A stretch of 64,000 nt of DNA from Thermoproteota archaeon (GCA_037917685.1 JAVCBU010000006.1:32001-96000); one strand, 5' to 3'; counted from the stretch's first letter, positions 1 through 64,000 are shown. The notes: generated by a model from the letters alone, not told the origin. Program-made: numbers and translations.

Positions 1-1
1 A

Positions 2-183
2 CCTGGTGGAAGTCTGCCATTTATAGACCAAGAACTTTTCATGATACTTGCTATACTGCTTTCAAACCCGTTCTTAAAGCTAAGTTTAAGGCAGATAGCC
101 TTTATCCTCGCGATAACTCCTGTCCTCCACCTTGTTTCAAATGCGGTAGCTTTTTTAATTGGATTGAAGGAAGTCCCATATTG
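2..183 (+). CDS. carS: CDP-archaeol synthase, 3' end (partial, runs off window start)
   Basis: Frame 2 reads PGGSLPFIDQELF...ITPVLHLVSNAVAFLIGLKEVPY*, matching the CarS C-terminal pattern P..DQ.DF...TP.LH...N..A...GLK.VPW; not in ORF track. Confidence 0.8.
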
Positions 184-194
184 AGGAGACGCCA

Positions 195-1124
195 TTGCAA
201 GAACATGAGTTATCACTCCTCGGCCTTAAGAGGAGAATAATCGAAAAGCTTGTCAGGGCAGGATTTGCGACGGTTGAGGACTTATTGTATCATAGTAGTA
301 GGGAGATAATGGATAAAACAGGTTTGCCCAAGAAAGTAGTTGATGACATCTTAAGTAGGGCTGCTGTGATCGCTGATTCAGGGTTTAAGACAGCATATGA
401 AATGCTGATTACTGGTAGGACAAAGATAACTACCGGCTGTAAAAACCTTGATAAACTCCTCAAGGGGGGCATTGAGGTTGGAAACATCACTGAGGTATTT
501 GGTGAGCACGGATCTGGAAAGAGCCAGTTTGCCATGCAACTATCAGTAATGGTTCAACTCCCACCAAGAGATGGAGGCTTAGGGAAGAAGGCTATCTACA
601 TAGATACAGAAGGGTCTTTTTCTCCCAACAGAATTAGAGCGATAGCTGGATCCAGGGGGTTAGATCCTAACGTAGTTCTTAGCAGAATAATTTATAAAAG
701 GGTATCAAGCGTGTTTGAGCTGTTACATAGCATAAGAAAGGCTGCTAAACTAGTTAGGGATTATGATGCCGGCATATTGATAGTAGACTCTTTAACCGCG
801 CCCTTTAGGCTGGAGTATCAAGGGCTTGCTGAACTTGCTGAAAGACAGCAAAAAATCGAGAGTGCACTAATGAAGCTTGCAAGGATAGCATCATACGAAG
901 AAATAGCGGTATTAATAACAAATCAAGTTGTTGAATCGCCAGGATCAAGAAAAACGGATATTGGTTCGGTGGGCGGCCATGTTATAGCACACGTTTCTAA
1001 TCTTAGGATCCTATTTAGGAAAGGAGTGGAAGATAAGAGGATAGCCATGATAGAAGACTCTTCATTTATACCTTTAGGAGAGACTATATTTGTTATAAAA
1101 GATATAGGAATAACTGATCCTTGA
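195..1124 (+). CDS. radA: RadA/Rad51-family recombinase (divergent, possibly a paralog)
   Basis: N-terminal HhH domain, FKTA polymerisation motif, Walker A GEHGSGKSQ, YIDTEG, LIVDS, TNQV, GGHVIAH. Confidence 0.8.
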   Translation: MQEHELSLLGLKRRIIEKLVRAGFATVEDLLYHSSREIMDKTGLPKKVVDDILSRAAVIADSGFKTAYEMLITGRTKITTGCKNLDKLLKGGIEVGNITEVFGEHGSGKSQFAMQLSVMVQLPPRDGGLGKKAIYIDTEGSFSPNRIRAIAGSRGLDPNVVLSRIIYKRVSSVFELLHSIRKAAKLVRDYDAGILIVDSLTAPFRLEYQGLAELAERQQKIESALMKLARIASYEEIAVLITNQVVESPGSRKTDIGSVGGHVIAHVSNLRILFRKGVEDKRIAMIEDSSFIPLGETIFVIKDIGITDP

Positions 1125-2065
1125 GGTGCATTCGATTGAGTCTGTATGGGAGAGACTTGTTATCACTTCTTGAGTATGACTCAGGCGAAATTAGGTCGAT
1201 TGTAGACATAGCGTTAAAATTGAAAAAGGGTTTCTATCCTCCTTCGACCCTTAAAGGCAAGAACATCCTAGCTCTATTTGAAAAGCCGTCGACAAGAACA
1301 AGGATCTCTATGGAAGTTGCCACAGAAAGCTTAGGAGGGAACTTCATTTATATAGATAAAACTACAACCCAGCTAGCTAGAGGAGAAACTCTTAGAGACT
1401 TCGCCATAGTAACAAGCCGTTATGTAGACCTTATCGCCATTAGAGCTTACAATCATAACGACCTGATCGAGATTTCGAAATGGGCAGATGTTCCCGTTGT
1501 AAACATGTTAACAGACAAGTTCCATCCATTACAAGCTCTAGCTGATGTCATGACCATAATTGAAAGGAAGAAGGGAAAAGTAACAGTGGCGTTCTTAGGA
1601 GACGGCTCAGCAAATACATGCCACAGCCTAATGATCGCCTCAACAAAGATGGGATGGGAGTTCAGAGTTGGATGTCCAGAGGTCTTAAACCCCGACCAGG
1701 AAATATATGAAATGGCACAGAGGAGTGCAGATAAAAATGGTGGAACAATATTTGTAACCGAGGACCCGGTAGAGGCTGTAAAGAACGTAGACGTGGTTTA
1801 TACAGACACATGGTTTTCTATGGGTGTAAAAAGATCCGAAGAACGGATGAAATTGCTACGACCATATCAGGTTAACTCTAGGCTTCTCTCATACGCTAAC
1901 AAAGACGTTATGGTTATGCACTGTCTTCCATGGTATATTGGTGAGGAAATAACAAGCGAAGTTGCATATGGTCCTAAGTCTGTTGTCTGGGATCAGGCTG
2001 AAAATAGGCTTCATACAGCAAAGGCTGTACTACTACTTTTACTCACTCCAGGCTTAAAGGTTTAA
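1121..2065 (+). CDS. argF: Ornithine carbamoyltransferase
   Basis: FEKPSTRTR, HPLQALAD, YTDTWFSMG, HCLP, QAENRLH. Confidence 0.92.
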   Translation: MRCIRLSLYGRDLLSLLEYDSGEIRSIVDIALKLKKGFYPPSTLKGKNILALFEKPSTRTRISMEVATESLGGNFIYIDKTTTQLARGETLRDFAIVTSRYVDLIAIRAYNHNDLIEISKWADVPVVNMLTDKFHPLQALADVMTIIERKKGKVTVAFLGDGSANTCHSLMIASTKMGWEFRVGCPEVLNPDQEIYEMAQRSADKNGGTIFVTEDPVEAVKNVDVVYTDTWFSMGVKRSEERMKLLRPYQVNSRLLSYANKDVMVMHCLPWYIGEEITSEVAYGPKSVVWDQAENRLHTAKAVLLLLLTPGLKV

Positions 2066-2152
2066 CTTAATATCATCCGACAATTACGAAAACAAGTTAT
2101 GTTTATAATTCTACCCTGGATTTAACCTAGAAAACATCGCTAGGGGTTAACG

Positions 2153-3262
2153 TTGAAGTCAGTAATTAAGGATGTTATTAGAAGTAGGCCTATACCGGAG
2201 GCTAAACTAGGCGAAACTGAGGCAGATAGAGAGCTTAGGGAAATATGGGAGAAAGCTAGGATAAAGATAAAAGTAATCGGAGTTGGAGGGGCAGGAAGCA
2301 ACACTGTAACGAGGTTCATGCAGTTTAACGTTGAAGGCGTTGAAACCCTAGCTGTGAACACCGATGTACAGCACCTGCTTTTAACCAAGGCAAACGATAA
2401 ACTTCTTATTGGTAAAACCCTCTGTGGAGGGATCGGTGCTGGAGGAGATTACGTAATAGGGGAAGAAGCGGCAAAGGAAAGCCTTGACGATATCAAGAAG
2501 AAAGTCGAAGGAACGGATTTGGTATTCATAACTTGCGGACTTGGTGGGGGGACAGGTACCGGAGCATCGCACATAATCGCCCGTGTGGCACGAGAGCAAG
2601 GTGCTCTAGTGATCGCCCTCGCAACATTGCCGTTTACAGTTGAAGGCAAAGCTAGGAGGGAAGCAGCCATATGGGGCTTAGAGAGACTTTCAAAAGTTAC
2701 CGACACTCTAATAATCATACCAAATGACAAAATATTGGAGATAGCAAGAGAACTACCATTAAGCCAAGCGTTCCTTGTGAGTGATGAAATCCTAGCTAGG
2801 GCAATACAGGGAATCGCTGAAATGCTACTAAAACCTGGACTAATCAACGTAGACTTTGCAGATCTGAGAACAGTTATAGAAGGTGGCGGGCCAGCATTAA
2901 TCTCGTTCGGTGAGTCAGACTCCAACACCAGAGCCTCAGATGCCGTGAGGGATGCCCTTAACAACCCACTATTGGATGTAGATATTTCTGGAGCTAGAGG
3001 AGCCCTAATAAATATATCATGCGGCCCAGATATATCCTTAGAAGAAGTTGAAGAAGTCGTTGAGAGTATAGTGGGAGAGCTAGACCCAGATGCGGTTACC
3101 ATATGGGGGGCAAGAATAAAGGAAGAACTTAAAGGAATGATTCAAGTATTACTAATAGTAGTGGGGGTTACATCACCCTACATCGTAGGCTATGAATCCG
3201 AAATCGAGGGAGAAATTAAAGGAACCGAGGGTGCTGATGTAACAGGCATCGAGGAAATCTAG
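2153..3262 (+). CDS. ftsZ: Cell division protein FtsZ (FtsZ1-type context)
   Basis: GVGGAGSN, GGGTGTG tubulin signature, NVDFADL; immediately upstream of secE-spt5. Confidence 0.96.
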   Translation: MKSVIKDVIRSRPIPEAKLGETEADRELREIWEKARIKIKVIGVGGAGSNTVTRFMQFNVEGVETLAVNTDVQHLLLTKANDKLLIGKTLCGGIGAGGDYVIGEEAAKESLDDIKKKVEGTDLVFITCGLGGGTGTGASHIIARVAREQGALVIALATLPFTVEGKARREAAIWGLERLSKVTDTLIIIPNDKILEIARELPLSQAFLVSDEILARAIQGIAEMLLKPGLINVDFADLRTVIEGGGPALISFGESDSNTRASDAVRDALNNPLLDVDISGARGALINISCGPDISLEEVEEVVESIVGELDPDAVTIWGARIKEELKGMIQVLLIVVGVTSPYIVGYESEIEGEIKGTEGADVTGIEEI

Positions 3263-3271
3263 GTGTTACAT

Positions 3272-3448
3272 ATGGGCATAAAATCAACGATCAGGGATTG
3301 CATTAGAACGTTAAGAGTGGCGAGGAAACCTACCAGAGAGTCTTTACTCATCAGCCTAAAGGTAACTCTACTTGGATTCTTCTTAGTTGGATTCATAGGA
3401 TTCGTTATAAAATCTGTAGTATACATACTGACTAAGTATGGACCGTAA
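3272..3448 (+). CDS. secE: Protein translocase SecE/Sec61-gamma
   Basis: RTLRVARKPTREE-like motif plus one TM helix; conserved position; ATG 3272 follows AGGTG. Confidence 0.9.
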   Translation: MGIKSTIRDCIRTLRVARKPTRESLLISLKVTLLGFFLVGFIGFVIKSVVYILTKYGP

Positions 3449-3948
3449 TGGCGGTTCAAATGGAAGACAGGACGAAAACTTTCTTCTTCGTAGTCAAAGT
3501 ACCTGCAGGCCAAGAGGCGAATATTGCGTTCTTGTTAAGGAGACGTGCTAAAGAGGAGGGGATAAGAGTAAAGTCTATTTTAGGATTTGACAAGCTTAAG
3601 GGCTTCTTATTTGTAGAAGCAGAGCATGTATATCAAGTTAGAAAACTCATAAGTAGAATCCCAAGAGTTAGAATGCCACTTGGCGTAGGCCCAGCGAAGG
3701 AAGAAGACATCGTTAACTACATAACGAGAATACCTGAAAAGCTGAAACTCAAACCCGGAGATATAGTCAAGATATCCGACGGGCTATTCAAAGGTGCATT
3801 AGCTAAAGTTAAGTCGGTGGATGAAGAACGTGGAATGGTTTCAGTTGAATTGATGGATACGGAGAGCAGATGGGACTTGTCAGTAGGGATAGACCATGTC
3901 AAACTTGAAAAGAGGGGTGAAGAGGTTGGGGAAGAAAAAGGAGGTTAA
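3448..3948 (+). CDS. spt5: Transcription elongation factor Spt5/NusG
   Basis: NGN domain (GQE, KGFLFVEA) and KOW motif PGDIVKISDGLFKG. Confidence 0.92.
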   Translation: MAVQMEDRTKTFFFVVKVPAGQEANIAFLLRRRAKEEGIRVKSILGFDKLKGFLFVEAEHVYQVRKLISRIPRVRMPLGVGPAKEEDIVNYITRIPEKLKLKPGDIVKISDGLFKGALAKVKSVDEERGMVSVELMDTESRWDLSVGIDHVKLEKRGEEVGEEKGG

Positions 3949-4414
3949 AGTCTTAATCGAAGGGGGTAAAGCCACCCCAGGGCCACCCCTAGGTCCAGCA
4001 CTTGGTCCATACGGGGTTAGAATGGATCTTGTTGTGGCTGAGATAAATAAGAAGACAAAGGAATATGCAGGGATGAAGGTACCGGTAGTAGTAATCGTAG
4101 ACATTGAAACACGTGATTTCGAAGTGAAAGTCGGGGTTCCCCCGACTTCAGCTCTCATACTTAGAGAGCTAAAAGCCGAAAAAGGATCAGGAGCCCCAGG
4201 TCAAGAAAAAAGTGGGGACATATCATTCGAGACCGTGTTGAAGATAGCTAAGATAAAGATGGAACAATCGACAGCTTACAAGTTGAAATCTGTAGTGAAA
4301 GAGATCCTAGGAACATGCAAGAGCATGGGAGTTACCGTTGAAGGCATGGACCCCAAAGAAGTAATAAGGAAAGTTGATAATGGAGAATACAATGGCAAGT
4401 TAAGGGGTGAATAA
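3926..4414 (+). CDS. rpl11: 50S ribosomal protein uL11
   Basis: GGKATPGPPLGPALGP, GTCKSMGVTVEG; probable TTG start at 3926. Confidence 0.95.
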   Translation: MGKKKEVKVLIEGGKATPGPPLGPALGPYGVRMDLVVAEINKKTKEYAGMKVPVVVIVDIETRDFEVKVGVPPTSALILRELKAEKGSGAPGQEKSGDISFETVLKIAKIKMEQSTAYKLKSVVKEILGTCKSMGVTVEGMDPKEVIRKVDNGEYNGKLRGE

Positions 4415-4416
4415 AA

Positions 4417-5085
4417 GTGTCCAGCATTTTCAAAGACGACGAGCTTACAAAAGCTATAGAGAAGGTAAAAGCTAAAAGCCCGGAAAGAAGATTTAAAGAA
4501 TCTATAGATCTAACCATAGTTTTCAGAGGATTAGATCTTAAAAGAGACACCTCAAAAAGGCTTTCAGACAAGTTAGAACTACCACACCAGTTCAGCCCTG
4601 CTAAAAAGGTTTGCATAATAGGGTCTGCAGGCTTTGCATATAAAGCAAAGGAAGCCGGTGCAGATAAAATAATCACCCCTGAGGAGTTGAAAGAACTATC
4701 TAAGAACAAGAGATTACTGAAAAAATTAGCAAAGGAGTATGATCATTTTATCGCGCAAGCTGACTTAGTGCCAACCATAGCTAGAATTCTTGGACCAATT
4801 CTTGGTCCTAGAGGTAAGATTCCTACCCCCGTGCCTATAGCTGCAACCAATCTTGAAAGTATTGTTAACAAAATGAGAAAGAGTGTAACATTAAGAATGA
4901 GGAATCTCCCTGTATTACATGTCAAAGTCGGAAGCCGAGATATGGATACTAAAAAGATAGCTGAAAATATTAAAACTGTTTTAGATTATTTAGACAAGAA
5001 ATATGGAGGTTTAAGGAAATACTTTGAAAAAGCATATCTTAAAACTACGATGGGACCACCAGTCACAATAGGTGAACGAGAATGA
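4417..5085 (+). CDS. rpl1: 50S ribosomal protein uL1
   Basis: RRFKESIDL, LGPRGKIP, KTTMGPP. Confidence 0.95.
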   Translation: MSSIFKDDELTKAIEKVKAKSPERRFKESIDLTIVFRGLDLKRDTSKRLSDKLELPHQFSPAKKVCIIGSAGFAYKAKEAGADKIITPEELKELSKNKRLLKKLAKEYDHFIAQADLVPTIARILGPILGPRGKIPTPVPIAATNLESIVNKMRKSVTLRMRNLPVLHVKVGSRDMDTKKIAENIKTVLDYLDKKYGGLRKYFEKAYLKTTMGPPVTIGERE

Positions 5086-5918
5086 GAAAAGAGGAGAAAG
5101 CGAAAATAATGGAACAGGTAATCAACGACATTAAATCCCATAAATACTCCTACTTCTGCGATTTCTACCGTTTACCAGCTAATGTTTTCCAAGCGATAAG
5201 AAGGGATCTTTCTGGACGTGCTAAGATATATGTTGCTAGAAAGAAGCTTGTGGAGCTTAGTCTCAGAAAAGCTGGATTAGACAATGTAGCAAAAAGACTA
5301 CCATCAAACATAGCATTACTATTCTCCGACATCCCACCCGGGGAAATGTGGAGAATCCTGAAGGATAGAGAAGTCGAATTATATGTTAAACGCGGGGAAG
5401 TTGCCCAAGATGACATCGTTATACCCGAAGGTCCAACGGAACTATCTCCTGGAAAGGCAAGAGAGATAAGATCTCTAGGAATAGAGACTGCAATAATCAA
5501 AGGGAAGCTAACAGTTAAAAAAGCAGCAACAGTTGTTAAAAAGGGAGAAAAGGTATCAAGAGTGATAGCCGGCTTACTTAGAGCCCTCGATATAAAACCA
5601 GTAAAGGCATGGCTTAGAATCTCTGTTGCAATGGACGATGAAGGGATCATATATACACCTGATGTTATGAGCCTCACCCCGGACGATATTAAACAGCGGG
5701 TGATGGACGCGTTTGAAAGGGCTTTCAGGATCTCATACAACATCAGGATTGTAAACAAGTACACCCTCCCGATAATGCTTTCGGAAGCTTCGCTGAAGGG
5801 TAGAATGCTGGGAATACAGATAGGATTTCCAGCTAACGAAATACTACCGGATCTAATAGGTCTTGCCCGAATAAGAGCTATGGCACTCAAATCGATGGTG
5901 GAAGGTCAAGCGGGATAA
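5082..5918 (+). CDS. rplP0: 50S ribosomal protein uL10 (P0)
   Basis: DIVIPEGPT insertion domain, LDIKP, three C-terminal P1-binding-like helices; operon position. Confidence 0.88.
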   Translation: MRKEEKAKIMEQVINDIKSHKYSYFCDFYRLPANVFQAIRRDLSGRAKIYVARKKLVELSLRKAGLDNVAKRLPSNIALLFSDIPPGEMWRILKDREVELYVKRGEVAQDDIVIPEGPTELSPGKAREIRSLGIETAIIKGKLTVKKAATVVKKGEKVSRVIAGLLRALDIKPVKAWLRISVAMDDEGIIYTPDVMSLTPDDIKQRVMDAFERAFRISYNIRIVNKYTLPIMLSEASLKGRMLGIQIGFPANEILPDLIGLARIRAMALKSMVEGQAG

Positions 5919-5960
5919 ACGTTTTAAGATAGGATGGTGTAGATTAGGAGAGGGAAGACT

Positions 5961-6269
5961 ATGGGGATGGAGTACATATACGCAGCTCTTACACTTTACG
6001 AGTTGAAGCAACCGATAACCGAGGAAAACCTGGAAAAAATATTTGAAGCCTTAAATGTCGAACCGGATAAAGCAATGATAAAACATCTGGTCGAAAGCCT
6101 AAAAGAAGTCAACATAGAGGAAGCTATCAAAGCACCCATACCGATGGCTGCACCTGCAGCTGCACCTCCAGCACCAGAGGAGGAGAAGAAAGAGGAAGAA
6201 GAGAAGAAGGAGGAGAAGAAGGAGGAAGAAGAGGAAGCCATGGCTGGACTAAGTGCACTCTTCGGATGA
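5961..6269 (+). CDS. rpl12: 50S stalk protein P1 (aL12)
   Basis: MEYIYAAL start, Ala/Pro hinge, acidic tail ending GLSALFG. Confidence 0.95.
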
Positions 6270-6275
6270 GCAAAG

Positions 6276-8999
6276 TTGATTCAAAAAATTGAAGATGAAC
6301 TGAGAATCGACTACCTATTAGAAAGAGGATACATAAGGAAGAAATGTAAGATCTGCGGTGAACACTTTTGGACCGTTGACCCGGACAGAAATACCTGTGG
6401 AGAAGCACCATGCGAACCATACCAGTTTATAGGAACCGGGCTGGATAGAAAGTTCGGATGTGACGAACTACGAGAAAGGTATCTTCGCTTTTTTGAACAT
6501 AGAGGGCACAAAAGGATTAATAGATATCCCGTTGTAGCTAAATGGAGGGAAGATCTCTTCTTAACCGATGCATCTATAATAGACTTTCAGCCGTATGTCA
6601 CGGAGGGCCTTATTCCCCCACCTGCCAACCCGCTGACAATTTCACAGGTATGTATAAGGCTGAAGGACATAGATAAGGTTGGATTAACGCTGGGCAGGCA
6701 CTTAACGATATTTGAAATGATGGCTCACCATGCATTTAATAGACCTAACCGAGAGATATATTGGAAAAACGAGACTGTTAAGCTTCATCATGAGTTTGCT
6801 ATGGAAGTTCTCGGGGTAAAAGACGAGGACATAATATATAAGGAAGGAATCTGGGAGGGGGGAGGCAATGCTGGGCCTGACTTTGAGTGTATAATAAAGG
6901 GATTGGAAACTGCAACATTAGTTTTCATGTCTTATAAAGTGAAGAATGGAAATTATGAGAAATTACCTACGAGAACTGTAGATACCGGGTATGGTCTTGA
7001 AAGAATGGTATGGCTTTCAAATGGCAGCCCGACTGCTTTTCAACCTGTTTATCCAAATCAAATGGAGAAATTCAGGCAATTACTAGGAGTAAAGCTTCCC
7101 GACGAAAAACTCTTGAATGAATATTCAAAAATCTCAAGTTTAATGGTCAAAGTGGAGAGGGGTGTTTCATACCGAAGTATAAGGATGGAAGCTGCTAAGA
7201 TCCTAAATATCGATTGGGAAGAACTTGACAGGATCCTTACTCCTATAGAGAGGCTATTTGGACTTTTAGATCATACAAAAACCATAACTTTCATGTTAGC
7301 TGACGGTCTCATACCGTCTAACACTAATGAAGGTTATCTGGGTCGTTTGGTTATTAGGAGAGCTTTAAAACTTCTCAGACTCCTTGGGGCAAATGTAAAC
7401 CTATCAGACTTGGTTGATATCCAAATTAGATATTTGTCCGAATCATTTCCAGAGCTACGGGAAAGAAGAGATAGAATCCTAGAGATTGTAGATCTGGAGG
7501 AACGACGTTTCAAGCAAACAATAGATAAAGGAATCAGAATAATTGGGCGAATGATAAAAGAAGGGAGGAGAAAATTTACCCCTGAAGTACTTATTGAATT
7601 GTATGATACTTACGGCTTACCCCCGGAAATAGTTAGGGAAGTCGCATATTCAAAAGTAGACGTAGTGGTGCCTGATAACTTCTATGAACTTGTAGCCAAG
7701 AAGCACTACTCAACCCCTCCGACTATTCAGGAAGTAGTTCCTTTCGAGAAGGAAACAGCAAATATGCCACCTACAGAACCTTTATACTATGAGGACCCTT
7801 ATATAAGAGAGTTTAATGCAAGGATCTTGAAGATATTTGGAAAATATGTAGTATTGGATAAAACAGCTTTCTATCCCGAGGGGGGAGGTCAACCATCAGA
7901 CACAGGCACCTTAAAGTTTGAAAATAGTGAGACAAGGGTGGTCTCTGTTAAGAAATCTAAAGATGTAATTATCCACGAGGTTGAGGATACAAGATATCTA
8001 AAAGTTGGGATGGAAGTGAAGGGCTTTATAGATTGGGAGAAAAGATTATCCCTTATGCGCCACCACACCGGGACCCACATACTTCTAGAAGCTTGTAAAA
8101 GGGTTCTTGGCGATCACGTCAGACAGGCTGGTGCACAGAAGGGCCCCAGGGAAAGTAGGCTTGACATTGCTCACTACAAGCCTATTAGCGAAGAAGAACT
8201 TGTGAGAATAGAAGTGGAAGCAAATAGAGCGATAATGAGCAACTTACCAGTAATTACAAGGTGGGTTGATAGAGATAAGGCTGAAAGGGAATATGGATTT
8301 GACATATATCAAGGCGGCGTGGTCCCTGGGGTTAAGCTTAGAATAGTTGAAATTAAAAAATACAATATACAAGCATGCGGGGGAACACATGTTAGAAACA
8401 CCGGAGAAGTAGGGCCTATCAGAATCATACGAAGTAAGAGAATACAGGATGGAGTTGTTAGACTTGAGTTTGCCGCTGGTATTCCCGCACTCCAACTAAT
8501 AGAAAAAGAAAGGATGAAAGTTAGATCTATAGCTAGAAAGCTTGGTGTTGACTCTGAAAGAGTCGATGAAGCGGTATCTGAACTTCTGAAGAAGGAGAAA
8601 AGTCTCAAAAAACAAGTAGAAGAACTATACGAGACGTACAATGAGATTTTATCTAAGAAACTCCTTGAAAGCGCTGTTGAGATCGATGGCTTGAAGTTTA
8701 TCGTACACTCAGAAACTAAGGCCGAAAGGCCGATGTTAATCGACCTTGGTGGTAGGATAATAGAGATGAATCCTAACACCATCGTAGTACTTACTGGGGG
8801 AGGAGCACCTTTACCCTTAGTTGTGATGTTAGGTAGCTCTGTGAGAGAAAGAGGAGGCGACGCTGTAGAAATTATTCATTTAATAACGGGGGGAAGAGGG
8901 GGAGGAGACAAAAGACTGGCCCAAGGAGCTGTAAGTGAGGTAAACTTTGAAAAAATGAAAGAGATAATTCTTAAATATGTCAGAAAACTTAAGACTTGA
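6276..8999 (+). CDS. alaS: Alanine--tRNA ligase (archaeal type)
   Basis: ASIIDFQP, FEMMAHHAFN, VDTGYGLER, editing HTGTH/CGGTH, DHHA1 GRGGG. Confidence 0.97.
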   Translation: MIQKIEDELRIDYLLERGYIRKKCKICGEHFWTVDPDRNTCGEAPCEPYQFIGTGLDRKFGCDELRERYLRFFEHRGHKRINRYPVVAKWREDLFLTDASIIDFQPYVTEGLIPPPANPLTISQVCIRLKDIDKVGLTLGRHLTIFEMMAHHAFNRPNREIYWKNETVKLHHEFAMEVLGVKDEDIIYKEGIWEGGGNAGPDFECIIKGLETATLVFMSYKVKNGNYEKLPTRTVDTGYGLERMVWLSNGSPTAFQPVYPNQMEKFRQLLGVKLPDEKLLNEYSKISSLMVKVERGVSYRSIRMEAAKILNIDWEELDRILTPIERLFGLLDHTKTITFMLADGLIPSNTNEGYLGRLVIRRALKLLRLLGANVNLSDLVDIQIRYLSESFPELRERRDRILEIVDLEERRFKQTIDKGIRIIGRMIKEGRRKFTPEVLIELYDTYGLPPEIVREVAYSKVDVVVPDNFYELVAKKHYSTPPTIQEVVPFEKETANMPPTEPLYYEDPYIREFNARILKIFGKYVVLDKTAFYPEGGGQPSDTGTLKFENSETRVVSVKKSKDVIIHEVEDTRYLKVGMEVKGFIDWEKRLSLMRHHTGTHILLEACKRVLGDHVRQAGAQKGPRESRLDIAHYKPISEEELVRIEVEANRAIMSNLPVITRWVDRDKAEREYGFDIYQGGVVPGVKLRIVEIKKYNIQACGGTHVRNTGEVGPIRIIRSKRIQDGVVRLEFAAGIPALQLIEKERMKVRSIARKLGVDSERVDEAVSELLKKEKSLKKQVEELYETYNEILSKKLLESAVEIDGLKFIVHSETKAERPMLIDLGGRIIEMNPNTIVVLTGGGAPLPLVVMLGSSVRERGGDAVEIIHLITGGRGGGDKRLAQGAVSEVNFEKMKEIILKYVRKLKT

Positions 9000-9666
9000 C
9001 ACCATCGGAAAAGCTATTAAAGATTACAAATATTTGATAGATAAAGGCTATAAGTGGAGGTCAGCCCTCAACCTTGTTACTGGAAGATATCTATTGAATA
9101 GGTCCGAAAGGGCATTTATATTTAGAGCCGTCCACCCTCATGAAGTAATACTCAACGTAAAACATAAGATTTTAAAGCCTGAAGAGATAAGTGGTTTACA
9201 ACTCGGAATTGATGGATTTAACGTTTTAATAACGCTTGAAACAATGGTAAAGAGAGAGCTGCTAATTAGATGTGATGATGAACTTCTGAGAGATCTGCAA
9301 GGGCTTTTCTTAAGGTATAAGATTTCCGAATATACGTATAGAGCTTTAGGATTGATAGAAGAGTTCATATCCGCGTTTAATCCATCGAGGACGTTTATGT
9401 ATCTTGACAGAAGAAAGAGTAAAAGCGGAGAACTCGCGCGTGTGATCAGGTTTTTAACAAAAAACATTTCTGTACACACCGTTGAAAAAGCCGATATTAA
9501 AGCTTCAGAATCAGAGGTAACAGCTACAAGTGACATAGTTTCCGCTACAAAGGCAGAAAAAATAGTAGACATCCCTAAATACTTCATATCACGTTATGTA
9601 AAAAACGCAGTGAAGCTTGAATACGATGGAAACATAATTGTCTTCAATTTCAATGTTATGGGGTAA
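8977..9666 (+). CDS. DUF434-family (NYN/PIN-like) protein
   Basis: YKYLIDKGY..SALNLVTGRYLL...R pattern and IDGFNVLITLE. Confidence 0.7.
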   Translation: MSENLRLDTIGKAIKDYKYLIDKGYKWRSALNLVTGRYLLNRSERAFIFRAVHPHEVILNVKHKILKPEEISGLQLGIDGFNVLITLETMVKRELLIRCDDELLRDLQGLFLRYKISEYTYRALGLIEEFISAFNPSRTFMYLDRRKSKSGELARVIRFLTKNISVHTVEKADIKASESEVTATSDIVSATKAEKIVDIPKYFISRYVKNAVKLEYDGNIIVFNFNVMG

Positions 9667-10297
9667 CGTACAGCTTTCCCAACATCATTAAAGCCAAATC
9701 TAGGTCAGAAACGCTATTTCCGTACTCATCTATTATTGGGACAGAGGATTCCACAAACTCTACAGGCATCTGGCTTAGCCATCTTATCATCATGCCTTCG
9801 GATCCTCCCGGCTTGATGATTGCAAGCCATAATATTCCTTCATCTCCCTTCCTTAAGCCTAGCACATAGGGCTTTGCAAGCGCTAGGGTGAGTCTATCAA
9901 TAGAAAGAGATAATCCGAAGTCAGACTTACCTTCAATTATTATCGAGTTGTTCCTGCAGACCACTATCCTGTTATGTCTACCTCCAGAGTGTGGCCCCCT
10001 AATCAGTATGTGAACCCTATAACTCAGCAGGAGCTCCCTCGATGTATTTTCTAAAATCGAAGACGAGAGGTTTGCCGGGCCTATTCTAGCCGCTGAAAAT
10101 ATGGCTGTATCTTCGCCGATCGTTAGACCTACCTGGAATAATAAAGTTTTGTTACCATATTCCAGCTCCTTACTACTATATAGCACTAAGATCTGTTGTT
10201 TCGGCTGTAAGCTGCTTCCTAGCAGGTACCACACAGCCACTAATATAGATATAAAGAAGAGAGACGCCAAAAACCCGTAAACTACTTTCCTACCCAA
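9656..10297 (-). CDS. Membrane-anchored surface protein with S-layer C-domain-like motif
   Basis: N-terminal TM; ILIRGP...IIIEG...LSIDRLTLAL resembles the LIGGP...VVAG motifs of the S-layer protein at 15148-17640. Confidence 0.5.
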   Translation of the reverse strand: MGRKVVYGFLASLFFISILVAVWYLLGSSLQPKQQILVLYSSKELEYGNKTLLFQVGLTIGEDTAIFSAARIGPANLSSSILENTSRELLLSYRVHILIRGPHSGGRHNRIVVCRNNSIIIEGKSDFGLSLSIDRLTLALAKPYVLGLRKGDEGILWLAIIKPGGSEGMMIRWLSQMPVEFVESSVPIIDEYGNSVSDLDLALMMLGKLYVTP

Positions 10298-12683
10298 GCC
10301 TAGCCCTCCCTCTTCTAATCCCTATGGAGACATGTTTTCTCTTCATCGACGAGCTTACCCTTCTACCAACACGCCATACTATTAAGCTTACCACCACTAT
10401 AATTATCGCTACTACTAGGATTTTAAACCATGTTGAGACAACCACGTACAAGGTCAGATGTGTAGACCCGGAGTAGCCTGTAAGAGCTCTACCTTTTGCA
10501 TCCTCGTACGAAAACTCTGTTTTTATGGATGTTGTAATTCTAGGTAGTGTGTAGATATATCCTGCTTTTATCTTAAAGGCTAGCTCCACCGCCTTCCCAG
10601 GGTTTAGCTGACTTATAGTATAGACTAGTCTACCTCCTGAAACTGACAGATTTCCTGGATCCTCGATTTTTAGCTCCTTAGGTATTTGAATCTTTATAGA
10701 TGCATTTACAGCCGGCTGATTTCCATCATTGGAGATCTTTACTCTGACAGTCTTTTTCTCCGCCCATTCAATAAGTATTTGTGACTGGTTTACCTCCTCT
10801 GGAAGCTGTACTGAAACAACGAGCTTAGGTCTTTGAACCATTATGTTTGAGGCTTTAGAAACATTTCTTAACCGTTTTAGTGCATCGCTGTAAGACACGA
10901 AGGTGGTGGCAAGCGTGATTTCTCCAGGGTCGGCTTCGCCGGGCTTCGCTACGTAAGTAAAGGTTATGTACTCTCCTGGTTTCATTGTTGTGATTGATAA
11001 TCCAGTGGTGAATAGGGAAACAGATGTGTTCATATAGTCAGCAATATATATGCCTTCACCTAGTTCTTCACGTATCATTACGTTTTTGGCATTCATGTCG
11101 CCATTGTTTTTGAGCATTATAGACACTGTAACTAGACCTTCAAGCTCGACTGTTTGGGGGCTGACGGTCTTTGTTATCTGGATTTCCGAATTTCTAGCTA
11201 TTTCAAATTTATATTTGCGGGTCTGAATAGGCATTTCTCTATCGTCTACAAGCATTACAACAATGAATGTTAGTTCCACCGTCTGGAGGCTTGCTGTTTC
11301 TGGGCTTTTAAGGGATATTGAATATGTATGCACGTCTCCAGGGTTTAGATACGCCTCCTTACCGGACTCGGACAGTACGGTTAGAAAGTTGGGTTTTTCA
11401 GTGTAGCACTTAATGTTGAGTGGGTATTCAGCCTCACTTGTAATTGCCATTGTGAAAGTGGCGTCCCCCCCTGCTACCAGTCTGATAGGGGTATAACTTT
11501 CATCTATATATTCGCTTAACACACTTATCTGTGACGTACTAATGCTGGTTACAGTTGCCCAATCTAGGAATAGTGGTACAACGTGGGTAGGTGGTATAAC
11601 GTCTATATGTGCAAATCCTGTGTTTGTAAATGCACCGTTAGGTAGCTGGCTAAATACAAGGCTTGTCATACTATCCATTAGCAAACCCTTAAGCTCTTCT
11701 GACTCCATATAGCCCAGGAAAGTAGTTTGTATCAGGGCCATCCCCGGAAATATTGCATCCATGGGCTGTGCTATATTAATCATGTTGAATACTATCCAGC
11801 TTAGGGCTCCCTGTATAATCTCATCAGAGACCTGGAATCCTTGAGCTTTAGCTAAACATAGCGAATATAAAGCCATCGACGTTACGATCATCTTATCCCA
11901 TCCTGACCTATATTTAGACTCACTTTCCCAGTAGACTTTATCCCCTGACTTCACCGCTTTCTGAACTATAAAGCTGATAGCCGACTGGATGACATCATTG
12001 CCCACAGGGCCGTTAACTTTTTTGGCGTCTAGGAGGGCAACAAGAACTTCTGCTGTCACGCCGGGTAAGGTGTGTTTTTCAGATGGTAACTGAGAGTTAG
12101 GAGATAAAGGCCACCCTCCAGATGCATCTCTTATAGAAACTAGGTCTCTAACAGCCCTGTCAAAATTATCATCATAGTCTATTATACCATTTCTAACGGC
12201 TGCTGAAAGGAACCTTACACAATGTGCTGTTACATCCGAATATATCGTGGCACCGGCGGGTTTATCTGACCATCCGGTTCTGTCCAGAGATTTAATCCTG
12301 TATAGTGTCTGTGCAATTTTAACCACATGTTCCTTTATGGATCTCTTATTACTCTCAACATAGGATAATCTAAAACTGTTTTCTAAGCCTATTGTCAGGG
12401 CATAGCCTATTCTTGCGTTTTCATCCACTGCCTGCTCTGCAAACCCTCCAAATCCACTAACAATCCATAGTATCCCATCCTCATCATACCCCGACGTCCT
12501 CTCTGACCGATGCGGCACTCCAGCGTGTATATAGCTTATTGCTTTGTTAACCGAGGATAGAAACGTTGCCTGTTGAGAGTATACCGATACTGCGTGAGAG
12601 GTAACTATAAGGAATATTAAAAGTACGACAACACACACATGTTTCAATTCCACCGCTATCCTCCTACTAGTGGGATGAAACAT
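10290..12683 (-). CDS. Secreted, C-terminally anchored protein: alpha/alpha-barrel (prenyltransferase/A2M-TED-like) domain plus Ig-like (DUF11/CARDB-like) repeats
   Basis: Signal peptide; repeats RDASGGW...VTAEVLVALL, VYWE...VTSMALYSL, QLPNGAF; ITKTV/N.G...A.NV Ig repeats; C-terminal TM and basic tail. Confidence 0.65.
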   Translation of the reverse strand: MFHPTSRRIAVELKHVCVVVLLIFLIVTSHAVSVYSQQATFLSSVNKAISYIHAGVPHRSERTSGYDEDGILWIVSGFGGFAEQAVDENARIGYALTIGLENSFRLSYVESNKRSIKEHVVKIAQTLYRIKSLDRTGWSDKPAGATIYSDVTAHCVRFLSAAVRNGIIDYDDNFDRAVRDLVSIRDASGGWPLSPNSQLPSEKHTLPGVTAEVLVALLDAKKVNGPVGNDVIQSAISFIVQKAVKSGDKVYWESESKYRSGWDKMIVTSMALYSLCLAKAQGFQVSDEIIQGALSWIVFNMINIAQPMDAIFPGMALIQTTFLGYMESEELKGLLMDSMTSLVFSQLPNGAFTNTGFAHIDVIPPTHVVPLFLDWATVTSISTSQISVLSEYIDESYTPIRLVAGGDATFTMAITSEAEYPLNIKCYTEKPNFLTVLSESGKEAYLNPGDVHTYSISLKSPETASLQTVELTFIVVMLVDDREMPIQTRKYKFEIARNSEIQITKTVSPQTVELEGLVTVSIMLKNNGDMNAKNVMIREELGEGIYIADYMNTSVSLFTTGLSITTMKPGEYITFTYVAKPGEADPGEITLATTFVSYSDALKRLRNVSKASNIMVQRPKLVVSVQLPEEVNQSQILIEWAEKKTVRVKISNDGNQPAVNASIKIQIPKELKIEDPGNLSVSGGRLVYTISQLNPGKAVELAFKIKAGYIYTLPRITTSIKTEFSYEDAKGRALTGYSGSTHLTLYVVVSTWFKILVVAIIIVVVSLIVWRVGRRVSSSMKRKHVSIGIRRGRARLG

Positions 12684-12805
12684 TAATTAAATTTAACCGA
12701 CGATCAACGAATAATAAGTTTAGAGAATTGTTTGGGAAACACATCTTCTGTGAAACGATTTAGACTATGGTGAAATTCCGATTATAAGATTATATGTATA
12801 TTATG

Positions 12806-12880
12806 CGGGCCCGGCGGGACTCGAACCCGCGGCTTCTGGCTTAGAAGGCCAGCGCTCTATCCTAGCTGAGCTACGGGCCC
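12806..12880 (-). tRNA. tRNA-Arg(TCT), intronless
   Basis: Reverse complement folds as GGGCCCG acceptor, anticodon arm CTGGC-CTTCTAA-GCCAG, T loop TTCGAGT. Confidence 0.95.
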
Positions 12881-12925
12881 ATAGCATAAAAGGAAGAGTA
12901 TGTTTTAAAGTTTTTAGATGAGACT

Positions 12926-15022
12926 TTAGAATCCAAGTCTTCTAGCTGATGGTCTAGAGATTACAGGTAGCCCTACCGTTAGTGCAACTACGAGTAACCC
13001 TACGAGAACGATCATTATTATTAAGGTAGATAGTAGAATCATTCTAACAGTGTATGGGACGACTGCGGTGAAGCTAGCTGTAATATTTCCCTCTATGGAC
13101 AGTTTTATCGATCCGTCTGGTGATAAGTAGCTCATCTCTATGGGGGTTATATTAAAGATGCCTGGAATAATTGGTTTGAATTCTAGCTCTATCCTTTGGA
13201 ATTCTCCGGGTGACATTGACTGGATGTAAAGTGACGCAACTCTTTGACCGCTTAACTGGACGTTATTTGGTTTTAATGATAGGATGTCTAAACCCTTAGG
13301 AATCTTAAATGATAATTTGACGTCGACAGCTGGCCCGTTTCCCTCGTTTTCCACCTCTATAACATATTTTGTATACTCTCCTACGGGTATTGTCTGGTTT
13401 GGAGCTTCTAAAATTCTAACTTTCACTTGTGGGGTTACGATTGATACTAGTCCGCCCTCGTTGCTGTATTCCATATGTTGAACATCGTATTCGTCCGTGT
13501 ACTCAACTCTCGCTGATCCTAGCGAGACTGTACCAACTTTCACCGCCGTTAGTTCATACACGAGGCTTATAGACTCTCCGGGGCTAAGCTGTGGAACATT
13601 CTGGGAAACAGATCCTGTCTTCAGGTTAAAGTACGATGATGGGTATTCGTCCTCGATCTTCACATTTCTTGCCATACCATTACCCTCGTTTGTAACTGTG
13701 ATTGTTACTCTCACGGTACCTCCTACCCCAACCCATGAGGCCGAGACTGTTTTTGTGATGGTTAGAACGGCTTTTCCAGGCTCTACGACGGTTAGCTCGA
13801 TGCTTGATGTGCTGATATAACTGTTACCATATGCATCAAAATAGTATCCGGTTATTGTAATTCTATATTTCTTTTCGCCAACAATGGAATACTCTGGGAC
13901 TCTTACTATGAACTTAATTGGCTCTGCTAGCGACTGCCCGGGTCTTAATGGTGCAGTTGAGCCGTTAGGCCAAATAAATCTTATAGGTTTACTTATACCT
14001 CCAACAACTGTTCCAAACTTTGAAGGATTCTGGAATGTTAGGGTTAGATCAGCGGGGGTTGTATTAATATATATCTCAACGTTGTAAGCCGAGCCGTTGC
14101 CTACATTTAACGGGTTTACTGTAACCTGAGCTGTATCTCCAGGTTTCAAGGTGGACTTTGTTGTCACTACGTTGAAAGTTAGTCGGGGAATTCCTCTTGC
14201 CGTGGCCTTCGTACCCACTGTGATTTGAATAACGTAGGTTGCATGAGATATACCTGTTGTAGGTTCAAGCAGGTCGCTATAGGCTACGTCAAATGGTATT
14301 GGAATGAGTTTATATTCGCTTGAGGCTTCCACTTCTAGGTTGAAGTTTAGAATTATGCTCTCATTGACAGCAAGGTTGGTCCGGTGACCGTAGATGACAT
14401 CGCTTCCTGCTCCAACTGATACTTCCCCTGTTGTTGGAAGTATCAGCATGTAGGTAAGTTCTTCTATGTCTACTGTGCCGGTGTTGGTTAGATTCATCTT
14501 GACGTTAACGGTTCCACCTGAAAAGGGTACGTTGGCCATTGGGGGCTCAGCTGTAATTTGGATCTCATACTTAACCTCATAGATACAGTCGTAGATATCA
14601 ATAATCGCATAGTAGTTCCCCTCTGCATCTTGATGGGCGGATTTAAATAGGAATGAGAATATTTTCTTGGCTGAAGGACCGAATCCTTCGTAGTAGGTCG
14701 CGTTAAACCCTGGTACAACGACGTTTTCTCCTACCCAGTTATACTTAAGGTTTCCTGTCTCCCTGTCATAAAGTTTGATTGAGTTACCCTTATCTACACC
14801 TCCAGGAAGTATTATCCTATCATACATCAAGTAGTATGGCCCAAAGTAGAACTTTGTAACCTCATCGAAAAGCTTAACGTCTGTATAATTGTACGTGTTT
14901 TGGAAGGGCTCCCCCCTGGTAAGGATGAGAATTCCATGTCCGACAGGAGCAATTAAAGATAATAGCAGTATACACAACAGTGGCAGAACAATCTTACCAT
15001 GAGTAGTCCACATAATCATCAT
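12926..15022 (-). CDS. Secreted S-layer-associated protein with multiple Ig-like (DUF11/BatD-like) domains and C-terminal TM anchor
   Basis: Signal peptide; repeated (T/E)N.G.G.A.(N/D)V motifs, LTITKTV, L.PGE; N-glycosylation sequons; C-terminal TM. Confidence 0.7.
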   Translation of the reverse strand: MMIMWTTHGKIVLPLLCILLLSLIAPVGHGILILTRGEPFQNTYNYTDVKLFDEVTKFYFGPYYLMYDRIILPGGVDKGNSIKLYDRETGNLKYNWVGENVVVPGFNATYYEGFGPSAKKIFSFLFKSAHQDAEGNYYAIIDIYDCIYEVKYEIQITAEPPMANVPFSGGTVNVKMNLTNTGTVDIEELTYMLILPTTGEVSVGAGSDVIYGHRTNLAVNESIILNFNLEVEASSEYKLIPIPFDVAYSDLLEPTTGISHATYVIQITVGTKATARGIPRLTFNVVTTKSTLKPGDTAQVTVNPLNVGNGSAYNVEIYINTTPADLTLTFQNPSKFGTVVGGISKPIRFIWPNGSTAPLRPGQSLAEPIKFIVRVPEYSIVGEKKYRITITGYYFDAYGNSYISTSSIELTVVEPGKAVLTITKTVSASWVGVGGTVRVTITVTNEGNGMARNVKIEDEYPSSYFNLKTGSVSQNVPQLSPGESISLVYELTAVKVGTVSLGSARVEYTDEYDVQHMEYSNEGGLVSIVTPQVKVRILEAPNQTIPVGEYTKYVIEVENEGNGPAVDVKLSFKIPKGLDILSLKPNNVQLSGQRVASLYIQSMSPGEFQRIELEFKPIIPGIFNITPIEMSYLSPDGSIKLSIEGNITASFTAVVPYTVRMILLSTLIIMIVLVGLLVVALTVGLPVISRPSARRLGF

Positions 15023-15120
15023 GCTTATAGATAAGGTAAGCGAGCCTTTTAAAAAATATGCACGACGGGCTAGGTGATATATGTCTAACAGCGAAATTCA
15101 TAAAACGTGGAAACTGCTAG

Positions 15121-15147
15121 TAGAAAATAAAAATGGGAAGGGGAGGT
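15121..15147 (-). terminator. Probable oligo-T terminator of S-layer gene
   Basis: Pyrimidine/T-rich tract CCCTTCCCATTTTTATTTTC directly after the stop codon on the minus strand. Confidence 0.5.
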
Positions 15148-17640
15148 TTAACCTCCAGCTATTGGAGTCTGCTCTGGACTTGTGCCTACTGATACGTAGA
15201 CGACGCCCGGCGGCGGCTGCACGCCTGGCACTCCAACTCCCGGTGTTACGCCAAGCACTATGACGGCTGCGAACGGAGTCTCAACACCAGCCTTGCACCA
15301 GTTCTCAGCGGTCTCACGGATTATCTTTGTTGGGTCTGCTAGGGCTACTGAGGCTGCGTAGGTTCCGAATCTGTCTGTTCCTGCTACTACTAGGATGTGT
15401 TTGTCTGGGTTCCATGGGTTTTCCTTTGCATATTGTACTACGCCTAGGCCTGAGGTTATCCTTGGTACTAGTTCTGGTGGCCAGCCGTATACGCCTGTTA
15501 CGTTTTCCAGGGTCCATATCTGGTTGTTCCAGTCCATAAGCTTGTCGTTTCCTATGAAGCTTATTGGCAGCAGGCCTGTATCATTAAGCTCCTTAACATA
15601 ACTGTTGACCAGTGGCCCTCCGATCAGGATTAGGTTCTTCTCGCTCTTTGCACGCTCAGCATCAGGACTACCTGCGACGAATACTAGTGGCGCCTTGAGA
15701 TAGCTGAATACGTCTTCTCCGTCGAATATTGAGTCCTTCTCCTCTGCTGGGGTTATGTCCTGCATCGTCGTCAAATCATACTTCGTGGTACCTGTGAACT
15801 CGCCTTCACAGTTGAACCTGTCGAACACGCCTCCGAAGACACCAGTCACATCTTTACCTACAACGTTGACCAGCTCTATGTACTCGGATACCAGGAACAT
15901 GTCGTATGCGATTGCATTCTGATAGTTGGTGGCGTATCCCTCCCAGTTTCCAGCCAGTGATACGTCAAAGTCGAACTCGAATATTGCCATCTGTCTCATT
16001 ACCATGTATGGTAGGGATAGTGACCTCATTAGGTATAGGCCTTTCTGCTCATAGTCTACGCCACACCAGTTGTCCGGGTGGTCTGCTGGGATTATGAATC
16101 TCATGAACTTGTATGTGACACCGCCAATGTCTATTGTCTCGTTCAGGAGTAGCTCGCTCCAAGTCATCTGCTTAATGCCTACACACCCAGGCACAAGTGG
16201 GAAGTCTACTACCTGATATGGCTTGGTCCACTGCCACATTGTTGAAGAGTTTTCTCCATGGTAGTAGCCATTGTATCTGTCATCTCCTACTAATGCGTCT
16301 AGGTGGCCTATGTCGCCACAGCAGAACCAGTTTGGCGGTACAGAGTAGCCTGCATCTACGTACCTGCCCCTGTTATCCATGAATGCCCCATAATCAGGCT
16401 CATAGTATAGGTGTATCCTGCCGTCGAAGAGGCCTACTGTTACCTCGTTGAACAGGTAGTCTACTGGTACCTCATCACCATCTACGAGAGGCAGCAGGCT
16501 TATGAAATGTCCGGTAGTCTCGTCCTGGTATAGGAATGGTATTACGTCTATGCCGTCTATCTGCATTACTGGGACGTGTTTTGGTATGGGTGAGCTCCAG
16601 ACCTCTACATATGCGCAGTTTGAGTCGGGGCAGACCTTGCTAACGTGTATGTGTAGCTGTACTGGGGTTGCCCAGCATGAGAATGCCTTTGTGAATGTCA
16701 CATTGTATATCTGGGAGATGTTCTGTATCCAGCAGTCTACTATGTTTCCTGCTTCATCCTTCAGCGTGAAGGCTACTGTATGGTATGGATGTGTCAGGTT
16801 GGTGAAGTGATCCTCATCTATGTGGATAGCAGACACCTCAAGCATGTAGTTGAACGCCCATGGTAGGACATGGCTTTCTCCTATGATCCAAACCTCCTCG
16901 GGCATTCCGAATCTGAAGTTGACCTCGCCGTAATAGACTGTGTATCCGAAGTACCTCTGCAGGTGGTCATATCCTAGGGCTGCGAAATCGTAAACCGCCC
17001 ATGTGTTCGGATCTAGCGGGTCTGGCATTGTCCCTAGCCCGCCCCATGGCGTTATGAAACCGTCGCATCCAAGCCTGTAGGTTAGGAATTCTATGTATGG
17101 GTATGGGCATATGCATGGGTCAGCTATTCTCTGCCCATACAGGCCTACCCAAATTGCATACTCGCACTCGCCTTCCGTCCATGCAGTCCATAGCAGGTAT
17201 ATTGAGTCAATATCATAGACTACTTCGCCAGCGTCGGGTATGACTAACCCCATCCAGCATTCATCGAAGACTGGTGCGAACCACTTGAACGTTACGAGGT
17301 TTGCTAACACTATGTGGGACCAGTCGTACTCATATAGTGTTAGGTTAAGGTCTACCTCGTGTAGTTCGAATGGCTCTGGTGGGTAGGTGGCGTGTGATAT
17401 GTACATGTGTGTTCCTATCTTGGCGCCGATGAGGGTTGCTCCTACAACGTCTGCGGCTGCAGCTGTCTCTCCTACTATTATTGCTACCTCGTTTATCCCG
17501 TTTAGGTCGTAGTCTATCTTGCCTTCCTGTACGAATGGCGCTGGAAATTCTGTTAGCCTTGGATAGGCTGCTACTGGCGCTAGGGATACTCCAACTGCAA
17601 CCAGCAGCAAAACTGCTGCTAGAAAGCTTTTTCTCGACAT
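15148..17640 (-). CDS. S-layer protein (Methanococcales/Thermococcales S_layer_N/S_layer_C type)
   Basis: Signal peptide; FPAPFV..G, IIVGETAAAADVVGATLI; C-terminal NLILIGGPLVN and ILVVAGTDRFGTYAA; ATG 17640 follows AAGGTGA. Confidence 0.82.
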   Translation of the reverse strand: MSRKSFLAAVLLLVAVGVSLAPVAAYPRLTEFPAPFVQEGKIDYDLNGINEVAIIVGETAAAADVVGATLIGAKIGTHMYISHATYPPEPFELHEVDLNLTLYEYDWSHIVLANLVTFKWFAPVFDECWMGLVIPDAGEVVYDIDSIYLLWTAWTEGECEYAIWVGLYGQRIADPCICPYPYIEFLTYRLGCDGFITPWGGLGTMPDPLDPNTWAVYDFAALGYDHLQRYFGYTVYYGEVNFRFGMPEEVWIIGESHVLPWAFNYMLEVSAIHIDEDHFTNLTHPYHTVAFTLKDEAGNIVDCWIQNISQIYNVTFTKAFSCWATPVQLHIHVSKVCPDSNCAYVEVWSSPIPKHVPVMQIDGIDVIPFLYQDETTGHFISLLPLVDGDEVPVDYLFNEVTVGLFDGRIHLYYEPDYGAFMDNRGRYVDAGYSVPPNWFCCGDIGHLDALVGDDRYNGYYHGENSSTMWQWTKPYQVVDFPLVPGCVGIKQMTWSELLLNETIDIGGVTYKFMRFIIPADHPDNWCGVDYEQKGLYLMRSLSLPYMVMRQMAIFEFDFDVSLAGNWEGYATNYQNAIAYDMFLVSEYIELVNVVGKDVTGVFGGVFDRFNCEGEFTGTTKYDLTTMQDITPAEEKDSIFDGEDVFSYLKAPLVFVAGSPDAERAKSEKNLILIGGPLVNSYVKELNDTGLLPISFIGNDKLMDWNNQIWTLENVTGVYGWPPELVPRITSGLGVVQYAKENPWNPDKHILVVAGTDRFGTYAASVALADPTKIIRETAENWCKAGVETPFAAVIVLGVTPGVGVPGVQPPPGVVYVSVGTSPEQTPIAGG

Positions 17641-17770
17641 TTTTTTCTTCACCTTATTTCGCCCTTTTGGGCTGGTGAGAAGGTAGCTGAAGAAGCTTTT
17701 AAAGTTAAGTTTTGAAACGTTTTTGAAACGAATCTAAACATGTTAGATTTGAACGTTTGAGTCTTAGATT
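17641..17770 (-). promoter_or_regulatory. S-layer gene promoter/leader
   Basis: TATA-like TTTAAAAG about 17696-17703, leader hairpin GCCC-AAAA-GGGC, RBS AAGGTGA, upstream repeats TTTGAAACG x2 and near-palindrome AATCTAAACATGTTAGATT. Confidence 0.5.
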
Positions 17771-17805
17771 GTGGTGATATTGTTTATCTGACATTTTTTA
17801 CGGGT

Positions 17806-17985
17806 TTATCTGTTTTCTGGATTTTTGCGTTGATTATTCGACGTTGGTTGATGCTGTGATAGCTGAAGTATTGGGGGGAATTTTGGCGGATGGGGGGTGA
17901 GGGTTGGCTTGCCGCAGTATGGACATACTTGTTTAAGTGTGTATATAGCACAGTATGGGCATTTCATTATACGGGGTCTAGGCAT
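17806..17985 (-). CDS. nop10: H/ACA RNP protein Nop10 (59 aa, divergent C-terminus)
   Basis: MPRPRIMKCPYCAIYTLKQVCPYCGKPTLTPHPPKF; canonical position after aIF2a; below ORF-track cutoff. Confidence 0.88.
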   Translation of the reverse strand: MPRPRIMKCPYCAIYTLKQVCPYCGKPTLTPHPPKFPPILQLSQHQPTSNNQRKNPENR

Positions 17986-17986
17986 T

Positions 17987-18724
17987 TTACTCAGCTAGGT
18001 ATTCTTTGGCTGTTCTCTCGAAGGCCTCTAGTGACCTGGTTACTGCTTTTGGGTTTATGCTTGTTGCTTTAACCATGTATCTTGGGGCTCCAAGATAGGA
18101 TACTGTTACTTTTGCCCCTTGTTTTACTGCTTCTTCGAGGGCCTTGGCGATGGCTTCTCTTATCAGTTTTACTCCGTTGGGCCTCGTGCTTTTCAGTATT
18201 ATTGTCCGGGTTCCCTCGTATACTTTTGGTTTTACATGCTTCTTGGATAGCCTCCAGATTTCCTCTGCTATTTTATCCTCTATTCCGGATTTTACGAGGA
18301 CTTCCTTGCCTTTCCTCACTGTGTCTTCAAGGGCTGAAAGTACGTCCCCGTATATTTTCTGGAGCCTACTCCAGACTCTGTTGACATGGGTCCCTGGTAG
18401 GTTCAGGTTTTTAACTGCCATTTCAATTATTTTCCTCGCTCTCCTGTCTCTTTTCCATTGTTTTAGGGTTTCGTCTCTTTCCCTTTTGGTTACGTATTTT
18501 AGTGAGAGATCTACCATTAGCCTTTTATGATCTACCTTTATTACTCTTGCTACAACTCTTTGTCCTTCTCTAACGTAGTCTTTTATATTTCTAATTCTTG
18601 CTGCGGTAACATGTGCTCTAGGTATGAGGGCTTCATACTTGGGGTAACCCTCTACTTTTACTATTGCACCGTACTCTTCTACATGAGTTACTGTTGCCAC
18701 CACTAGGTCTCCCACCTTAAGCAT
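17987..18724 (-). CDS. eif2a: Translation initiation factor aIF2 alpha
   Basis: S1 domain GDLVVATV...VDLSLK, YLGAPRY; operon position. Confidence 0.92.
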   Translation of the reverse strand: MLKVGDLVVATVTHVEEYGAIVKVEGYPKYEALIPRAHVTAARIRNIKDYVREGQRVVARVIKVDHKRLMVDLSLKYVTKRERDETLKQWKRDRRARKIIEMAVKNLNLPGTHVNRVWSRLQKIYGDVLSALEDTVRKGKEVLVKSGIEDKIAEEIWRLSKKHVKPKVYEGTRTIILKSTRPNGVKLIREAIAKALEEAVKQGAKVTVSYLGAPRYMVKATSINPKAVTRSLEAFERTAKEYLAE

Positions 18725-18921
18725 TAGGCCACCTCTGCGAGTATCTTAGCTTTTATATCTGCTTTGCCTCCCTTAGGAATTGCCAGAGTGTTGTCACATA
18801 TTAAACATTTTACAACAGACTTAGCATGTGAAAATATTACCTGCTCATTTCCGCAGTTGGGGCACTCAACTTTTAGGAATTTAGATTTAGGAAGCGGGAT
18901 TAGTTCAAGCTTTCTACCCAT
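18724..18921 (-). CDS. rps27e: 30S ribosomal protein eS27
   Basis: [23 protein letters not shown]...CLIC...PKGGKA. Confidence 0.95.
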
Positions 18922-18925
18922 CTTA

Positions 18926-19210
18926 TCACCCTATTGTAACCTTTGATAGACGGCCTAGGCACCTAAGCTGTTTAGCTCCGCATTCCCCGCATTTTAACAC
19001 TATCACCGCTTTCTTTGTGGTTTTAGCCTTTCTCCTCAGTCGGCCTCTAGGCTCGCCACCGTATCCCTTCCTTTTCTCTTCAAGCTGTCTTATACCCCAG
19101 GATAGTTTCCTGGCTTTGCCAGGCTTATAAAGCTCTACCTTATGCACCGTGTGGCGGCCGCATCTTTTACAGAAGGTTCTTATTGTTTCAGGAACTTTCA
19201 CTTTGATCAC
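18926..19210 (-). CDS. rpl44e: 50S ribosomal protein eL42 (L44e)
   Basis: [25 protein letters not shown]...LKCGECG. Confidence 0.95.
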
Positions 19211-19718
19211 CTAGTCTTCTGGCGGCTCCTCTTATAAGCAGAGCTTCCACATTCTCACGTGGAAGGTTCGCTATATCCCCTACCTTGAAGGGCCCATAAG
19301 TTTTGCCGTCCACCCCTATCATTCTAGGAACTGGTTTAAGAAATAGAACAAGCTCTCTTATAAATGGTTCCTTAGTGGAAGGCTGGACAGATACTTCAAC
19401 TTTCTGGGTAGTGCTCTCAATTTTTAGACCCTCCTCCATGTGTCTTAGAAGAGTGGATTCTGCGGGAAGGAGTTTGCCTTTACGTAACAGCATCTGCTTT
19501 GCTAATCTTAGTTCTAACAAGTTTTTAAGCATGTTAGCTATGTTTTCATTAATTTTAACAAGCTCGGTGGAAGAGGGTTTTCTGGAAATTATGCTTGATA
19601 CTTCATCATAAAACGTTTCTTCTATACTAGTAGGCTCGATCTTCGAGTACTCTTCTACAAGTTTCTTGTAAAGCTTAACATATATCTCAATGATTTTGCT
19701 ATTATTGTACTGGCTCAA
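19188..19718 (-). CDS. gins15: GINS subunit Gins15/Gins51
   Basis: Helical A domain (LRLAK) and B domain GVDGKTYGPFKVGDIANLPRENVEAL; between priS and rpl44e. Confidence 0.82.
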   Translation of the reverse strand: MSQYNNSKIIEIYVKLYKKLVEEYSKIEPTSIEETFYDEVSSIISRKPSSTELVKINENIANMLKNLLELRLAKQMLLRKGKLLPAESTLLRHMEEGLKIESTTQKVEVSVQPSTKEPFIRELVLFLKPVPRMIGVDGKTYGPFKVGDIANLPRENVEALLIRGAARRLGDQSESS

Positions 19719-20901
19719 CCATACCCTTTAATAATAAGGTTACGGCCATGTATAAAGGTAGCTCAAGCACCTCGCCGACAGGGGCACTTGGTGGATTGAT
19801 AGGACTTCTAGGTAACTTCGGTATGCCAAGCGATCTTACCCTTATAGGCCGGTCTCCTAGGCTTGTAGCTGAGATGGACGGATTGAAAGTATAGAGTTCT
19901 TCGATAGTCAAAGGATAGACCCTCCATCCTGTTTTCCCATGAAGAGTGTTGGGAATCCTTGATGACCGTTTCAGGTCAGGCGTCACTACCTTATCAACCC
20001 TACACCCGTATTTTTCTCTTACATCATTAACCAAGCCTCTTAGAACTTTATCTATCCTTGACTTTCTCGCTACTTTAAATGGCCTTCCATCTGTAAGGGA
20101 GCGCCTTATCTCGGACAATAACTCAGGATTACTCTTAATTCTATTAAGAGAGTCAAGTATCGACTCAACGTGTTTTGCGTATCTACCCCGCCATCCGGAC
20201 TCTCTAACAGAAGGAAGAATTATGAATTTCTCCTTCTTATCCAGCACTACTCTAACTATCAGCTCAGGGCTTAGCCTAGACCCACTAACGTATTCGACGA
20301 TACTCTTTCTCTGATCTTCGCTTAAATCCAGAATTTTAGGATCTGAAACTATAACGTGAAACCCCCTGTTTCCAGTAAATACTATTCTTATTTCTTGTTT
20401 TGGGAAACAGAAGTCTCCCAGTAAGAATTCTTCTATTAGTTTTACAGTTTCGTTTCTAGCTGCCTTGAGGCATGAGTTACAGATCCACGTTATAGTCTTT
20501 AATTTGGTATTTCCGCATTCTGGACAGTTATCGGGTGGGCTACCTCTTCCCTTAATGTTGCATCTCTCGCATATCCAGTAGTCATGCTGGTGCTTACAGG
20601 GGGGGTTCAACTTGTCTATATCTATGTCGAATAGTAATTCCATTCCTAGCCATCCCTCCATTTTCTCTGGTTTTTCATATTTAGAGGTAGAATAGTATGC
20701 ATGGGCAGGAACATCGTTCACAAGTCTGTTTCTAAGTTCTTCCTGGCTATGGAATCTAAGATATCTTGTCACCTTTCCATCGAAGCGCATCAGCATAATC
20801 TCCCTTCTTGTAATATCCTCGACTGAGATAATCATCTTTCTCCTTCTGTAATAGTCTTTAAAAGCTTCTACGATAAGATTGCTGGAATCCTGTCTTTTCA
20901 T
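19702..20901 (-). CDS. priS: DNA primase small subunit with Zn-ribbon insertion
   Basis: ELLFDIDID catalytic motif, FTGNRGFH, VDKVVTPD...RIPNTLHGKTG. Confidence 0.93.
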   Translation of the reverse strand: MKRQDSSNLIVEAFKDYYRRRKMIISVEDITRREIMLMRFDGKVTRYLRFHSQEELRNRLVNDVPAHAYYSTSKYEKPEKMEGWLGMELLFDIDIDKLNPPCKHQHDYWICERCNIKGRGSPPDNCPECGNTKLKTITWICNSCLKAARNETVKLIEEFLLGDFCFPKQEIRIVFTGNRGFHVIVSDPKILDLSEDQRKSIVEYVSGSRLSPELIVRVVLDKKEKFIILPSVRESGWRGRYAKHVESILDSLNRIKSNPELLSEIRRSLTDGRPFKVARKSRIDKVLRGLVNDVREKYGCRVDKVVTPDLKRSSRIPNTLHGKTGWRVYPLTIEELYTFNPSISATSLGDRPIRVRSLGIPKLPRSPINPPSAPVGEVLELPLYMAVTLLLKGMVEPVQ

Positions 20902-21869
20902 GTCTTTCTACCGTACTGTAATGGATTTCGAATATCTTTACATGCTTCATTTTTCTTGCATATGCCCAACTCTTCCAATCTTGCGCATGAGGGGGGAAGA
21001 TAGCCTTTTCTCTTTATATAGCTTATCTGATACATTGATATCTTCTCGTCAAAGTCCGGTGATTGCTTGAACACTTCCATGGTTTCTTCGACGGTTTTTC
21101 CCCTGTTTAGAAGGTATGCTGCCAGAATGAACCTTGACACATGTGTTAAGCCCTTATCAACCTCCCCCATTAGCCACCTCATACATGGTGGATCTGTTCT
21201 TCCTCTCGGCTTCACTCTAGGTTTAGCACTGCTTAAGTACGCATTCTTTATCCTCCTTGCAGCCTCGATGATGTTAGATGGTACACTAACTGGGGGCTTA
21301 CCTGCTACCTCTAGGATGTGGCTTTTTACTTTAGCTTCTAGGAGTCTCATATACTCTTTAACAGTTACATAGACATATCCGTTTATTATTTTCCTATTGG
21401 ATGGATCCCATCGCTCAGATATAGGCCCGATCCCAAGCGTAGATGCGAGTTTTATGTAGCTTACAAGGTCTATGGCTACCGATTTCACATCATCACCGAC
21501 CGTTATGGCTTCGATGCCGAACTCTTCCTTTCCAACTGTAATTAATACTTCAATATCATCCGCAGACCAGCGAGAGGCTATTTTCTCTGCTTCTCTCACT
21601 GCGTATTTATATGTTAGTCCTCTTAGGCTGATTATTGAAAGAATTATGTTTGCAATCGGATGTGATAGGATTTCCAACCATGGACCCGGACTTTCAAGCT
21701 TGATTGATGGTTTAATGGCGGACATTATTTTCCTTTCGGCTAACAGTATGGCAGGTGAAATTTGGGGCTTCCCAAGATCTTCCATGCTTTTAACTTTGAG
21801 AGAAACTATCTTCTTAGCTTTCTGGGAGAAGGGAAATTTCAGGCAGTATTCTAGAGTGGCGCTGTCCAA
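20898..21869 (-). CDS. priL: DNA primase large subunit
   Basis: KFPFS start, PPCM, H..RF, PPSC...GIC.....C Fe-S cysteines, NPLQY. Confidence 0.9.
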   Translation of the reverse strand: MDSATLEYCLKFPFSQKAKKIVSLKVKSMEDLGKPQISPAILLAERKIMSAIKPSIKLESPGPWLEILSHPIANIILSIISLRGLTYKYAVREAEKIASRWSADDIEVLITVGKEEFGIEAITVGDDVKSVAIDLVSYIKLASTLGIGPISERWDPSNRKIINGYVYVTVKEYMRLLEAKVKSHILEVAGKPPVSVPSNIIEAARRIKNAYLSSAKPRVKPRGRTDPPCMRWLMGEVDKGLTHVSRFILAAYLLNRGKTVEETMEVFKQSPDFDEKISMYQISYIKRKGYLPPSCARLEELGICKKNEACKDIRNPLQYGRKT

Positions 21870-21878
21870 GAATGTTTT

Positions 21879-22628
21879 TTACCTCCTCTCAACTATCGGG
21901 GCCAGATAGTATGTTAGGGTAGCTCCTTCTATCATTGGATAATCTAAGATTAATGGTTTGTCCGTGGCAAATTTTAGCCCGGCTATGTCTGAGGTTTTGC
22001 ACCCCACCATCATTTTTCCAAGTAGAGAAAGTGAGTATATACTTTCAGTTCTTGATTCAACGTTTAGTTCTAGCAGTACAGGGTCACCACGGTTAAAGGT
22101 GTTTGTATAGCTACCTGTTTCTGTCTTAGCTGCTATGGACAGTTTGTCCTCTTCAGCTACAAAGCGAGCCTCGCTAGATACAGAAGAGAGGAACTTGATA
22201 GCATGTTCAAGCTCGGAACTTATCAGTTTTGCATCTGCTGTGAAAACTTCCTTAGGTTCCTGAGGGATTTGTGGTGGGTCTATAGTCGAGAAAGTCATAG
22301 TCCGTGTCGTTACACCCTTAAGGATAAGAGTTATGGAAGACGCATCTTCTGAAATCCGGATTTCAAGCCGATCTCCAGATCTTAGTGCTTTAAATGCCTT
22401 GTCTATATCTTTAAAGTTTAAGCCAACCGTTATTTCCTTCTCACAGTCAAACGTTGAGAAATAGATAGACGGCAAGCTGAACTTTATCATGGCACTTTTA
22501 GTATAGTCTAAAGCCTTGAGTTCCAGTCTTTCAGGGGAGAGTATTAATGGAGCCTCTTCCGTTATCTCAGAAACAGCCTTTATGAGCTTTCTTAACGCTT
22601 CCGCCTCTTCAACTTCAGCTCTAAACAC
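21879..22628 (-). CDS. pcn: DNA sliding clamp PCNA
   Basis: LKALD...AM, VGLNF, DKPL, YYLAP; 249 aa. Confidence 0.93.
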   Translation of the reverse strand: MFRAEVEEAEALRKLIKAVSEITEEAPLILSPERLELKALDYTKSAMIKFSLPSIYFSTFDCEKEITVGLNFKDIDKAFKALRSGDRLEIRISEDASSITLILKGVTTRTMTFSTIDPPQIPQEPKEVFTADAKLISSELEHAIKFLSSVSSEARFVAEEDKLSIAAKTETGSYTNTFNRGDPVLLELNVESRTESIYSLSLLGKMMVGCKTSDIAGLKFATDKPLILDYPMIEGATLTYYLAPIVERR

Positions 22629-22633
22629 TCACA

Positions 22634-22969
22634 TCACCATAGATCTTCTAATCCTCCTAACTTCTCTTCTAATTCTCTAGCTTTCAAATAAATAGTTAAC
22701 TCAAGCCCGTCTAGGTTTACGATTTGCTCTTCTATCAACTCAACATTTGATTCGGAGGCGGTGTTAACAAGGCCTATTACCATTACAGGCTTTTTAACCT
22801 CATACTTCAACGGCTCTTCTGTATACACTCTTGCAACCCCAGTATCATCTTGAACAAGTATGTAATTCACTCCACGGCCTACAACTATTCCAACAATAGT
22901 AACCTTCCGATCAGCCGGGGTAATCTCTGAAATTCTTTTCTCGACGCTAGCAGTGTAATTCCTGCTCAA
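22634..22969 (-). CDS. RPA14/Rpa3-like single OB-fold protein
   Basis: ASVEKRISEI...KVTIVGIV...DDTGVA...VIG...RELEEKL resembles Thermococcales RPA14; probable TTG start overlapping the tfs stop. Confidence 0.7.
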   Translation of the reverse strand: MSRNYTASVEKRISEITPADRKVTIVGIVVGRGVNYILVQDDTGVARVYTEEPLKYEVKKPVMVIGLVNTASESNVELIEEQIVNLDGLELTIYLKARELEEKLGGLEDLW

Positions 22970-23286
22970 GAATACTCCCTCCATGTATAACCGCATTTAA
23001 CACATTTATAGAAGCGTGTTTCAGGCTCATCACCACCTCTAGTTTGCATAAACCAGTAGTAGGCTTCATTATGACCACATTTAGGGCATTCTATGTTTGT
23101 CTTCGGGTAGATTTCAAACTTAACTTGCTCATCTATGATTGTAATCTTATCCTCTTTGTTAATCATCTTAAGTTCGACAAGACTTCCGCCAGGGTTGTCA
23201 GTGACATATCCACAGCTACACTCCCATAGTTTCTTACCTGCCTTTTTAGATGGCGTCATTAAGGCCCCGCATCTTGGACAGAACAA
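22966..23286 (-). CDS. tfs: Transcript cleavage factor TFS
   Basis: Two Zn ribbons, QTRGGDEPETRFYKC with intact acidic hairpin. Confidence 0.95.
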   Translation of the reverse strand: MFCPRCGALMTPSKKAGKKLWECSCGYVTDNPGGSLVELKMINKEDKITIIDEQVKFEIYPKTNIECPKCGHNEAYYWFMQTRGGDEPETRFYKCVKCGYTWREYS

Positions 23287-23357
23287 TTACTCCACCAATT
23301 AATGGCAACGTCCCCTCACCCTTTTATTTTTTACTAGTCTCTAAACATTAGAGCCAA

Positions 23358-23903
23358 TTGAAAAGCGGCATAAAAATATTGGCCATTGACGACTGTAAAA
23401 GTTCAAGGAAAAGGAGAAGGGTGCCAATAGTTGGTGTTATTTTTAGAGGAAGTTTTTTTATAGAGGATGCTCTGAAAGGATGGTTGACGAGAGACGGAAT
23501 GGATGCCACGGAGGCGATTATAAGACTCCACAATTCCTCGTCCCATAGACATCAAATCCAATTAATAATGCTTCATGGTACAGTAATGGCGGGCTTTAAT
23601 ATCGTGGATATGAAGAACCTAAATGAAACATTAGGTAAACCCGTTATAGCTGTAACGGAGAAAAAGCCTGATTTCCAAATGGTTAGTCGCGCCCTTAGAA
23701 ACCTCCCAAACTATACTGAAAGAATAAAGATTGTAGAGAAGAATGGGGAATTTGAGGAGTTTAAAACGATTTATGGCAAAGTTTACGTTAATTATTCTGG
23801 TTTGGACAGTAAGGTTGTACAAAGAACCATCTGGAGCCTATCAAAACACTCTAAGATTCCAGAGCCGCTTAGAGTAGCCCATATATTATCCAGGCTGTTT
23901 TAA
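23358..23903 (+). CDS. DUF99/UPF0215 endonuclease V-like protein
   Basis: ILAIDD, DGMDAT, AGFNIVD, IPEPLRVAH. Confidence 0.85.
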   Translation: MKSGIKILAIDDCKSSRKRRRVPIVGVIFRGSFFIEDALKGWLTRDGMDATEAIIRLHNSSSHRHQIQLIMLHGTVMAGFNIVDMKNLNETLGKPVIAVTEKKPDFQMVSRALRNLPNYTERIKIVEKNGEFEEFKTIYGKVYVNYSGLDSKVVQRTIWSLSKHSKIPEPLRVAHILSRLF

Positions 23904-24167
23904 ATCCTCCTTTAACCTTTCAAACTCGGCTATAAGATCATCTATTCCCCTAATTAGAAGCTTGAGAGGGTTCCCCTCCTTTGCTCTAACTATAAGCTTC
24001 CCCTTCTCATGAAGAGGGTGGGGGACGTCATAGCCAGCTATTTCGACTTCATCATACTCTAAAAGTTTGGTAGAAATAAGGTTTAGAATCGTATGCGTTT
24101 CTCCCTCAACTTCAACCTCCAATAAATCTCCCTCCTTCCTCACGACGGAAACCTTCAATCTAACCAC
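23886..24167 (-). CDS. rpoL: RNA polymerase subunit Rpo11 (L)
   Basis: EGETHTILNL, AGYDVPHPL. Confidence 0.93.
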   Translation of the reverse strand: MVRLKVSVVRKEGDLLEVEVEGETHTILNLISTKLLEYDEVEIAGYDVPHPLHEKGKLIVRAKEGNPLKLLIRGIDDLIAEFERLKEDLKQPG

Positions 24168-25325
24168 CTAGCTAAATTTTCTAACGGTTTTCTTAGAAAG
24201 TATGTAACGGTTACCAGCGCTTCTACTTATTAAACCCTCCGCTATCAACTCTTCTATGTAAGTGTAGGCCTGGGGTATGGGTATCTCCAACTGCATTGCA
24301 ATTTTGTCAAGCTCAAATGGTCCATCTGGATACTTTTCGAAGAGGAAGCGTAGTAGACTTTTATACTCCGCTCCCGCTTTCTCAATGATTTTGGAATACC
24401 ATTCCTTCTCCCTTAAATAGTCCTTTAGAAGCCTTGTATCAACCTGTTTGACCCCTGAAACAGCGGCCATATCGAGAAGCTTGCCGAGCAATCTTAGGAG
24501 ATTCTGCGGTATTCCATCCACATACTTGTTACATTCGAAGATACATTCTTCGGTAAAAGGATAGGTCTTGCTAGGGCTTTTCCTTGTTCTGTATACTGCA
24601 AGCCTTTTAACTATGAGTGAAAGAGCCTCCTGATCATTTAGTGGAGGAATAACTATTTTCTCATGAACTCTAGATATGAGGGCGGGAAATTGTGATTCTA
24701 CTTCTTTATAGGATTCCGGGCTGAAGGTTAGAGCAACAATTATTCCCTCCGGCATTGAGGACACTACCTGCCTTATCATCTCATAGAAGTAAAATGTCCA
24801 ATATTTATCAACAAAGTAGATATTATATACGTCGTCAATAAGCAACGCACAGGGTCTACTGCCCTTCAGATTGCCCAGTATCAGGTCTCCAACCTCAGAG
24901 GGAGTTGATTTTCCGATATGGAACCTCTTTTGATATACCTGGGTGACAGGAATATTTAGAGCTTTAAAGATCTTCGTTTTCATAGACCTAGCCATTGCCA
25001 GAACTCTATTTACAACGGTAGTTATAATCTCCGGACCCGTTGCTACGTTAACGCTTATATATATCGGTAGGCCACCGTATCTTGAGATTTTATCTTGCAA
25101 ATATCTAAGCCGCATGGTCCTACCCGAGCCAGGCGGCCCCACGATATTAATGAAGCTACACCCCTCACCCGTGACTGTTTCCGTGATAAGCGGATCAATA
25201 GGTACGTCACAGGTTTGATGAACAAATAGTTCCGCAGCTGTTGAGGGATCCAGGATTATTTCAGATGTAAACGGGTTCCCTCTTAAGCCGAAGAGCTTTA
25301 TGTAAGTTGATGGAAACACCGACAT
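24168..25325 (-). CDS. AAA+ ATPase (ExeA/Cdc6-like) with C-terminal winged helix
   Basis: FGLRGNPF N-terminus, variant Walker A GPPGSGRT, Walker B LLIDD, SR finger, YPFT..GIP lid, C-terminal wHTH. Confidence 0.65.
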   Translation of the reverse strand: MSVFPSTYIKLFGLRGNPFTSEIILDPSTAAELFVHQTCDVPIDPLITETVTGEGCSFINIVGPPGSGRTMRLRYLQDKISRYGGLPIYISVNVATGPEIITTVVNRVLAMARSMKTKIFKALNIPVTQVYQKRFHIGKSTPSEVGDLILGNLKGSRPCALLIDDVYNIYFVDKYWTFYFYEMIRQVVSSMPEGIIVALTFSPESYKEVESQFPALISRVHEKIVIPPLNDQEALSLIVKRLAVYRTRKSPSKTYPFTEECIFECNKYVDGIPQNLLRLLGKLLDMAAVSGVKQVDTRLLKDYLREKEWYSKIIEKAGAEYKSLLRFLFEKYPDGPFELDKIAMQLEIPIPQAYTYIEELIAEGLISRSAGNRYILSKKTVRKFS

Positions 25326-25393
25326 GATACACCACTACTAGACCTTGAAGCTTAACATTATAGCATACAACCAAATTAAATAGGTTTAGACAC

Positions 25394-27526
25394 ATGCTGT
25401 CTCACTCAAAATTAGAAAACGTAGTTAAACTTGCATTCAAGGTTGAAAAGATAAGAAATGTAGGTATAATCGCTCATGTAGACCATGGAAAAACCACTCT
25501 AACCGATAGACTCCTTGAGGGCTCAGGCATTATTTCTGAGAAGACGGCGGGAGAGACGTTATTACTGGACTATGAGGATGTTGAAAAGGAGAGGAGAATG
25601 ACTGTAAAAGCTGCCGTAGCAACGATCCCATGCAGATTTAACCGGGAAGACTTTATCCTAAATCTTGTAGACACACCTGGCCATATTGATTTCAGCGGGC
25701 ACGTTGCCAGATCGATGCGGGCCATCGACGGCGCTATCTGCGTGGTAGACGCTGTTGAAGGAGTAATGGCGCAAACCCAACTAGTTACAATGCAAGCTTT
25801 AAAGGAGATAGTGAAACCGGTTCTCTTCATAAACAAAGTAGACAGGCTGATAAGAGAACTTAGACTTGAACTGGAAGATATAAAGGAGAGGATTGAGAGA
25901 ATAATAGAATCATATAACGCGATACTTGAGAGATACTCTAAAAAAACTCCTCTATTCAACTGGAGAGTTTCGTTCGAGAATGGAAGTGTAGCCATTGGTT
26001 CCGCACTACACGGATGGGCAATAACTGTCGAAAACCTCAAAAACGGGGTAAAATTCAAAGATATTGTTTCCAGTTATAAAGAGAACCAAGTAGAACAGCT
26101 GAAAAAGGAGATCCCAGTACATGAAGCCATCTGGAACATGATTTTAAAGCACATCCCCAACCCAAGGGATGCTCAGGCTTTAAGGATCCCATATATATGG
26201 CATGGAAACATAGAATCGCCGCTTGGCCGGGCATTAAAGTCGTGTTCACCTATGGGGGCTGTGGTTGCTAATGTGATCAACGCAACGCTTGACGAGAGAG
26301 GTAAAGTACTATACTACATTAGAGTGTTTTCTGGAGAGTTAAGATCTGGCAGTGAGCTTCACGCAGTTAACCGAAATGTTAACCTGAGGATAGGCCGTCT
26401 ATCTGTTGTCATAGGTAATAGACTTTACAGTGTTAGAGAGCTCCCTGCTGGAAACATTGCCGCTGTAACCATATCTAATGGTGTTAAAGTAGGTGAAACT
26501 TTGACTAGTGAATTTAAAGACTCCGTCCAACCATTTGAGGAATTTCCCTACCTTGCTGAGCCTGTAGTAGCCGTGTCTGTTGAACCTGAGAGAATGAAGG
26601 ATATACCTAGACTTGAAGGGCTTTTAAGCCAGATAGCTTCGGTTGAGCCAGGAATATGGTATAGAATAGACGAGGAGACGGGACAAGTAGTACTCGCAGG
26701 AACTGGAGAGTTACAATTAGAGATAGCGGCGTGGAGGCTAAGAGAAAGTGGGGTAGAGGTTGTGTTTGAAGAGCCGGAGGTTGTTTATAAGGAAGCCCTA
26801 AGGCATGATTTAACTATAGAAGTTGAAAGCCCAAATGGGGCTAATAAGTTTAAATTCAGGCTCCACCGTGTAGGGAATATTAAGATAACTCATGGTGAGG
26901 TTTCAAGAAGCATTAGGAAAATCTATAGAACCCCGGCTAATGTTTGGTTTATCGATAACACAAATATGAACTACATCGCAAATATACTGGTCGATAATAA
27001 GGTCTTAGAAGCTGAAAGGAGAGGTATAATTGAGGGACTAAAATCCGCATTGCGAAACGGTTACATGATAAGAGGACAAGTGAGAGGATGCGGGATCATA
27101 GTCGTCGAGGCGAATCTATCCCCTAATCCAAAATTACGGGGTTACCAGCAGATGTTCCTAGCAGCATATTCCTGCATTCAGAAGGCTGGAGAAAGATCAG
27201 CTCTAACAGTTGTAGAGCCATTATACTCGGCGGAAATAATGGTTGATTATGGTTTGGAAAGTGTAGTGGTCTCTTATCTTAAAAGACGAGGTTTCAGACT
27301 GGACCAAACCTTCGACACCGGATTCTTTAAAGTAATAAGAGGCGTTATTCCTGTAGCTGAAACCTTGCACCTCACAAGAGAGCTTAGAAGCATCACAGGT
27401 GGTAGAGTACTGTACCAGACCAGTTTTGCAGGTTGGAGAGAAGTTGAGGACAAACTGTTAAGAAAGTTAGTTACAAGAATAAGGGAGGAGAAGGGACTTC
27501 CCCCTCTAAACATGAAGTCCGAATAG
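25394..27526 (+). CDS. Elongation factor 2 paralog (aEF-2p-like GTPase)
   Basis: AHVDHGKTT, DTPGHIDF, NKVD, GSA, EPVV..VEP, GTGELQLE; the diphthamide HRG motif reads LRG. Confidence 0.85.
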   Translation: MLSHSKLENVVKLAFKVEKIRNVGIIAHVDHGKTTLTDRLLEGSGIISEKTAGETLLLDYEDVEKERRMTVKAAVATIPCRFNREDFILNLVDTPGHIDFSGHVARSMRAIDGAICVVDAVEGVMAQTQLVTMQALKEIVKPVLFINKVDRLIRELRLELEDIKERIERIIESYNAILERYSKKTPLFNWRVSFENGSVAIGSALHGWAITVENLKNGVKFKDIVSSYKENQVEQLKKEIPVHEAIWNMILKHIPNPRDAQALRIPYIWHGNIESPLGRALKSCSPMGAVVANVINATLDERGKVLYYIRVFSGELRSGSELHAVNRNVNLRIGRLSVVIGNRLYSVRELPAGNIAAVTISNGVKVGETLTSEFKDSVQPFEEFPYLAEPVVAVSVEPERMKDIPRLEGLLSQIASVEPGIWYRIDEETGQVVLAGTGELQLEIAAWRLRESGVEVVFEEPEVVYKEALRHDLTIEVESPNGANKFKFRLHRVGNIKITHGEVSRSIRKIYRTPANVWFIDNTNMNYIANILVDNKVLEAERRGIIEGLKSALRNGYMIRGQVRGCGIIVVEANLSPNPKLRGYQQMFLAAYSCIQKAGERSALTVVEPLYSAEIMVDYGLESVVVSYLKRRGFRLDQTFDTGFFKVIRGVIPVAETLHLTRELRSITGGRVLYQTSFAGWREVEDKLLRKLVTRIREEKGLPPLNMKSE

Positions 27527-27537
27527 GGTGTCCTGCG

Positions 27538-28278
27538 ATGGATGTTAGGGTTGTACTCGTAGAGCCAGAAAATCCAAGTAATACAGGAATGATTGCAAGA
27601 GCCATGAAAAATTTTGGATATACAGATTTATACCTTGTCAATCCAAAGTTCGATATCTCAGAGTCTAGAAGAATGGCTGTAAAAGCACAGGATGTATTAG
27701 ATAACGCTAAAATCGTGGACGACATAGGAGAAGCTTTGGTAGATGCTTCCTTAGTAGTCGGAACAACATCCAAGGTTGGCGGCATAAGAAATGTTAGAAG
27801 AAGAGTAGTGTCACTTAGAAGTTTTATTGAAAATTATAAATGGAAGGGAAAGGTGGCAATCCTATTTGGGAGGGAGTCTATAGGCCTCACAAACAAGGAG
27901 TTGGAACTCTGCGATGTTATCGTAAATATTCCAACCAGCGAAGAATACCCTTGCCTTAACATTGCAAATTCTGTTTCAATAGTTCTCTATGAATGTTACA
28001 CTAGGGGTTTAAGGAGGATATTGATCGAACCAGTAAGCAGGGAAACGTTAAAACTTCTTGAATATTATGTAAAATCTATATGCTACTCTATAGGTTTGCC
28101 TAGTTTTAAGACGGAAAGGGTAATAAAAGTTTTAAGAAATGTAATAGGTAGATGTTTTCCGAAGTGTATAGGTGAGTCTGAAGCTAGGTATCTTATGATG
28201 GTTGCACGCAAGGTTGCACTTAAATTAGGAGTTGATGTATATGCCATTAAGGGAAGCCAGGTGTTACAGGAGGGTTAA
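27538..28278 (+). CDS. trmJ: TrmJ/LasT-family SPOUT RNA methyltransferase
   Basis: VVLVEP..PSNTGMIARAMKNFG, FGRESIGLTN.EL, YPCLNIA. Confidence 0.88.
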   Translation: MDVRVVLVEPENPSNTGMIARAMKNFGYTDLYLVNPKFDISESRRMAVKAQDVLDNAKIVDDIGEALVDASLVVGTTSKVGGIRNVRRRVVSLRSFIENYKWKGKVAILFGRESIGLTNKELELCDVIVNIPTSEEYPCLNIANSVSIVLYECYTRGLRRILIEPVSRETLKLLEYYVKSICYSIGLPSFKTERVIKVLRNVIGRCFPKCIGESEARYLMMVARKVALKLGVDVYAIKGSQVLQEG

Positions 28279-28741
28279 AAGACCATATACCAGAAAGGAA
28301 TATATTAAATCCATACCCCCATCCAAGATTCGAAAGTACGAATTTGGCAACAAGAAAGGTGAATATGACTACGTATATAGAATCATTACAGAGGCGCCTT
28401 TTCAGCTTAGAAGCAACGCTATTGAAGCATTTAGGCTGGGACTACTTGGCCAGTTGAGAAATTTATCAAAAGAAAACTATTTTGTGATAATACATGCGCA
28501 CCCTCACCATATACTACGCAGGCATGCTATGGCTAGTGGACACAAGGCGGAAAGATTGCAGAAGGGGATGAGACTAGCCTTCGGAAAGCCCGACGGGAGA
28601 GCCGCCCAGCTCGACAAAGGCAGCAGAATAGCTTCCATCATGGGCTACTCCAGGGACGAGGAAGCGATAAAGAACGCTATTAGAGTAGCAGCGTCTAAAC
28701 TACCTCCATACATTAGGATCGTCAGAGAGAATCTTAAATAG
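28232..28741 (+). CDS. rpl10e: 50S ribosomal protein uL16 (L10e)
   Basis: RCYR...PYTRKEY, NAIEAFR, GMRLAFGKP.GRAA, ASKLP. Confidence 0.94.
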   Translation: MMYMPLREARCYRRVKRPYTRKEYIKSIPPSKIRKYEFGNKKGEYDYVYRIITEAPFQLRSNAIEAFRLGLLGQLRNLSKENYFVIIHAHPHHILRRHAMASGHKAERLQKGMRLAFGKPDGRAAQLDKGSRIASIMGYSRDEEAIKNAIRVAASKLPPYIRIVRENLK

Positions 28742-28753
28742 GCGAACAAATAG

Positions 28754-29335
28754 ATGAGTAAACCCCTACAAAAGAATAACATGAAAATGGAGATAGTATA
28801 TCCCGGCAAGCATATAGGCATTGTTGAAGAGGGAACTCCAGGTAAAAATACCTACGAAGTTAATGGAAACATATATTCCTCTGTTATTGGCAGATTAAAC
28901 TATGACAGAGATAACCGAGAGTTTCGAGTTCACCCCTTTAAAGAACTGAACTACGTGTCAACAGGGTATGTTATCGTGGGAACAGTATCTGCAACTGGTT
29001 TAAGTTCAGCTCAAGTTGAGATAGAAGCAATATATAGGCCAAAGACAAGAATCCTTGGAAAACCACTCGAGGGTTACATATTTAAGCGTAAAGAAAGTAG
29101 CTGGATGTTCTCCGTGGCAGATGTAATACTCGCTAAGGTATTAAGAATAGTATTCGGACGCATCCACCTCACTATAAACGAGCCCGAACTCGGAGTGATC
29201 TATTCTAAATGCCCTGAATGTGCTATGCCCTTAAAGCGAGTTGGAAACACCCTTGTATGCGGGGAATGCGAGAAAGTTATAGTGAATAAAAAGCTATCTC
29301 CATTTTACAGTAAACTGTCGATTACCCAGAAGTAG
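28754..29335 (+). CDS. csl4: Exosome subunit Csl4
   Basis: VYPG..IG..EE..PG.NTY, S1 domain, ELGVIYSKCPEC...CGEC Zn ribbon. Confidence 0.85.
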   Translation: MSKPLQKNNMKMEIVYPGKHIGIVEEGTPGKNTYEVNGNIYSSVIGRLNYDRDNREFRVHPFKELNYVSTGYVIVGTVSATGLSSAQVEIEAIYRPKTRILGKPLEGYIFKRKESSWMFSVADVILAKVLRIVFGRIHLTINEPELGVIYSKCPECAMPLKRVGNTLVCGECEKVIVNKKLSPFYSKLSITQK

Positions 29336-30077
29336 TATTAGTTATGGATTGATTAGCCACATATACTGTAAACTCTTGTTTCTCTACTTTTAACGCTGTA
29401 TTATATCCTCCCTTACCTGCTACAACCCGAAACGTCACAGTCTTGTTACCAGTAAAGTTACCAATCCAAACAGATTCCATGTATCCACTAGCATCCGTTA
29501 AACCCTTCTCTGGATCAAATGACCCGATAGATGCTGAAAACCATACGATTGCATCCTTTAAGGGCCGGCCACTCCTATTATCAACAACGTATACTTTCAC
29601 TGTCGCATTAAATAATACCGAAATGTTCCCTCCCGGGACCGTAGCCTCACGGACCGGGACATAAATTTCAATTCTAGCGGAAAGCGCACCTGAAAACACT
29701 GAGAAGTAATCTTCGTAGCTGCCATAATTCTTAATAAATACTCTAGCACCGTAAAGCCCTACCGAGTAGTTTTCGCCTGCCTTGAACGTTAAGTTCAATT
29801 GCCCCCCGGGTGGGAATGGTACTTTTAGAGTCTCAACAGTTCTTCTATCTATATAAGAGTATATCTCCACCGTAACCTCATTTACACGTCCCTCTAATCC
29901 TTTAGGCAATCTTATAGAAACAGTATAGTCCATGCCTATACCAACAGATTTAGGACTTACTGTCACACTTACGTATTCTCTAATTGACCTTATAGTCGGT
30001 ATTCCGATGAGAAGAATAAGAACTGCAACTGCTAACATCATGGAAACCAAGTTTTTAGTCTCCTTATACCATGCCAT
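29322..30077 (-). CDS. Membrane-anchored protein with two beta-sandwich (MG2/Ig-like) domains
   Basis: N-terminal TM; SGRPLKDAIV..S..G......TDASG Ig-like motif; sequons; ATG 30077 follows GGTGA. Confidence 0.55.
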   Translation of the reverse strand: MAWYKETKNLVSMMLAVAVLILLIGIPTIRSIREYVSVTVSPKSVGIGMDYTVSIRLPKGLEGRVNEVTVEIYSYIDRRTVETLKVPFPPGGQLNLTFKAGENYSVGLYGARVFIKNYGSYEDYFSVFSGALSARIEIYVPVREATVPGGNISVLFNATVKVYVVDNRSGRPLKDAIVWFSASIGSFDPEKGLTDASGYMESVWIGNFTGNKTVTFRVVAGKGGYNTALKVEKQEFTVYVANQSITNTTSG

Positions 30078-30356
30078 GTTATCACCCGCATTCTCAAACA
30101 TTCACATTAAGCTTCTCAATTAATATTATCGTTGGGTTCTTATTGTTACTGAAACCATATTGATGGTGAATGTAAAGCAGATTCTTAGTATAATTACTCC
30201 TCAACACGATTACACCTTCACTATGAGTTTAGGCTTACGTCAGCCTTAAGCGATGGAGACATTTAAAGTTTCCCATCTCGAGGCCTAGCAATATCTGAGA
30301 ACCAAGGTCTTAATGTCTCCAACAACTTAAAAATAGTCTAAGGTTTTAAATTCTAG

Positions 30357-31490
30357 ATGGATAAGGCTGGCAGTATCAGACATATAGCCTCATCTAAGGG
30401 TATAGACTTTATACAAAGTGCTAGGTACATTATATTCGGAAGTAAGGCTTTGAATAGGATTACAGATATTTTAACACTATTGGGTTTAAGAAAGAAGACC
30501 GGCATAATAATTTCGGGACCTACGAAAACGTATAAGATAGGGCTGAATGTTCAGTCTAAACTAGATTCTGAGGGGTTTAAAGCTGAGATTATTCCTGTAA
30601 AGAGCGGCATACCAGCATTAAAAGAGGTTTACCGTGTCGAAAAGGCTATAGGCCAGACTAACGCGGAATATGTTATCGCTGTGGGAGGAGGAAGCATTAT
30701 TGACATCGCCAAGCTATCAGCAGCATGGAGAAACCTAAAGTACATTAGTGTGCCAACCTCCGCGGCACATGACGGAATAGCTTCACCATCTATCTCGTTC
30801 TTACTGAAACAGGAGGTAGAAAAAACTCGTGGGGCGGAGTGGAGCAGGTGCGAAGCCCCAATTGCTATCATTGCCGACACAGAAGTAATCATGAACGCCC
30901 CGGAAGTAACACTTATATCTGGATGTGGAGATCTGATCTCGAAGTATGTATCTGTTAAAGACTGGGTCCTAGCAGCAAAACTAAAAGATGAGCCTTTTAG
31001 CGAGTACGCGGCATCTCTCGCACTACTGAGTGCGAGACTCGTCGCTTCTCATGCAGCAGAGATAAAGCCTGGATTGGAGGAAAGCGTGAGAATTGTAGTA
31101 AAATCGCTTATTGGATCAGGTATGGCTATAAGTATAGCTGGAAGCAGCAGGCCGGCAAGCGGCTCGGAACACATGTTCAGCCATGCTTTGGATCTCTTAC
31201 ATAAAGAAAAGGGGTATAGTAATGCCCCACACGGTATACAATGTGGGTTAGGTGCCATAATGATGGAATATTTACATGGTGGAAATTGGAAGAGGCTGAG
31301 AAGGAAGTTGAAGATTATCGGCTGCCCCGTAACCGCTACAGAGGCAGGTCTTTCGGAGGAGGCTGTTGTTAAGGCTTTGACAATAGCCCACAAGATAAGG
31401 AATAGATATACTATTCTTGGAGAATCCGGGTTATCTGAGAATGCTGCGAGGAAACTGGCTGTGAAGACAGGGGTTATAGAAGGAGATTAG
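30357..31490 (+). CDS. egsA: sn-glycerol-1-phosphate dehydrogenase
   Basis: VGGGSIIDIAK, PTSAAHDGIASP, SSRPASGSEHMFSHALD, HGIQCG, RYTIL. Confidence 0.95.
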   Translation: MDKAGSIRHIASSKGIDFIQSARYIIFGSKALNRITDILTLLGLRKKTGIIISGPTKTYKIGLNVQSKLDSEGFKAEIIPVKSGIPALKEVYRVEKAIGQTNAEYVIAVGGGSIIDIAKLSAAWRNLKYISVPTSAAHDGIASPSISFLLKQEVEKTRGAEWSRCEAPIAIIADTEVIMNAPEVTLISGCGDLISKYVSVKDWVLAAKLKDEPFSEYAASLALLSARLVASHAAEIKPGLEESVRIVVKSLIGSGMAISIAGSSRPASGSEHMFSHALDLLHKEKGYSNAPHGIQCGLGAIMMEYLHGGNWKRLRRKLKIIGCPVTATEAGLSEEAVVKALTIAHKIRNRYTILGESGLSENAARKLAVKTGVIEGD

Positions 31491-32121
31491 CCGCAACCCT
31501 TGAAAACATACTTGAGAGGAAGAATGAAGCTATAGTTGAAGATAAAGATTTTACTGTCCCAAGTTTGTGTATGGACTTGCAAATCGCAAAAACTATAAAA
31601 GCCTGCCATAGGGTGAAGATAACCATTAGCACGGGCCTAGCATGTATAAATGGGTCGTTTTCGATGTAAGCATGGAAAACCTCAGAGAGCAAAATAGAAA
31701 CATTCGATTTAGCGGGTACGTTAACTACAGGGTGAAGGATATTGTATATTAGGAGAGAACAGTAGTAGGGGATTTGCACTATAAAACTGTAGCATACAGC
31801 TCTAAAATGCTGGTCAATAGAACCATACCCTCCAAATATTGCTGAAATGAACCATCCTATGACGGATAATGACAGAATATTTACAGCAACAACTACGAGG
31901 GGAGGAAAAACTATTCTATTCTTGATTTGAAGGGAAACTTGCATTATAATCCCGGAGGTGAGATTCCCTTGTAAAACTCTAATCTTACTTAGCATTGCCA
32001 GTCCGGAAATAAGTACCAAGAATATGGATGTGAAGATTATTATGGTAGCTGTCTTATAGGTAAGCTCCGCTTCTTCGAAAAATCGAGTTGGAGAAACAAG
32101 AAGTGAGGAAAGATTATCCAT
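31474..32121 (-). CDS. Yip1-family membrane protein
   Basis: LLVSPTRFFE start, about five TM helices, GG.GS...F. Confidence 0.7.
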   Translation of the reverse strand: MDNLSSLLVSPTRFFEEAELTYKTATIIIFTSIFLVLISGLAMLSKIRVLQGNLTSGIIMQVSLQIKNRIVFPPLVVVAVNILSLSVIGWFISAIFGGYGSIDQHFRAVCYSFIVQIPYYCSLLIYNILHPVVNVPAKSNVSILLSEVFHAYIENDPFIHARPVLMVIFTLWQAFIVFAICKSIHKLGTVKSLSSTIASFFLSSMFSRVAANLLL

Positions 32122-32569
32122 CGTGTTCCCCTTGAAATTTCCTTATTACACGATTTATTATCTCGCTTGAACTTTTAAACCTGCCGGTATACTTGGAAGC
32201 TCTAAATATCTTTGATGTCAAACCATTACGTTTAAGTTTCTCTGCAAGTTCGTTCTCGTCTATTTTTTGATCATAACCTAAAACTATTATGTCCGGTTTA
32301 ATGTCGAGTACTATCTTTGTTAAATCTTTGCATTCATATCCGAGTATTGCCTTGTCTACAGGTTTCAACTGTTCAACTATAAATCTCCTTGTCTCTTCAT
32401 CAAATATGGGCTCCTTTCCTTTAATCCTTTCTACAGTTGAGTCTCTAGCGACTACTACAATTAGTATGGAATCCTCCCCGCCAATATCTTTTGCTTCTCT
32501 AAGATAGTGGATATGTCCGGGGTGAATTATATCAAAACATCCAGCGGTCATGACTATCTTCAAATGCAC
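32114..32569 (-). CDS. ribL: FAD synthase (cytidylyltransferase family)
   Basis: AGCFDIIHPGHIHYLREAK, VARDSTV, PDIIVLGYDQ, SSSEII. Confidence 0.85.
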   Translation of the reverse strand: MHLKIVMTAGCFDIIHPGHIHYLREAKDIGGEDSILIVVVARDSTVERIKGKEPIFDEETRRFIVEQLKPVDKAILGYECKDLTKIVLDIKPDIIVLGYDQKIDENELAEKLKRNGLTSKIFRASKYTGRFKSSSEIINRVIRKFQGEHDG

Positions 32570-32622
32570 ACACCTAAAGTTTATCGTAAAGGTGGCTTGT
32601 TTAATATTAAAGGTAGGGACTA

Positions 32623-33975
32623 TTGACCATCTCCGTTTTTAAGAACAGCAGTCTTAAAAAGACACTTCTAAAAGAGGCTATAAATCTTGAAAGCGGATGG
32701 TACGCTCTTATAGAAGGAAAAACAACTGTAGCTACAGATGGTAAAATGTCGGTGGTTTTCTGGAACACGGTATTCGATCGGGACCACCAGATAAAACCTG
32801 CAGATACGCTCCTAAGATTCATAAAAAGAGAAGGCTTCCTTAAAGGAGCGGAGCAATTTTGCATGAAGTATGGAGGGAACTACTGTTTTATCGCATGCAA
32901 AGGCGATGGAATTTTAGCGTACAGGAGCTTAACATGTAGTAAGCCTCTGTACTACTCGGTCCAGAATAAAACGGTCATCATAACATCTAAGAGGACTCCA
33001 TTCTTGCTTGATGGAATACGGAATTTTAGAAGGATAGGTAATGGAAAACTCGTTATTCCGGGAGCCAAGTCCAAAAAGGTATATTACTCCCCCAGCATTA
33101 AAGATGTAGACATTTATGAGGCAATAATAACAGCCCCCATGAGGTTAGGGCTAACGGGGAAGATAGCTGTTGCCTTCTCTGGTGGGGTTGATAGCTGTAT
33201 AACAGCAAAAGCCATAGCCGACGTGGGCGGCGAAGTTAAATTATTTACGACGGTGTTTGAGGGTGGGGTTGACGAGGAATGTGCTTTAGAAGCCGCTGAA
33301 GCCTTAGACTTACCTTTGAAAGTTACAAAGGTGGAGGATGCCCTGGTAGAGGAAAGACTGGAAAAGATTATTCTTGCTGCTGAAACTAGTGATGTTATTC
33401 AAGTTTCAGTGTCTATACCAGTTTATTTTACATGCTTAGAGGCCAGTAAAGAGGGATTTAGCGTTCTATCATCTGGGCAGGGTGCGGATGAACTTACTGC
33501 TGGATATCATAGGTATGAAAGAGCTCTCATCAAATACGGTTATGATAGGATTAGAATGATGCTAAAAAGCGACATATCAGAATTCTTTAAAGGTGTAGAG
33601 TTTTTTGACAGGGTGTCATCGGCTTTGGGGGTCTCTAGTATCCCACTCTTTACAGATCAAATTGTATTTGAAGTACTTAACTCCATAACTCCTCGAGATA
33701 AGATAAGGGTTATTGATAACAAAGTTGTAAGAAAGATCGTACTGAGAAACGTGGCTACTAAAATGGGAATACCAGAAAAAATAGCTTTAAGAGATAAAAA
33801 AGCTGCACAATACAGTTCTGGATGCTGGAAAACATTGAAACGAATTGCAAAGATGAGATTAATGAAACTTAGAAGGGAGGTGGGTGCTGAACGGTATTTA
33901 AGAACGATGATTAATTCGATTGCTACTAAATATGGTTTATTTAGTTTAAATAGCAACCTTAATAAAGTAGATTGA
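32623..33975 (+). CDS. Asparagine synthase-family protein with degenerate glutaminase domain
   Basis: AFSGGVDS, SGQGADEL.AGY, KKAAQYSSG; no N-terminal Cys. Confidence 0.75.
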   Translation: MTISVFKNSSLKKTLLKEAINLESGWYALIEGKTTVATDGKMSVVFWNTVFDRDHQIKPADTLLRFIKREGFLKGAEQFCMKYGGNYCFIACKGDGILAYRSLTCSKPLYYSVQNKTVIITSKRTPFLLDGIRNFRRIGNGKLVIPGAKSKKVYYSPSIKDVDIYEAIITAPMRLGLTGKIAVAFSGGVDSCITAKAIADVGGEVKLFTTVFEGGVDEECALEAAEALDLPLKVTKVEDALVEERLEKIILAAETSDVIQVSVSIPVYFTCLEASKEGFSVLSSGQGADELTAGYHRYERALIKYGYDRIRMMLKSDISEFFKGVEFFDRVSSALGVSSIPLFTDQIVFEVLNSITPRDKIRVIDNKVVRKIVLRNVATKMGIPEKIALRDKKAAQYSSGCWKTLKRIAKMRLMKLRREVGAERYLRTMINSIATKYGLFSLNSNLNKVD

Positions 33976-33981
33976 TGTGAT

Positions 33982-34737
33982 ATGGTGGGAGGGATGATTA
34001 GACTGAAGCTCTTGATATTTTGTACCGTTCTCCTAGTAACCATTAGTAGTACGCTACCATGCTATTTCCAAGCGAATTCATGGACTATGAGAGAGGAAAA
34101 GTGGTATATAGACCGCCAGGGCGGTGCCTGGGGAGACCTTAGAATATTTTACTCTCCAGATCTAGGTGACAAGGTTAGGGAGGAGATATTAGTAAAAAAG
34201 ACGATGAACCTCTCATTTTACACCGAGATTTACGAAAGTTACATAAAAACAGAGTATAAAATCATGGGGCTAAACCTAACAAACCTAACTGTCAAAATAA
34301 CTAATCTGGAGAAGTTTGGAATGCCGCTAGAGGTTGACGTGAAAATAGAAGTATGGGAGTTCTCTGTTGGAAGGGTAATTAGAACAGACAAAAATGAGAC
34401 AAAAACTATTTGGGAGATAGTTTACAATGTTAGAAAGCCATCCTATGGTGTACATGGCGTAAACTTTACATATCAATTCTACCTCCCAGAGGGAGCTATG
34501 CTCGAAGATTATAAGACAAGTCCGGAGGGGTATGGGACAATAAATGCTATAGAAAAGGAGAGAATCGTAGAATTCAAATTTAAAAGTGTTGACGAAAATG
34601 TGAAGCTATATATAAGTTATACGTTTGAGAAACAAGGTTTAGAGGAGAAAAAAATTGTAATAGGCGTGATTCTGGGATTGTTAATAGTGGCATCAGCCTT
34701 ATTCCTCATTTTAAGGCGGCGAAGACAGGCTTTCTAG
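33982..34737 (+). CDS. Secreted glycoprotein with C-terminal TM anchor
   Basis: Signal peptide, several N-x-S/T sequons, C-terminal TM followed by RRRR. Confidence 0.6.
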   Translation: MVGGMIRLKLLIFCTVLLVTISSTLPCYFQANSWTMREEKWYIDRQGGAWGDLRIFYSPDLGDKVREEILVKKTMNLSFYTEIYESYIKTEYKIMGLNLTNLTVKITNLEKFGMPLEVDVKIEVWEFSVGRVIRTDKNETKTIWEIVYNVRKPSYGVHGVNFTYQFYLPEGAMLEDYKTSPEGYGTINAIEKERIVEFKFKSVDENVKLYISYTFEKQGLEEKKIVIGVILGLLIVASALFLILRRRRQAF

Positions 34738-35228
34738 TCTTCCCTATATTTTATTTTGATAAGGAACTCTTTTCTTTCTTTCCTATCTTCCTCGCTCTCC
34801 ACGCCTAGTGGTGGATAACCGTCAACAACTCCAAGAATGCATCTTCCCTGCCCAGTCACACCAATTACCACTTCAACAGGGTTTGCTGTTGCACAATATA
34901 AAGTGACAACCTCGCTTACCTCCTTGATCCGTGGGATAACGTTTATTGGGAAAGCATTACCTAAAAGAATAACAAAGCAGTGTCCACACGCTATTCTTTT
35001 GCAGAGTTCTACGGCATCGTTTTCAAGCTCCTTATCAGTACCCGCGTGCCTAATGAGCCTTTTACCGGATGACTCGCAGAATGCTACTCCAAATCTTATC
35101 CCGGGCACAGACTCTGATAGCGCATTATACAGGTCCTCCACCGTCTTAATAAAGTGGCTTTGACCTATAATCACATTAACCCCATTTTTAGGCCTGAATT
35201 TAACGACTTCAACATTGAGGCTCGACAT
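34734..35228 (-). CDS. DUF355 / adenosine-specific kinase family protein
   Basis: NVIIGQSHFIKTVEDL, AFCESSG, ATANP, GVVDG. Confidence 0.88.
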   Translation of the reverse strand: MSSLNVEVVKFRPKNGVNVIIGQSHFIKTVEDLYNALSESVPGIRFGVAFCESSGKRLIRHAGTDKELENDAVELCKRIACGHCFVILLGNAFPINVIPRIKEVSEVVTLYCATANPVEVVIGVTGQGRCILGVVDGYPPLGVESEEDRKERKEFLIKIKYRED

Positions 35229-35297
35229 ACAATATTAAAGGTAGGTGTTTATTATAACTCTCACTACTGTAGAAGTTCTTAAACTGGTGACATAGAG

Positions 35298-36227
35298 ATG
35301 AGATTAAAGGCTGCCGTAATAGGTTGCGGATGGTTTGGAAAGGCTCATGCAAGGGTGTATAGGACGATAAGAAACGTGGAGCTGGTAGCTGTAGCAGATA
35401 AAAATTTCGAAAGGGCCAAAAATGTTGCAGAGGGGTATGGGTGTAAGGCTTACAAAGACCATATAAGCCTCCTGGAAAGAGAAGATATAGACCTGTTAAG
35501 CATCGCAGTAACTCCTCAATACCTTGTAGACATAGCTCTAGAATCCATAGATTATGGAGTCAACATTCTCCTTGAGAAGCCTTTATCCACTAAGATTGAA
35601 AAGTATGAGAAGCTTGTACAAAAGGTAAAAAAAGCTTCGATAGTTTTTATGCCCGGATTCATCGAACTATTTAACCCGGCATATGAGGTTGCGTCAAGTA
35701 TAATTAGAAAGGGGGAGCTTGGGGAGATATACAATGTAAGCGCAAGAAGAATAGGCAGAACTCCTAAGAGAGGACTTAAATGGGAGGTTGGGGTAACTTT
35801 AGACCTTGCAATCCACGAGGTGTATATCTTAAATGATCTTTTTGGCGATGTTGAGTTCGTGGGAAGCTATAAAAGCATGGTGCTAGGTGAGCCATATGAG
35901 GATGTAGCTCTAATTGTGCTAAGAATGAAGAATAGGGCTATGGGTTTGATTGAAGTTAACTGGATAACTCCAACAAGTGTAAGAGAGTTAAGAGTAAGCG
36001 GGTCTAAGGGTAGCTTAAGTTTGAATTATAAAACACAAACTGTCGAGGTGAACTATAGAGAAGGGTTAGAAGCTCCATATATACGGAATGAGGAGCCGTT
36101 AAAAAGAGAGCTTGAACATTTCGCTTCCTCAGTGGGTGAAGGATCCAAACCGTATCCTGACGAGGATTTCGGTCTTAAAGTTTTAAAAATGGTGTTTAGG
36201 GCGGTTGATGATGCTTTACAAATTTAA
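35298..36227 (+). CDS. Gfo/Idh/MocA oxidoreductase
   Basis: VIGCGWFG..H, LEKP, DLAIH, EEPLKREL. Confidence 0.88.
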   Translation: MRLKAAVIGCGWFGKAHARVYRTIRNVELVAVADKNFERAKNVAEGYGCKAYKDHISLLEREDIDLLSIAVTPQYLVDIALESIDYGVNILLEKPLSTKIEKYEKLVQKVKKASIVFMPGFIELFNPAYEVASSIIRKGELGEIYNVSARRIGRTPKRGLKWEVGVTLDLAIHEVYILNDLFGDVEFVGSYKSMVLGEPYEDVALIVLRMKNRAMGLIEVNWITPTSVRELRVSGSKGSLSLNYKTQTVEVNYREGLEAPYIRNEEPLKRELEHFASSVGEGSKPYPDEDFGLKVLKMVFRAVDDALQI

Positions 36228-36831
36228 TCGTAAGACGATACGTCTATTTATCACTGCCATGGTGACATCTGTAGGTATAAGCTTGCTTTTTCAACTAATC
36301 TTCCTATATTTGTTCATCGAACAAGTTTATGCAGAAATAGGAGGAGGCTATTTCGGGTATCAAGGGGTTGAAATAATGGGACTAATCGGCTATTCAAGGA
36401 TAAAACTTGCATTGCTAGCACTATGTCCGTTTTCTTTAAACAGGATAAGATTAGCGTTTTACATTCCTGGACAGCATCTCGGGAGCGTTGAAATAGAGGG
36501 TGCCGGGAAGTATAGTGTTTTTTATCCTTTCTTCGTGTTTTTAGGGACTATAGCCTATCTTCGTTCCCTTGAAAAGCATGGAGCATTTAGCAAAGTCTAC
36601 ATGGCATTTTCTTCTCTGTTGGTATCGCTTCTAACACTATTCTTGCAAATCTTTCTATCAGCAATTCCTTTTCTGGTATCTACAACATACGGTTTGGTTA
36701 CTATGAGTGTGGAGCTTAATTTCTCAAACTTACCTTTAAGTATTTCAATAACTTTGGGGAGTAGTTCTATAGCATACATAGTTTGGAATAGGGGTTTAAT
36801 TGGGGCTAACATGGGAGGATCTCAGCATTAA
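36205..36831 (+). CDS. Hypothetical multi-pass membrane protein
   Basis: Four or more hydrophobic segments; overlaps both neighbours. Confidence 0.55.
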   Translation: MMMLYKFNRKTIRLFITAMVTSVGISLLFQLIFLYLFIEQVYAEIGGGYFGYQGVEIMGLIGYSRIKLALLALCPFSLNRIRLAFYIPGQHLGSVEIEGAGKYSVFYPFFVFLGTIAYLRSLEKHGAFSKVYMAFSSLLVSLLTLFLQIFLSAIPFLVSTTYGLVTMSVELNFSNLPLSISITLGSSSIAYIVWNRGLIGANMGGSQH

Positions 36832-37915
36832 AGGCCACGTACATGGCGAACTAGTGATAGTAGAAGCAGGAGAGGAAGAGAAAGGCATGTTATACAGGCG
36901 TGGGTGGGGATTCAAGGCTCCTGACGGCCAGCTATTTCTACCTCTGGTGTCAGCAGCTTATCTGTCAGAAAATGATAAACTTGAAGTATACGAGGAAGAT
37001 AGGAAACTTACTGTATCTGAAATAATGAGTTTAGCGGCTAAAATAAACCCCACAGATATCTTGCGATATTTTGTACTCAAGGATCTAAGATCTAAGGGCA
37101 GGATTGTGAAGGTTGAGCCGAAGACACCATTCATGAGATTGTATCCAAGGGGGGCAGAAGTCGGACTCGAGACAGCTAGAATACTTGTATACTCTGTGTC
37201 AGAAGATGAACCGTTAAAACAAGGAGAACTCGTAAAAATAATTAGATACGCAGCTAGAACTAGGAAAACTCTCTTACTAGCCGTAATAGATGATGAAATG
37301 AACATTAGCTATTATACCGCAGAGCAATTCCAGCCTGAACAGATTAGGGAAGTACAACTCCCTAGAAATAAGGCTGTTGCTGAACTGATACATGACAGAA
37401 TAATAATATGGAATGGAGAATTAGCTGACGAATTCTATAAGAATGGTTTTTGGGGTCATCCTATAGGTGTCAGAAAGCCTAAAGTCACAGAAAAATATGG
37501 AAAACCGCTCCAACTCTCCCTCCTTGAAGGAATATATCTTGCCGAGAAGGGATGCATAGAAGTGATCGATGTCGAGAGCGGAGAGAAAATCACCCCAGAA
37601 AGCCTTATTAAACCGCTAGGCAAGATGAGAAGAAAGGCTTTGGTTAAGCTTTCTGTCTATAGATTTTGGAGAGATAAAGGATACATTGTTAAACCAGCAT
37701 CAAAGTATGGTGTAGACTTTATGTTTTACAAGTATGGCCCGGGCATAGACCATGCCCCCTACATGTGCTTCACATCTAGCCCCGACGAGGAAATCCTGCC
37801 AGTCGAACTCATAAGAGCAGGGAGAATAGCTACGACAGTCAGAAAAACACTGGTTGTAAGTGTAAAAGAGAATAATCATATATTTCACTACCGTGTAAAG
37901 TGGTACAAGCCATAG
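36800..37915 (+). CDS. endA: tRNA splicing endonuclease, fused two-unit (alpha2) type
   Basis: Two EndA units; C-terminal unit has catalytic Y-H-K (KYGVDF.FY..GPGIDHAPY...VRK). Confidence 0.92.
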   Translation: MGLTWEDLSIKGHVHGELVIVEAGEEEKGMLYRRGWGFKAPDGQLFLPLVSAAYLSENDKLEVYEEDRKLTVSEIMSLAAKINPTDILRYFVLKDLRSKGRIVKVEPKTPFMRLYPRGAEVGLETARILVYSVSEDEPLKQGELVKIIRYAARTRKTLLLAVIDDEMNISYYTAEQFQPEQIREVQLPRNKAVAELIHDRIIIWNGELADEFYKNGFWGHPIGVRKPKVTEKYGKPLQLSLLEGIYLAEKGCIEVIDVESGEKITPESLIKPLGKMRRKALVKLSVYRFWRDKGYIVKPASKYGVDFMFYKYGPGIDHAPYMCFTSSPDEEILPVELIRAGRIATTVRKTLVVSVKENNHIFHYRVKWYKP

Positions 37916-37922
37916 TAAGGAG

Positions 37923-38327
37923 TTATTTGTTTATAAGAAGTTCTACAAACCTGGATGCATGAACACCTGAAGATTTGGCTTTCTCAAAAGTTAATTTAAA
38001 GCCTCTGGAGGTTTTCTCAAATGTTTCTGGTCTTGCGAATACAGCAAGCTTAAATTTTTTAAACACAACGTAGAACCATGGTTCCGAGCCGAATAAGGTG
38101 CTAAACTCCAACAGAGAATCAAGGTCTGTTTGTGAAATGTACAATGTCCTCTCATAGGTTGTTTTAACCTGTATAGCCGCTATATTACCTTTAAAACCTA
38201 CTAACACGTCTGGAGAATAGCTGGACTTACCGCTTCCGGCTATTCTAACAGCGGCCAATCCTTTCTTTCTCAAAATTCTAGTAAGCTTCCACTCATACCT
38301 GTATCCATGTTTATACAGTTTAGTCAC
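37923..38327 (-). CDS. hjc: Holliday junction resolvase Hjc
   Basis: YKHG..YE, VRIAGSG, PDVLV, IQVKT. Confidence 0.85.
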   Translation of the reverse strand: MTKLYKHGYRYEWKLTRILRKKGLAAVRIAGSGKSSYSPDVLVGFKGNIAAIQVKTTYERTLYISQTDLDSLLEFSTLFGSEPWFYVVFKKFKLAVFARPETFEKTSRGFKLTFEKAKSSGVHASRFVELLINK

Positions 38328-39204
38328 CTGTAAGTTTTACGGCTCCATCCTTAATTATTAGGAAGGTATGCTCAGCTTGAGCGATAGGAGCCCCCTTAAC
38401 TTCTACTAAGACTGGAAATTCATATAAAGCATTCTTCTTCAACAGGATCTTCAAAGCCTTTTTGAAATCTAAGCCTGTTACCCATCTTTCACAGAACGGA
38501 AGTCGCATGCACTCGTCTCTACTAAACATAAGAAGCTTCTCAGCGTCTCCTGAGGCTTTAATATCCCTCCTATACATGAAAATATAGGATTCTCTGCCAT
38601 CCGTAACCCTTCCAGCCCCCCAGTTCGCGGTTGTAAACGGTTCTATGGCGATAACATCACCCTCCCTGAGCCTATAGCCACCAAATGTTGGTACATTAGG
38701 TATCGACGCTCCATGGATCTTATACCTTTCTATTTTATGTCCTGAGAGGTTCTCTATAACCTTAAGATTAAAACTTCTAACTGTACTGTAGATTACCTCT
38801 CCTATCCGCCCAACCTTCAAACCTGGTCTAAGAATTCTTTCAGCTCTTTCAAGTGCTGCTCTGGCAGCTTCTACAAGAACGGACAGTCTATCGTCAAAAC
38901 ATATTGTGATGGCAGAATCAACAATACAGCCGTCTATGTGTAAACCCATATCAACCTTAACTATGTCTGTTGACCCTATCACGAGGCTATCTCTTGGAGG
39001 TGATGTGTAGTGAGCAGCTGTACTTCCTATTGAGATGTTCGTCGGGAAAGCGGGTTTGAACCCGGCTTCTCTTATCATCTTTTCAGACTGTTCACAGATG
39101 TCAATTACCTTAACTCCCTCTCTAACCATATTAGCTGTCGTTTTAAGGATGTCCCTAAGCTTTTCCCCTGCAATATAGTACTTCTCAGTATCATTGACCC
39201 CCAA
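38320..39204 (-). CDS. map: Methionine aminopeptidase type II
   Basis: AFPTNIS, AAHYT, VKVDMG.HIDG.IVDSA, NLSGH, AIEPF, AQAEHT. Confidence 0.95.
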   Translation of the reverse strand: MGVNDTEKYYIAGEKLRDILKTTANMVREGVKVIDICEQSEKMIREAGFKPAFPTNISIGSTAAHYTSPPRDSLVIGSTDIVKVDMGLHIDGCIVDSAITICFDDRLSVLVEAARAALERAERILRPGLKVGRIGEVIYSTVRSFNLKVIENLSGHKIERYKIHGASIPNVPTFGGYRLREGDVIAIEPFTTANWGAGRVTDGRESYIFMYRRDIKASGDAEKLLMFSRDECMRLPFCERWVTGLDFKKALKILLKKNALYEFPVLVEVKGAPIAQAEHTFLIIKDGAVKLTGD

Positions 39205-39243
39205 TTCCCAGTTTAAAATTCTGATGTAAAGTTTTAAGTCTTC

Positions 39244-39891
39244 TTGATCATACTTTTATTTGTGAGAATTTTCAGGGTATATCCGAAGCATCCTGATTTG
39301 CACGCTATTGAATTAGCCGCTAATGTTATAAGGATGGGGGGATTTGTAGTATATCCTACCGACACGTGTTACGCCCTAGGAGTAAATGCTCTAAACCCTA
39401 GGGCAGTATTGGAACTTTACAGGTTAAAGAAAAGAAGCTTGTCTAAATATATAACAATGGCCCTCTCCGACGTCAAAGAGCTTGATAAATACGCAGTTTG
39501 GGAGATTAAGTATGACGGTATAATACAACGGTTTTTACCCGGACCAGTAACTTTCATTATGCACAAGAAGGCGGTGGTTCCAGACATTCTTAACCCTACA
39601 GCTGTGGGGATAAGGATTCCAGACAATGATATTGCAAGGCTGCTTGTAAATAAGGCAGGAGTGCCCGTCACTGCAACCAGCGCTAATATTTCAGGGGCTC
39701 CACAGGCTTATAAGATAGAAAATATAGTGAGATACTTCGGCGAAGGGGTTGATGTAATACTTGACGCAGGCCAACTTCCATATAGGCCTCCCTCAACGAT
39801 CGTCGATCTCACCGGGCCTAAGCCTGTTTTAATACGTGAAGGTGCGGTTCCATTTGCTGAGATCCTTAGAGTTTTGAGGGAAACGGCATGA
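39244..39891 (+). CDS. sua5: Threonylcarbamoyl-AMP synthase (short TsaC/YrdC type)
   Basis: VYPTDTCYALG, K.R...K, PGPVT, GIRIP, ATSANISG, PSTIVD. Confidence 0.9.
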   Translation: MIILLFVRIFRVYPKHPDLHAIELAANVIRMGGFVVYPTDTCYALGVNALNPRAVLELYRLKKRSLSKYITMALSDVKELDKYAVWEIKYDGIIQRFLPGPVTFIMHKKAVVPDILNPTAVGIRIPDNDIARLLVNKAGVPVTATSANISGAPQAYKIENIVRYFGEGVDVILDAGQLPYRPPSTIVDLTGPKPVLIREGAVPFAEILRVLRETA

Positions 39892-40889
39892 AGGGAGAGA
39901 AGAATATTATATGTTTGGGGATAGAGTCTACAGCCCATACGTTTGGAGTAGGCATCGTAGATTCTAGAGGTAACATATTCAGCAATGTTTTATCAACGTA
40001 TCGCCCGGCTACTGGTGGAATTCATCCATTTGAAGCTTCCGAGCACCATTACAAGGTTGCCTTGGCTACGATACAGAAAGCACTAAAAGAGGCATCTCTA
40101 CGATTAAACAATGTGAACCTTATAGGCTTTTCAGCAGGGCCCGGCCTCCCCCCTTGCCTTAGCATAGGAGCTGTTATTGCTAGAACTCTAAGTATTAAAT
40201 GTAACGTTCCTCTTTCCCTAGTTAATCATTGCATAGCCCATATCGAAATAGGAAGGCTCACTACTAAGCTGCATGACCCACTTACAGTTTTCGTCTCTGG
40301 AGTCAATACCCAACTTATCGTCCATGATGGTAGAGGTTACGTGGTTATAGGCGAAACGCAGGACATAGGTCTCGGAAATGCGCAGGATAAGCTTGGGAGG
40401 GAAGTAGGCCTACCCTTCCCTGTGGGGCCACACTTAGATAAGATAAGTGGGAGATGGATTGATCTTCCATATACCGTCAAGGGAATGGATCTAGCTTTTA
40501 GTGGAATTTTAACAGAAGCCATCAAAAAGCTTAAGAAGGGTTTTAAATGGGAGGATGTTGCGTATAGTTTTCAAGAGGTTACTTTTTCCATGCTTGTCGA
40601 GGCAGCCGAACGTGCCCTAGCCCATACAGGTAAGGACAGCCTACTATTAACAGGAGGGGTCGCTGCTTCGCCTAGACTCCAAGAAAAATTTAGGATAATG
40701 TGTGAGGATAGAGGAGTTATTTTTAAGGTTGTACCTAAGGCTCTTGCTATAGATAATGGCGCCATGATAGCTTGGACCGCAATTTTATCTTACAGGTTAC
40801 ATGGGGGCGACGACTTAGAATTTAAAGTTAGGCCGAAATGGAGAATAGACAGTTTAGAGTGGCCTCTTCAAGAAGTTGGAGGAGGTTGA
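39888..40889 (+). CDS. kae1: KEOPS t6A synthase Kae1
   Basis: LGIESTAHT, GPGLPPCL, VNHCIAHIE, LPYTVKGMD.AFSG, DNGAMIA. Confidence 0.94.
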   Translation: MKGEKNIICLGIESTAHTFGVGIVDSRGNIFSNVLSTYRPATGGIHPFEASEHHYKVALATIQKALKEASLRLNNVNLIGFSAGPGLPPCLSIGAVIARTLSIKCNVPLSLVNHCIAHIEIGRLTTKLHDPLTVFVSGVNTQLIVHDGRGYVVIGETQDIGLGNAQDKLGREVGLPFPVGPHLDKISGRWIDLPYTVKGMDLAFSGILTEAIKKLKKGFKWEDVAYSFQEVTFSMLVEAAERALAHTGKDSLLLTGGVAASPRLQEKFRIMCEDRGVIFKVVPKALAIDNGAMIAWTAILSYRLHGGDDLEFKVRPKWRIDSLEWPLQEVGGG

Positions 40890-41457
40890 TATGAAGATTT
40901 GTATTACCGGATTCACCGGTGCAGGTAAGAGTACGTTAGCAAAAAGGCTTGCTAAGAGATTCAATCTTAAAATAGTCTCTGGCGGGGAAATGCTAAAGAA
41001 GATAGCCCTTGAAAGGGGGTTTAAGGATGAAGTTGGATGGTGGGAGAAGCCTTCGGGACAGAAATTCCTTGAGATGAGGCTTAAGAATCTAGATGTAGAC
41101 AAGGAAATAGATCGGCGGTTATTGGAGATAGCTGAAAGGGAGGATAACATTATCCTCGATGCTTGGACTATGGCCTACCTATACAAAGGCGACGCTATAA
41201 AAATATACCTAAAGGCTAGCCTCGAGGAAAGAGCTAGAAGGGTTTCTAAAAGAGATAATATACACTTTAACGATGCATTAGAAAGAGTTAAGAGAAAAGA
41301 TAAGTTGACATCAACAATCTATGAGAAGCTTTATGGGTTTAAGCTAGGTGATGATCTGAAACCTTTCCATATCGTAGTTGACACCACAAGGCTAAAACCG
41401 GATGACGTTGAACTCATTGTCTCAAGTTTTATAATGTCATGGTTGAGAGATAGTTAG
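40876..41457 (+). CDS. cmk: Cytidylate kinase (archaeal type)
   Basis: ITGFTGAGKST, VSGG, DKEID, ERARRV..RD, LYG. Confidence 0.85.
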   Translation: MEEVDMKICITGFTGAGKSTLAKRLAKRFNLKIVSGGEMLKKIALERGFKDEVGWWEKPSGQKFLEMRLKNLDVDKEIDRRLLEIAEREDNIILDAWTMAYLYKGDAIKIYLKASLEERARRVSKRDNIHFNDALERVKRKDKLTSTIYEKLYGFKLGDDLKPFHIVVDTTRLKPDDVELIVSSFIMSWLRDS

Positions 41458-42081
41458 ATTCTCCTGAACTATTATTTGCTTGCTTAACAAATCGGACGCC
41501 TGGAATATATTTATGAGTTCTGAAGGCTCGAATACTCCAAACACTTTCCGTCTAGAAACAGGCTGGATCGGTATTAGTAATTCCTCAACATTACTTATCA
41601 TCTGCCTCGGATATTTGTTCTCCTGAGATTTAGGGGGTTTTACGCCTACGAAGGCTAAACCTTCTTTTTTGATGCATACGATTTTGCCCCAGTTTTCGGA
41701 GGATAGGATAAGGCTGAGCTCCCTTGTTTGAATATCCTTTAATATTACGTCTACGTTAAGATAACCGGCTTTTAGAGGAGGTATAAGCTCCGTTAAACTC
41801 CCCCTAGGGAATATATTCCTATTATCCTCTATTTTACTTACAATAAGTTTCTCATAGGGGTGCTTAGTTGCTGTGGTTAGCGCTGTTACACCATGATACT
41901 CTAACCCGCCAGCGCTTCCACCAGCTATAATTGGCTTTCCATCATAAAAAACAATGGAAAATTCTAAGTCTTTCCCTGTAAGCCTGAGCTTATAGATACC
42001 CTTGAATTTCTTTAAGTATTCAAAGATTGCTCTGATGGGAACTTCTCCACCGGTGGATTCTAAAACAGGTTGTTCAGGCAT
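41437..42081 (-). CDS. Hypothetical protein, PATAN/DUF2226-like N-terminus
   Basis: FKG..RL......IVFYDGKPIIA.......GVTAL pattern. Confidence 0.45.
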   Translation of the reverse strand: MPEQPVLESTGGEVPIRAIFEYLKKFKGIYKLRLTGKDLEFSIVFYDGKPIIAGGSAGGLEYHGVTALTTATKHPYEKLIVSKIEDNRNIFPRGSLTELIPPLKAGYLNVDVILKDIQTRELSLILSSENWGKIVCIKKEGLAFVGVKPPKSQENKYPRQMISNVEELLIPIQPVSRRKVFGVFEPSELINIFQASDLLSKQIIVQENLTISQP

Positions 42082-42132
42082 TCGATAGGTTTATACTGAA
42101 GATAATATAAATATCTTAGGCTAATAAATATA

Positions 42133-42618
42133 GTGACTTGTATGGGCTGGTATGACGCTCCATTCGTGCCAACAGATGAGAATGTAGTCAGAGAAATGCT
42201 AAAGTTGGCCGAGCTTAAACCAGGCGAGATATTATACGACTTAGGATCCGGAGACGGGAGGATAGTTGTGATTGCTGCTAAGGAATTTAAAGCCAGGGCT
42301 GTAGGGATTGAGGTTAGAAAGGACCTTATCAAGAGATCTTGGGAGAATGCTAGGAAGGCGGGAGTGTTGGACAAGGTTAGATTTATTAATGCGAATTTTT
42401 TCCACGTTGATATAAGCGAGGCTGATGTGGTAACTCTTTTTCTACTAACATCTACAAATGAGAAGCTAAGGCCTAAACTGGAATCAGAACTCAAAGAGGG
42501 AGCCAGAGTCGTATCTCATGAGTTTGAGATCAGGCCATGGAAGCCTGAAAGAATGGAGATCGTAAGCGATGGTTTAAACACACATAAACTGCTTCTATAT
42601 AGGATTAAGAAGGAGTAG
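42133..42618 (+). CDS. SAM-dependent protein lysine methyltransferase (aKMT-like)
   Basis: PFVPT, YDLGSGDGR, ADVVTLFL, LRPKLE.EL..GARVVSHEF. Confidence 0.8.
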   Translation: MTCMGWYDAPFVPTDENVVREMLKLAELKPGEILYDLGSGDGRIVVIAAKEFKARAVGIEVRKDLIKRSWENARKAGVLDKVRFINANFFHVDISEADVVTLFLLTSTNEKLRPKLESELKEGARVVSHEFEIRPWKPERMEIVSDGLNTHKLLLYRIKKE

Positions 42619-44431
42619 GCGTGTAGAAGTACTCTCCCGCTTCACGTGCAAGCCTGTCAAGTCTACTTCCCGGCTTATTAACTCTAGCTCTTCCAGTTTC
42701 AGGATCTCTTCTAAAAGTTATATCTAAAAGTTTTAAGAACATGTTTAACGCTTTATGAACGGGTAAAGGGGGTGATGCATGCCCTCTTATACCAGGATCT
42801 CCTGTGAAGAGGATTATTCTATCAGCTATAGATTCGACAAGGAGGATATCATGCTCTACTAAAATGCATATTTTATTGGTACCTTCAATCCGCCTCTTTA
42901 TTGCTTTAGCTGCCGCATAACGCATTTCAACGTCGAGGAAGGCGCTTGGCTCATCTATTAGGTATATGTCAGCGTCTCTACCTAATGTTAATGCTATAGC
43001 CACCCTTTGTAGCTCGCCCCCACTAAGTTGATTCAGTCTTCTGTCCATTATAGGTGTTAAGTTAAGTCTGCTGAGTACTTCTGATTTGAAGAAGCTTGAC
43101 CTCGTGTTTTTCCCCAGAGCCTTTGAAAGAATGGATCTGACGGTTCCTTCATAATCTCTCCTGAGATATTGCGGTTTGTAGGCTACTTTAAGTTTCTCAG
43201 GCCATATTTCACCGTAAACAGGCTCTATTATACCAGCTACTAGTTTAACAAAACTAGTTTTTCCTATACCATTGGGTCCTACACAAACTATCGTCTCACC
43301 CGCCTTGAGTTCGCCTGGTTCTACAGTGAGCTCAAATCCCCCATCATACTTTAGATATATCTCTGAATAGCCACTTACCTTTTCAACAGCAGTTATCAGA
43401 CCTGACGGTCTTTTTTTAAATATGATTGGTTCAGATCTGAACCTAACATTCTCATCAGGTAGGTATCCTCTTAGGAATATGTTTATTCCTTCTCGCACAC
43501 CATAGGGATTGCTTACTATTCCATAAGCTCCGGGAACTCCGTATAATACATGTATGTAGTCGCTCAGGTAGTCTAATACTGCCAGATCATGCTCAACTAC
43601 TAAGACAGATTTATCCCTCTTAGCTGCAAGATTTCTGATCATTTTGGCAATTTTCATCCTTTGGAATACATCGAGGTAGTTTGTTGGCTCATCGAAAAGG
43701 TATATATCCGCTTCTCTTAATAATGACACTGCAACTGCTACGGTTTGCAGTTCCCCTCCGCTGATTGAAGTTATATCGTTATTTAATATGTTGTCAATGC
43801 CCAGTTTTTTCGCAACCTCCTTGTGCATATCGTAGTCGTCATAATCTTTAAGAAGATCTCTAACTTTACCAGGAAACATTTTAGGTATTAAGTCTATTCT
43901 CTCTGGTTTTATAGATAGTTTTATCTCGCCTTTTAATAGTTTTTCAAAGTATGGCTGAAGTTCTGAGCCTCTAAACATCGATATTATCTCTTTCAGAGAA
44001 GGTTCCTTGCCAGGGTCTCCAAAATTAATCTTAAGCTTTCCGGAAAGTATCTTCAAAACCGTGGATTTTCCAACACCATTCTGGCCGATAAGCCCGACCA
44101 CTTTTCCAGGTCTTAAAAGGGGGAGCCTACAGAGAAGGAAACCATTTTCATCGTATCTGAATATCTCGTCCCCCTCTGCTGGCTCCGGAAGCCTGACTAT
44201 ATTAATAGCTGAGAAGGGACATTTTTTGACGCACATACCGCAACCAGTACAGAGTTCTTCTACGATCCTCATTTTTCCATCTTCGTCTATGTAAACAACT
44301 TTACCACCTGATCTGTTGATGGGACAGTATTTTACACATTCAAGGCCGCACTTTTCTGGTCTGCATTTTTCTCTATCTACTACAGCTATTCTACGCATAT
44401 TGATCAGCTTCAGTACGATTTGGTCCTCCAC
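42605..44431 (-). CDS. rli: Ribosome recycling ATPase ABCE1/Rli1
   Basis: Two Fe-S motifs, two ABC domains (GQNGVGKST, GPNGIGKTS, SGGELQ), TFRRD..TGR.RVNK..S; true start probably at MRRIAVV. Confidence 0.96.
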   Translation of the reverse strand: MEDQIVLKLINMRRIAVVDREKCRPEKCGLECVKYCPINRSGGKVVYIDEDGKMRIVEELCTGCGMCVKKCPFSAINIVRLPEPAEGDEIFRYDENGFLLCRLPLLRPGKVVGLIGQNGVGKSTVLKILSGKLKINFGDPGKEPSLKEIISMFRGSELQPYFEKLLKGEIKLSIKPERIDLIPKMFPGKVRDLLKDYDDYDMHKEVAKKLGIDNILNNDITSISGGELQTVAVAVSLLREADIYLFDEPTNYLDVFQRMKIAKMIRNLAAKRDKSVLVVEHDLAVLDYLSDYIHVLYGVPGAYGIVSNPYGVREGINIFLRGYLPDENVRFRSEPIIFKKRPSGLITAVEKVSGYSEIYLKYDGGFELTVEPGELKAGETIVCVGPNGIGKTSFVKLVAGIIEPVYGEIWPEKLKVAYKPQYLRRDYEGTVRSILSKALGKNTRSSFFKSEVLSRLNLTPIMDRRLNQLSGGELQRVAIALTLGRDADIYLIDEPSAFLDVEMRYAAAKAIKRRIEGTNKICILVEHDILLVESIADRIILFTGDPGIRGHASPPLPVHKALNMFLKLLDITFRRDPETGRARVNKPGSRLDRLAREAGEYFYTPTPS

Positions 44432-45783
44432 CTATTCCATTTAAAGAATGCAGAGAGAGAATCGACAGCTTTATATGGCTCGTCATATGCTGGTACGCCA
44501 TGATAATTAAGTTCATTTATTGCAAGCTGTGTTTTCGATCCCCCAATCAGAGATGCTACTACGGGTTTATCCTGTGCTCTCACAGATGAAGCTATAGTCT
44601 TTGCGATCATGACAGGGTTGGTGACTGCTGTTTCGCAGTATAACACTATAATGGCGTTAACTTCTTCGCTTGAAAGGCAGGTAGTTATAGCTCCTTTGTA
44701 GTCTTCTTCGGAAGCCATTCCGGTAAGATCGATAGGGTTTTTGACGCTGCCGAATGGTGGCATAAATCTGCGTAGTTTATTCTTCAGCTCGTCTGATGGG
44801 TCTATAAGTGGTATGGATAATTTTTCGCAGACATCAGACGCCATCACTCCGACGCCTCCTCCGTTTGTGATTATTATAGTGTTGTATCCGTGGAATTTAA
44901 AGTTGGAAGAGAATATTCTGGCCCAGTTAAACGCTTGAGAAACAGTTGAGGCCATTAATACTCCAGATTGTTTGAAAGCCGCTTTGTATACTTGAGCACT
45001 ACCAGCAAGACTGCCGGTGTGTGAGCTGGCTGCTATCATCCCTCTTTTGCTCACTCCCGATTTTAAAGCTATTATAGGCTTGTTTATTGATGTTTCCAGG
45101 GCAGCTTCCATGAATCTTCTTCCATCCTTCACCCCTTCTATGTATATCAGTATAACCTTAGTCGAGTTGTCCCAGTTAAAATATTCAATGAAGTCTGCAT
45201 CGTCTAAATCCGCCTTATTACCTATGCTCACGATGGCAGATAGCCCTATCCTCTCAGTGATAGTCCAACCCATTAAAGCTATGCCGAGAGCCCCAGACTG
45301 GGTTACGAATGCTATGGAACCCTTGAGAACATCTTTAGGGCCAAATGTCGCATTAAGATCTGAGGCTGCGCAATAGACTCCAAATATGTTGGGACCTAGT
45401 ATCCTCAATCCACCTTCCTTAGCGGTTTCAACGATCTCAGCTTCGAGCCGCCTATTTCCAACTTCTCCAAATCCACTCGTGATAACCGCAGCAACCTTAA
45501 CTTTGGACTTAACACAATCTTTTATAACTGGGTGTACTGCCTGGGCGGGTACAACTATTATTGCTAGATCTACTGGTTTTCCTATCGATGATACGTTAGG
45601 ATAACATTTTAGCCCGAGTACCTCTGTGGCTCGGGGGTTTACAGGATAAACTTGACCTTTAAATCCGTATTCTATGATGTTTTTAAGGATTTCATGACCT
45701 ATTTTTCCCGGGGTTCTGGAGGCTCCTACAACGGCTATAGAAGAAGGATTCATAAGGTATCGTATTGCCTTGAACGCTGACAT
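44410..45783 (-). CDS. acdA: ADP-forming acyl/acetate-CoA ligase alpha subunit
   Basis: SIAVVGAS, LGPNIFG, QSGA, SHTGSLAG, TNGGG.GV, NPIDLTG. Confidence 0.9.
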   Translation of the reverse strand: MSAFKAIRYLMNPSSIAVVGASRTPGKIGHEILKNIIEYGFKGQVYPVNPRATEVLGLKCYPNVSSIGKPVDLAIIVVPAQAVHPVIKDCVKSKVKVAAVITSGFGEVGNRRLEAEIVETAKEGGLRILGPNIFGVYCAASDLNATFGPKDVLKGSIAFVTQSGALGIALMGWTITERIGLSAIVSIGNKADLDDADFIEYFNWDNSTKVILIYIEGVKDGRRFMEAALETSINKPIIALKSGVSKRGMIAASSHTGSLAGSAQVYKAAFKQSGVLMASTVSQAFNWARIFSSNFKFHGYNTIIITNGGGVGVMASDVCEKLSIPLIDPSDELKNKLRRFMPPFGSVKNPIDLTGMASEEDYKGAITTCLSSEEVNAIIVLYCETAVTNPVMIAKTIASSVRAQDKPVVASLIGGSKTQLAINELNYHGVPAYDEPYKAVDSLSAFFKWNRWRTKSY

Positions 45784-45811
45784 ATGTATAGTATGGCTAA
45801 AACCACATAAA

Positions 45812-46333
45812 TTAAAAGTTTTTACGAGATTCTTTGAGAAGCTTCCACACCTTATCGCCTACATGGTGATACACTCTTACAGCTTTACCACGTTTGTCAC
45901 TCTTAACTTTAGATGGTGGTAATAGTAACTTACCCACCGCTATGATTGAATGATGTTTTTCGTCATCTACTGCTACAAGATTACCTTCTTGGGCTTCAGC
46001 ATCTATCTTAACGATGCCAGGAGCCATTACATCCGCTCCTTTAGCTATGTAGGGGATTGCGCCTAGATCTACGGTTACTCTTGGGATTCGTAGATTGAAG
46101 CTCTCAACTGCTTCTATGGTTACAAATTCTTTATTTTCTAACTCTACGACTATGGGGACCCCCTGATAATATGTTATTTTTATCTCCCTTCCTGATATTT
46201 TGGTTGTACCTATTTCAAATACGCATTTTTCTGGGAGAATCTGGAGTAGGAAGGGGAATTTCTTAGTTAGCTCTTCGCGGAGTCTCTTAGACTCTCTCCT
46301 ACCCAAACTTCTTTTTCTGATCTCTGAACCCAT
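45812..46333 (-). CDS. DUF1947/PUA RNA-binding protein (MCT-1/Tma20-like)
   Basis: VTVDLGAIPYIAKGADVMAPGI, GKAV..HHVGD..W. Confidence 0.85.
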   Translation of the reverse strand: MGSEIRKRSLGRRESKRLREELTKKFPFLLQILPEKCVFEIGTTKISGREIKITYYQGVPIVVELENKEFVTIEAVESFNLRIPRVTVDLGAIPYIAKGADVMAPGIVKIDAEAQEGNLVAVDDEKHHSIIAVGKLLLPPSKVKSDKRGKAVRVYHHVGDKVWKLLKESRKNF

Positions 46334-46391
46334 AATAGTAAAGGGTCATTAGGATGTTTTATATGTGAGGGTTGCCAGCTGTTATAGTGTA

Positions 46392-48266
46392 ATGATTAGG
46401 GAGGTTAGACTAAGGAACTTCATGACGTTCAAAGATGAAACGGTGGTACCCTTTACTGACGGTTTGAACGTTATTACAGGGCCTAATGGTGCTGGAAAAT
46501 CTTCTATAGTCTCAGCTATCCAGTTATGTCTCGGATCGCTTGGTAGAGAGAGGCTTAGACGTCTCTCGGACTTTATCAGGTGGGGAGAGAGGGAGGCTGA
46601 AATTTCGGTAATCTTGGACAATAGTGATAGTAAATTTGATGTGAATAGCGATCATGTTACAATAACCAGAATCTTACAGAGAGGCAGAGCTACAGAGAAT
46701 TATCTTAATGGACGATGGATAAGATTTAGGGATTTACGCGAACTGTTAGACAGGGCTAAAATCGATGCAGATAACCCCCTTGCTATAGTAACCCAGGGAA
46801 AAGCCAACAGATGGATAGAATTAAAGCCTAGAGAGCGATTAAAATATCTTGAATCCATACTTGGGATCTTGGAATTCCACGAATCTGTCATAGGGCTCAG
46901 AGATAGGGTATCTAAAATCAAGGAGAAATTGGCAGAACTCAATAATAACTTGTTAGAGCTTGAAAACAGGCTTAATGAGAAGATAGAGGAGGAAGAAAAG
47001 TACGAGAGAAAAATGAAGCTTCAACTTGAGTTATTGGAGCTGGAAAAGCTTAGGAAATTTGCCGTTGTAAATTATAGAAAGCAGGTTCTAATAGGCGAAA
47101 TGAGGAACCTGAAAAAGGCAGAAGCTGACCTTGAAACCCTTAAGTCAAAAATTTCAGAGAGAAAAGCCCTCATAGAAGGGCTAGAATCCAAAATTGAAAA
47201 GCTTGAAGTTGAAGAGGCTAGACTAATAGGCACCCAAAAGGAGCTTGAAGAAAGTATACGCATCGTTGAGGCAGAACTCGACAGGATTATTGGAGAGATA
47301 AAAGTTAACGATCAAAATACCTACGTTAAAATGATTAATTTATTTAGAAAAGCCGTAGACACAGTGAAAAGGCTGAAAAATCTTTACTTTAAATACCATT
47401 TAGTTTTTGAAAGACTAAAGTCAACTCAGTTCGAGATTGAACGCCGTAGATTGCTGCTTAAGAGAGCAGAAGCCTCGCTTAAGAGGCTTAATAACAGGTT
47501 ATCTACCCTAAAAGAAAACTTAGAAATGTTAAGGGATAGAATTATAGATTTACAGAACAGTTTGAAGAGCGCTGAGGCTGAAGTAAGAGGGATAGAACCG
47601 CCTGGAGAAGTTCCTGATCTTGATTATATTGATAGGAGGATCATAGAGGTCGAAGCTGAGCTAAAAGCCTACGGAAAAGTAGGCGAATACGCAAAAGAAG
47701 AGGTTCAAAGGTTAAGAGAAATATATAAAACTCTTGAAACTAAGAAAAAGGAAATAATGGAGGAACTTGAAGGGTGTATCACAGAGTACAATGAAGCATT
47801 CAGAAAGTGGAAGACAGAAATCATGGAAATCGCCACTAAGATAAACGATGCGTTTGAAGATATACTTAGAGTCGTTGATGGTAAGGGGTATGTCAAGATA
47901 GTGAACGCTAGCGATCCCAATGAGGCTGGTATAGAGATATATGCCGGCCTAAAAGGTGTATCTCCTCAGCCGGTAAGCAGTCTGTCTCATTCCGGTGGTG
48001 AGAGAACAATCATCACGATAGCTTTTATAGTTGCATTACATAGGCTTACAGAAATGCCCTTTAGAATACTAGATGAGTTTGAGGTCCATTTAGATCCAAT
48101 AAACCTTGAACTCGTATCTAAACTTCTAAAAGAAGCATCTAAGGATGCCCAATACATAATAATAACACCCTTGAGGTGGAGAATACCTCCCGATGCAGAT
48201 ACAGTGATCCTGGTGGAAAGAGGGCAAAAAGAACAGGCAATGGTAAAACTCTACAAAAAGGATTGA
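46392..48266 (+). CDS. Short SMC-family ATPase, Smc5/6-like, no hinge
   Basis: LRNFMTF, NVITGPNGAGKSS, Q-loop TQG, long coiled coil, HSGGER, PFRILDEFEVHLD, QYIIITP. Confidence 0.8.
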   Translation: MIREVRLRNFMTFKDETVVPFTDGLNVITGPNGAGKSSIVSAIQLCLGSLGRERLRRLSDFIRWGEREAEISVILDNSDSKFDVNSDHVTITRILQRGRATENYLNGRWIRFRDLRELLDRAKIDADNPLAIVTQGKANRWIELKPRERLKYLESILGILEFHESVIGLRDRVSKIKEKLAELNNNLLELENRLNEKIEEEEKYERKMKLQLELLELEKLRKFAVVNYRKQVLIGEMRNLKKAEADLETLKSKISERKALIEGLESKIEKLEVEEARLIGTQKELEESIRIVEAELDRIIGEIKVNDQNTYVKMINLFRKAVDTVKRLKNLYFKYHLVFERLKSTQFEIERRRLLLKRAEASLKRLNNRLSTLKENLEMLRDRIIDLQNSLKSAEAEVRGIEPPGEVPDLDYIDRRIIEVEAELKAYGKVGEYAKEEVQRLREIYKTLETKKKEIMEELEGCITEYNEAFRKWKTEIMEIATKINDAFEDILRVVDGKGYVKIVNASDPNEAGIEIYAGLKGVSPQPVSSLSHSGGERTIITIAFIVALHRLTEMPFRILDEFEVHLDPINLELVSKLLKEASKDAQYIIITPLRWRIPPDADTVILVERGQKEQAMVKLYKKD

Positions 48267-48309
48267 TTTCCCCACATTACCCTGGTGGACAACGATTTGA
48301 AAAGTTGAG

Positions 48310-48451
48310 TCCCGGCGGCCGGATTCTCTCCTTGATTCGAACCGGCGACCCGCTGGTTTCTGCGAGCAGCCGCTGGCGGGTTAGCGCATGCCAGCGCTAA
48401 CTACAGCCAGCTGCTCTATAGCGGCCTGTACTACCACTGAGCTACGCCGGG
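48310..48451 (-). tRNA. tRNA-Tyr(GTA) with three introns (20/21, 37/38, about 59/60)
   Basis: C1-G72 acceptor CCCGGCG/CGCCGGG-A; removing 48418-48432, 48358-48400 and 48324-48335 gives a 72-nt cloverleaf with loop CTGTAGA. Confidence 0.88.
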
Positions 48452-48538
48452 ACAATAAAATCATTGTTAGAACTGAGATATTAAGTTTACGCTCAATATT
48501 CGATAGATTTATATTAGGGGGAGGGAAATTAGATTAAT

Positions 48539-48612
48539 GCCCGGGTGGTGTAGCCAGGCTAGCATAGGGGCCTGTCGAGCCTCTGACTCGGGTTCAAATC
48601 CCGACCCGGGCG
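48539..48612 (+). tRNA. tRNA-Asp(GTC), intronless
   Basis: GCCCGGG acceptor, GGGGC-CTGTCGA-GCCTC anticodon arm, TTCAAAT. Confidence 0.95.
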
Positions 48613-48665
48613 TTTCCTCATGTGGAAGCGTAACTGTTAAAATCAATAACGAGCATATTAGATAT

Positions 48666-48766
48666 GGGCCCGTAGCTCAGTATGGTAGAGCACCGGAGTT
48701 TCCGGTGAAGCTTTTAAACCGGGTTAAGAAACCCGGGGGTCGTGGGTTCAAATCCCGCCGGGCCCG
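48666..48766 (+). tRNA. tRNA-Lys(TTT) with two introns (30/31 and 37/38)
   Basis: Removing 48697-48709 and 48717-48730 gives anticodon arm CCGGG-CTTTTAA-CCCGG in a 74-nt cloverleaf. Confidence 0.88.
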
Positions 48767-48860
48767 TTCCATTTAAAGGGGGTTATTTTCCGATCGAACA
48801 CAATGATTAAGTTTTTTAACAAAGATTGGCTTTTTAGCAATTAAAAGAAACAGGTGTCAT

Positions 48861-49331
48861 GTGATGAAGCGGTCGAAAACTCTTAAACAGAAAGACTACG
48901 ACATTCTCGCAGAACTTGTTAGGGATGGGAGAATAACATATACAGAGCTTGCGAAGAAAGTTGGTATGTCTCCTGCTGGCGTGTTAAAAAAGGTACGTAG
49001 TTTAGAGGAGGAAAAAATAATTCTCGGTTACACTGCAATTTTAAACCATGAAAAACTAGGTAAGAAGCTTAAACTACTAATATTTGTTAAATGCTCCGCT
49101 GGTAAACACTCTATAGTTTCAAGGCAGATTAAAAAAGTCGCTGCTAACTCCATTCTAGAGATCCATGAAATAACGGGAGACTATGACGTAGTCGTTAAAG
49201 CTGTGGTGAGGGATAGAAATGAGGCCAAGGATCTAATCGCACGGGTATCATCGATACCACATGTTGTTTCCACAAGTACTAGCATGGTACTCGACACCGT
49301 ATTAGAACGTCCGTCCATAGCTCCATCATAA
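48861..49331 (+). CDS. Lrp/AsnC transcriptional regulator
   Basis: D..IL.EL..DGR...ELAKKVG HTH; EITGDYD RAM domain. Confidence 0.92.
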   Translation: MMKRSKTLKQKDYDILAELVRDGRITYTELAKKVGMSPAGVLKKVRSLEEEKIILGYTAILNHEKLGKKLKLLIFVKCSAGKHSIVSRQIKKVAANSILEIHEITGDYDVVVKAVVRDRNEAKDLIARVSSIPHVVSTSTSMVLDTVLERPSIAPS

Positions 49332-50312
49332 AACTATCTTTGAAAATTGTTCTGTTAACGGTTTGGCAGGTATTTTTAGTTTCTTATTTACCGCATATGA
49401 TAGGGATTCAGGGTAACCAAAGACAGTATAGACGCGTTTAGGCCGACAGCTAACTATGTATTTAAGGAGTGACGGGTAATCAGCATGTGAGCTGAGTGGA
49501 AACCCAAACTCTCCATCTATTAGTATTCTTCCCGTGGCAGAAGCCGTTAGAACCTTCCTTCCAGCCCAGCTTTTAAGTTGAATTGGTGAGACTATGAGCT
49601 TAGCTTCTTTAACATCAGACACGAGATTCCTCGTCACACGGCTAACGCCGTACTTCTCATACACTCTGTTAACTCGGTAAACTGAAGGGTGAGGTAAGAT
49701 GGGTATGTTAGTAAGTAAACCAAATATAGCCTCGATCTCCTGCGATTTACCAGCAGTATACCCTTTGAAACATGCAAGCTTACCGTACTCAACGGTTGAA
49801 GCCGCCCACCTGATCATTTGCATCCATATCTGTTGTGGATTGCCGAATCTGAAGTTAGGATGTCCATATGTGGCTTCCACTATTAATATGTCTATATCTT
49901 CCGGTACTACCGCGTCATGCAATGTAGATAGACTTGGCCTATTATTAAGATCACCTGTATATGCAATCCTTAGATTTCCATCATCGATTATAAAACCCCT
50001 CGAACCTAACATATGCCCAGAAGGATAGACTGAAACCTGGTATCTATCTTTAAAAAGTATCGGTTTTCCCAGAGAGATCTCTCTTATCCATCCAGCAGCC
50101 CCATGCCTAGCTGCTATTATATCCTTAGTTTCAGGAGAGCTATAAACCTCGAAGGACACATAAGACGATTTCGGAGTTGGATAATGATCTGAATGCGCAT
50201 GAGATATGAGATATAAGTCTACCCCCTCTTTTAGTTTTAAAGGGTCAAATATTACTCTGAAATCTTGAAATTCGAGTTCAATTCCATCCATGTAGCGAAG
50301 CCTAATATTCAT
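49326..50312 (-). CDS. MBL-fold beta-CASP nuclease
   Basis: SHAHSDH, SGHMLGS, YTGD, EATYG, GKSQE, LSSHAD. Confidence 0.85.
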   Translation of the reverse strand: MNIRLRYMDGIELEFQDFRVIFDPLKLKEGVDLYLISHAHSDHYPTPKSSYVSFEVYSSPETKDIIAARHGAAGWIREISLGKPILFKDRYQVSVYPSGHMLGSRGFIIDDGNLRIAYTGDLNNRPSLSTLHDAVVPEDIDILIVEATYGHPNFRFGNPQQIWMQMIRWAASTVEYGKLACFKGYTAGKSQEIEAIFGLLTNIPILPHPSVYRVNRVYEKYGVSRVTRNLVSDVKEAKLIVSPIQLKSWAGRKVLTASATGRILIDGEFGFPLSSHADYPSLLKYIVSCRPKRVYTVFGYPESLSYAVNKKLKIPAKPLTEQFSKIVL

Positions 50313-50378
50313 AGCTACCTATAGTTTAAGACCTCAAATTTTTAATTCTAAACCTCAGTAGTAACTATGGTTATAGAT

Positions 50379-50537
50379 ATGTCAAAACGCAAAAGGAGGA
50401 CGTTAATGCCTATGGGGACGGCTGGACTGCTAAGTTTCCAAACTGAAGAGTCAGGAGGCATAAAGATAAAACCTTGGATGGTGATCGTCACCACAATAGG
50501 CGTAGTGGCCGCTGAAGTGATAATTAGGCTTATATGA
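50379..50537 (+). CDS. secG: Protein translocase Sec61-beta (SecG)
   Basis: MSKRKRRTLMPMGTAGLLSFQTEESGGIKIKPWMV plus TM; below ORF-track cutoff. Confidence 0.85.
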   Translation: MSKRKRRTLMPMGTAGLLSFQTEESGGIKIKPWMVIVTTIGVVAAEVIIRLI

Positions 50538-52066
50538 ATACGAGAGGGGTTTCTTTGTCAGTGTTCGAACGGGTTATGGAGATAGCTTCCAGGAGGGGCT
50601 TCTTCTGGCCCAGTTGCTCTGACGTCTACTCGAATTACCCAGCGGGACTTTGGAGCTATGGACCCCTAGGGGCTAGACTGATAGAGAAGATTACAGGCCT
50701 TTGGAGGAAAATCGCGGTTAGACACGGCGCGTATGAACTCGTAACTCCAAATATGATGTCAATGAGAGTGTTTGAAGCATCAGGTCACACTAAACATTTT
50801 AGTGACAGGTTTGTAGAATGCAAAAAATGTCACGACAGATTTCGTGTAGAAATGCTACTCGCTGGACACATAGACAAGACTATTCTAGAAAACGTTACCG
50901 ATGCTGAGGCAGACCGTCTTATTAAAGAGTTGAATATTAAATGCCCTAAGTGTGGGAGTAAGAATTTCACTGAAGTGGCTAGATTTAACCTAATGTTTAC
51001 CACACAGATAGGCGCAAAGGGCGGGGAAATAGCTGTCTTAAGACCTGAAACCACTCAGGGTAGTGTTGTTGAGTTGAAACATGTGGTAAGATCCGTGAGG
51101 TCCAAGCTTCCTGTAATACTTTACCAGGAAGGATCAGCGTTTAGAAATGAAATATCGCCCAGACTTGGATTAGTCAGACTGAGAGAATTCCATATGATGG
51201 AGTTACACATATTTTTTGACCCTGAAAATCCTGGTTTTCAAAAAGAGGTTGAAAGTATTAGCCGCTACAGGTTAAGGTTTCTAAAACTAGAGGACAGGGA
51301 TTCTGGGAAGATAACCGAGATAGAGGCTGGAGAGGCTTTAAAGCAGGGGTATACGATAAATGCGCTCATAACATACTGGCTTGCGGTTGTTCAGAGATTT
51401 TTCAATGAAACACTTGGGATACCTATGGAGAGACTTAGATATAAGGAACTATCAGAAAGGGAAAGGGCCCACTATGCGGCTGCTCACTGGGATTTAGAGT
51501 GCTACACTCAGGATCTGGGCTGGATTGAGGTTGCAAATAATGCATATAGAACAGACTATGATATTAGAGGGCATATGCGCCTTTCTGGGGAAGACCTAAC
51601 AATTGAGGTTAATGGGAAAAAGGTTATTCCTCATATGTACGAGCCCTCGATAGGTATAGATAGAACAATACTTAATTTACTGCTTATATCCTATACAGAT
51701 GATGGTGAACGGAAATATCTAAGACTCCCAAGACACATATCTCCTGTTGACGTGGGAGTTCTACCTCTGGTTAGAAGAGACGGATTAGACAGGATTTCCC
51801 ATAAAATATTTGAAGAGCTAAAGTCGGAATTCTATGTCGAATATGACGATAGAGGAACTATAGGCAGAAGATATAGAAGATTCGATGAAATAGGTACACC
51901 AGTATGTGTAACTGTCGATTACGAGACACTTGAAGACGATACTGTAACGCTGAGAGATAGGGATAGCATGAATCAAGTTAGAGTGCCAAGAAGCCAGCTT
52001 GCAAACAAGATCAAGCTTTTCCTTAGCGGGATCCCCCTGGAAAAGCTTGGAACACCGTTAGCTTAG
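50534..52066 (+). CDS. glyS: Glycine--tRNA ligase (alpha2 type)
   Basis: RRGFFWP, LRPETTQG, FRNEISPR.GL.RLREF, EPSIGIDR, IGRRY.R.DEIGTP. Confidence 0.95.
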   Translation: MNTRGVSLSVFERVMEIASRRGFFWPSCSDVYSNYPAGLWSYGPLGARLIEKITGLWRKIAVRHGAYELVTPNMMSMRVFEASGHTKHFSDRFVECKKCHDRFRVEMLLAGHIDKTILENVTDAEADRLIKELNIKCPKCGSKNFTEVARFNLMFTTQIGAKGGEIAVLRPETTQGSVVELKHVVRSVRSKLPVILYQEGSAFRNEISPRLGLVRLREFHMMELHIFFDPENPGFQKEVESISRYRLRFLKLEDRDSGKITEIEAGEALKQGYTINALITYWLAVVQRFFNETLGIPMERLRYKELSERERAHYAAAHWDLECYTQDLGWIEVANNAYRTDYDIRGHMRLSGEDLTIEVNGKKVIPHMYEPSIGIDRTILNLLLISYTDDGERKYLRLPRHISPVDVGVLPLVRRDGLDRISHKIFEELKSEFYVEYDDRGTIGRRYRRFDEIGTPVCVTVDYETLEDDTVTLRDRDSMNQVRVPRSQLANKIKLFLSGIPLEKLGTPLA

Positions 52067-55000
52067 ACATACTCTTCTAGTAATGTTTTTCTATAGTTTT
52101 GAGCCACTTTACGTTCCTCGAAAAGTCTCTCTAATTCTCTTCTAATGATTTCGATTCTTTGAGAGACATACGGGGGAAGCCTAAATCTAGATGTTATTTT
52201 CTCGCTTACATCAAGGTACTTAGATATGTTACCCTTAGAAACAGTTAAAAGTAGAGGAACCCCACAGCTCGGACATAAACCTGTTAGAGTTGGCCTTCTA
52301 AAAGATCTGTTACATTTGGGGCATCTAAATCCTTGTATGAAGAATTTTTTCATGTTTCCCTTTATATCCCTTAGAAAGTGTAATGCTATGACCCTCTCAA
52401 CGGCATCTTTAAAGTCGACTGATCTTATTTTGCGGCATATACGTATATGAGATATAAGTTTCTGCTTCATCTTATTCTCAACCTTGTATCTCGATACGAG
52501 AGGGCCTGAATGCACATTTTCAACAGGGACAGTAAATTTTATTGGAATATGCTTCTCTCCATTCTCAATAGAGTCTTCAACTATTCTAATAGGGTTCCTT
52601 AACTCTTTAGGATGAGGATAGTTATACGTATCACCATAAAATTGGAGAGGGAAGTTTTTGACATTCTCAATATTATAAACTTCGTCGTCGACTTCGGCCG
52701 GATCAACCCTTGTACATAGTAGGATCGGAGCATCCTCGTGTCCCCCAATATCCTCCGGTAGGTATGCTTTTGAAAAGTTTAGTAGGACGTCCAGCCCAAG
52801 AGTTATTGAGTCCTCGTCACCGTCACAGTTTCTCCTTTTAGCAGCATGAAGAATTGGGTGGGCCATAACTACAGATCCCCTAGTGAACCCGATTATTCTA
52901 CATGCTATAGCCATAAAGGTATGAGGCGATATCGTAAAACAGATCTGCCCAAGGAGACCTCGGGAATCGCTGATTTTATAATAGGGTTCAAGACCATACA
53001 GTTTCTGTAGAAGATCATCAACAAATTTTGAGACTTTAACCAGATGTTCAGCAGCAGACACTGGGATGATGATGTCCTGAGGCATTAGTTCTATTAGTTG
53101 GTCTTCGCTCTCTAGCTCACGGCCTTCAAAATCATGGGTATACCCAAGATTTTTCAGATCCTGAATTGTTACCCCAATCTCTGCCGGTTTAAAATGGGTT
53201 AGAGGTGTGTTAATGGCGTCAAACCTTATTGTACCATCCTTAAATACACATAAACCGTGTAAAGCTCTTAAGATTCCCTTTTCAAGTCTTTCTGGAGTTT
53301 TATTTTTACTTGTCAAACCGATTACGCCTTTAACCCGCTCATATTCAACGTCAACATCGACATTTTCAAACGCAGTTTGTACCATGCTTTTAATGTCAAG
53401 CTCTACTTTCCGATAACTAACCGCTTTCCCGCCATCGCTAGGGCAGATATCACTTCTTAACCTGCGTCCACACCTAGAACAGTATTTTATAGGCTCTGTT
53501 CTCACGTTACATTGAGGGCATGAATAAAAGGGGGTTTCTAAACCACATGATGGACATTTCCTCTGAGATATTTCAACAATTACTTTACCGGATTGAATAG
53601 CTGACTTAAAAGATCTGCTTCTCCCTCTTTGGACACCTATTGGGAATAATGCATTAACTTTCCCTTTAAGCTTTCTCATCTTAGCTTTTTCAGGTCTACC
53701 CGTTCTTAGTCCTATATATATGGGTGCTTTAGGCTCGATTCTGATAGGAGAAATCTCATTAACCGCTGAAAGAGTATCATATCCACTTGTGGTTTTAGGG
53801 TTTCTTTTAAATTGGGAAAGAATTATGCTTAGGATGTACGCTTCATCTCCCTCTATGAGAACTTTGCCGTCGACAATTCTATGGGGTATACATAGCTTCT
53901 CCAGTATTTTTTTACATTTAAAGTCGGCTAGGAGACTCTTAACAGCTTCACCATCTCTTTTTATTTCGGCCTTAGAAAGGATATCAATCAGTGTGCAAAG
54001 TTCTTCCACCGAAATATCGTGCCAATGATACGTATAGGATGGGTGTAAAGGTATCCCCAGTTCCATACTTAGCTTTACAGCTTCCTTCGCTGCGGGCTTA
54101 TACTTAAAAGGATATTCCACAAAAAGCTTTAACCTTTCGTCCGAAATACTACTAAGAGAGACGCTCTTTTTCAAGGAATCCTTAAGTTCGAGAGCCCACC
54201 ACTCCTCTGTTATTCCAGATGGGAGAAGCACATGGTTGTTTTCAAGAAACTCTCCATAACCTATTAGAATGTCCCCGTTGAACAGTATTTTCTTAACCAA
54301 ATGTTTAATTTTTTCTGCTTTCTCGACAGTATTAGCACGCAGTACGGTACCATCCTTAAGTAGGACGACAGGCCCCTCTATAGTTTCAACAGGCACCACA
54401 ACGGCACTCTTACCCGGCCTTTCAGTCCTAACCTGAACACCAAGAGCTAGCGTATTCTCAACAAGAACCATAAACGCTGGATGAATACCAACAGCACCTA
54501 AGCCGGTATTCCTAGCATGACCGTACCTAAGCCTAAATCCACCTTTTACTGATGGATGAGATAATATGGGTCTACCTCCAACAGCATCCCTAAGATATTT
54601 TAATGACGGATATACTATTGGAACCCCTTTACCCTCAATTATGCCACTCTCCACAGACTTCTCATCAACAGAGGGATTAAGCCAGTCCCACCCATCTAAG
54701 CCAAGCTCAACAACTAGCTTATGGAGTTTTTTAGCTTTTTGTATTAGACAGTCGTTTAGTACTAATACAGCTCCTCCTCTAACCCTGTTTGTCTCAACAC
54801 CCGGGACATCTCTGAAGGATGAGACCTCAACCTTCTCTGTGGGTGGACCAGTTATTTCTACTGGAAGCTTACTTGCATAATAGAATATTTCCTCATTCCT
54901 AGCGTGATACTGGGTTGTTCTCATCATCCTGTACAGGTTTATTTCCTCAGCGTATCTTCTCACATGGCTCTGCGTTGGCTTGAAAAGATCCAGTCCGAGT

Positions 55001-55476
55001 CTTCGTCTAACATAGTCTGCTATAACAACGGAAAACGCGCTTTCGGTTGCCCCAGCAGTCCTTATCGGGCCACAATAGTATACCGCTAGATATTTGCCTC
55101 CATACTGGTTTATCTTAACTTTAACTCCACCTATCCCCTCTATTGGAGCTGAGACGACACAATCGGTTGTTACCGCCAATCCAACCCTTACAGCTAGCTC
55201 GGCTGCTTTAATCTTATCCGGTACCAATTCTAATATCTTATCAGATAGTAGCAAGGCCATCCGGTGCTTTTCCACGCCTTTCTCAACTAGTTCTTGTACA
55301 TAGTTTTCTATCTTAAGTTGGGGAAACATAGCCCCAATTCTCTCTGCTAGGGTATTTGCTATTTTTACTTCCGGCCGTAGCGATGGATCTAAACCCTTGA
55401 GTCTTGCTTTAGAAGCTACGGAATAGAGCTTTTTAACCTCAGAATCTATCAGATCCCAATATTTCTCTATATCCAT
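52063..55476 (-). CDS. polC: DNA polymerase D large subunit DP2 (no intein)
   Basis: GPIR.AG, NRVRGGA, GGFRLRYG, RTGRPEKA, FKDGTIRFD, HAAKRRNCDGDED, C-terminal Zn finger and PIP-like TLLEEYV. Confidence 0.96.
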   Translation of the reverse strand: MDIEKYWDLIDSEVKKLYSVASKARLKGLDPSLRPEVKIANTLAERIGAMFPQLKIENYVQELVEKGVEKHRMALLLSDKILELVPDKIKAAELAVRVGLAVTTDCVVSAPIEGIGGVKVKINQYGGKYLAVYYCGPIRTAGATESAFSVVIADYVRRRLGLDLFKPTQSHVRRYAEEINLYRMMRTTQYHARNEEIFYYASKLPVEITGPPTEKVEVSSFRDVPGVETNRVRGGAVLVLNDCLIQKAKKLHKLVVELGLDGWDWLNPSVDEKSVESGIIEGKGVPIVYPSLKYLRDAVGGRPILSHPSVKGGFRLRYGHARNTGLGAVGIHPAFMVLVENTLALGVQVRTERPGKSAVVVPVETIEGPVVLLKDGTVLRANTVEKAEKIKHLVKKILFNGDILIGYGEFLENNHVLLPSGITEEWWALELKDSLKKSVSLSSISDERLKLFVEYPFKYKPAAKEAVKLSMELGIPLHPSYTYHWHDISVEELCTLIDILSKAEIKRDGEAVKSLLADFKCKKILEKLCIPHRIVDGKVLIEGDEAYILSIILSQFKRNPKTTSGYDTLSAVNEISPIRIEPKAPIYIGLRTGRPEKAKMRKLKGKVNALFPIGVQRGRSRSFKSAIQSGKVIVEISQRKCPSCGLETPFYSCPQCNVRTEPIKYCSRCGRRLRSDICPSDGGKAVSYRKVELDIKSMVQTAFENVDVDVEYERVKGVIGLTSKNKTPERLEKGILRALHGLCVFKDGTIRFDAINTPLTHFKPAEIGVTIQDLKNLGYTHDFEGRELESEDQLIELMPQDIIIPVSAAEHLVKVSKFVDDLLQKLYGLEPYYKISDSRGLLGQICFTISPHTFMAIACRIIGFTRGSVVMAHPILHAAKRRNCDGDEDSITLGLDVLLNFSKAYLPEDIGGHEDAPILLCTRVDPAEVDDEVYNIENVKNFPLQFYGDTYNYPHPKELRNPIRIVEDSIENGEKHIPIKFTVPVENVHSGPLVSRYKVENKMKQKLISHIRICRKIRSVDFKDAVERVIALHFLRDIKGNMKKFFIQGFRCPKCNRSFRRPTLTGLCPSCGVPLLLTVSKGNISKYLDVSEKITSRFRLPPYVSQRIEIIRRELERLFEERKVAQNYRKTLLEEYV

Positions 55477-55537
55477 GTCCTACTGAATAGTGAATAGTAA
55501 GAATTATTTAATTTTAGAGTTACTTTTTCTCAGGACA

Positions 55538-55771
55538 ATGGGAAGAAGGAAGAAAAGGCGTGTCATCAGGAGAAAGCCTAGGTTGAAGCCTTCAGCATTT
55601 TTCAGATGTCCATTATGTCAAATGGACACCCTGAGCATTAAGATAGATAGAAACAAGGGAATAGCAGTTGTTAAATGTGGGGACTGTGGGCTTAACGATA
55701 CGGTTGAGATTTATGAGATGGAAGAAGAGGTCGATGCCTACTCTAAAATCGTTGATAAGTACTTGTCATAG
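55538..55771 (+). CDS. elf1: Transcription elongation factor Elf1
   Basis: MGRRKK basic start, FRCPLC...CGDCG, VDAYSKIVD. Confidence 0.85.
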   Translation: MGRRKKRRVIRRKPRLKPSAFFRCPLCQMDTLSIKIDRNKGIAVVKCGDCGLNDTVEIYEMEEEVDAYSKIVDKYLS

Positions 55772-56311
55772 CTCTGAAAACTTTAACCTATCATAGGCAT
55801 TTAAGGCTGCTTTCACATTTACCTCCCCCGCTTCCCCTTGCCACCTATTACGAATAACCTTAACAATTGTTTCAATATCCACAATCCCGGAAGCCTTCGA
55901 AATAGCTCCAAGCATAGCAGTATTAGGAATAGGAAGTCCTGCCAGCTTTAACCCAAGCTCAGATGCTATCCCAGTTGCATCTACATATGCTAGCCGCCAA
56001 TCTCCGAGCTTGGGCGGAGAAGAGGTATTCGCGATTATTAAACCCCCCCTCTTTAAGCCCCTTACAGTATCTATCGATAATGCTGAAGGATCCACTATGA
56101 CAACGATGTCTGGGCTGTATATCTGGCTTCTAAGTCTAACGGGTTCTTCTGATATTCTGGTAAAAGCCTTAACAGGAGCTCCCCTCCTTTCTGCTCCAAA
56201 ATGGGGGAAGGCTTGCGACCATTTTCCCTCCATAAACGCCGCTGTAGCAAGTAACTCAGATGCTACCACGATTCCCTGACCTCCTCGGCCATGCCACCTT
56301 ATTTCTATCAT
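55766..56311 (-). CDS. porG: 2-oxoacid:ferredoxin oxidoreductase gamma subunit
   Basis: EIRWHGRGGQG, FPHFGAERRGAPV, NTAMLGA. Confidence 0.9.
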   Translation of the reverse strand: MIEIRWHGRGGQGIVVASELLATAAFMEGKWSQAFPHFGAERRGAPVKAFTRISEEPVRLRSQIYSPDIVVIVDPSALSIDTVRGLKRGGLIIANTSSPPKLGDWRLAYVDATGIASELGLKLAGLPIPNTAMLGAISKASGIVDIETIVKVIRNRWQGEAGEVNVKAALNAYDRLKFSEL

Positions 56312-56330
56312 CTTATCACCATTATAGTAA

Positions 56331-56404
56331 CGGGCGAGCGGGGATTCGAACCCCGGATCTTCGGCTCCGAAGGCCGACGCCCTATCCAGCTAGGCCACTC
56401 GCCC
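56331..56404 (-). tRNA. tRNA-Arg(TCG), intronless
   Basis: GGGCGAG acceptor, TCGGC-CTTCGGA-GCCGA, TTCGAAT. Confidence 0.95.
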
Positions 56405-56464
56405 TTTATTACTATACCGGCTGGATATAAATTTTTAATTGACCGTGGATGAAAAGTAATAGTA

Positions 56465-56680
56465 ATGGTTGGTTTGAAACATAGACTTGTACCACCTCAC
56501 TTTAAACTTGACGAAAATGAGAAACGCCGTGTTCTTGAGATGTATGGGTCTATCTACAAGTTTCCCAAGATCAAAGCATCTGACCCGGCGATAAAACACT
56601 TGAAGGCTAAACCCGGCGATATTATAATGATAAAACGATTTGGCGGTGGGGTTTACTACAGGGTTGTAGTGGAGGGATAG
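56465..56680 (+). CDS. rpoH: RNA polymerase subunit Rpo5 (H)
   Basis: HRLVPPH, PKI..SDP, AKPGDII.I.R, YYRVV. Confidence 0.94.
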
Positions 56681-56684
56681 CTGT

Positions 56685-59600
56685 TTGATGCCTATAAGGT
56701 TAGATGTAGATTTCTATCCCATAGTAGAAAGTTATTTCAAAGAGAAAAGTTTCGTAGACGTACAAATAGAATCATACAACCAATTTGTAGAAAGGGGATT
56801 ACAGGAGGTAATAGACAACAACAGGGTTGTAGAGCTAGGTCAGAACCTAAGGATCGAATTTGGCAAGTTAAAGATTCTATCACCATCAATAGTAGAAGCA
56901 GACGGATCCAGAAGGACAGTAACTCCAATGGAATGTAGACAGAGGAAATTAACCTACGAAGCACCGATGTACCTTGAGGCATTTTTATACGATGGAAACG
57001 TGGAGATAAAGAGACAAGAAGTCTTCATTGGATCCTTACCAGTAATGGTTAAATCAAAGATATGTGTACTCCATGGATTAAGTAGAGAAGATCTTATCAA
57101 GGCTAAAGAAGACCCATTAGATCTTGGGGGATACTTTATTATCAATGGATCAGAACGAGTTGTGGTTTCCAGGGAGGATATAGCAAGCAACAGAGTTATC
57201 GTTAGCAGGGGAACCACTTCCCCCTTAGTAGCTAAAGTATACTCCGTCAGAGCAGGATACAGAGCCGTCTTAACACTACAGTACAAGAGAAATGGAGAGA
57301 TAATAGCCCAGTTTGCTGGTATAAATATTCCAGTAACAATTTTACTAAGGGCTCTGGGACTTGAATCCGACAGAGACGTCACTTATGCTATTAGCAGCGA
57401 TAAAAAGGTCATTGAAGAGTTCCTTGTATGCTTAGATGCTATGCCGAAGAAAAAAGGTGGTTTCACAGTAGAGGATGCATTAGACTTTATAGGGAGAAGG
57501 CTATCCCCAGGATCACCAAGAGAAGAAAGAATAATGTTTACCCAGAACAGGATTGAAAGACAACTTCTCCCACACATAGGGACGAGGAGAGCTGATAATC
57601 TCAAAAAAGCATACTATATTGCTAAAATGGTTGAGAGACTCATTAGGGTTAAGCTTAAAGAAATACCCCCCGACGACAAGGATCACTATAAAAATAAGAG
57701 GATCCAGTTCGTAGGCGACTTACTCCAGACACTATTTAGATATGCCTTTGTGATATTTGCATGGCAACTCCAGTTCCAAATCTCTAAGAAAATAAGTAAG
57801 GGTCTGGGGGATATTGACATCAGACACTTTGCACAACCTCAAACCATAACGGACAGATTCCACAGCGCACTTGCCACCGGGAGCTGGGTTGGTGGAGCAA
57901 CAGGAGTAAGCCAGATCTTGGATAGAACCAACTATCTCGCTACAATCTCCCATCTTAGAAGGGTCATCTCGCCGCTCACAAGGACTCATCCCCACTTTAA
58001 AGCTAGGGCTCTTCATCCAACAACCTGGGGAAGGCTATGCCCCCTTGAAACTCCAGAAGGAACAAGCTGTGGGCTCGTCAAGGGACTCGCCAGCTTTATA
58101 GATGCCACGGTGGGTGTTGAGAAAAACCCGATTATAACAAGATGTATCCAACTGGGTGTTATACCCATCGAAAGAGCCACTCCGGAAATGGTAGGTAGAT
58201 TAACACCCGTTTATGTCGATGGATTACTGATAGGTTTGGTTGAAGAACCCGAAGAATTCATAAAAAGGTTTAACCAAGTAAGAAGAGAGATCTCTCATGA
58301 AATAAACAGTATATTTGACAGGGAAAAGAGAGAAGTAGTTATAAACGCGGATGCCGGAAGGATAAGGAGAATCCTCATACCGGTCAACAGGATAGAAGAT
58401 GCCATCGAACTTTTAGATGATGTAAAGAATGGTAGAATAACATTCAGCGGTCTTGTCAAGAGGGGAATTATAGAGTTCCTAGATGCGCTAGAAGAGGAAG
58501 AAGCCGTCGTAGCAACAAACCTTAGAGAAATAACCCCAAAACACACCCACTTAGACTTTGCACCATACATGATGTTTGGAGTAGCAGCAGGAATGCTTCC
58601 ATACGCTGAACATAACCAGAGCGCCAGAGACGTGATAGCAGCAAACATTACCAGGCAGGGTCTTGGAATGTACGCCGTAAACTGGCATCAACGAATGGAT
58701 AGCAGGGCACACATACTATACTATCCTCAGAGGCCGATAGTAGCCACAAAAGTGGTAAAACTTTTAGGATACGATAATAGGCCATCAGGCCAGAACCTTG
58801 TAGTTGCAGTACTATGTATGGATAATTATAATACCAAGGATGCTGTAGTCCTCAACAAGGGCGCCGTAGATCGGGGGGCTGCAAGAAGTGTATTCTTTAG
58901 AACATATGAAGCTGTAGAAAGAAGATATTTTGGAGGACAAGAAGATAGATTTGAAATCCCATCGGAAGAGGAAATAAGTGGCAGAAGAACTAAAGAAGCA
59001 TATAGGAATCTAGGACCTGACGGGATAGCGGAACCAGAGCAAGAAGTTAAGGGAGGAGACGTTATAATAGGTAGGACGAGCCCTCCCAGGTTCATAGGAG
59101 AATATTTAGGTTTTAGAGAAGCTGGATGGATAGCCAGAAAAGATGCATCGATAGGAATAAGATATGGAGAGAAGGGTATCATAACCATATCAATGATAGC
59201 AAATACTGGTGAGGGAGATAGAATAGCTAGAGTAGTAGTAAGAGACAATAGGATACCAGAACTGGGAGACAAGTTCGCAACAAGACACGGGCAGAAAGGA
59301 GTGGTTGGTATGATCTATAGGCATGACGACATGCCATTTACCTACGAAGGTATCGTTCCAGATCTTGTACTTAATCCGCATGCCATACCGTCAAGGATGA
59401 CCGTGGGCCAGCTAATCGAACTCCTAGCAGGCAAAGTTGGATGTCTCGAAGGTAGAATTGTCGATGGAACCCCATTCATATCTGAACCAGTCGAAGACTT
59501 GAAGAAGGCTCTTATTAAGCTAGGTTTCAGATACGATGGGAGAGAAGTTATGTACGACGGCATGACCGGTGAAATGCTCGCTCAGGACATATTCATCGGT

Positions 59601-59996
59601 GTATGTTTCTATCAGAAACTGAAGCACATGGTAAGAAACAAGATACATGCTAGAGCAAGGGGACAGGTTCAAATACTGACAAGACAGCCGGTAGAAGGGA
59701 GAGCGAAGGGAGGCGGATTGAGAATAGGAGAGATGGAGGAAGAGGTTTTCATAGCTTATGGGGCTTCAGCACTAATCCAAGATAGACTCTTAGATAATTC
59801 CGACAAGACAATAATATTTGTATGCATGAATTGTGGGAGAATAGCATATTACGATCGAAGGAAACGTGTGTATGTATGCGAAGAATGCAAGAGCCCAAAG
59901 GTAGTCCCGGTGGTTACGGCTTATGCTATGAAACTTCTAATCCAAGAGATGATTTCTGCAGGTATAGATGTTAGGCTGGAGGTGGAAAGGCTTTGA
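56685..59996 (+). CDS. rpoB: RNA polymerase subunit Rpo2 (B, unsplit)
   Basis: GGYFIINGSERV, SHLRR, ETPEG, GDKFATRHGQKG, NPHAIPSRMT, LTRQPVEGR. Confidence 0.97.
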   Translation: MMPIRLDVDFYPIVESYFKEKSFVDVQIESYNQFVERGLQEVIDNNRVVELGQNLRIEFGKLKILSPSIVEADGSRRTVTPMECRQRKLTYEAPMYLEAFLYDGNVEIKRQEVFIGSLPVMVKSKICVLHGLSREDLIKAKEDPLDLGGYFIINGSERVVVSREDIASNRVIVSRGTTSPLVAKVYSVRAGYRAVLTLQYKRNGEIIAQFAGINIPVTILLRALGLESDRDVTYAISSDKKVIEEFLVCLDAMPKKKGGFTVEDALDFIGRRLSPGSPREERIMFTQNRIERQLLPHIGTRRADNLKKAYYIAKMVERLIRVKLKEIPPDDKDHYKNKRIQFVGDLLQTLFRYAFVIFAWQLQFQISKKISKGLGDIDIRHFAQPQTITDRFHSALATGSWVGGATGVSQILDRTNYLATISHLRRVISPLTRTHPHFKARALHPTTWGRLCPLETPEGTSCGLVKGLASFIDATVGVEKNPIITRCIQLGVIPIERATPEMVGRLTPVYVDGLLIGLVEEPEEFIKRFNQVRREISHEINSIFDREKREVVINADAGRIRRILIPVNRIEDAIELLDDVKNGRITFSGLVKRGIIEFLDALEEEEAVVATNLREITPKHTHLDFAPYMMFGVAAGMLPYAEHNQSARDVIAANITRQGLGMYAVNWHQRMDSRAHILYYPQRPIVATKVVKLLGYDNRPSGQNLVVAVLCMDNYNTKDAVVLNKGAVDRGAARSVFFRTYEAVERRYFGGQEDRFEIPSEEEISGRRTKEAYRNLGPDGIAEPEQEVKGGDVIIGRTSPPRFIGEYLGFREAGWIARKDASIGIRYGEKGIITISMIANTGEGDRIARVVVRDNRIPELGDKFATRHGQKGVVGMIYRHDDMPFTYEGIVPDLVLNPHAIPSRMTVGQLIELLAGKVGCLEGRIVDGTPFISEPVEDLKKALIKLGFRYDGREVMYDGMTGEMLAQDIFIGVCFYQKLKHMVRNKIHARARGQVQILTRQPVEGRAKGGGLRIGEMEEEVFIAYGASALIQDRLLDNSDKTIIFVCMNCGRIAYYDRRKRVYVCEECKSPKVVPVVTAYAMKLLIQEMISAGIDVRLEVERL

Positions 59997-62900
59997 ACTA
60001 TGACCTATCTTACAGGATTAAAGCCCTAACATTCGGTTTACTGTCACCGGAGCAGATAAGGAAAATAGGAACAATAGAAATCACTAGCCCCGACACATAT
60101 GACGAAGAAGGAAGCCCCATAGAGGGCGGGGTTCTAGATCCCAGGCTTGGTGTAATCGACCCAACTCAAGTGTGCAAAACATGTGGAAACAGGATAGATC
60201 GATGTCCCGGACACTTTGGGAGAATAGAGCTAGTGAGACCAGTACTTCACGTAGGATTTGTCCGTGAGATAAGAGATATCCTGAACTCAACGTGTGCCAA
60301 TTGTAACAGAATACTTCTCCCTGAAGACGTCCTAAAGGAGTATCTAGAGAAGATGAACAAGTATATCAAGATCCACGGAGAGATCAGCCAGAAAATTATT
60401 AGGGAGGTGATAACAAAAGCATCCAAGGTTCAAAAATGCCCCCATTGCGGAAAGAAGGCTGCAAAAGTTAAAGTAGAATATGTCTATAGGTTTTACGTTG
60501 AGCACCCGAATAAGAGGAGAATATGGCCTCAGGAGATCAGAGAGCGGCTTGAAGGAATCCCTGACGACGATGTCCTCCTTCTAGGCTTCCACCCGGGTAG
60601 ATCCCGTCCAGAGAATGCTGTTTTAACGGTTATCTTAGTTCCACCTTTAAGCATTAGGCCTTCTGTAACATTAGAGACTGGAGAAAAATCCGAAGATGAC
60701 TTAACTCACAAGTTAGCTGATATTGTCAGGGTAAACCGGAAGCTCGAAAGCTTATTAGGGTCGGGGTCACCAAGCGTGTTAGTTGAGGAGACATGGGATC
60801 TCCTCCAATATCATGTCGCTACGTTATATGACAACACTATATCAGGCTTACCCCCGGCGACCCAGCATGGGAAGAGACCGATTAAGGCCATCTTCGACAG
60901 ATGGTCCGGTAAAGATGGGAGATTCCGAAACAACCTGATCGGAAAACGTGTAGATTTCTCAAGTCGGACAGTTATAACTCCAGATCCAATGATAGACATA
61001 GGCGAGGTTGGAGTACCTGTAGAGATAGCTAAAGTCCTTACGTTGCCCGAACATGTGAACGAGTACAATATTGAAGAACTCAAGGAAAGAGTGAAAAACG
61101 GGCCAGAGTATCCTGGCGCAAACTATGTTATAAGGCCTAATGGGGAAAAAGTTAAGCTAACACTCCTGGCTGATAGACAGGCTATAGCTGACGAGCTAGA
61201 CTATAATTATGTAGTAGAAAGGCACCTACAAGATGGTGACTCTGTAATTTTCAACAGGCATCCAAGCCTTCATAGACTTTCGATATTAAAACATAGGGTA
61301 AAGGTTTTGCCATACGGGACATTCAGACTAAACCCGGCAGTGTGCACCCCTTACAATGCTGACTTCGATGGGGACGAGATGAACGTACACGCCCCTCAAA
61401 GCCTCCAAGCAAGAATAGAGGGCGACGAACTTCTCGCTGTTGAGAAAAACCTTGTTTCTCCTAGAATAGGAGGTGCGATAATAGGGGGAAGTGAAGACTA
61501 TATAACAGCGGCCTATCTGATGACCTCCGAAAAGACTAAGCTTACAAAGAAAGATGCATCAAGAATACTAGTCTGGGGAGGGATATATAAGCTCCCTGAA
61601 CCTGATGAAGATGGGCTATGGAGCGGTAAAAAAATATTTTCTATGTTCCTTCCAAAAGGAATAGAGTTTAGGGGTAAAGCATCCTCATGCCGTGGATGCG
61701 AGAAGTGTCTGGAAGAGAACTGCCCATATGACGCTTATGTTGTAGTTAAAGATGGAAAGCTCATTAAAGGTGCTTTAGACACAAATACCATAGGGGTCCT
61801 GGTTAAAGCAAAGACATCCCTATTAGACACGATCATCAGAGATAAAGGGGAGGAAGCAGCGGCTGATTTCATAAGCAGGTACTTTAAGGCCTTATCCGGG
61901 TATATAAGGCTTAGAGGCACAACTATGTCTTTGAGTGATGTTGAGCTTCCACCTGAAGCGTTAAAAGAGGTCGAAGAAGTAATAGAGAAAGGTAAAAAGG
62001 ATGTAATGGAGCTTATAGAACGGGCTAAAAAAGGAAAGCTTGAAGCTATACCCGGCATGACTAAAAGGGAAACCCTTGAACGCCTTATAATGGATGTTCT
62101 ACAGAAAACCCGTGGAAAACACGAAGAAATAGTAAAGAGATACCTCAATCCGGACAGTGATCCATACATAATGGCTAGAACGAAAGCTAGAGGTTCAATC
62201 CTAAACTTGACACAAATGTCTGCATCGCTAGGGCAGCAAGCGATAAGAGGAAAGAGGGTTACGACAGGGTTCAAAGGAAGAACCCTTTCATGCTTCGTTC
62301 CCGGAGAGGATGAGGTCTTCTCCAAGGGATATGTTAAGAACAGCTATGTGAAGGGGCTAACACCAGCCGAGTTTCTCTTCCATGCAATGGCAGGTAGGGA
62401 CAGCTTAGTAGATAAAGGATTGAGAACTGCAGAGAGCGGCTATACTTACAGAAAACTTGCTAATGCTTTGAAAGATTGTATGGTTGATTATGACTTCACC
62501 GTACGAGACTCTGAAGACAACATAATACAGTTTAAATTCGGTGATGATGGCATAGATCCAGCAAAATACTTCCACGGGGAGTATACTAACTTCAGGAAAA
62601 TAGCTGAAGAATCAGTCAAGAAAGCAGGCGAAGAACAACCACTTAATCCAGAAGATATCGAAGACAAGATCTCAAAGGCGGGCTTGCCAATAACTCTTGC
62701 TAAACACCTCATAGAATTGAAGGCAGGACCCAAAGCCGTTCAATCAGCTATAAATGAAGGATTAAGAGTAAAAGAAAGGTGTATGGTACAACCTCTTCAT
62801 CCGGTTGGAATAATAGCAGCAGAAAGTGTAGCTGAGCCAGCTACCCAGATGACCCTTAGAACATTCCACACACCGGGGGTTGCCGAGCTAAACATAACCC

Positions 62901-63784
62901 TCGGCCTACCAAGACTAATAGAGCTATTTGACGCAAGAAGAAAACAAAAAACACCGAGAATGACTGTGTATTTGAAACCTAAAATAGCTAAGTCAAAGGA
63001 GGAAGCTGAAAAAATAGTTAGAAACATGGTTGAAATAAAGGTAGGCGACCTTGCCAAAATGGTGCTAACGGACTACTATGAAAGGGAGATAACAATAATT
63101 CTAGATAAATCAAGGGTTAAAAAGGCGGATGTAAAGGCTGAGGACATAGCTAAACTTCTAAATAAACTCGGAAAGGTCTCCGTAGAAAATGGTGAGATTA
63201 AGGTAAAACTACAAAAAGAAGGGTTCATAAGACAACTTAGAGATCTTAGAAGAAAGATACTTGACACGCACGTAAAGGGAATCAAAGGGATAAAGAAGGC
63301 TAGAGTAAGATTCAAAGATGGCGAGTACATTATTGAAACCGAAGGTGTAAATCTACAAAAGGTATTCGAAATAGATGGGGTAGACACAACTAAAACGACG
63401 TGTAATGATATATATGAGGTTAGAAAGGTTCTCGGGATAGAAGCCGCTAGGAATTTGCTCATAGAGGAAGTCTTAGGGGTGCTAGAGGGTCAGGGATTAG
63501 AGGTAGACAGAAGACACGTCTCTCTAATAGCGGACATAATGTGTTTCACCGGAGAGATAAGGCAAGTTGGCAGGTACGGCGTCCTTAGAGATAAGAAAGA
63601 CATTTTAGCAAGAGCTGCCTTTGAAACTACTAAGAAGGTAATACTTGACGCATCAAGGCAGGGTGTAAGGACAGAACTTAAAAGTCCTCTGGATGCTGTT
63701 ATAGTGGGGAAGCCGCCGCGAATAGGAACAGGAGGTGTGAACATATACTGGTATGTAGGTGAGATTGAAAGTGGGGCTGGATGA
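59993..63784 (+). CDS. rpoA: RNA polymerase subunit Rpo1, A' and A'' fused in one ORF
   Basis: CPGHFG, GKRVDFS.R, NADFDGDEMN, then in frame EPATQMTLRTFH, TLGLPRL.E, GIEAAR, ARAAFE, IGTG. Confidence 0.95.
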   Translation: MNYDLSYRIKALTFGLLSPEQIRKIGTIEITSPDTYDEEGSPIEGGVLDPRLGVIDPTQVCKTCGNRIDRCPGHFGRIELVRPVLHVGFVREIRDILNSTCANCNRILLPEDVLKEYLEKMNKYIKIHGEISQKIIREVITKASKVQKCPHCGKKAAKVKVEYVYRFYVEHPNKRRIWPQEIRERLEGIPDDDVLLLGFHPGRSRPENAVLTVILVPPLSIRPSVTLETGEKSEDDLTHKLADIVRVNRKLESLLGSGSPSVLVEETWDLLQYHVATLYDNTISGLPPATQHGKRPIKAIFDRWSGKDGRFRNNLIGKRVDFSSRTVITPDPMIDIGEVGVPVEIAKVLTLPEHVNEYNIEELKERVKNGPEYPGANYVIRPNGEKVKLTLLADRQAIADELDYNYVVERHLQDGDSVIFNRHPSLHRLSILKHRVKVLPYGTFRLNPAVCTPYNADFDGDEMNVHAPQSLQARIEGDELLAVEKNLVSPRIGGAIIGGSEDYITAAYLMTSEKTKLTKKDASRILVWGGIYKLPEPDEDGLWSGKKIFSMFLPKGIEFRGKASSCRGCEKCLEENCPYDAYVVVKDGKLIKGALDTNTIGVLVKAKTSLLDTIIRDKGEEAAADFISRYFKALSGYIRLRGTTMSLSDVELPPEALKEVEEVIEKGKKDVMELIERAKKGKLEAIPGMTKRETLERLIMDVLQKTRGKHEEIVKRYLNPDSDPYIMARTKARGSILNLTQMSASLGQQAIRGKRVTTGFKGRTLSCFVPGEDEVFSKGYVKNSYVKGLTPAEFLFHAMAGRDSLVDKGLRTAESGYTYRKLANALKDCMVDYDFTVRDSEDNIIQFKFGDDGIDPAKYFHGEYTNFRKIAEESVKKAGEEQPLNPEDIEDKISKAGLPITLAKHLIELKAGPKAVQSAINEGLRVKERCMVQPLHPVGIIAAESVAEPATQMTLRTFHTPGVAELNITLGLPRLIELFDARRKQKTPRMTVYLKPKIAKSKEEAEKIVRNMVEIKVGDLAKMVLTDYYEREITIILDKSRVKKADVKAEDIAKLLNKLGKVSVENGEIKVKLQKEGFIRQLRDLRRKILDTHVKGIKGIKKARVRFKDGEYIIETEGVNLQKVFEIDGVDTTKTTCNDIYEVRKVLGIEAARNLLIEEVLGVLEGQGLEVDRRHVSLIADIMCFTGEIRQVGRYGVLRDKKDILARAAFETTKKVILDASRQGVRTELKSPLDAVIVGKPPRIGTGGVNIYWYVGEIESGAG

Positions 63785-64000
63785 GGAATTAAAGATATGC
63801 TCAAAATCAGGAAAGATGATACTCGGATGCAAGGCTGTAATAAGGGATTTGGGAAGTCGAAACATCAGGTCAAAATTGATAATACTGGCTAACAACTGCC
63901 CAGAGCAGTATAGGTTAAGAATAGAGAAATTCGCAAAGTTAACTAATACCCCCGTCTTAAAATATGATGCAGGAGCACTTGAGCTCGGCAAAGCTGTAGG
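63771..64000 (+). CDS. rpl30e: 50S ribosomal protein eL30 (partial, runs off window end)
   Basis: KSGKMILG, KLIILANNCP, ELGKAV; canonical position after rpoA. Confidence 0.88.
   Translation, partial: MGLDEELKICSKSGKMILGCKAVIRDLGSRNIRSKLIILANNCPEQYRLRIEKFAKLTNTPVLKYDAGALELGKAV

Follow-up and report, generated by a model that had tools for sequence, protein, structure and literature searches.

The 64,000-nucleotide stretch of DNA from a Thermoproteota archaeon that was analysed here (the window) contains on its plus strand a gene for an EF-2-family GTPase, aEF-2p, of 710 amino acids (25394..27526), which has a five-domain fold and lacks the diphthamide histidine. It is followed by trmJ, encoding a SpoU-type RNA 2'-O-methyltransferase (27538..28278, plus strand; TIGR00050, 189 bits against a cut-off of 167), by the gene for the ribosomal protein uL16 (L10e; 28232..28741, plus strand; NF003239, 180 bits against 91), whose likely start is the ATG at 28241, and by csl4, encoding an exosome cap subunit (28754..29335, plus strand; NF034126, 130 bits against 90). 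The four genes share one strand and are separated by an 11-nt gap, an overlap of uL16 with the end of trmJ, and a 12-nt gap, so that the tight co-orientation described in the original prediction was confirmed. The divergent upstream neighbour is an AAA ATPase with a C-terminal wHTH (24168..25325, minus strand), which is also found upstream of EF-2 in three further genomes (G004, G027 and G040). Next to it lies rpoL (23886..24167, minus strand), a member of the conserved csl4-rpoL neighbourhood that is rearranged here to the other side of the aEF-2p locus.

TIGR00490 matches the window protein over its full length with 535.8 bits, under its cut-off of 738.45; with this score and without the diphthamide loop, the protein falls outside the canonical aEF-2 translocases. 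Pfam detects the G domain and domains II, III and V, and gives no EFG_IV match. In the alignment, the G1/P-loop AHVDHGKT (residues 27-34, 25472..25495) and G4 NKVD (25832-25843) are intact, and G3 DTPGH (residues 93-97, 25670..25684) is present with its catalytic histidine, all on the plus strand. G2/switch I reads RRMT and retains its threonine (residues 67-70, 25592..25603, plus strand). This motif had been proposed as a distinguishing feature; it is indeed present, and its RR is common to the aEF-2p proteins of families f1 and f3, but it is not diagnostic, since RxMT also occurs in canonical EF-2, ordinary single-copy proteins carrying RQMT (Thermofilum, Thermoproteales and the Korarchaeal genome G027) or REMT (Caldisphaera) with a constant threonine. 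The structure model (pLDDT 84.7) aligns with solved archaeal EF-2 at TM-scores of 0.82-0.85. As judged from alignment and model, the GTPase motifs G1-G4 and the EF-2 fold are retained.

The domain IV tip carries LSPNPKLRGYQQ in place of the diphthamide loop IHEDPAHRGPAQ (residues 575-586, 27116..27151, plus strand), exactly at the position given in the original prediction. The second domain IV loop, as defined by Narrowe et al. 2018 (PMC6143161), reads SPNGAN instead of SPNKHN (26828..26845, plus strand), with loss of the lysine and the histidine. Furthermore, domain IV has two 8-residue deletions, and the C-terminal tail is absent. The tip is identical in the three sequences of the lineage that were aligned (G000, the genome of the window, G001 and P0005), and dN/dS between G000 and G001 is 0.069 for the whole gene and 0.048 for domain IV. 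The gene is under strong purifying selection (dN/dS about 0.07), which rules out a pseudogene; the identity of the tip, together with the domain IV value of about 0.05, indicates that the tip is not noise.

The paralog claim had hinged on the gene not being the only EF-2 of its genome, and a second EF-2-family gene was found on contig C14. This copy retains the histidine (HTG loop; H..H with R>T), whereas both tip loops are gone in the window copy; across the aligned diphthamide-loop region, the window copy reads LSPNPKLRGY against VHVDPAHTGY in the C14 copy. The C14 protein shares 59-65% identity with Asgard aEF-2 but only about 40% with TACK EF-2, and it falls within the Asgard clade of the tree (SH-aLRT 100); the surroundings of its gene in f1 are unrelated to those in f3. 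Dph2 (PF01866) and Dph5 (TIGR00522) were found in none of the five genomes searched, the genome of the window included, and all four archaeal controls were positive. The 36 genomes of family f2 in the class show no second EF-2, and the only one of them searched for diphthamide genes (G004) has neither dph2 nor dph5. Two matches in G036 were considered as a possible paralog and rejected, because both are fragments of canonical f2-type EF-2 (70-80% identity to f2) that lie on separate contigs.

The window gene is a Korarchaeal aEF-2p, a kind already reported by Narrowe et al. (Genome Biol Evol 10:2380), who described the aEF-2/aEF-2p pair in 'Kor 1/3' Korarchaeota and in Asgard archaea (PMC6143161). 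As in those genomes, a second EF-2 that has lost both HxDxxHRG and SPHKHN and kept its G motifs accompanies a histidine-keeping aEF-2 in a genome without dph2 and dph5; as in Kor 1/3, the partner has the R702>T change and clusters with Asgard aEF-2. The f3 relative is deposited only as 'hypothetical protein [Candidatus Korarchaeota archaeon]'. Three observations go beyond the main text of that paper, namely that aEF-2p occupies the EF-2 locus of single-copy relatives, that the genus lacks aIF6, and that the partner gene has an intron; synteny, gene neighbourhood and operon are not mentioned in the main text, and 'intron' appears in the reference list only.

The Asgard-type EF-2 gene on C14 is interrupted between G1 and G2 by a bulge-helix-bulge (BHB) intron of 22-31 nt. 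A 4-bp helix lies between two 3-nt bulges, the reading frame is restored if cleavage follows bulge residue 2, and the fold scores z -5.6 to -6.9. Three genomes are interrupted at this same site by segments that differ in length but agree in frame and show compensatory changes in the stem, which excludes a pseudogene or an assembly error. Sequence and predicted structure are thus those of a BHB intron, and putative splicing enzymes are encoded; cleavage would be expected from the splicing endonuclease EndA, whose single 371-aa ORF in the window (36800..37915, plus strand) has two domains of nuclease type. The succession of helix, 3-nt bulge, 4-bp helix, 3-nt bulge and helix in a protein-coding gene, with a frame-restoring cut at bulge position 2/3, resembles the crenarchaeal cbf5 pre-mRNA intron (Yokobori et al. 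2009, PMC2738675), whereas the gene (Asgard-type EF-2), the lineage (Korarchaeia) and the very short length differ. Our literature search returned no paper combining BHB, pre-mRNA, archaea and elongation factor 2. Gene callers truncate this EF-2 or break it into pieces, which makes the mini-intron relevant to annotation; the close database relatives are 614-703 aa long. The mini-intron would also provide a rare example of an essential mRNA that undergoes tRNA-type splicing.

In 33 of the 39 class genomes having both genes, uL16 follows EF-2 on the same strand at a distance of 0.7-1.6 kb; in the remaining six, the two are on different contigs. The majority of the linked genomes (29 of 33) belong to family f2 and have a single canonical EF-2. 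More specifically, the order EF-2 > trmJ > uL16 > csl4 also occurs in relatives whose sole EF-2 is canonical (IHEDPAHRGPAQ), and G001, G038 and G039 have the same genes around aEF-2p that G004, G006 and G027 have around their only EF-2, a canonical one. Because the uL16 linkage is found with a single canonical EF-2 too, it is older than the paralog divergence. The position away from S12-S7 had likewise been taken as a sign of special function; it is real, but a place beside trmJ and uL16 is normal for EF-2 in the whole class. Thus the linkage to uL16 (rpl10e) is conserved as anticipated, but neither it nor that to trmJ and csl4 is paralog-specific, and the operon, which had been read as pointing to ribosome maturation, is no evidence of function.

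We lean towards the reading that aEF-2p is the lineage's own vertically inherited EF-2, which probably remained at its ancestral address and was demoted to a non-translocating protein after the arrival of an Asgard-type aEF-2. The resident gene would have stayed within AAA-ATPase | EF-2 > trmJ > uL16 > csl4 while the incoming copy (HTG loop, C14, BHB intron) became available for translocation, and would then have lost its decoding-centre contacts. From the retained G1-G4 motifs and five-domain fold, its product would be expected to go on binding the factor site of the ribosome and hydrolysing GTP; it would no longer drive tRNA-mRNA translocation, since both domain IV tip loops are rewritten and part of domain IV is deleted. 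Both the succession of these events and the loss of translocation by aEF-2p are inferred. The f1 and f3 aEF-2p proteins are 37% identical to each other and 39% to canonical EF-2, and their domains IV are only 16% identical and have different deletions, which fits separate decay of one resident gene.

The competing account of the origin is that aEF-2p and the Asgard-type aEF-2 arrived as a pair, aEF-2p displacing the resident gene in situ, or that aEF-2p is an in-lineage duplicate. The same pair exists in Asgard genomes, RRMT is common to the f1 and f3 proteins, and once the f3 rows are removed from the tree, the window protein groups with the long branches of Asgard aEF-2p (SH-aLRT 82/91), although such quick trees join long branches, possibly by attraction, and held no eukaryotic rows. 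The AU test rejects neither a union of aEF-2p with single-copy Korarchaeal EF-2 (p 0.14) nor one with the Asgard-type clade (p 0.31). Since both constrained trees survive and the quick trees join long branches, the origin rests on synteny and not on the tree. An arrival as a pair demands that the resident gene was exchanged precisely in situ at about 40% identity, either twice or in a common ancestor, and that f2 then reverted to a canonical gene, and the Asgard-type copy changes neighbourhoods while aEF-2p does not; we regard the competing account as unlikely. Inheritance of the resident gene has its own cost, as coded kinship places f1 closer to single-copy f2 than to f3, so that it needs a loss in f2 or two transfers. 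No tip motif shared by Korarchaeal and Asgard aEF-2p was found. A profile built from six Asgard aEF-2p proteins retained 80 loci in genome contigs after filtering on P-loop and DTPGH patterns, mostly bacterial EF-G and no Asgard aEF-2p, and searches of metagenome contigs gave no match with P0254 and one 6-kb contig with P0407. In this single Odin-type aEF-2p locus obtained (1/1), the trmJ, uL16 and csl4 neighbours are absent.

The original prediction assigned the window GTPase to an EFL1-like module that acts with SBDS after uL16 loading to evict aIF6, the operon reflecting this job. In eukaryotes, EF-2 paralogs took over the release of eIF6. In archaea, aEF-2 of S. solfataricus itself releases aIF6 (Lo Gullo et al. 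2021, PMC8024482), which makes a split of two jobs between two copies plausible; SBDS is encoded in the genome of the window, and the f3 genomes carry both aEF-2p and aIF6. In this genus, however, aIF6 is missing. Neither G000 (95% complete) nor G001 yielded an aIF6 with PF01912, TIGR00323, tblastn with three Korarchaeal aIF6 proteins or a six-frame HMM search. In both genomes, the gene is cleanly deleted from the L39e-L31e-[aIF6]-prefoldin-FtsY cluster, the L31e stop abutting the prefoldin start at the site where relatives have aIF6, which is present in 36 of 40 class genomes and 22 of 23 high-quality ones. A weak aIF6-HMM match at a contig end (C22, E 0.035) was identified as a phosphate acetyl/butyryl transferase. 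Because the gene is deleted, aIF6 eviction cannot be the task of aEF-2p in this genus, where the EFL1-like proposal is already refuted barring a divergent aIF6; the gene order shared with canonical single EF-2 and the Odin-type locus argue against it as well, and we consider it very improbable overall.

Membership in the EFL1 family was not borne out either. In phmmer searches against the PDB, the window protein matches aEF-2 with 484 bits, eEF2 with 254-284, EF-G with about 192, EFL1 with 184 (5anb_K, G domain only) and Snu114 with 181, and EFL1 is outside the top 50 fold matches. Like EFL1/Ria1, the GTPase derives from EF-2 and lacks the diphthamide site, with SBDS encoded and binding predicted via SBDS domains II-III; unlike EFL1/Ria1, it has 710 instead of about 1100 residues and no domain II insertion, and the substrate aIF6 is absent in the genus. 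The eukaryotic trio of eEF2, EFL1 and Snu114 is sister to Heimdall LC3 aEF-2, away from aEF-2p, in the analysis of Narrowe et al. (PMC6143161). At most, aEF-2p is an independent analogue of EFL1, not an orthologue.

The predicted aEF-2p-SBDS complex scores 0.73 and the best of three controls 0.00, none of these being the translocase copy or a canonical EF-2. It thereby passes a mark that 58 of 80 solved complexes attain, as against 2 of 110 mismatched pairs, with at least 97% agreement of contacts between runs and a partner pLDDT of at least 82; a mixed alignment was used, and the pass may reflect memory of solved EFL1-SBDS-60S structures. The predicted interface joins aEF-2p domains III and IV, including tip residues 583-592 and helix 543-555, to SBDS domains II-III. 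Domains 2-3 are the side of SBDS that first binds EFL1 in eukaryotes (PMC6321010). Interface residues show no conservation signal (0.41 versus 0.43 elsewhere). The model, whose controls leave specificity aside, may support SBDS binding via the remodelled domain IV. Our tentative guess, for which the odds are somewhat against, is that aEF-2p performs a non-translocating large-subunit GTPase step with SBDS other than aIF6 eviction, which could shift or release SBDS, or serve as a test drive of the GTPase centre. S. solfataricus aEF-2 shares fold and factor-binding site and may represent the ancestral state from which two jobs could be divided; it translocates and needs no SBDS, which even inhibits its extra role (PMC8024482), whereas the window protein has lost the translocation tip and its genome aIF6.

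Narrowe et al. proposed instead a helper of the elongation cycle, a back-translocase or fidelity factor offsetting the missing diphthamide, with aEF-2p confined in their survey to dph-less genomes (PMC6143161). Both dph genes are absent here too, and the GTPase core and factor-site domains are retained. The 36 f2 genomes without a second EF-2, of which G004 also lacks both genes, speak against such a role, and domain IV tips that differ wholly among lineages are hard to fit to one shared decoding-centre contact, so that we rate it as rather doubtful. Hardly credible is a working translocase, such as a condition-specific alternative EF-2: the intact GTPase, full fold, strong purifying selection and ancestral housekeeping locus would suit it, but both decoding-centre loops are replaced, with the histidine and the loop-2 lysine gone, and domain IV deletions and the missing tail add to this. 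Narrowe et al. also judge such proteins unlikely translocases, and their discussion cites Tet-type ribosome protection (PMC6143161). Bacterial and organellar EF-G paralogs likewise keep GTPase and ribosome docking, have a diverged domain IV tip and take on a non-translocating task, but belong to another domain of life, and protection or recycling finds no support for aEF-2p here. EF-G2 and mtEF-G2 are examples of such a division of tasks.

The present findings make the function of aEF-2p, under discussion since 2018, more testable. The history of the locus suggests that, in Korarchaeia, the 'canonical' copy is the newcomer and the 'paralog' the original gene, so that the question becomes which role is left to an EF-2 released from translocation. 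The predicted interface would offer concrete sites for mutation, tip 583-592 and helix 543-555 against SBDS domains II-III. A genus with aEF-2p and SBDS but without aIF6 separates the SBDS question from the aIF6 question, which no model organism does. As a speculation that we hold to be improbable, Korarchaeia may have split EF-2 independently of eukaryotes into a translocase and an SBDS-partnered 50S proofreading GTPase docking by domain IV, whereby aIF6 became dispensable in the genus, while the imported translocase gene would require splicing by the tRNA endonuclease ahead of translation. If true, the genus would be a natural knockout of aIF6, an otherwise near-universal anti-association factor.

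The window encodes an EF-2-family GTPase of 710 aa (25394-27526, + strand), here called aEF-2p, which lacks the diphthamide histidine. Pfam detected an EF-Tu-type G domain, EF-G domains II and III, and EFG_C in the protein and did not detect EFG_IV, while the NCBIfam aEF-2 model matched it end to end at 535.8 bits, below the cut-off of 738.45. The original prediction of an EF-2-family reading frame with a replaced tip was confirmed: the remodelled tip reads LSPNPKLRGYQQ (27116-27151, + strand), and RRMT is found at 25592-25603 (+ strand). RRMT had also been taken as a sign of divergence, but it is not diagnostic: RRMT retains the threonine, and ordinary single-copy EF-2, one Korarchaeal protein included, has G, Q, E or M following the arginine. 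The diagnostic features are the loss of the tip, SPNGAN for SPNKHN in the second loop, the deletion of two 8-residue stretches from domain IV, and the absence of the C-terminal tail. By alignment, G1, G3 (catalytic His included) and G4 are intact.

An AlphaFold model of aEF-2p (42-row alignment, mean pLDDT 84.7) matched solved archaeal EF-2 with TM-scores of 0.82−0.85, and EFL1 was not within its first 50 fold matches. Searched against the PDB, the sequence scored 484 bits with aEF-2, 254−284 with eEF2, about 192 with EF-G, 184 with EFL1 (G domain only), and 181 with Snu114. Together, sequence scores and fold matches indicate that aEF-2p is an archaeal EF-2 derivative and not a member of the EFL1 family.

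The source genome (G000; 1.81 Mb, 22 contigs, 95% complete) has another gene of the EF-2 family, located on contig C14 and recovered at 589.6 and 36.9 bits in two reading frames. This copy keeps both histidines in a loop reading HVDPAHTGY, so the search for a canonical EF-2 suggested alongside the prediction did turn up an EF-2 with the histidine, and aEF-2p is not the sole EF-2. Dph2 and Dph5 were absent from all five genomes searched (G000, its congener G001, the single-copy genome G004, and G038 and G039, which also carry aEF-2p); all four archaeal control genomes were positive. The same picture, a dph-less genome with an aEF-2/aEF-2p pair, is described for the 'Kor 1/3' Korarchaeota in the main text of Narrowe et al. 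2018 (PMC6143161), where the aEF-2 carries R702>T and groups with Asgard aEF-2, and where the aEF-2p has no tip motifs, probably still hydrolyses GTP, and is unlikely to translocate. The gene class is already described, and the window gene is a further member. Relatives of both copies from G038 and G039 (family f3) were deposited as Candidatus Korarchaeota proteins, the aEF-2p relative being labelled only 'hypothetical protein'.

The C14 gene (G000:C14:87882-90033, − strand; L001 1426-3670, L031) is split. Its reading frame ends at a TAA after ...LLLTD and resumes 22 nt on in another frame. At the same spot, between the P-loop and switch I, the gene is interrupted by 30 nt in G038 (L027) and by 31 nt in G039 (L029), the former in frame with a TAA and the latter out of frame, both as their lengths predict. 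The flanking sequences pair into an outer helix of 9-11 bp and a CGAC/GTCG helix of 4 bp, each strand carrying a 3-nt bulge, and the inner hairpin varies in sequence and length yet stays paired, with compensatory changes across the three genomes. In the minimum free energy fold of G000, both 3-nt bulges are seen directly; in those of G038 and G039, the 3' bulge is slightly shifted. Compared with shuffles, the intron folds gave z-scores of −5.6 to −6.9. Under the rule reported for the cbf5 intron, the cut falls between bulge residues 2 and 3 (PMC2738675). Applied to the C14-type genes, this cut brings the two parts back into frame, yields a protein of 740−744 aa and produces the Tyr codon conserved in the D-Y-D/E motif. 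EndA and RtcB genes are present, EndA as a single ORF of 371 aa containing two tRNA_int_endo domains (window 36800-37915, + strand). The interruption is a predicted bulge-helix-bulge mini-intron. The closest database relatives of the C14 copy are called short, at 614−703 aa, as expected if gene callers stop at the intron; nearly all Asgard homologues listed have 723−768 aa, and the few shorter ones are mostly marked partial or lie on 2-7 kb contigs. Our literature search found no paper combining BHB, pre-mRNA, archaea and elongation factor 2.

Downstream of aEF-2p lie trmJ (27538-28278) after an 11-nt gap, uL16 (to 28741), which overlaps trmJ, and csl4 (28754-29335) after 12 nt, all on the + strand and above their curated cut-offs. 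The co-oriented operon put forward in the original prediction therefore stands, but it is not specific to the paralog. In G004 (one contig, 99% complete), G006 and G027, the only EF-2 reads IHEDPAHRGPAQ and is flanked by the same AAA-ATPase, in divergent orientation upstream, and by trmJ downstream. Next along are uL16, csl4 and rpoL in G004 and G027, and likewise in G001, G038 and G039. Family f2, to which the 36 single-copy genomes belong, has an additional gene, for a CDP-alcohol transferase, between EF-2 and trmJ and an unannotated gap of about 580 nt between uL16 and csl4, compared with only 12 nt in the genus of G000 (window 28741-28754); at that position f3 has a small MTS/PrmA-like methyltransferase gene (G038 locus L026 11338-11988).

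To count the linkage, EF-2 coordinates were set beside uL16 coordinates across the 40 Korarchaeia genomes of the class. On the same strand, uL16 follows EF-2 at 0.7−1.6 kb in 33 of the 39 genomes with both genes, 29 of these being single-copy f2, and the two lie on different contigs in the remaining six; neither gene was found in G028 (70% complete). Neither the one out-of-class relative (G040) nor the one Odin-type aEF-2p locus examined shows the linkage. Linkage to trmJ, uL16 and csl4 is older than the divergence of the paralog, and since it is common to canonical single-copy EF-2, the neighbours are evidence of the gene's origin, not of its present job. The position outside an S12-S7 context, correctly noted before, is normal for the whole class and hence no sign of divergence. 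Synteny, neighbourhoods and operons go unmentioned in the main text of Narrowe et al. 2018 (PMC6143161). Upstream of aEF-2p (window 21879-25325) lie rpoL and the genes for PCNA, a TFS/RpoM-like zinc-ribbon protein and an Endo_dU-family protein (PF01949); in f3 these lie downstream of csl4, a difference that suggests an inversion around the EF-2 locus.

Exon 2 of the C14 copy shares 59−65% identity with aEF-2 of Odin-, Baldr-, Thor-, Heimdall- and Promethearchaeota and about 40% with TACK EF-2, Korarchaeal EF-2 included. A 40-row tree placed the copy within the Asgard aEF-2 clade (SH-aLRT 100), and its neighbours are unrelated between f3 and family f1 (G000 and G001). Among 5.8 billion proteins, the close relatives of the window protein form a single cluster (82%), followed by ordinary Thermoproteota EF-2 at no more than 40%. 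Identity between the f1 and f3 aEF-2p is 37%, against 39% to single-copy Korarchaeal EF-2, and their domains IV share 16% with different deletions. Read most simply, these data suggest that the Korarchaeal lineage acquired an Asgard-type aEF-2 and that the resident EF-2, still at its own locus, would have decayed at its tip separately in f1 and f3. The trees do not confirm this reading: two rival constraints both survived AU tests (p 0.14 and 0.31), and the trees carried long-branch warnings. As coded kinship groups f1 more closely with f2 than with f3, arrival and separate decay would also require either loss in f2 or another transfer.

Between G000 and G001, dN/dS of aEF-2p was 0.069 over the full gene and 0.048 within domain IV, similar to its neighbours uL16 (0.037), csl4 (0.048) and trmJ (0.11), all rough values because dS is near saturation. 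The gene is in use and under selection. By domain, aEF-2p is 53% (G), 31% (II), 42% (III), 25% (IV) and 29% (V) identical to the EF-2 of G004, compared with 62, 51, 60, 47 and 33% for a canonical EF-2 pair, domain IV having diverged most. Histidine-less relatives of EF-2 are common: by our own alignment reading, 38 of 54 top representatives of 560−800 aa from a profile search of 1.84 billion representatives lack H-x-D-x-x-H. Their tips are mutually unrelated, and some are named Asgard aEF-2p.

An EFL1-like eviction of aIF6 together with SBDS had been proposed for aEF-2p. No aIF6 was found in G000 or G001 with PF01912 and TIGR00323, and tblastn with three Korarchaeal aIF6 proteins recovered the flanking genes and not aIF6. 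Over all 21,385 open frames, the best hit of the aIF6 HMM had an E-value of 0.035; that frame is a phosphate acyltransferase and was ruled out. Gene order in relatives is Rpr2-like, S19e, a small protein, L39e, L31e, aIF6, prefoldin and FtsY, with all these names assigned by recognisable sequence and position only. The L31e stop of G000 (C1:423694) lies directly against the start of prefoldin (423693) at an aIF6-less junction (G000:C1:423229-424133, locus L122), and likewise in G001 (locus L123). Among the class genomes, 36/40 have aIF6, as do 22/23 high-quality ones; G000 is the sole high-quality genome without it, and the other misses are 63−83% complete. Our literature search found no paper mentioning aIF6 together with Korarchaeota. 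Hence aIF6 was cleanly deleted in the G000/G001 genus while aEF-2p stays under selection, and aIF6 eviction cannot be the task of aEF-2p there. The proposed mechanism is left without its substrate in this genus, and the functional inference had been based on that substrate and on a linkage that predates the divergence of the paralog. Both aEF-2p and aIF6 occur in f3.

SBDS is present in G000 (C6:148414-149091, − strand; locus L118 1093-1773), beside proteasome-alpha and Rrp4, and was found in 37/40 class genomes. Complex prediction of aEF-2p (42-row alignment) with SBDS (20-row alignment) scored 0.73, against 0.00 for the best of three controls, a score seriously limited by a like complex being already solved, by canonical EF-2 rows mixed into the alignment, and by controls that held no translocase copy. 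The mark for such predictions is reached by 58/80 solved complexes and 2/110 mismatched pairs. Runs agreed in at least 97% of contacts, with a partner pLDDT of at least 82. The predicted interface joins domain III, the domain IV helix 543-555 and the tip 583-592 of aEF-2p with SBDS 96-130 and 206-224 (domains II-III), and no extra conservation was found there. The last ~13 residues of SBDS in this genus are unlike those of the other 19 Korarchaeal SBDS aligned; this tail lies within the predicted interface.

Eukaryotic SBDS domains 2-3 are reported as the first contact with EFL1 (PMC6321010), and EFL1 on the 60S is reported to contact mainly SBDS and eIF6 (PMC6710477). In S. solfataricus, SBDS is described as inhibiting rather than helping aEF-2, and the same report does not settle which GTPase takes SBDS off the archaeal 50S (PMC8024482). 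This removal may be the likeliest niche for aEF-2p, a tentative assignment that we hold at well short of even. A fold match of the aEF-2p model, PDB entry 9ou7, is by its title a solved Methanosarcina 50S-dimer structure with aEF-2; archaeal EF-2 can therefore sit on idle large subunits. A hibernation-type role could be considered for aEF-2p. As it stands, aEF-2p would be an EF-2 freed from translocation, kept under selection and predicted to bind SBDS through the rewritten tip, in a genus naturally devoid of aIF6, and it merits a bench test.
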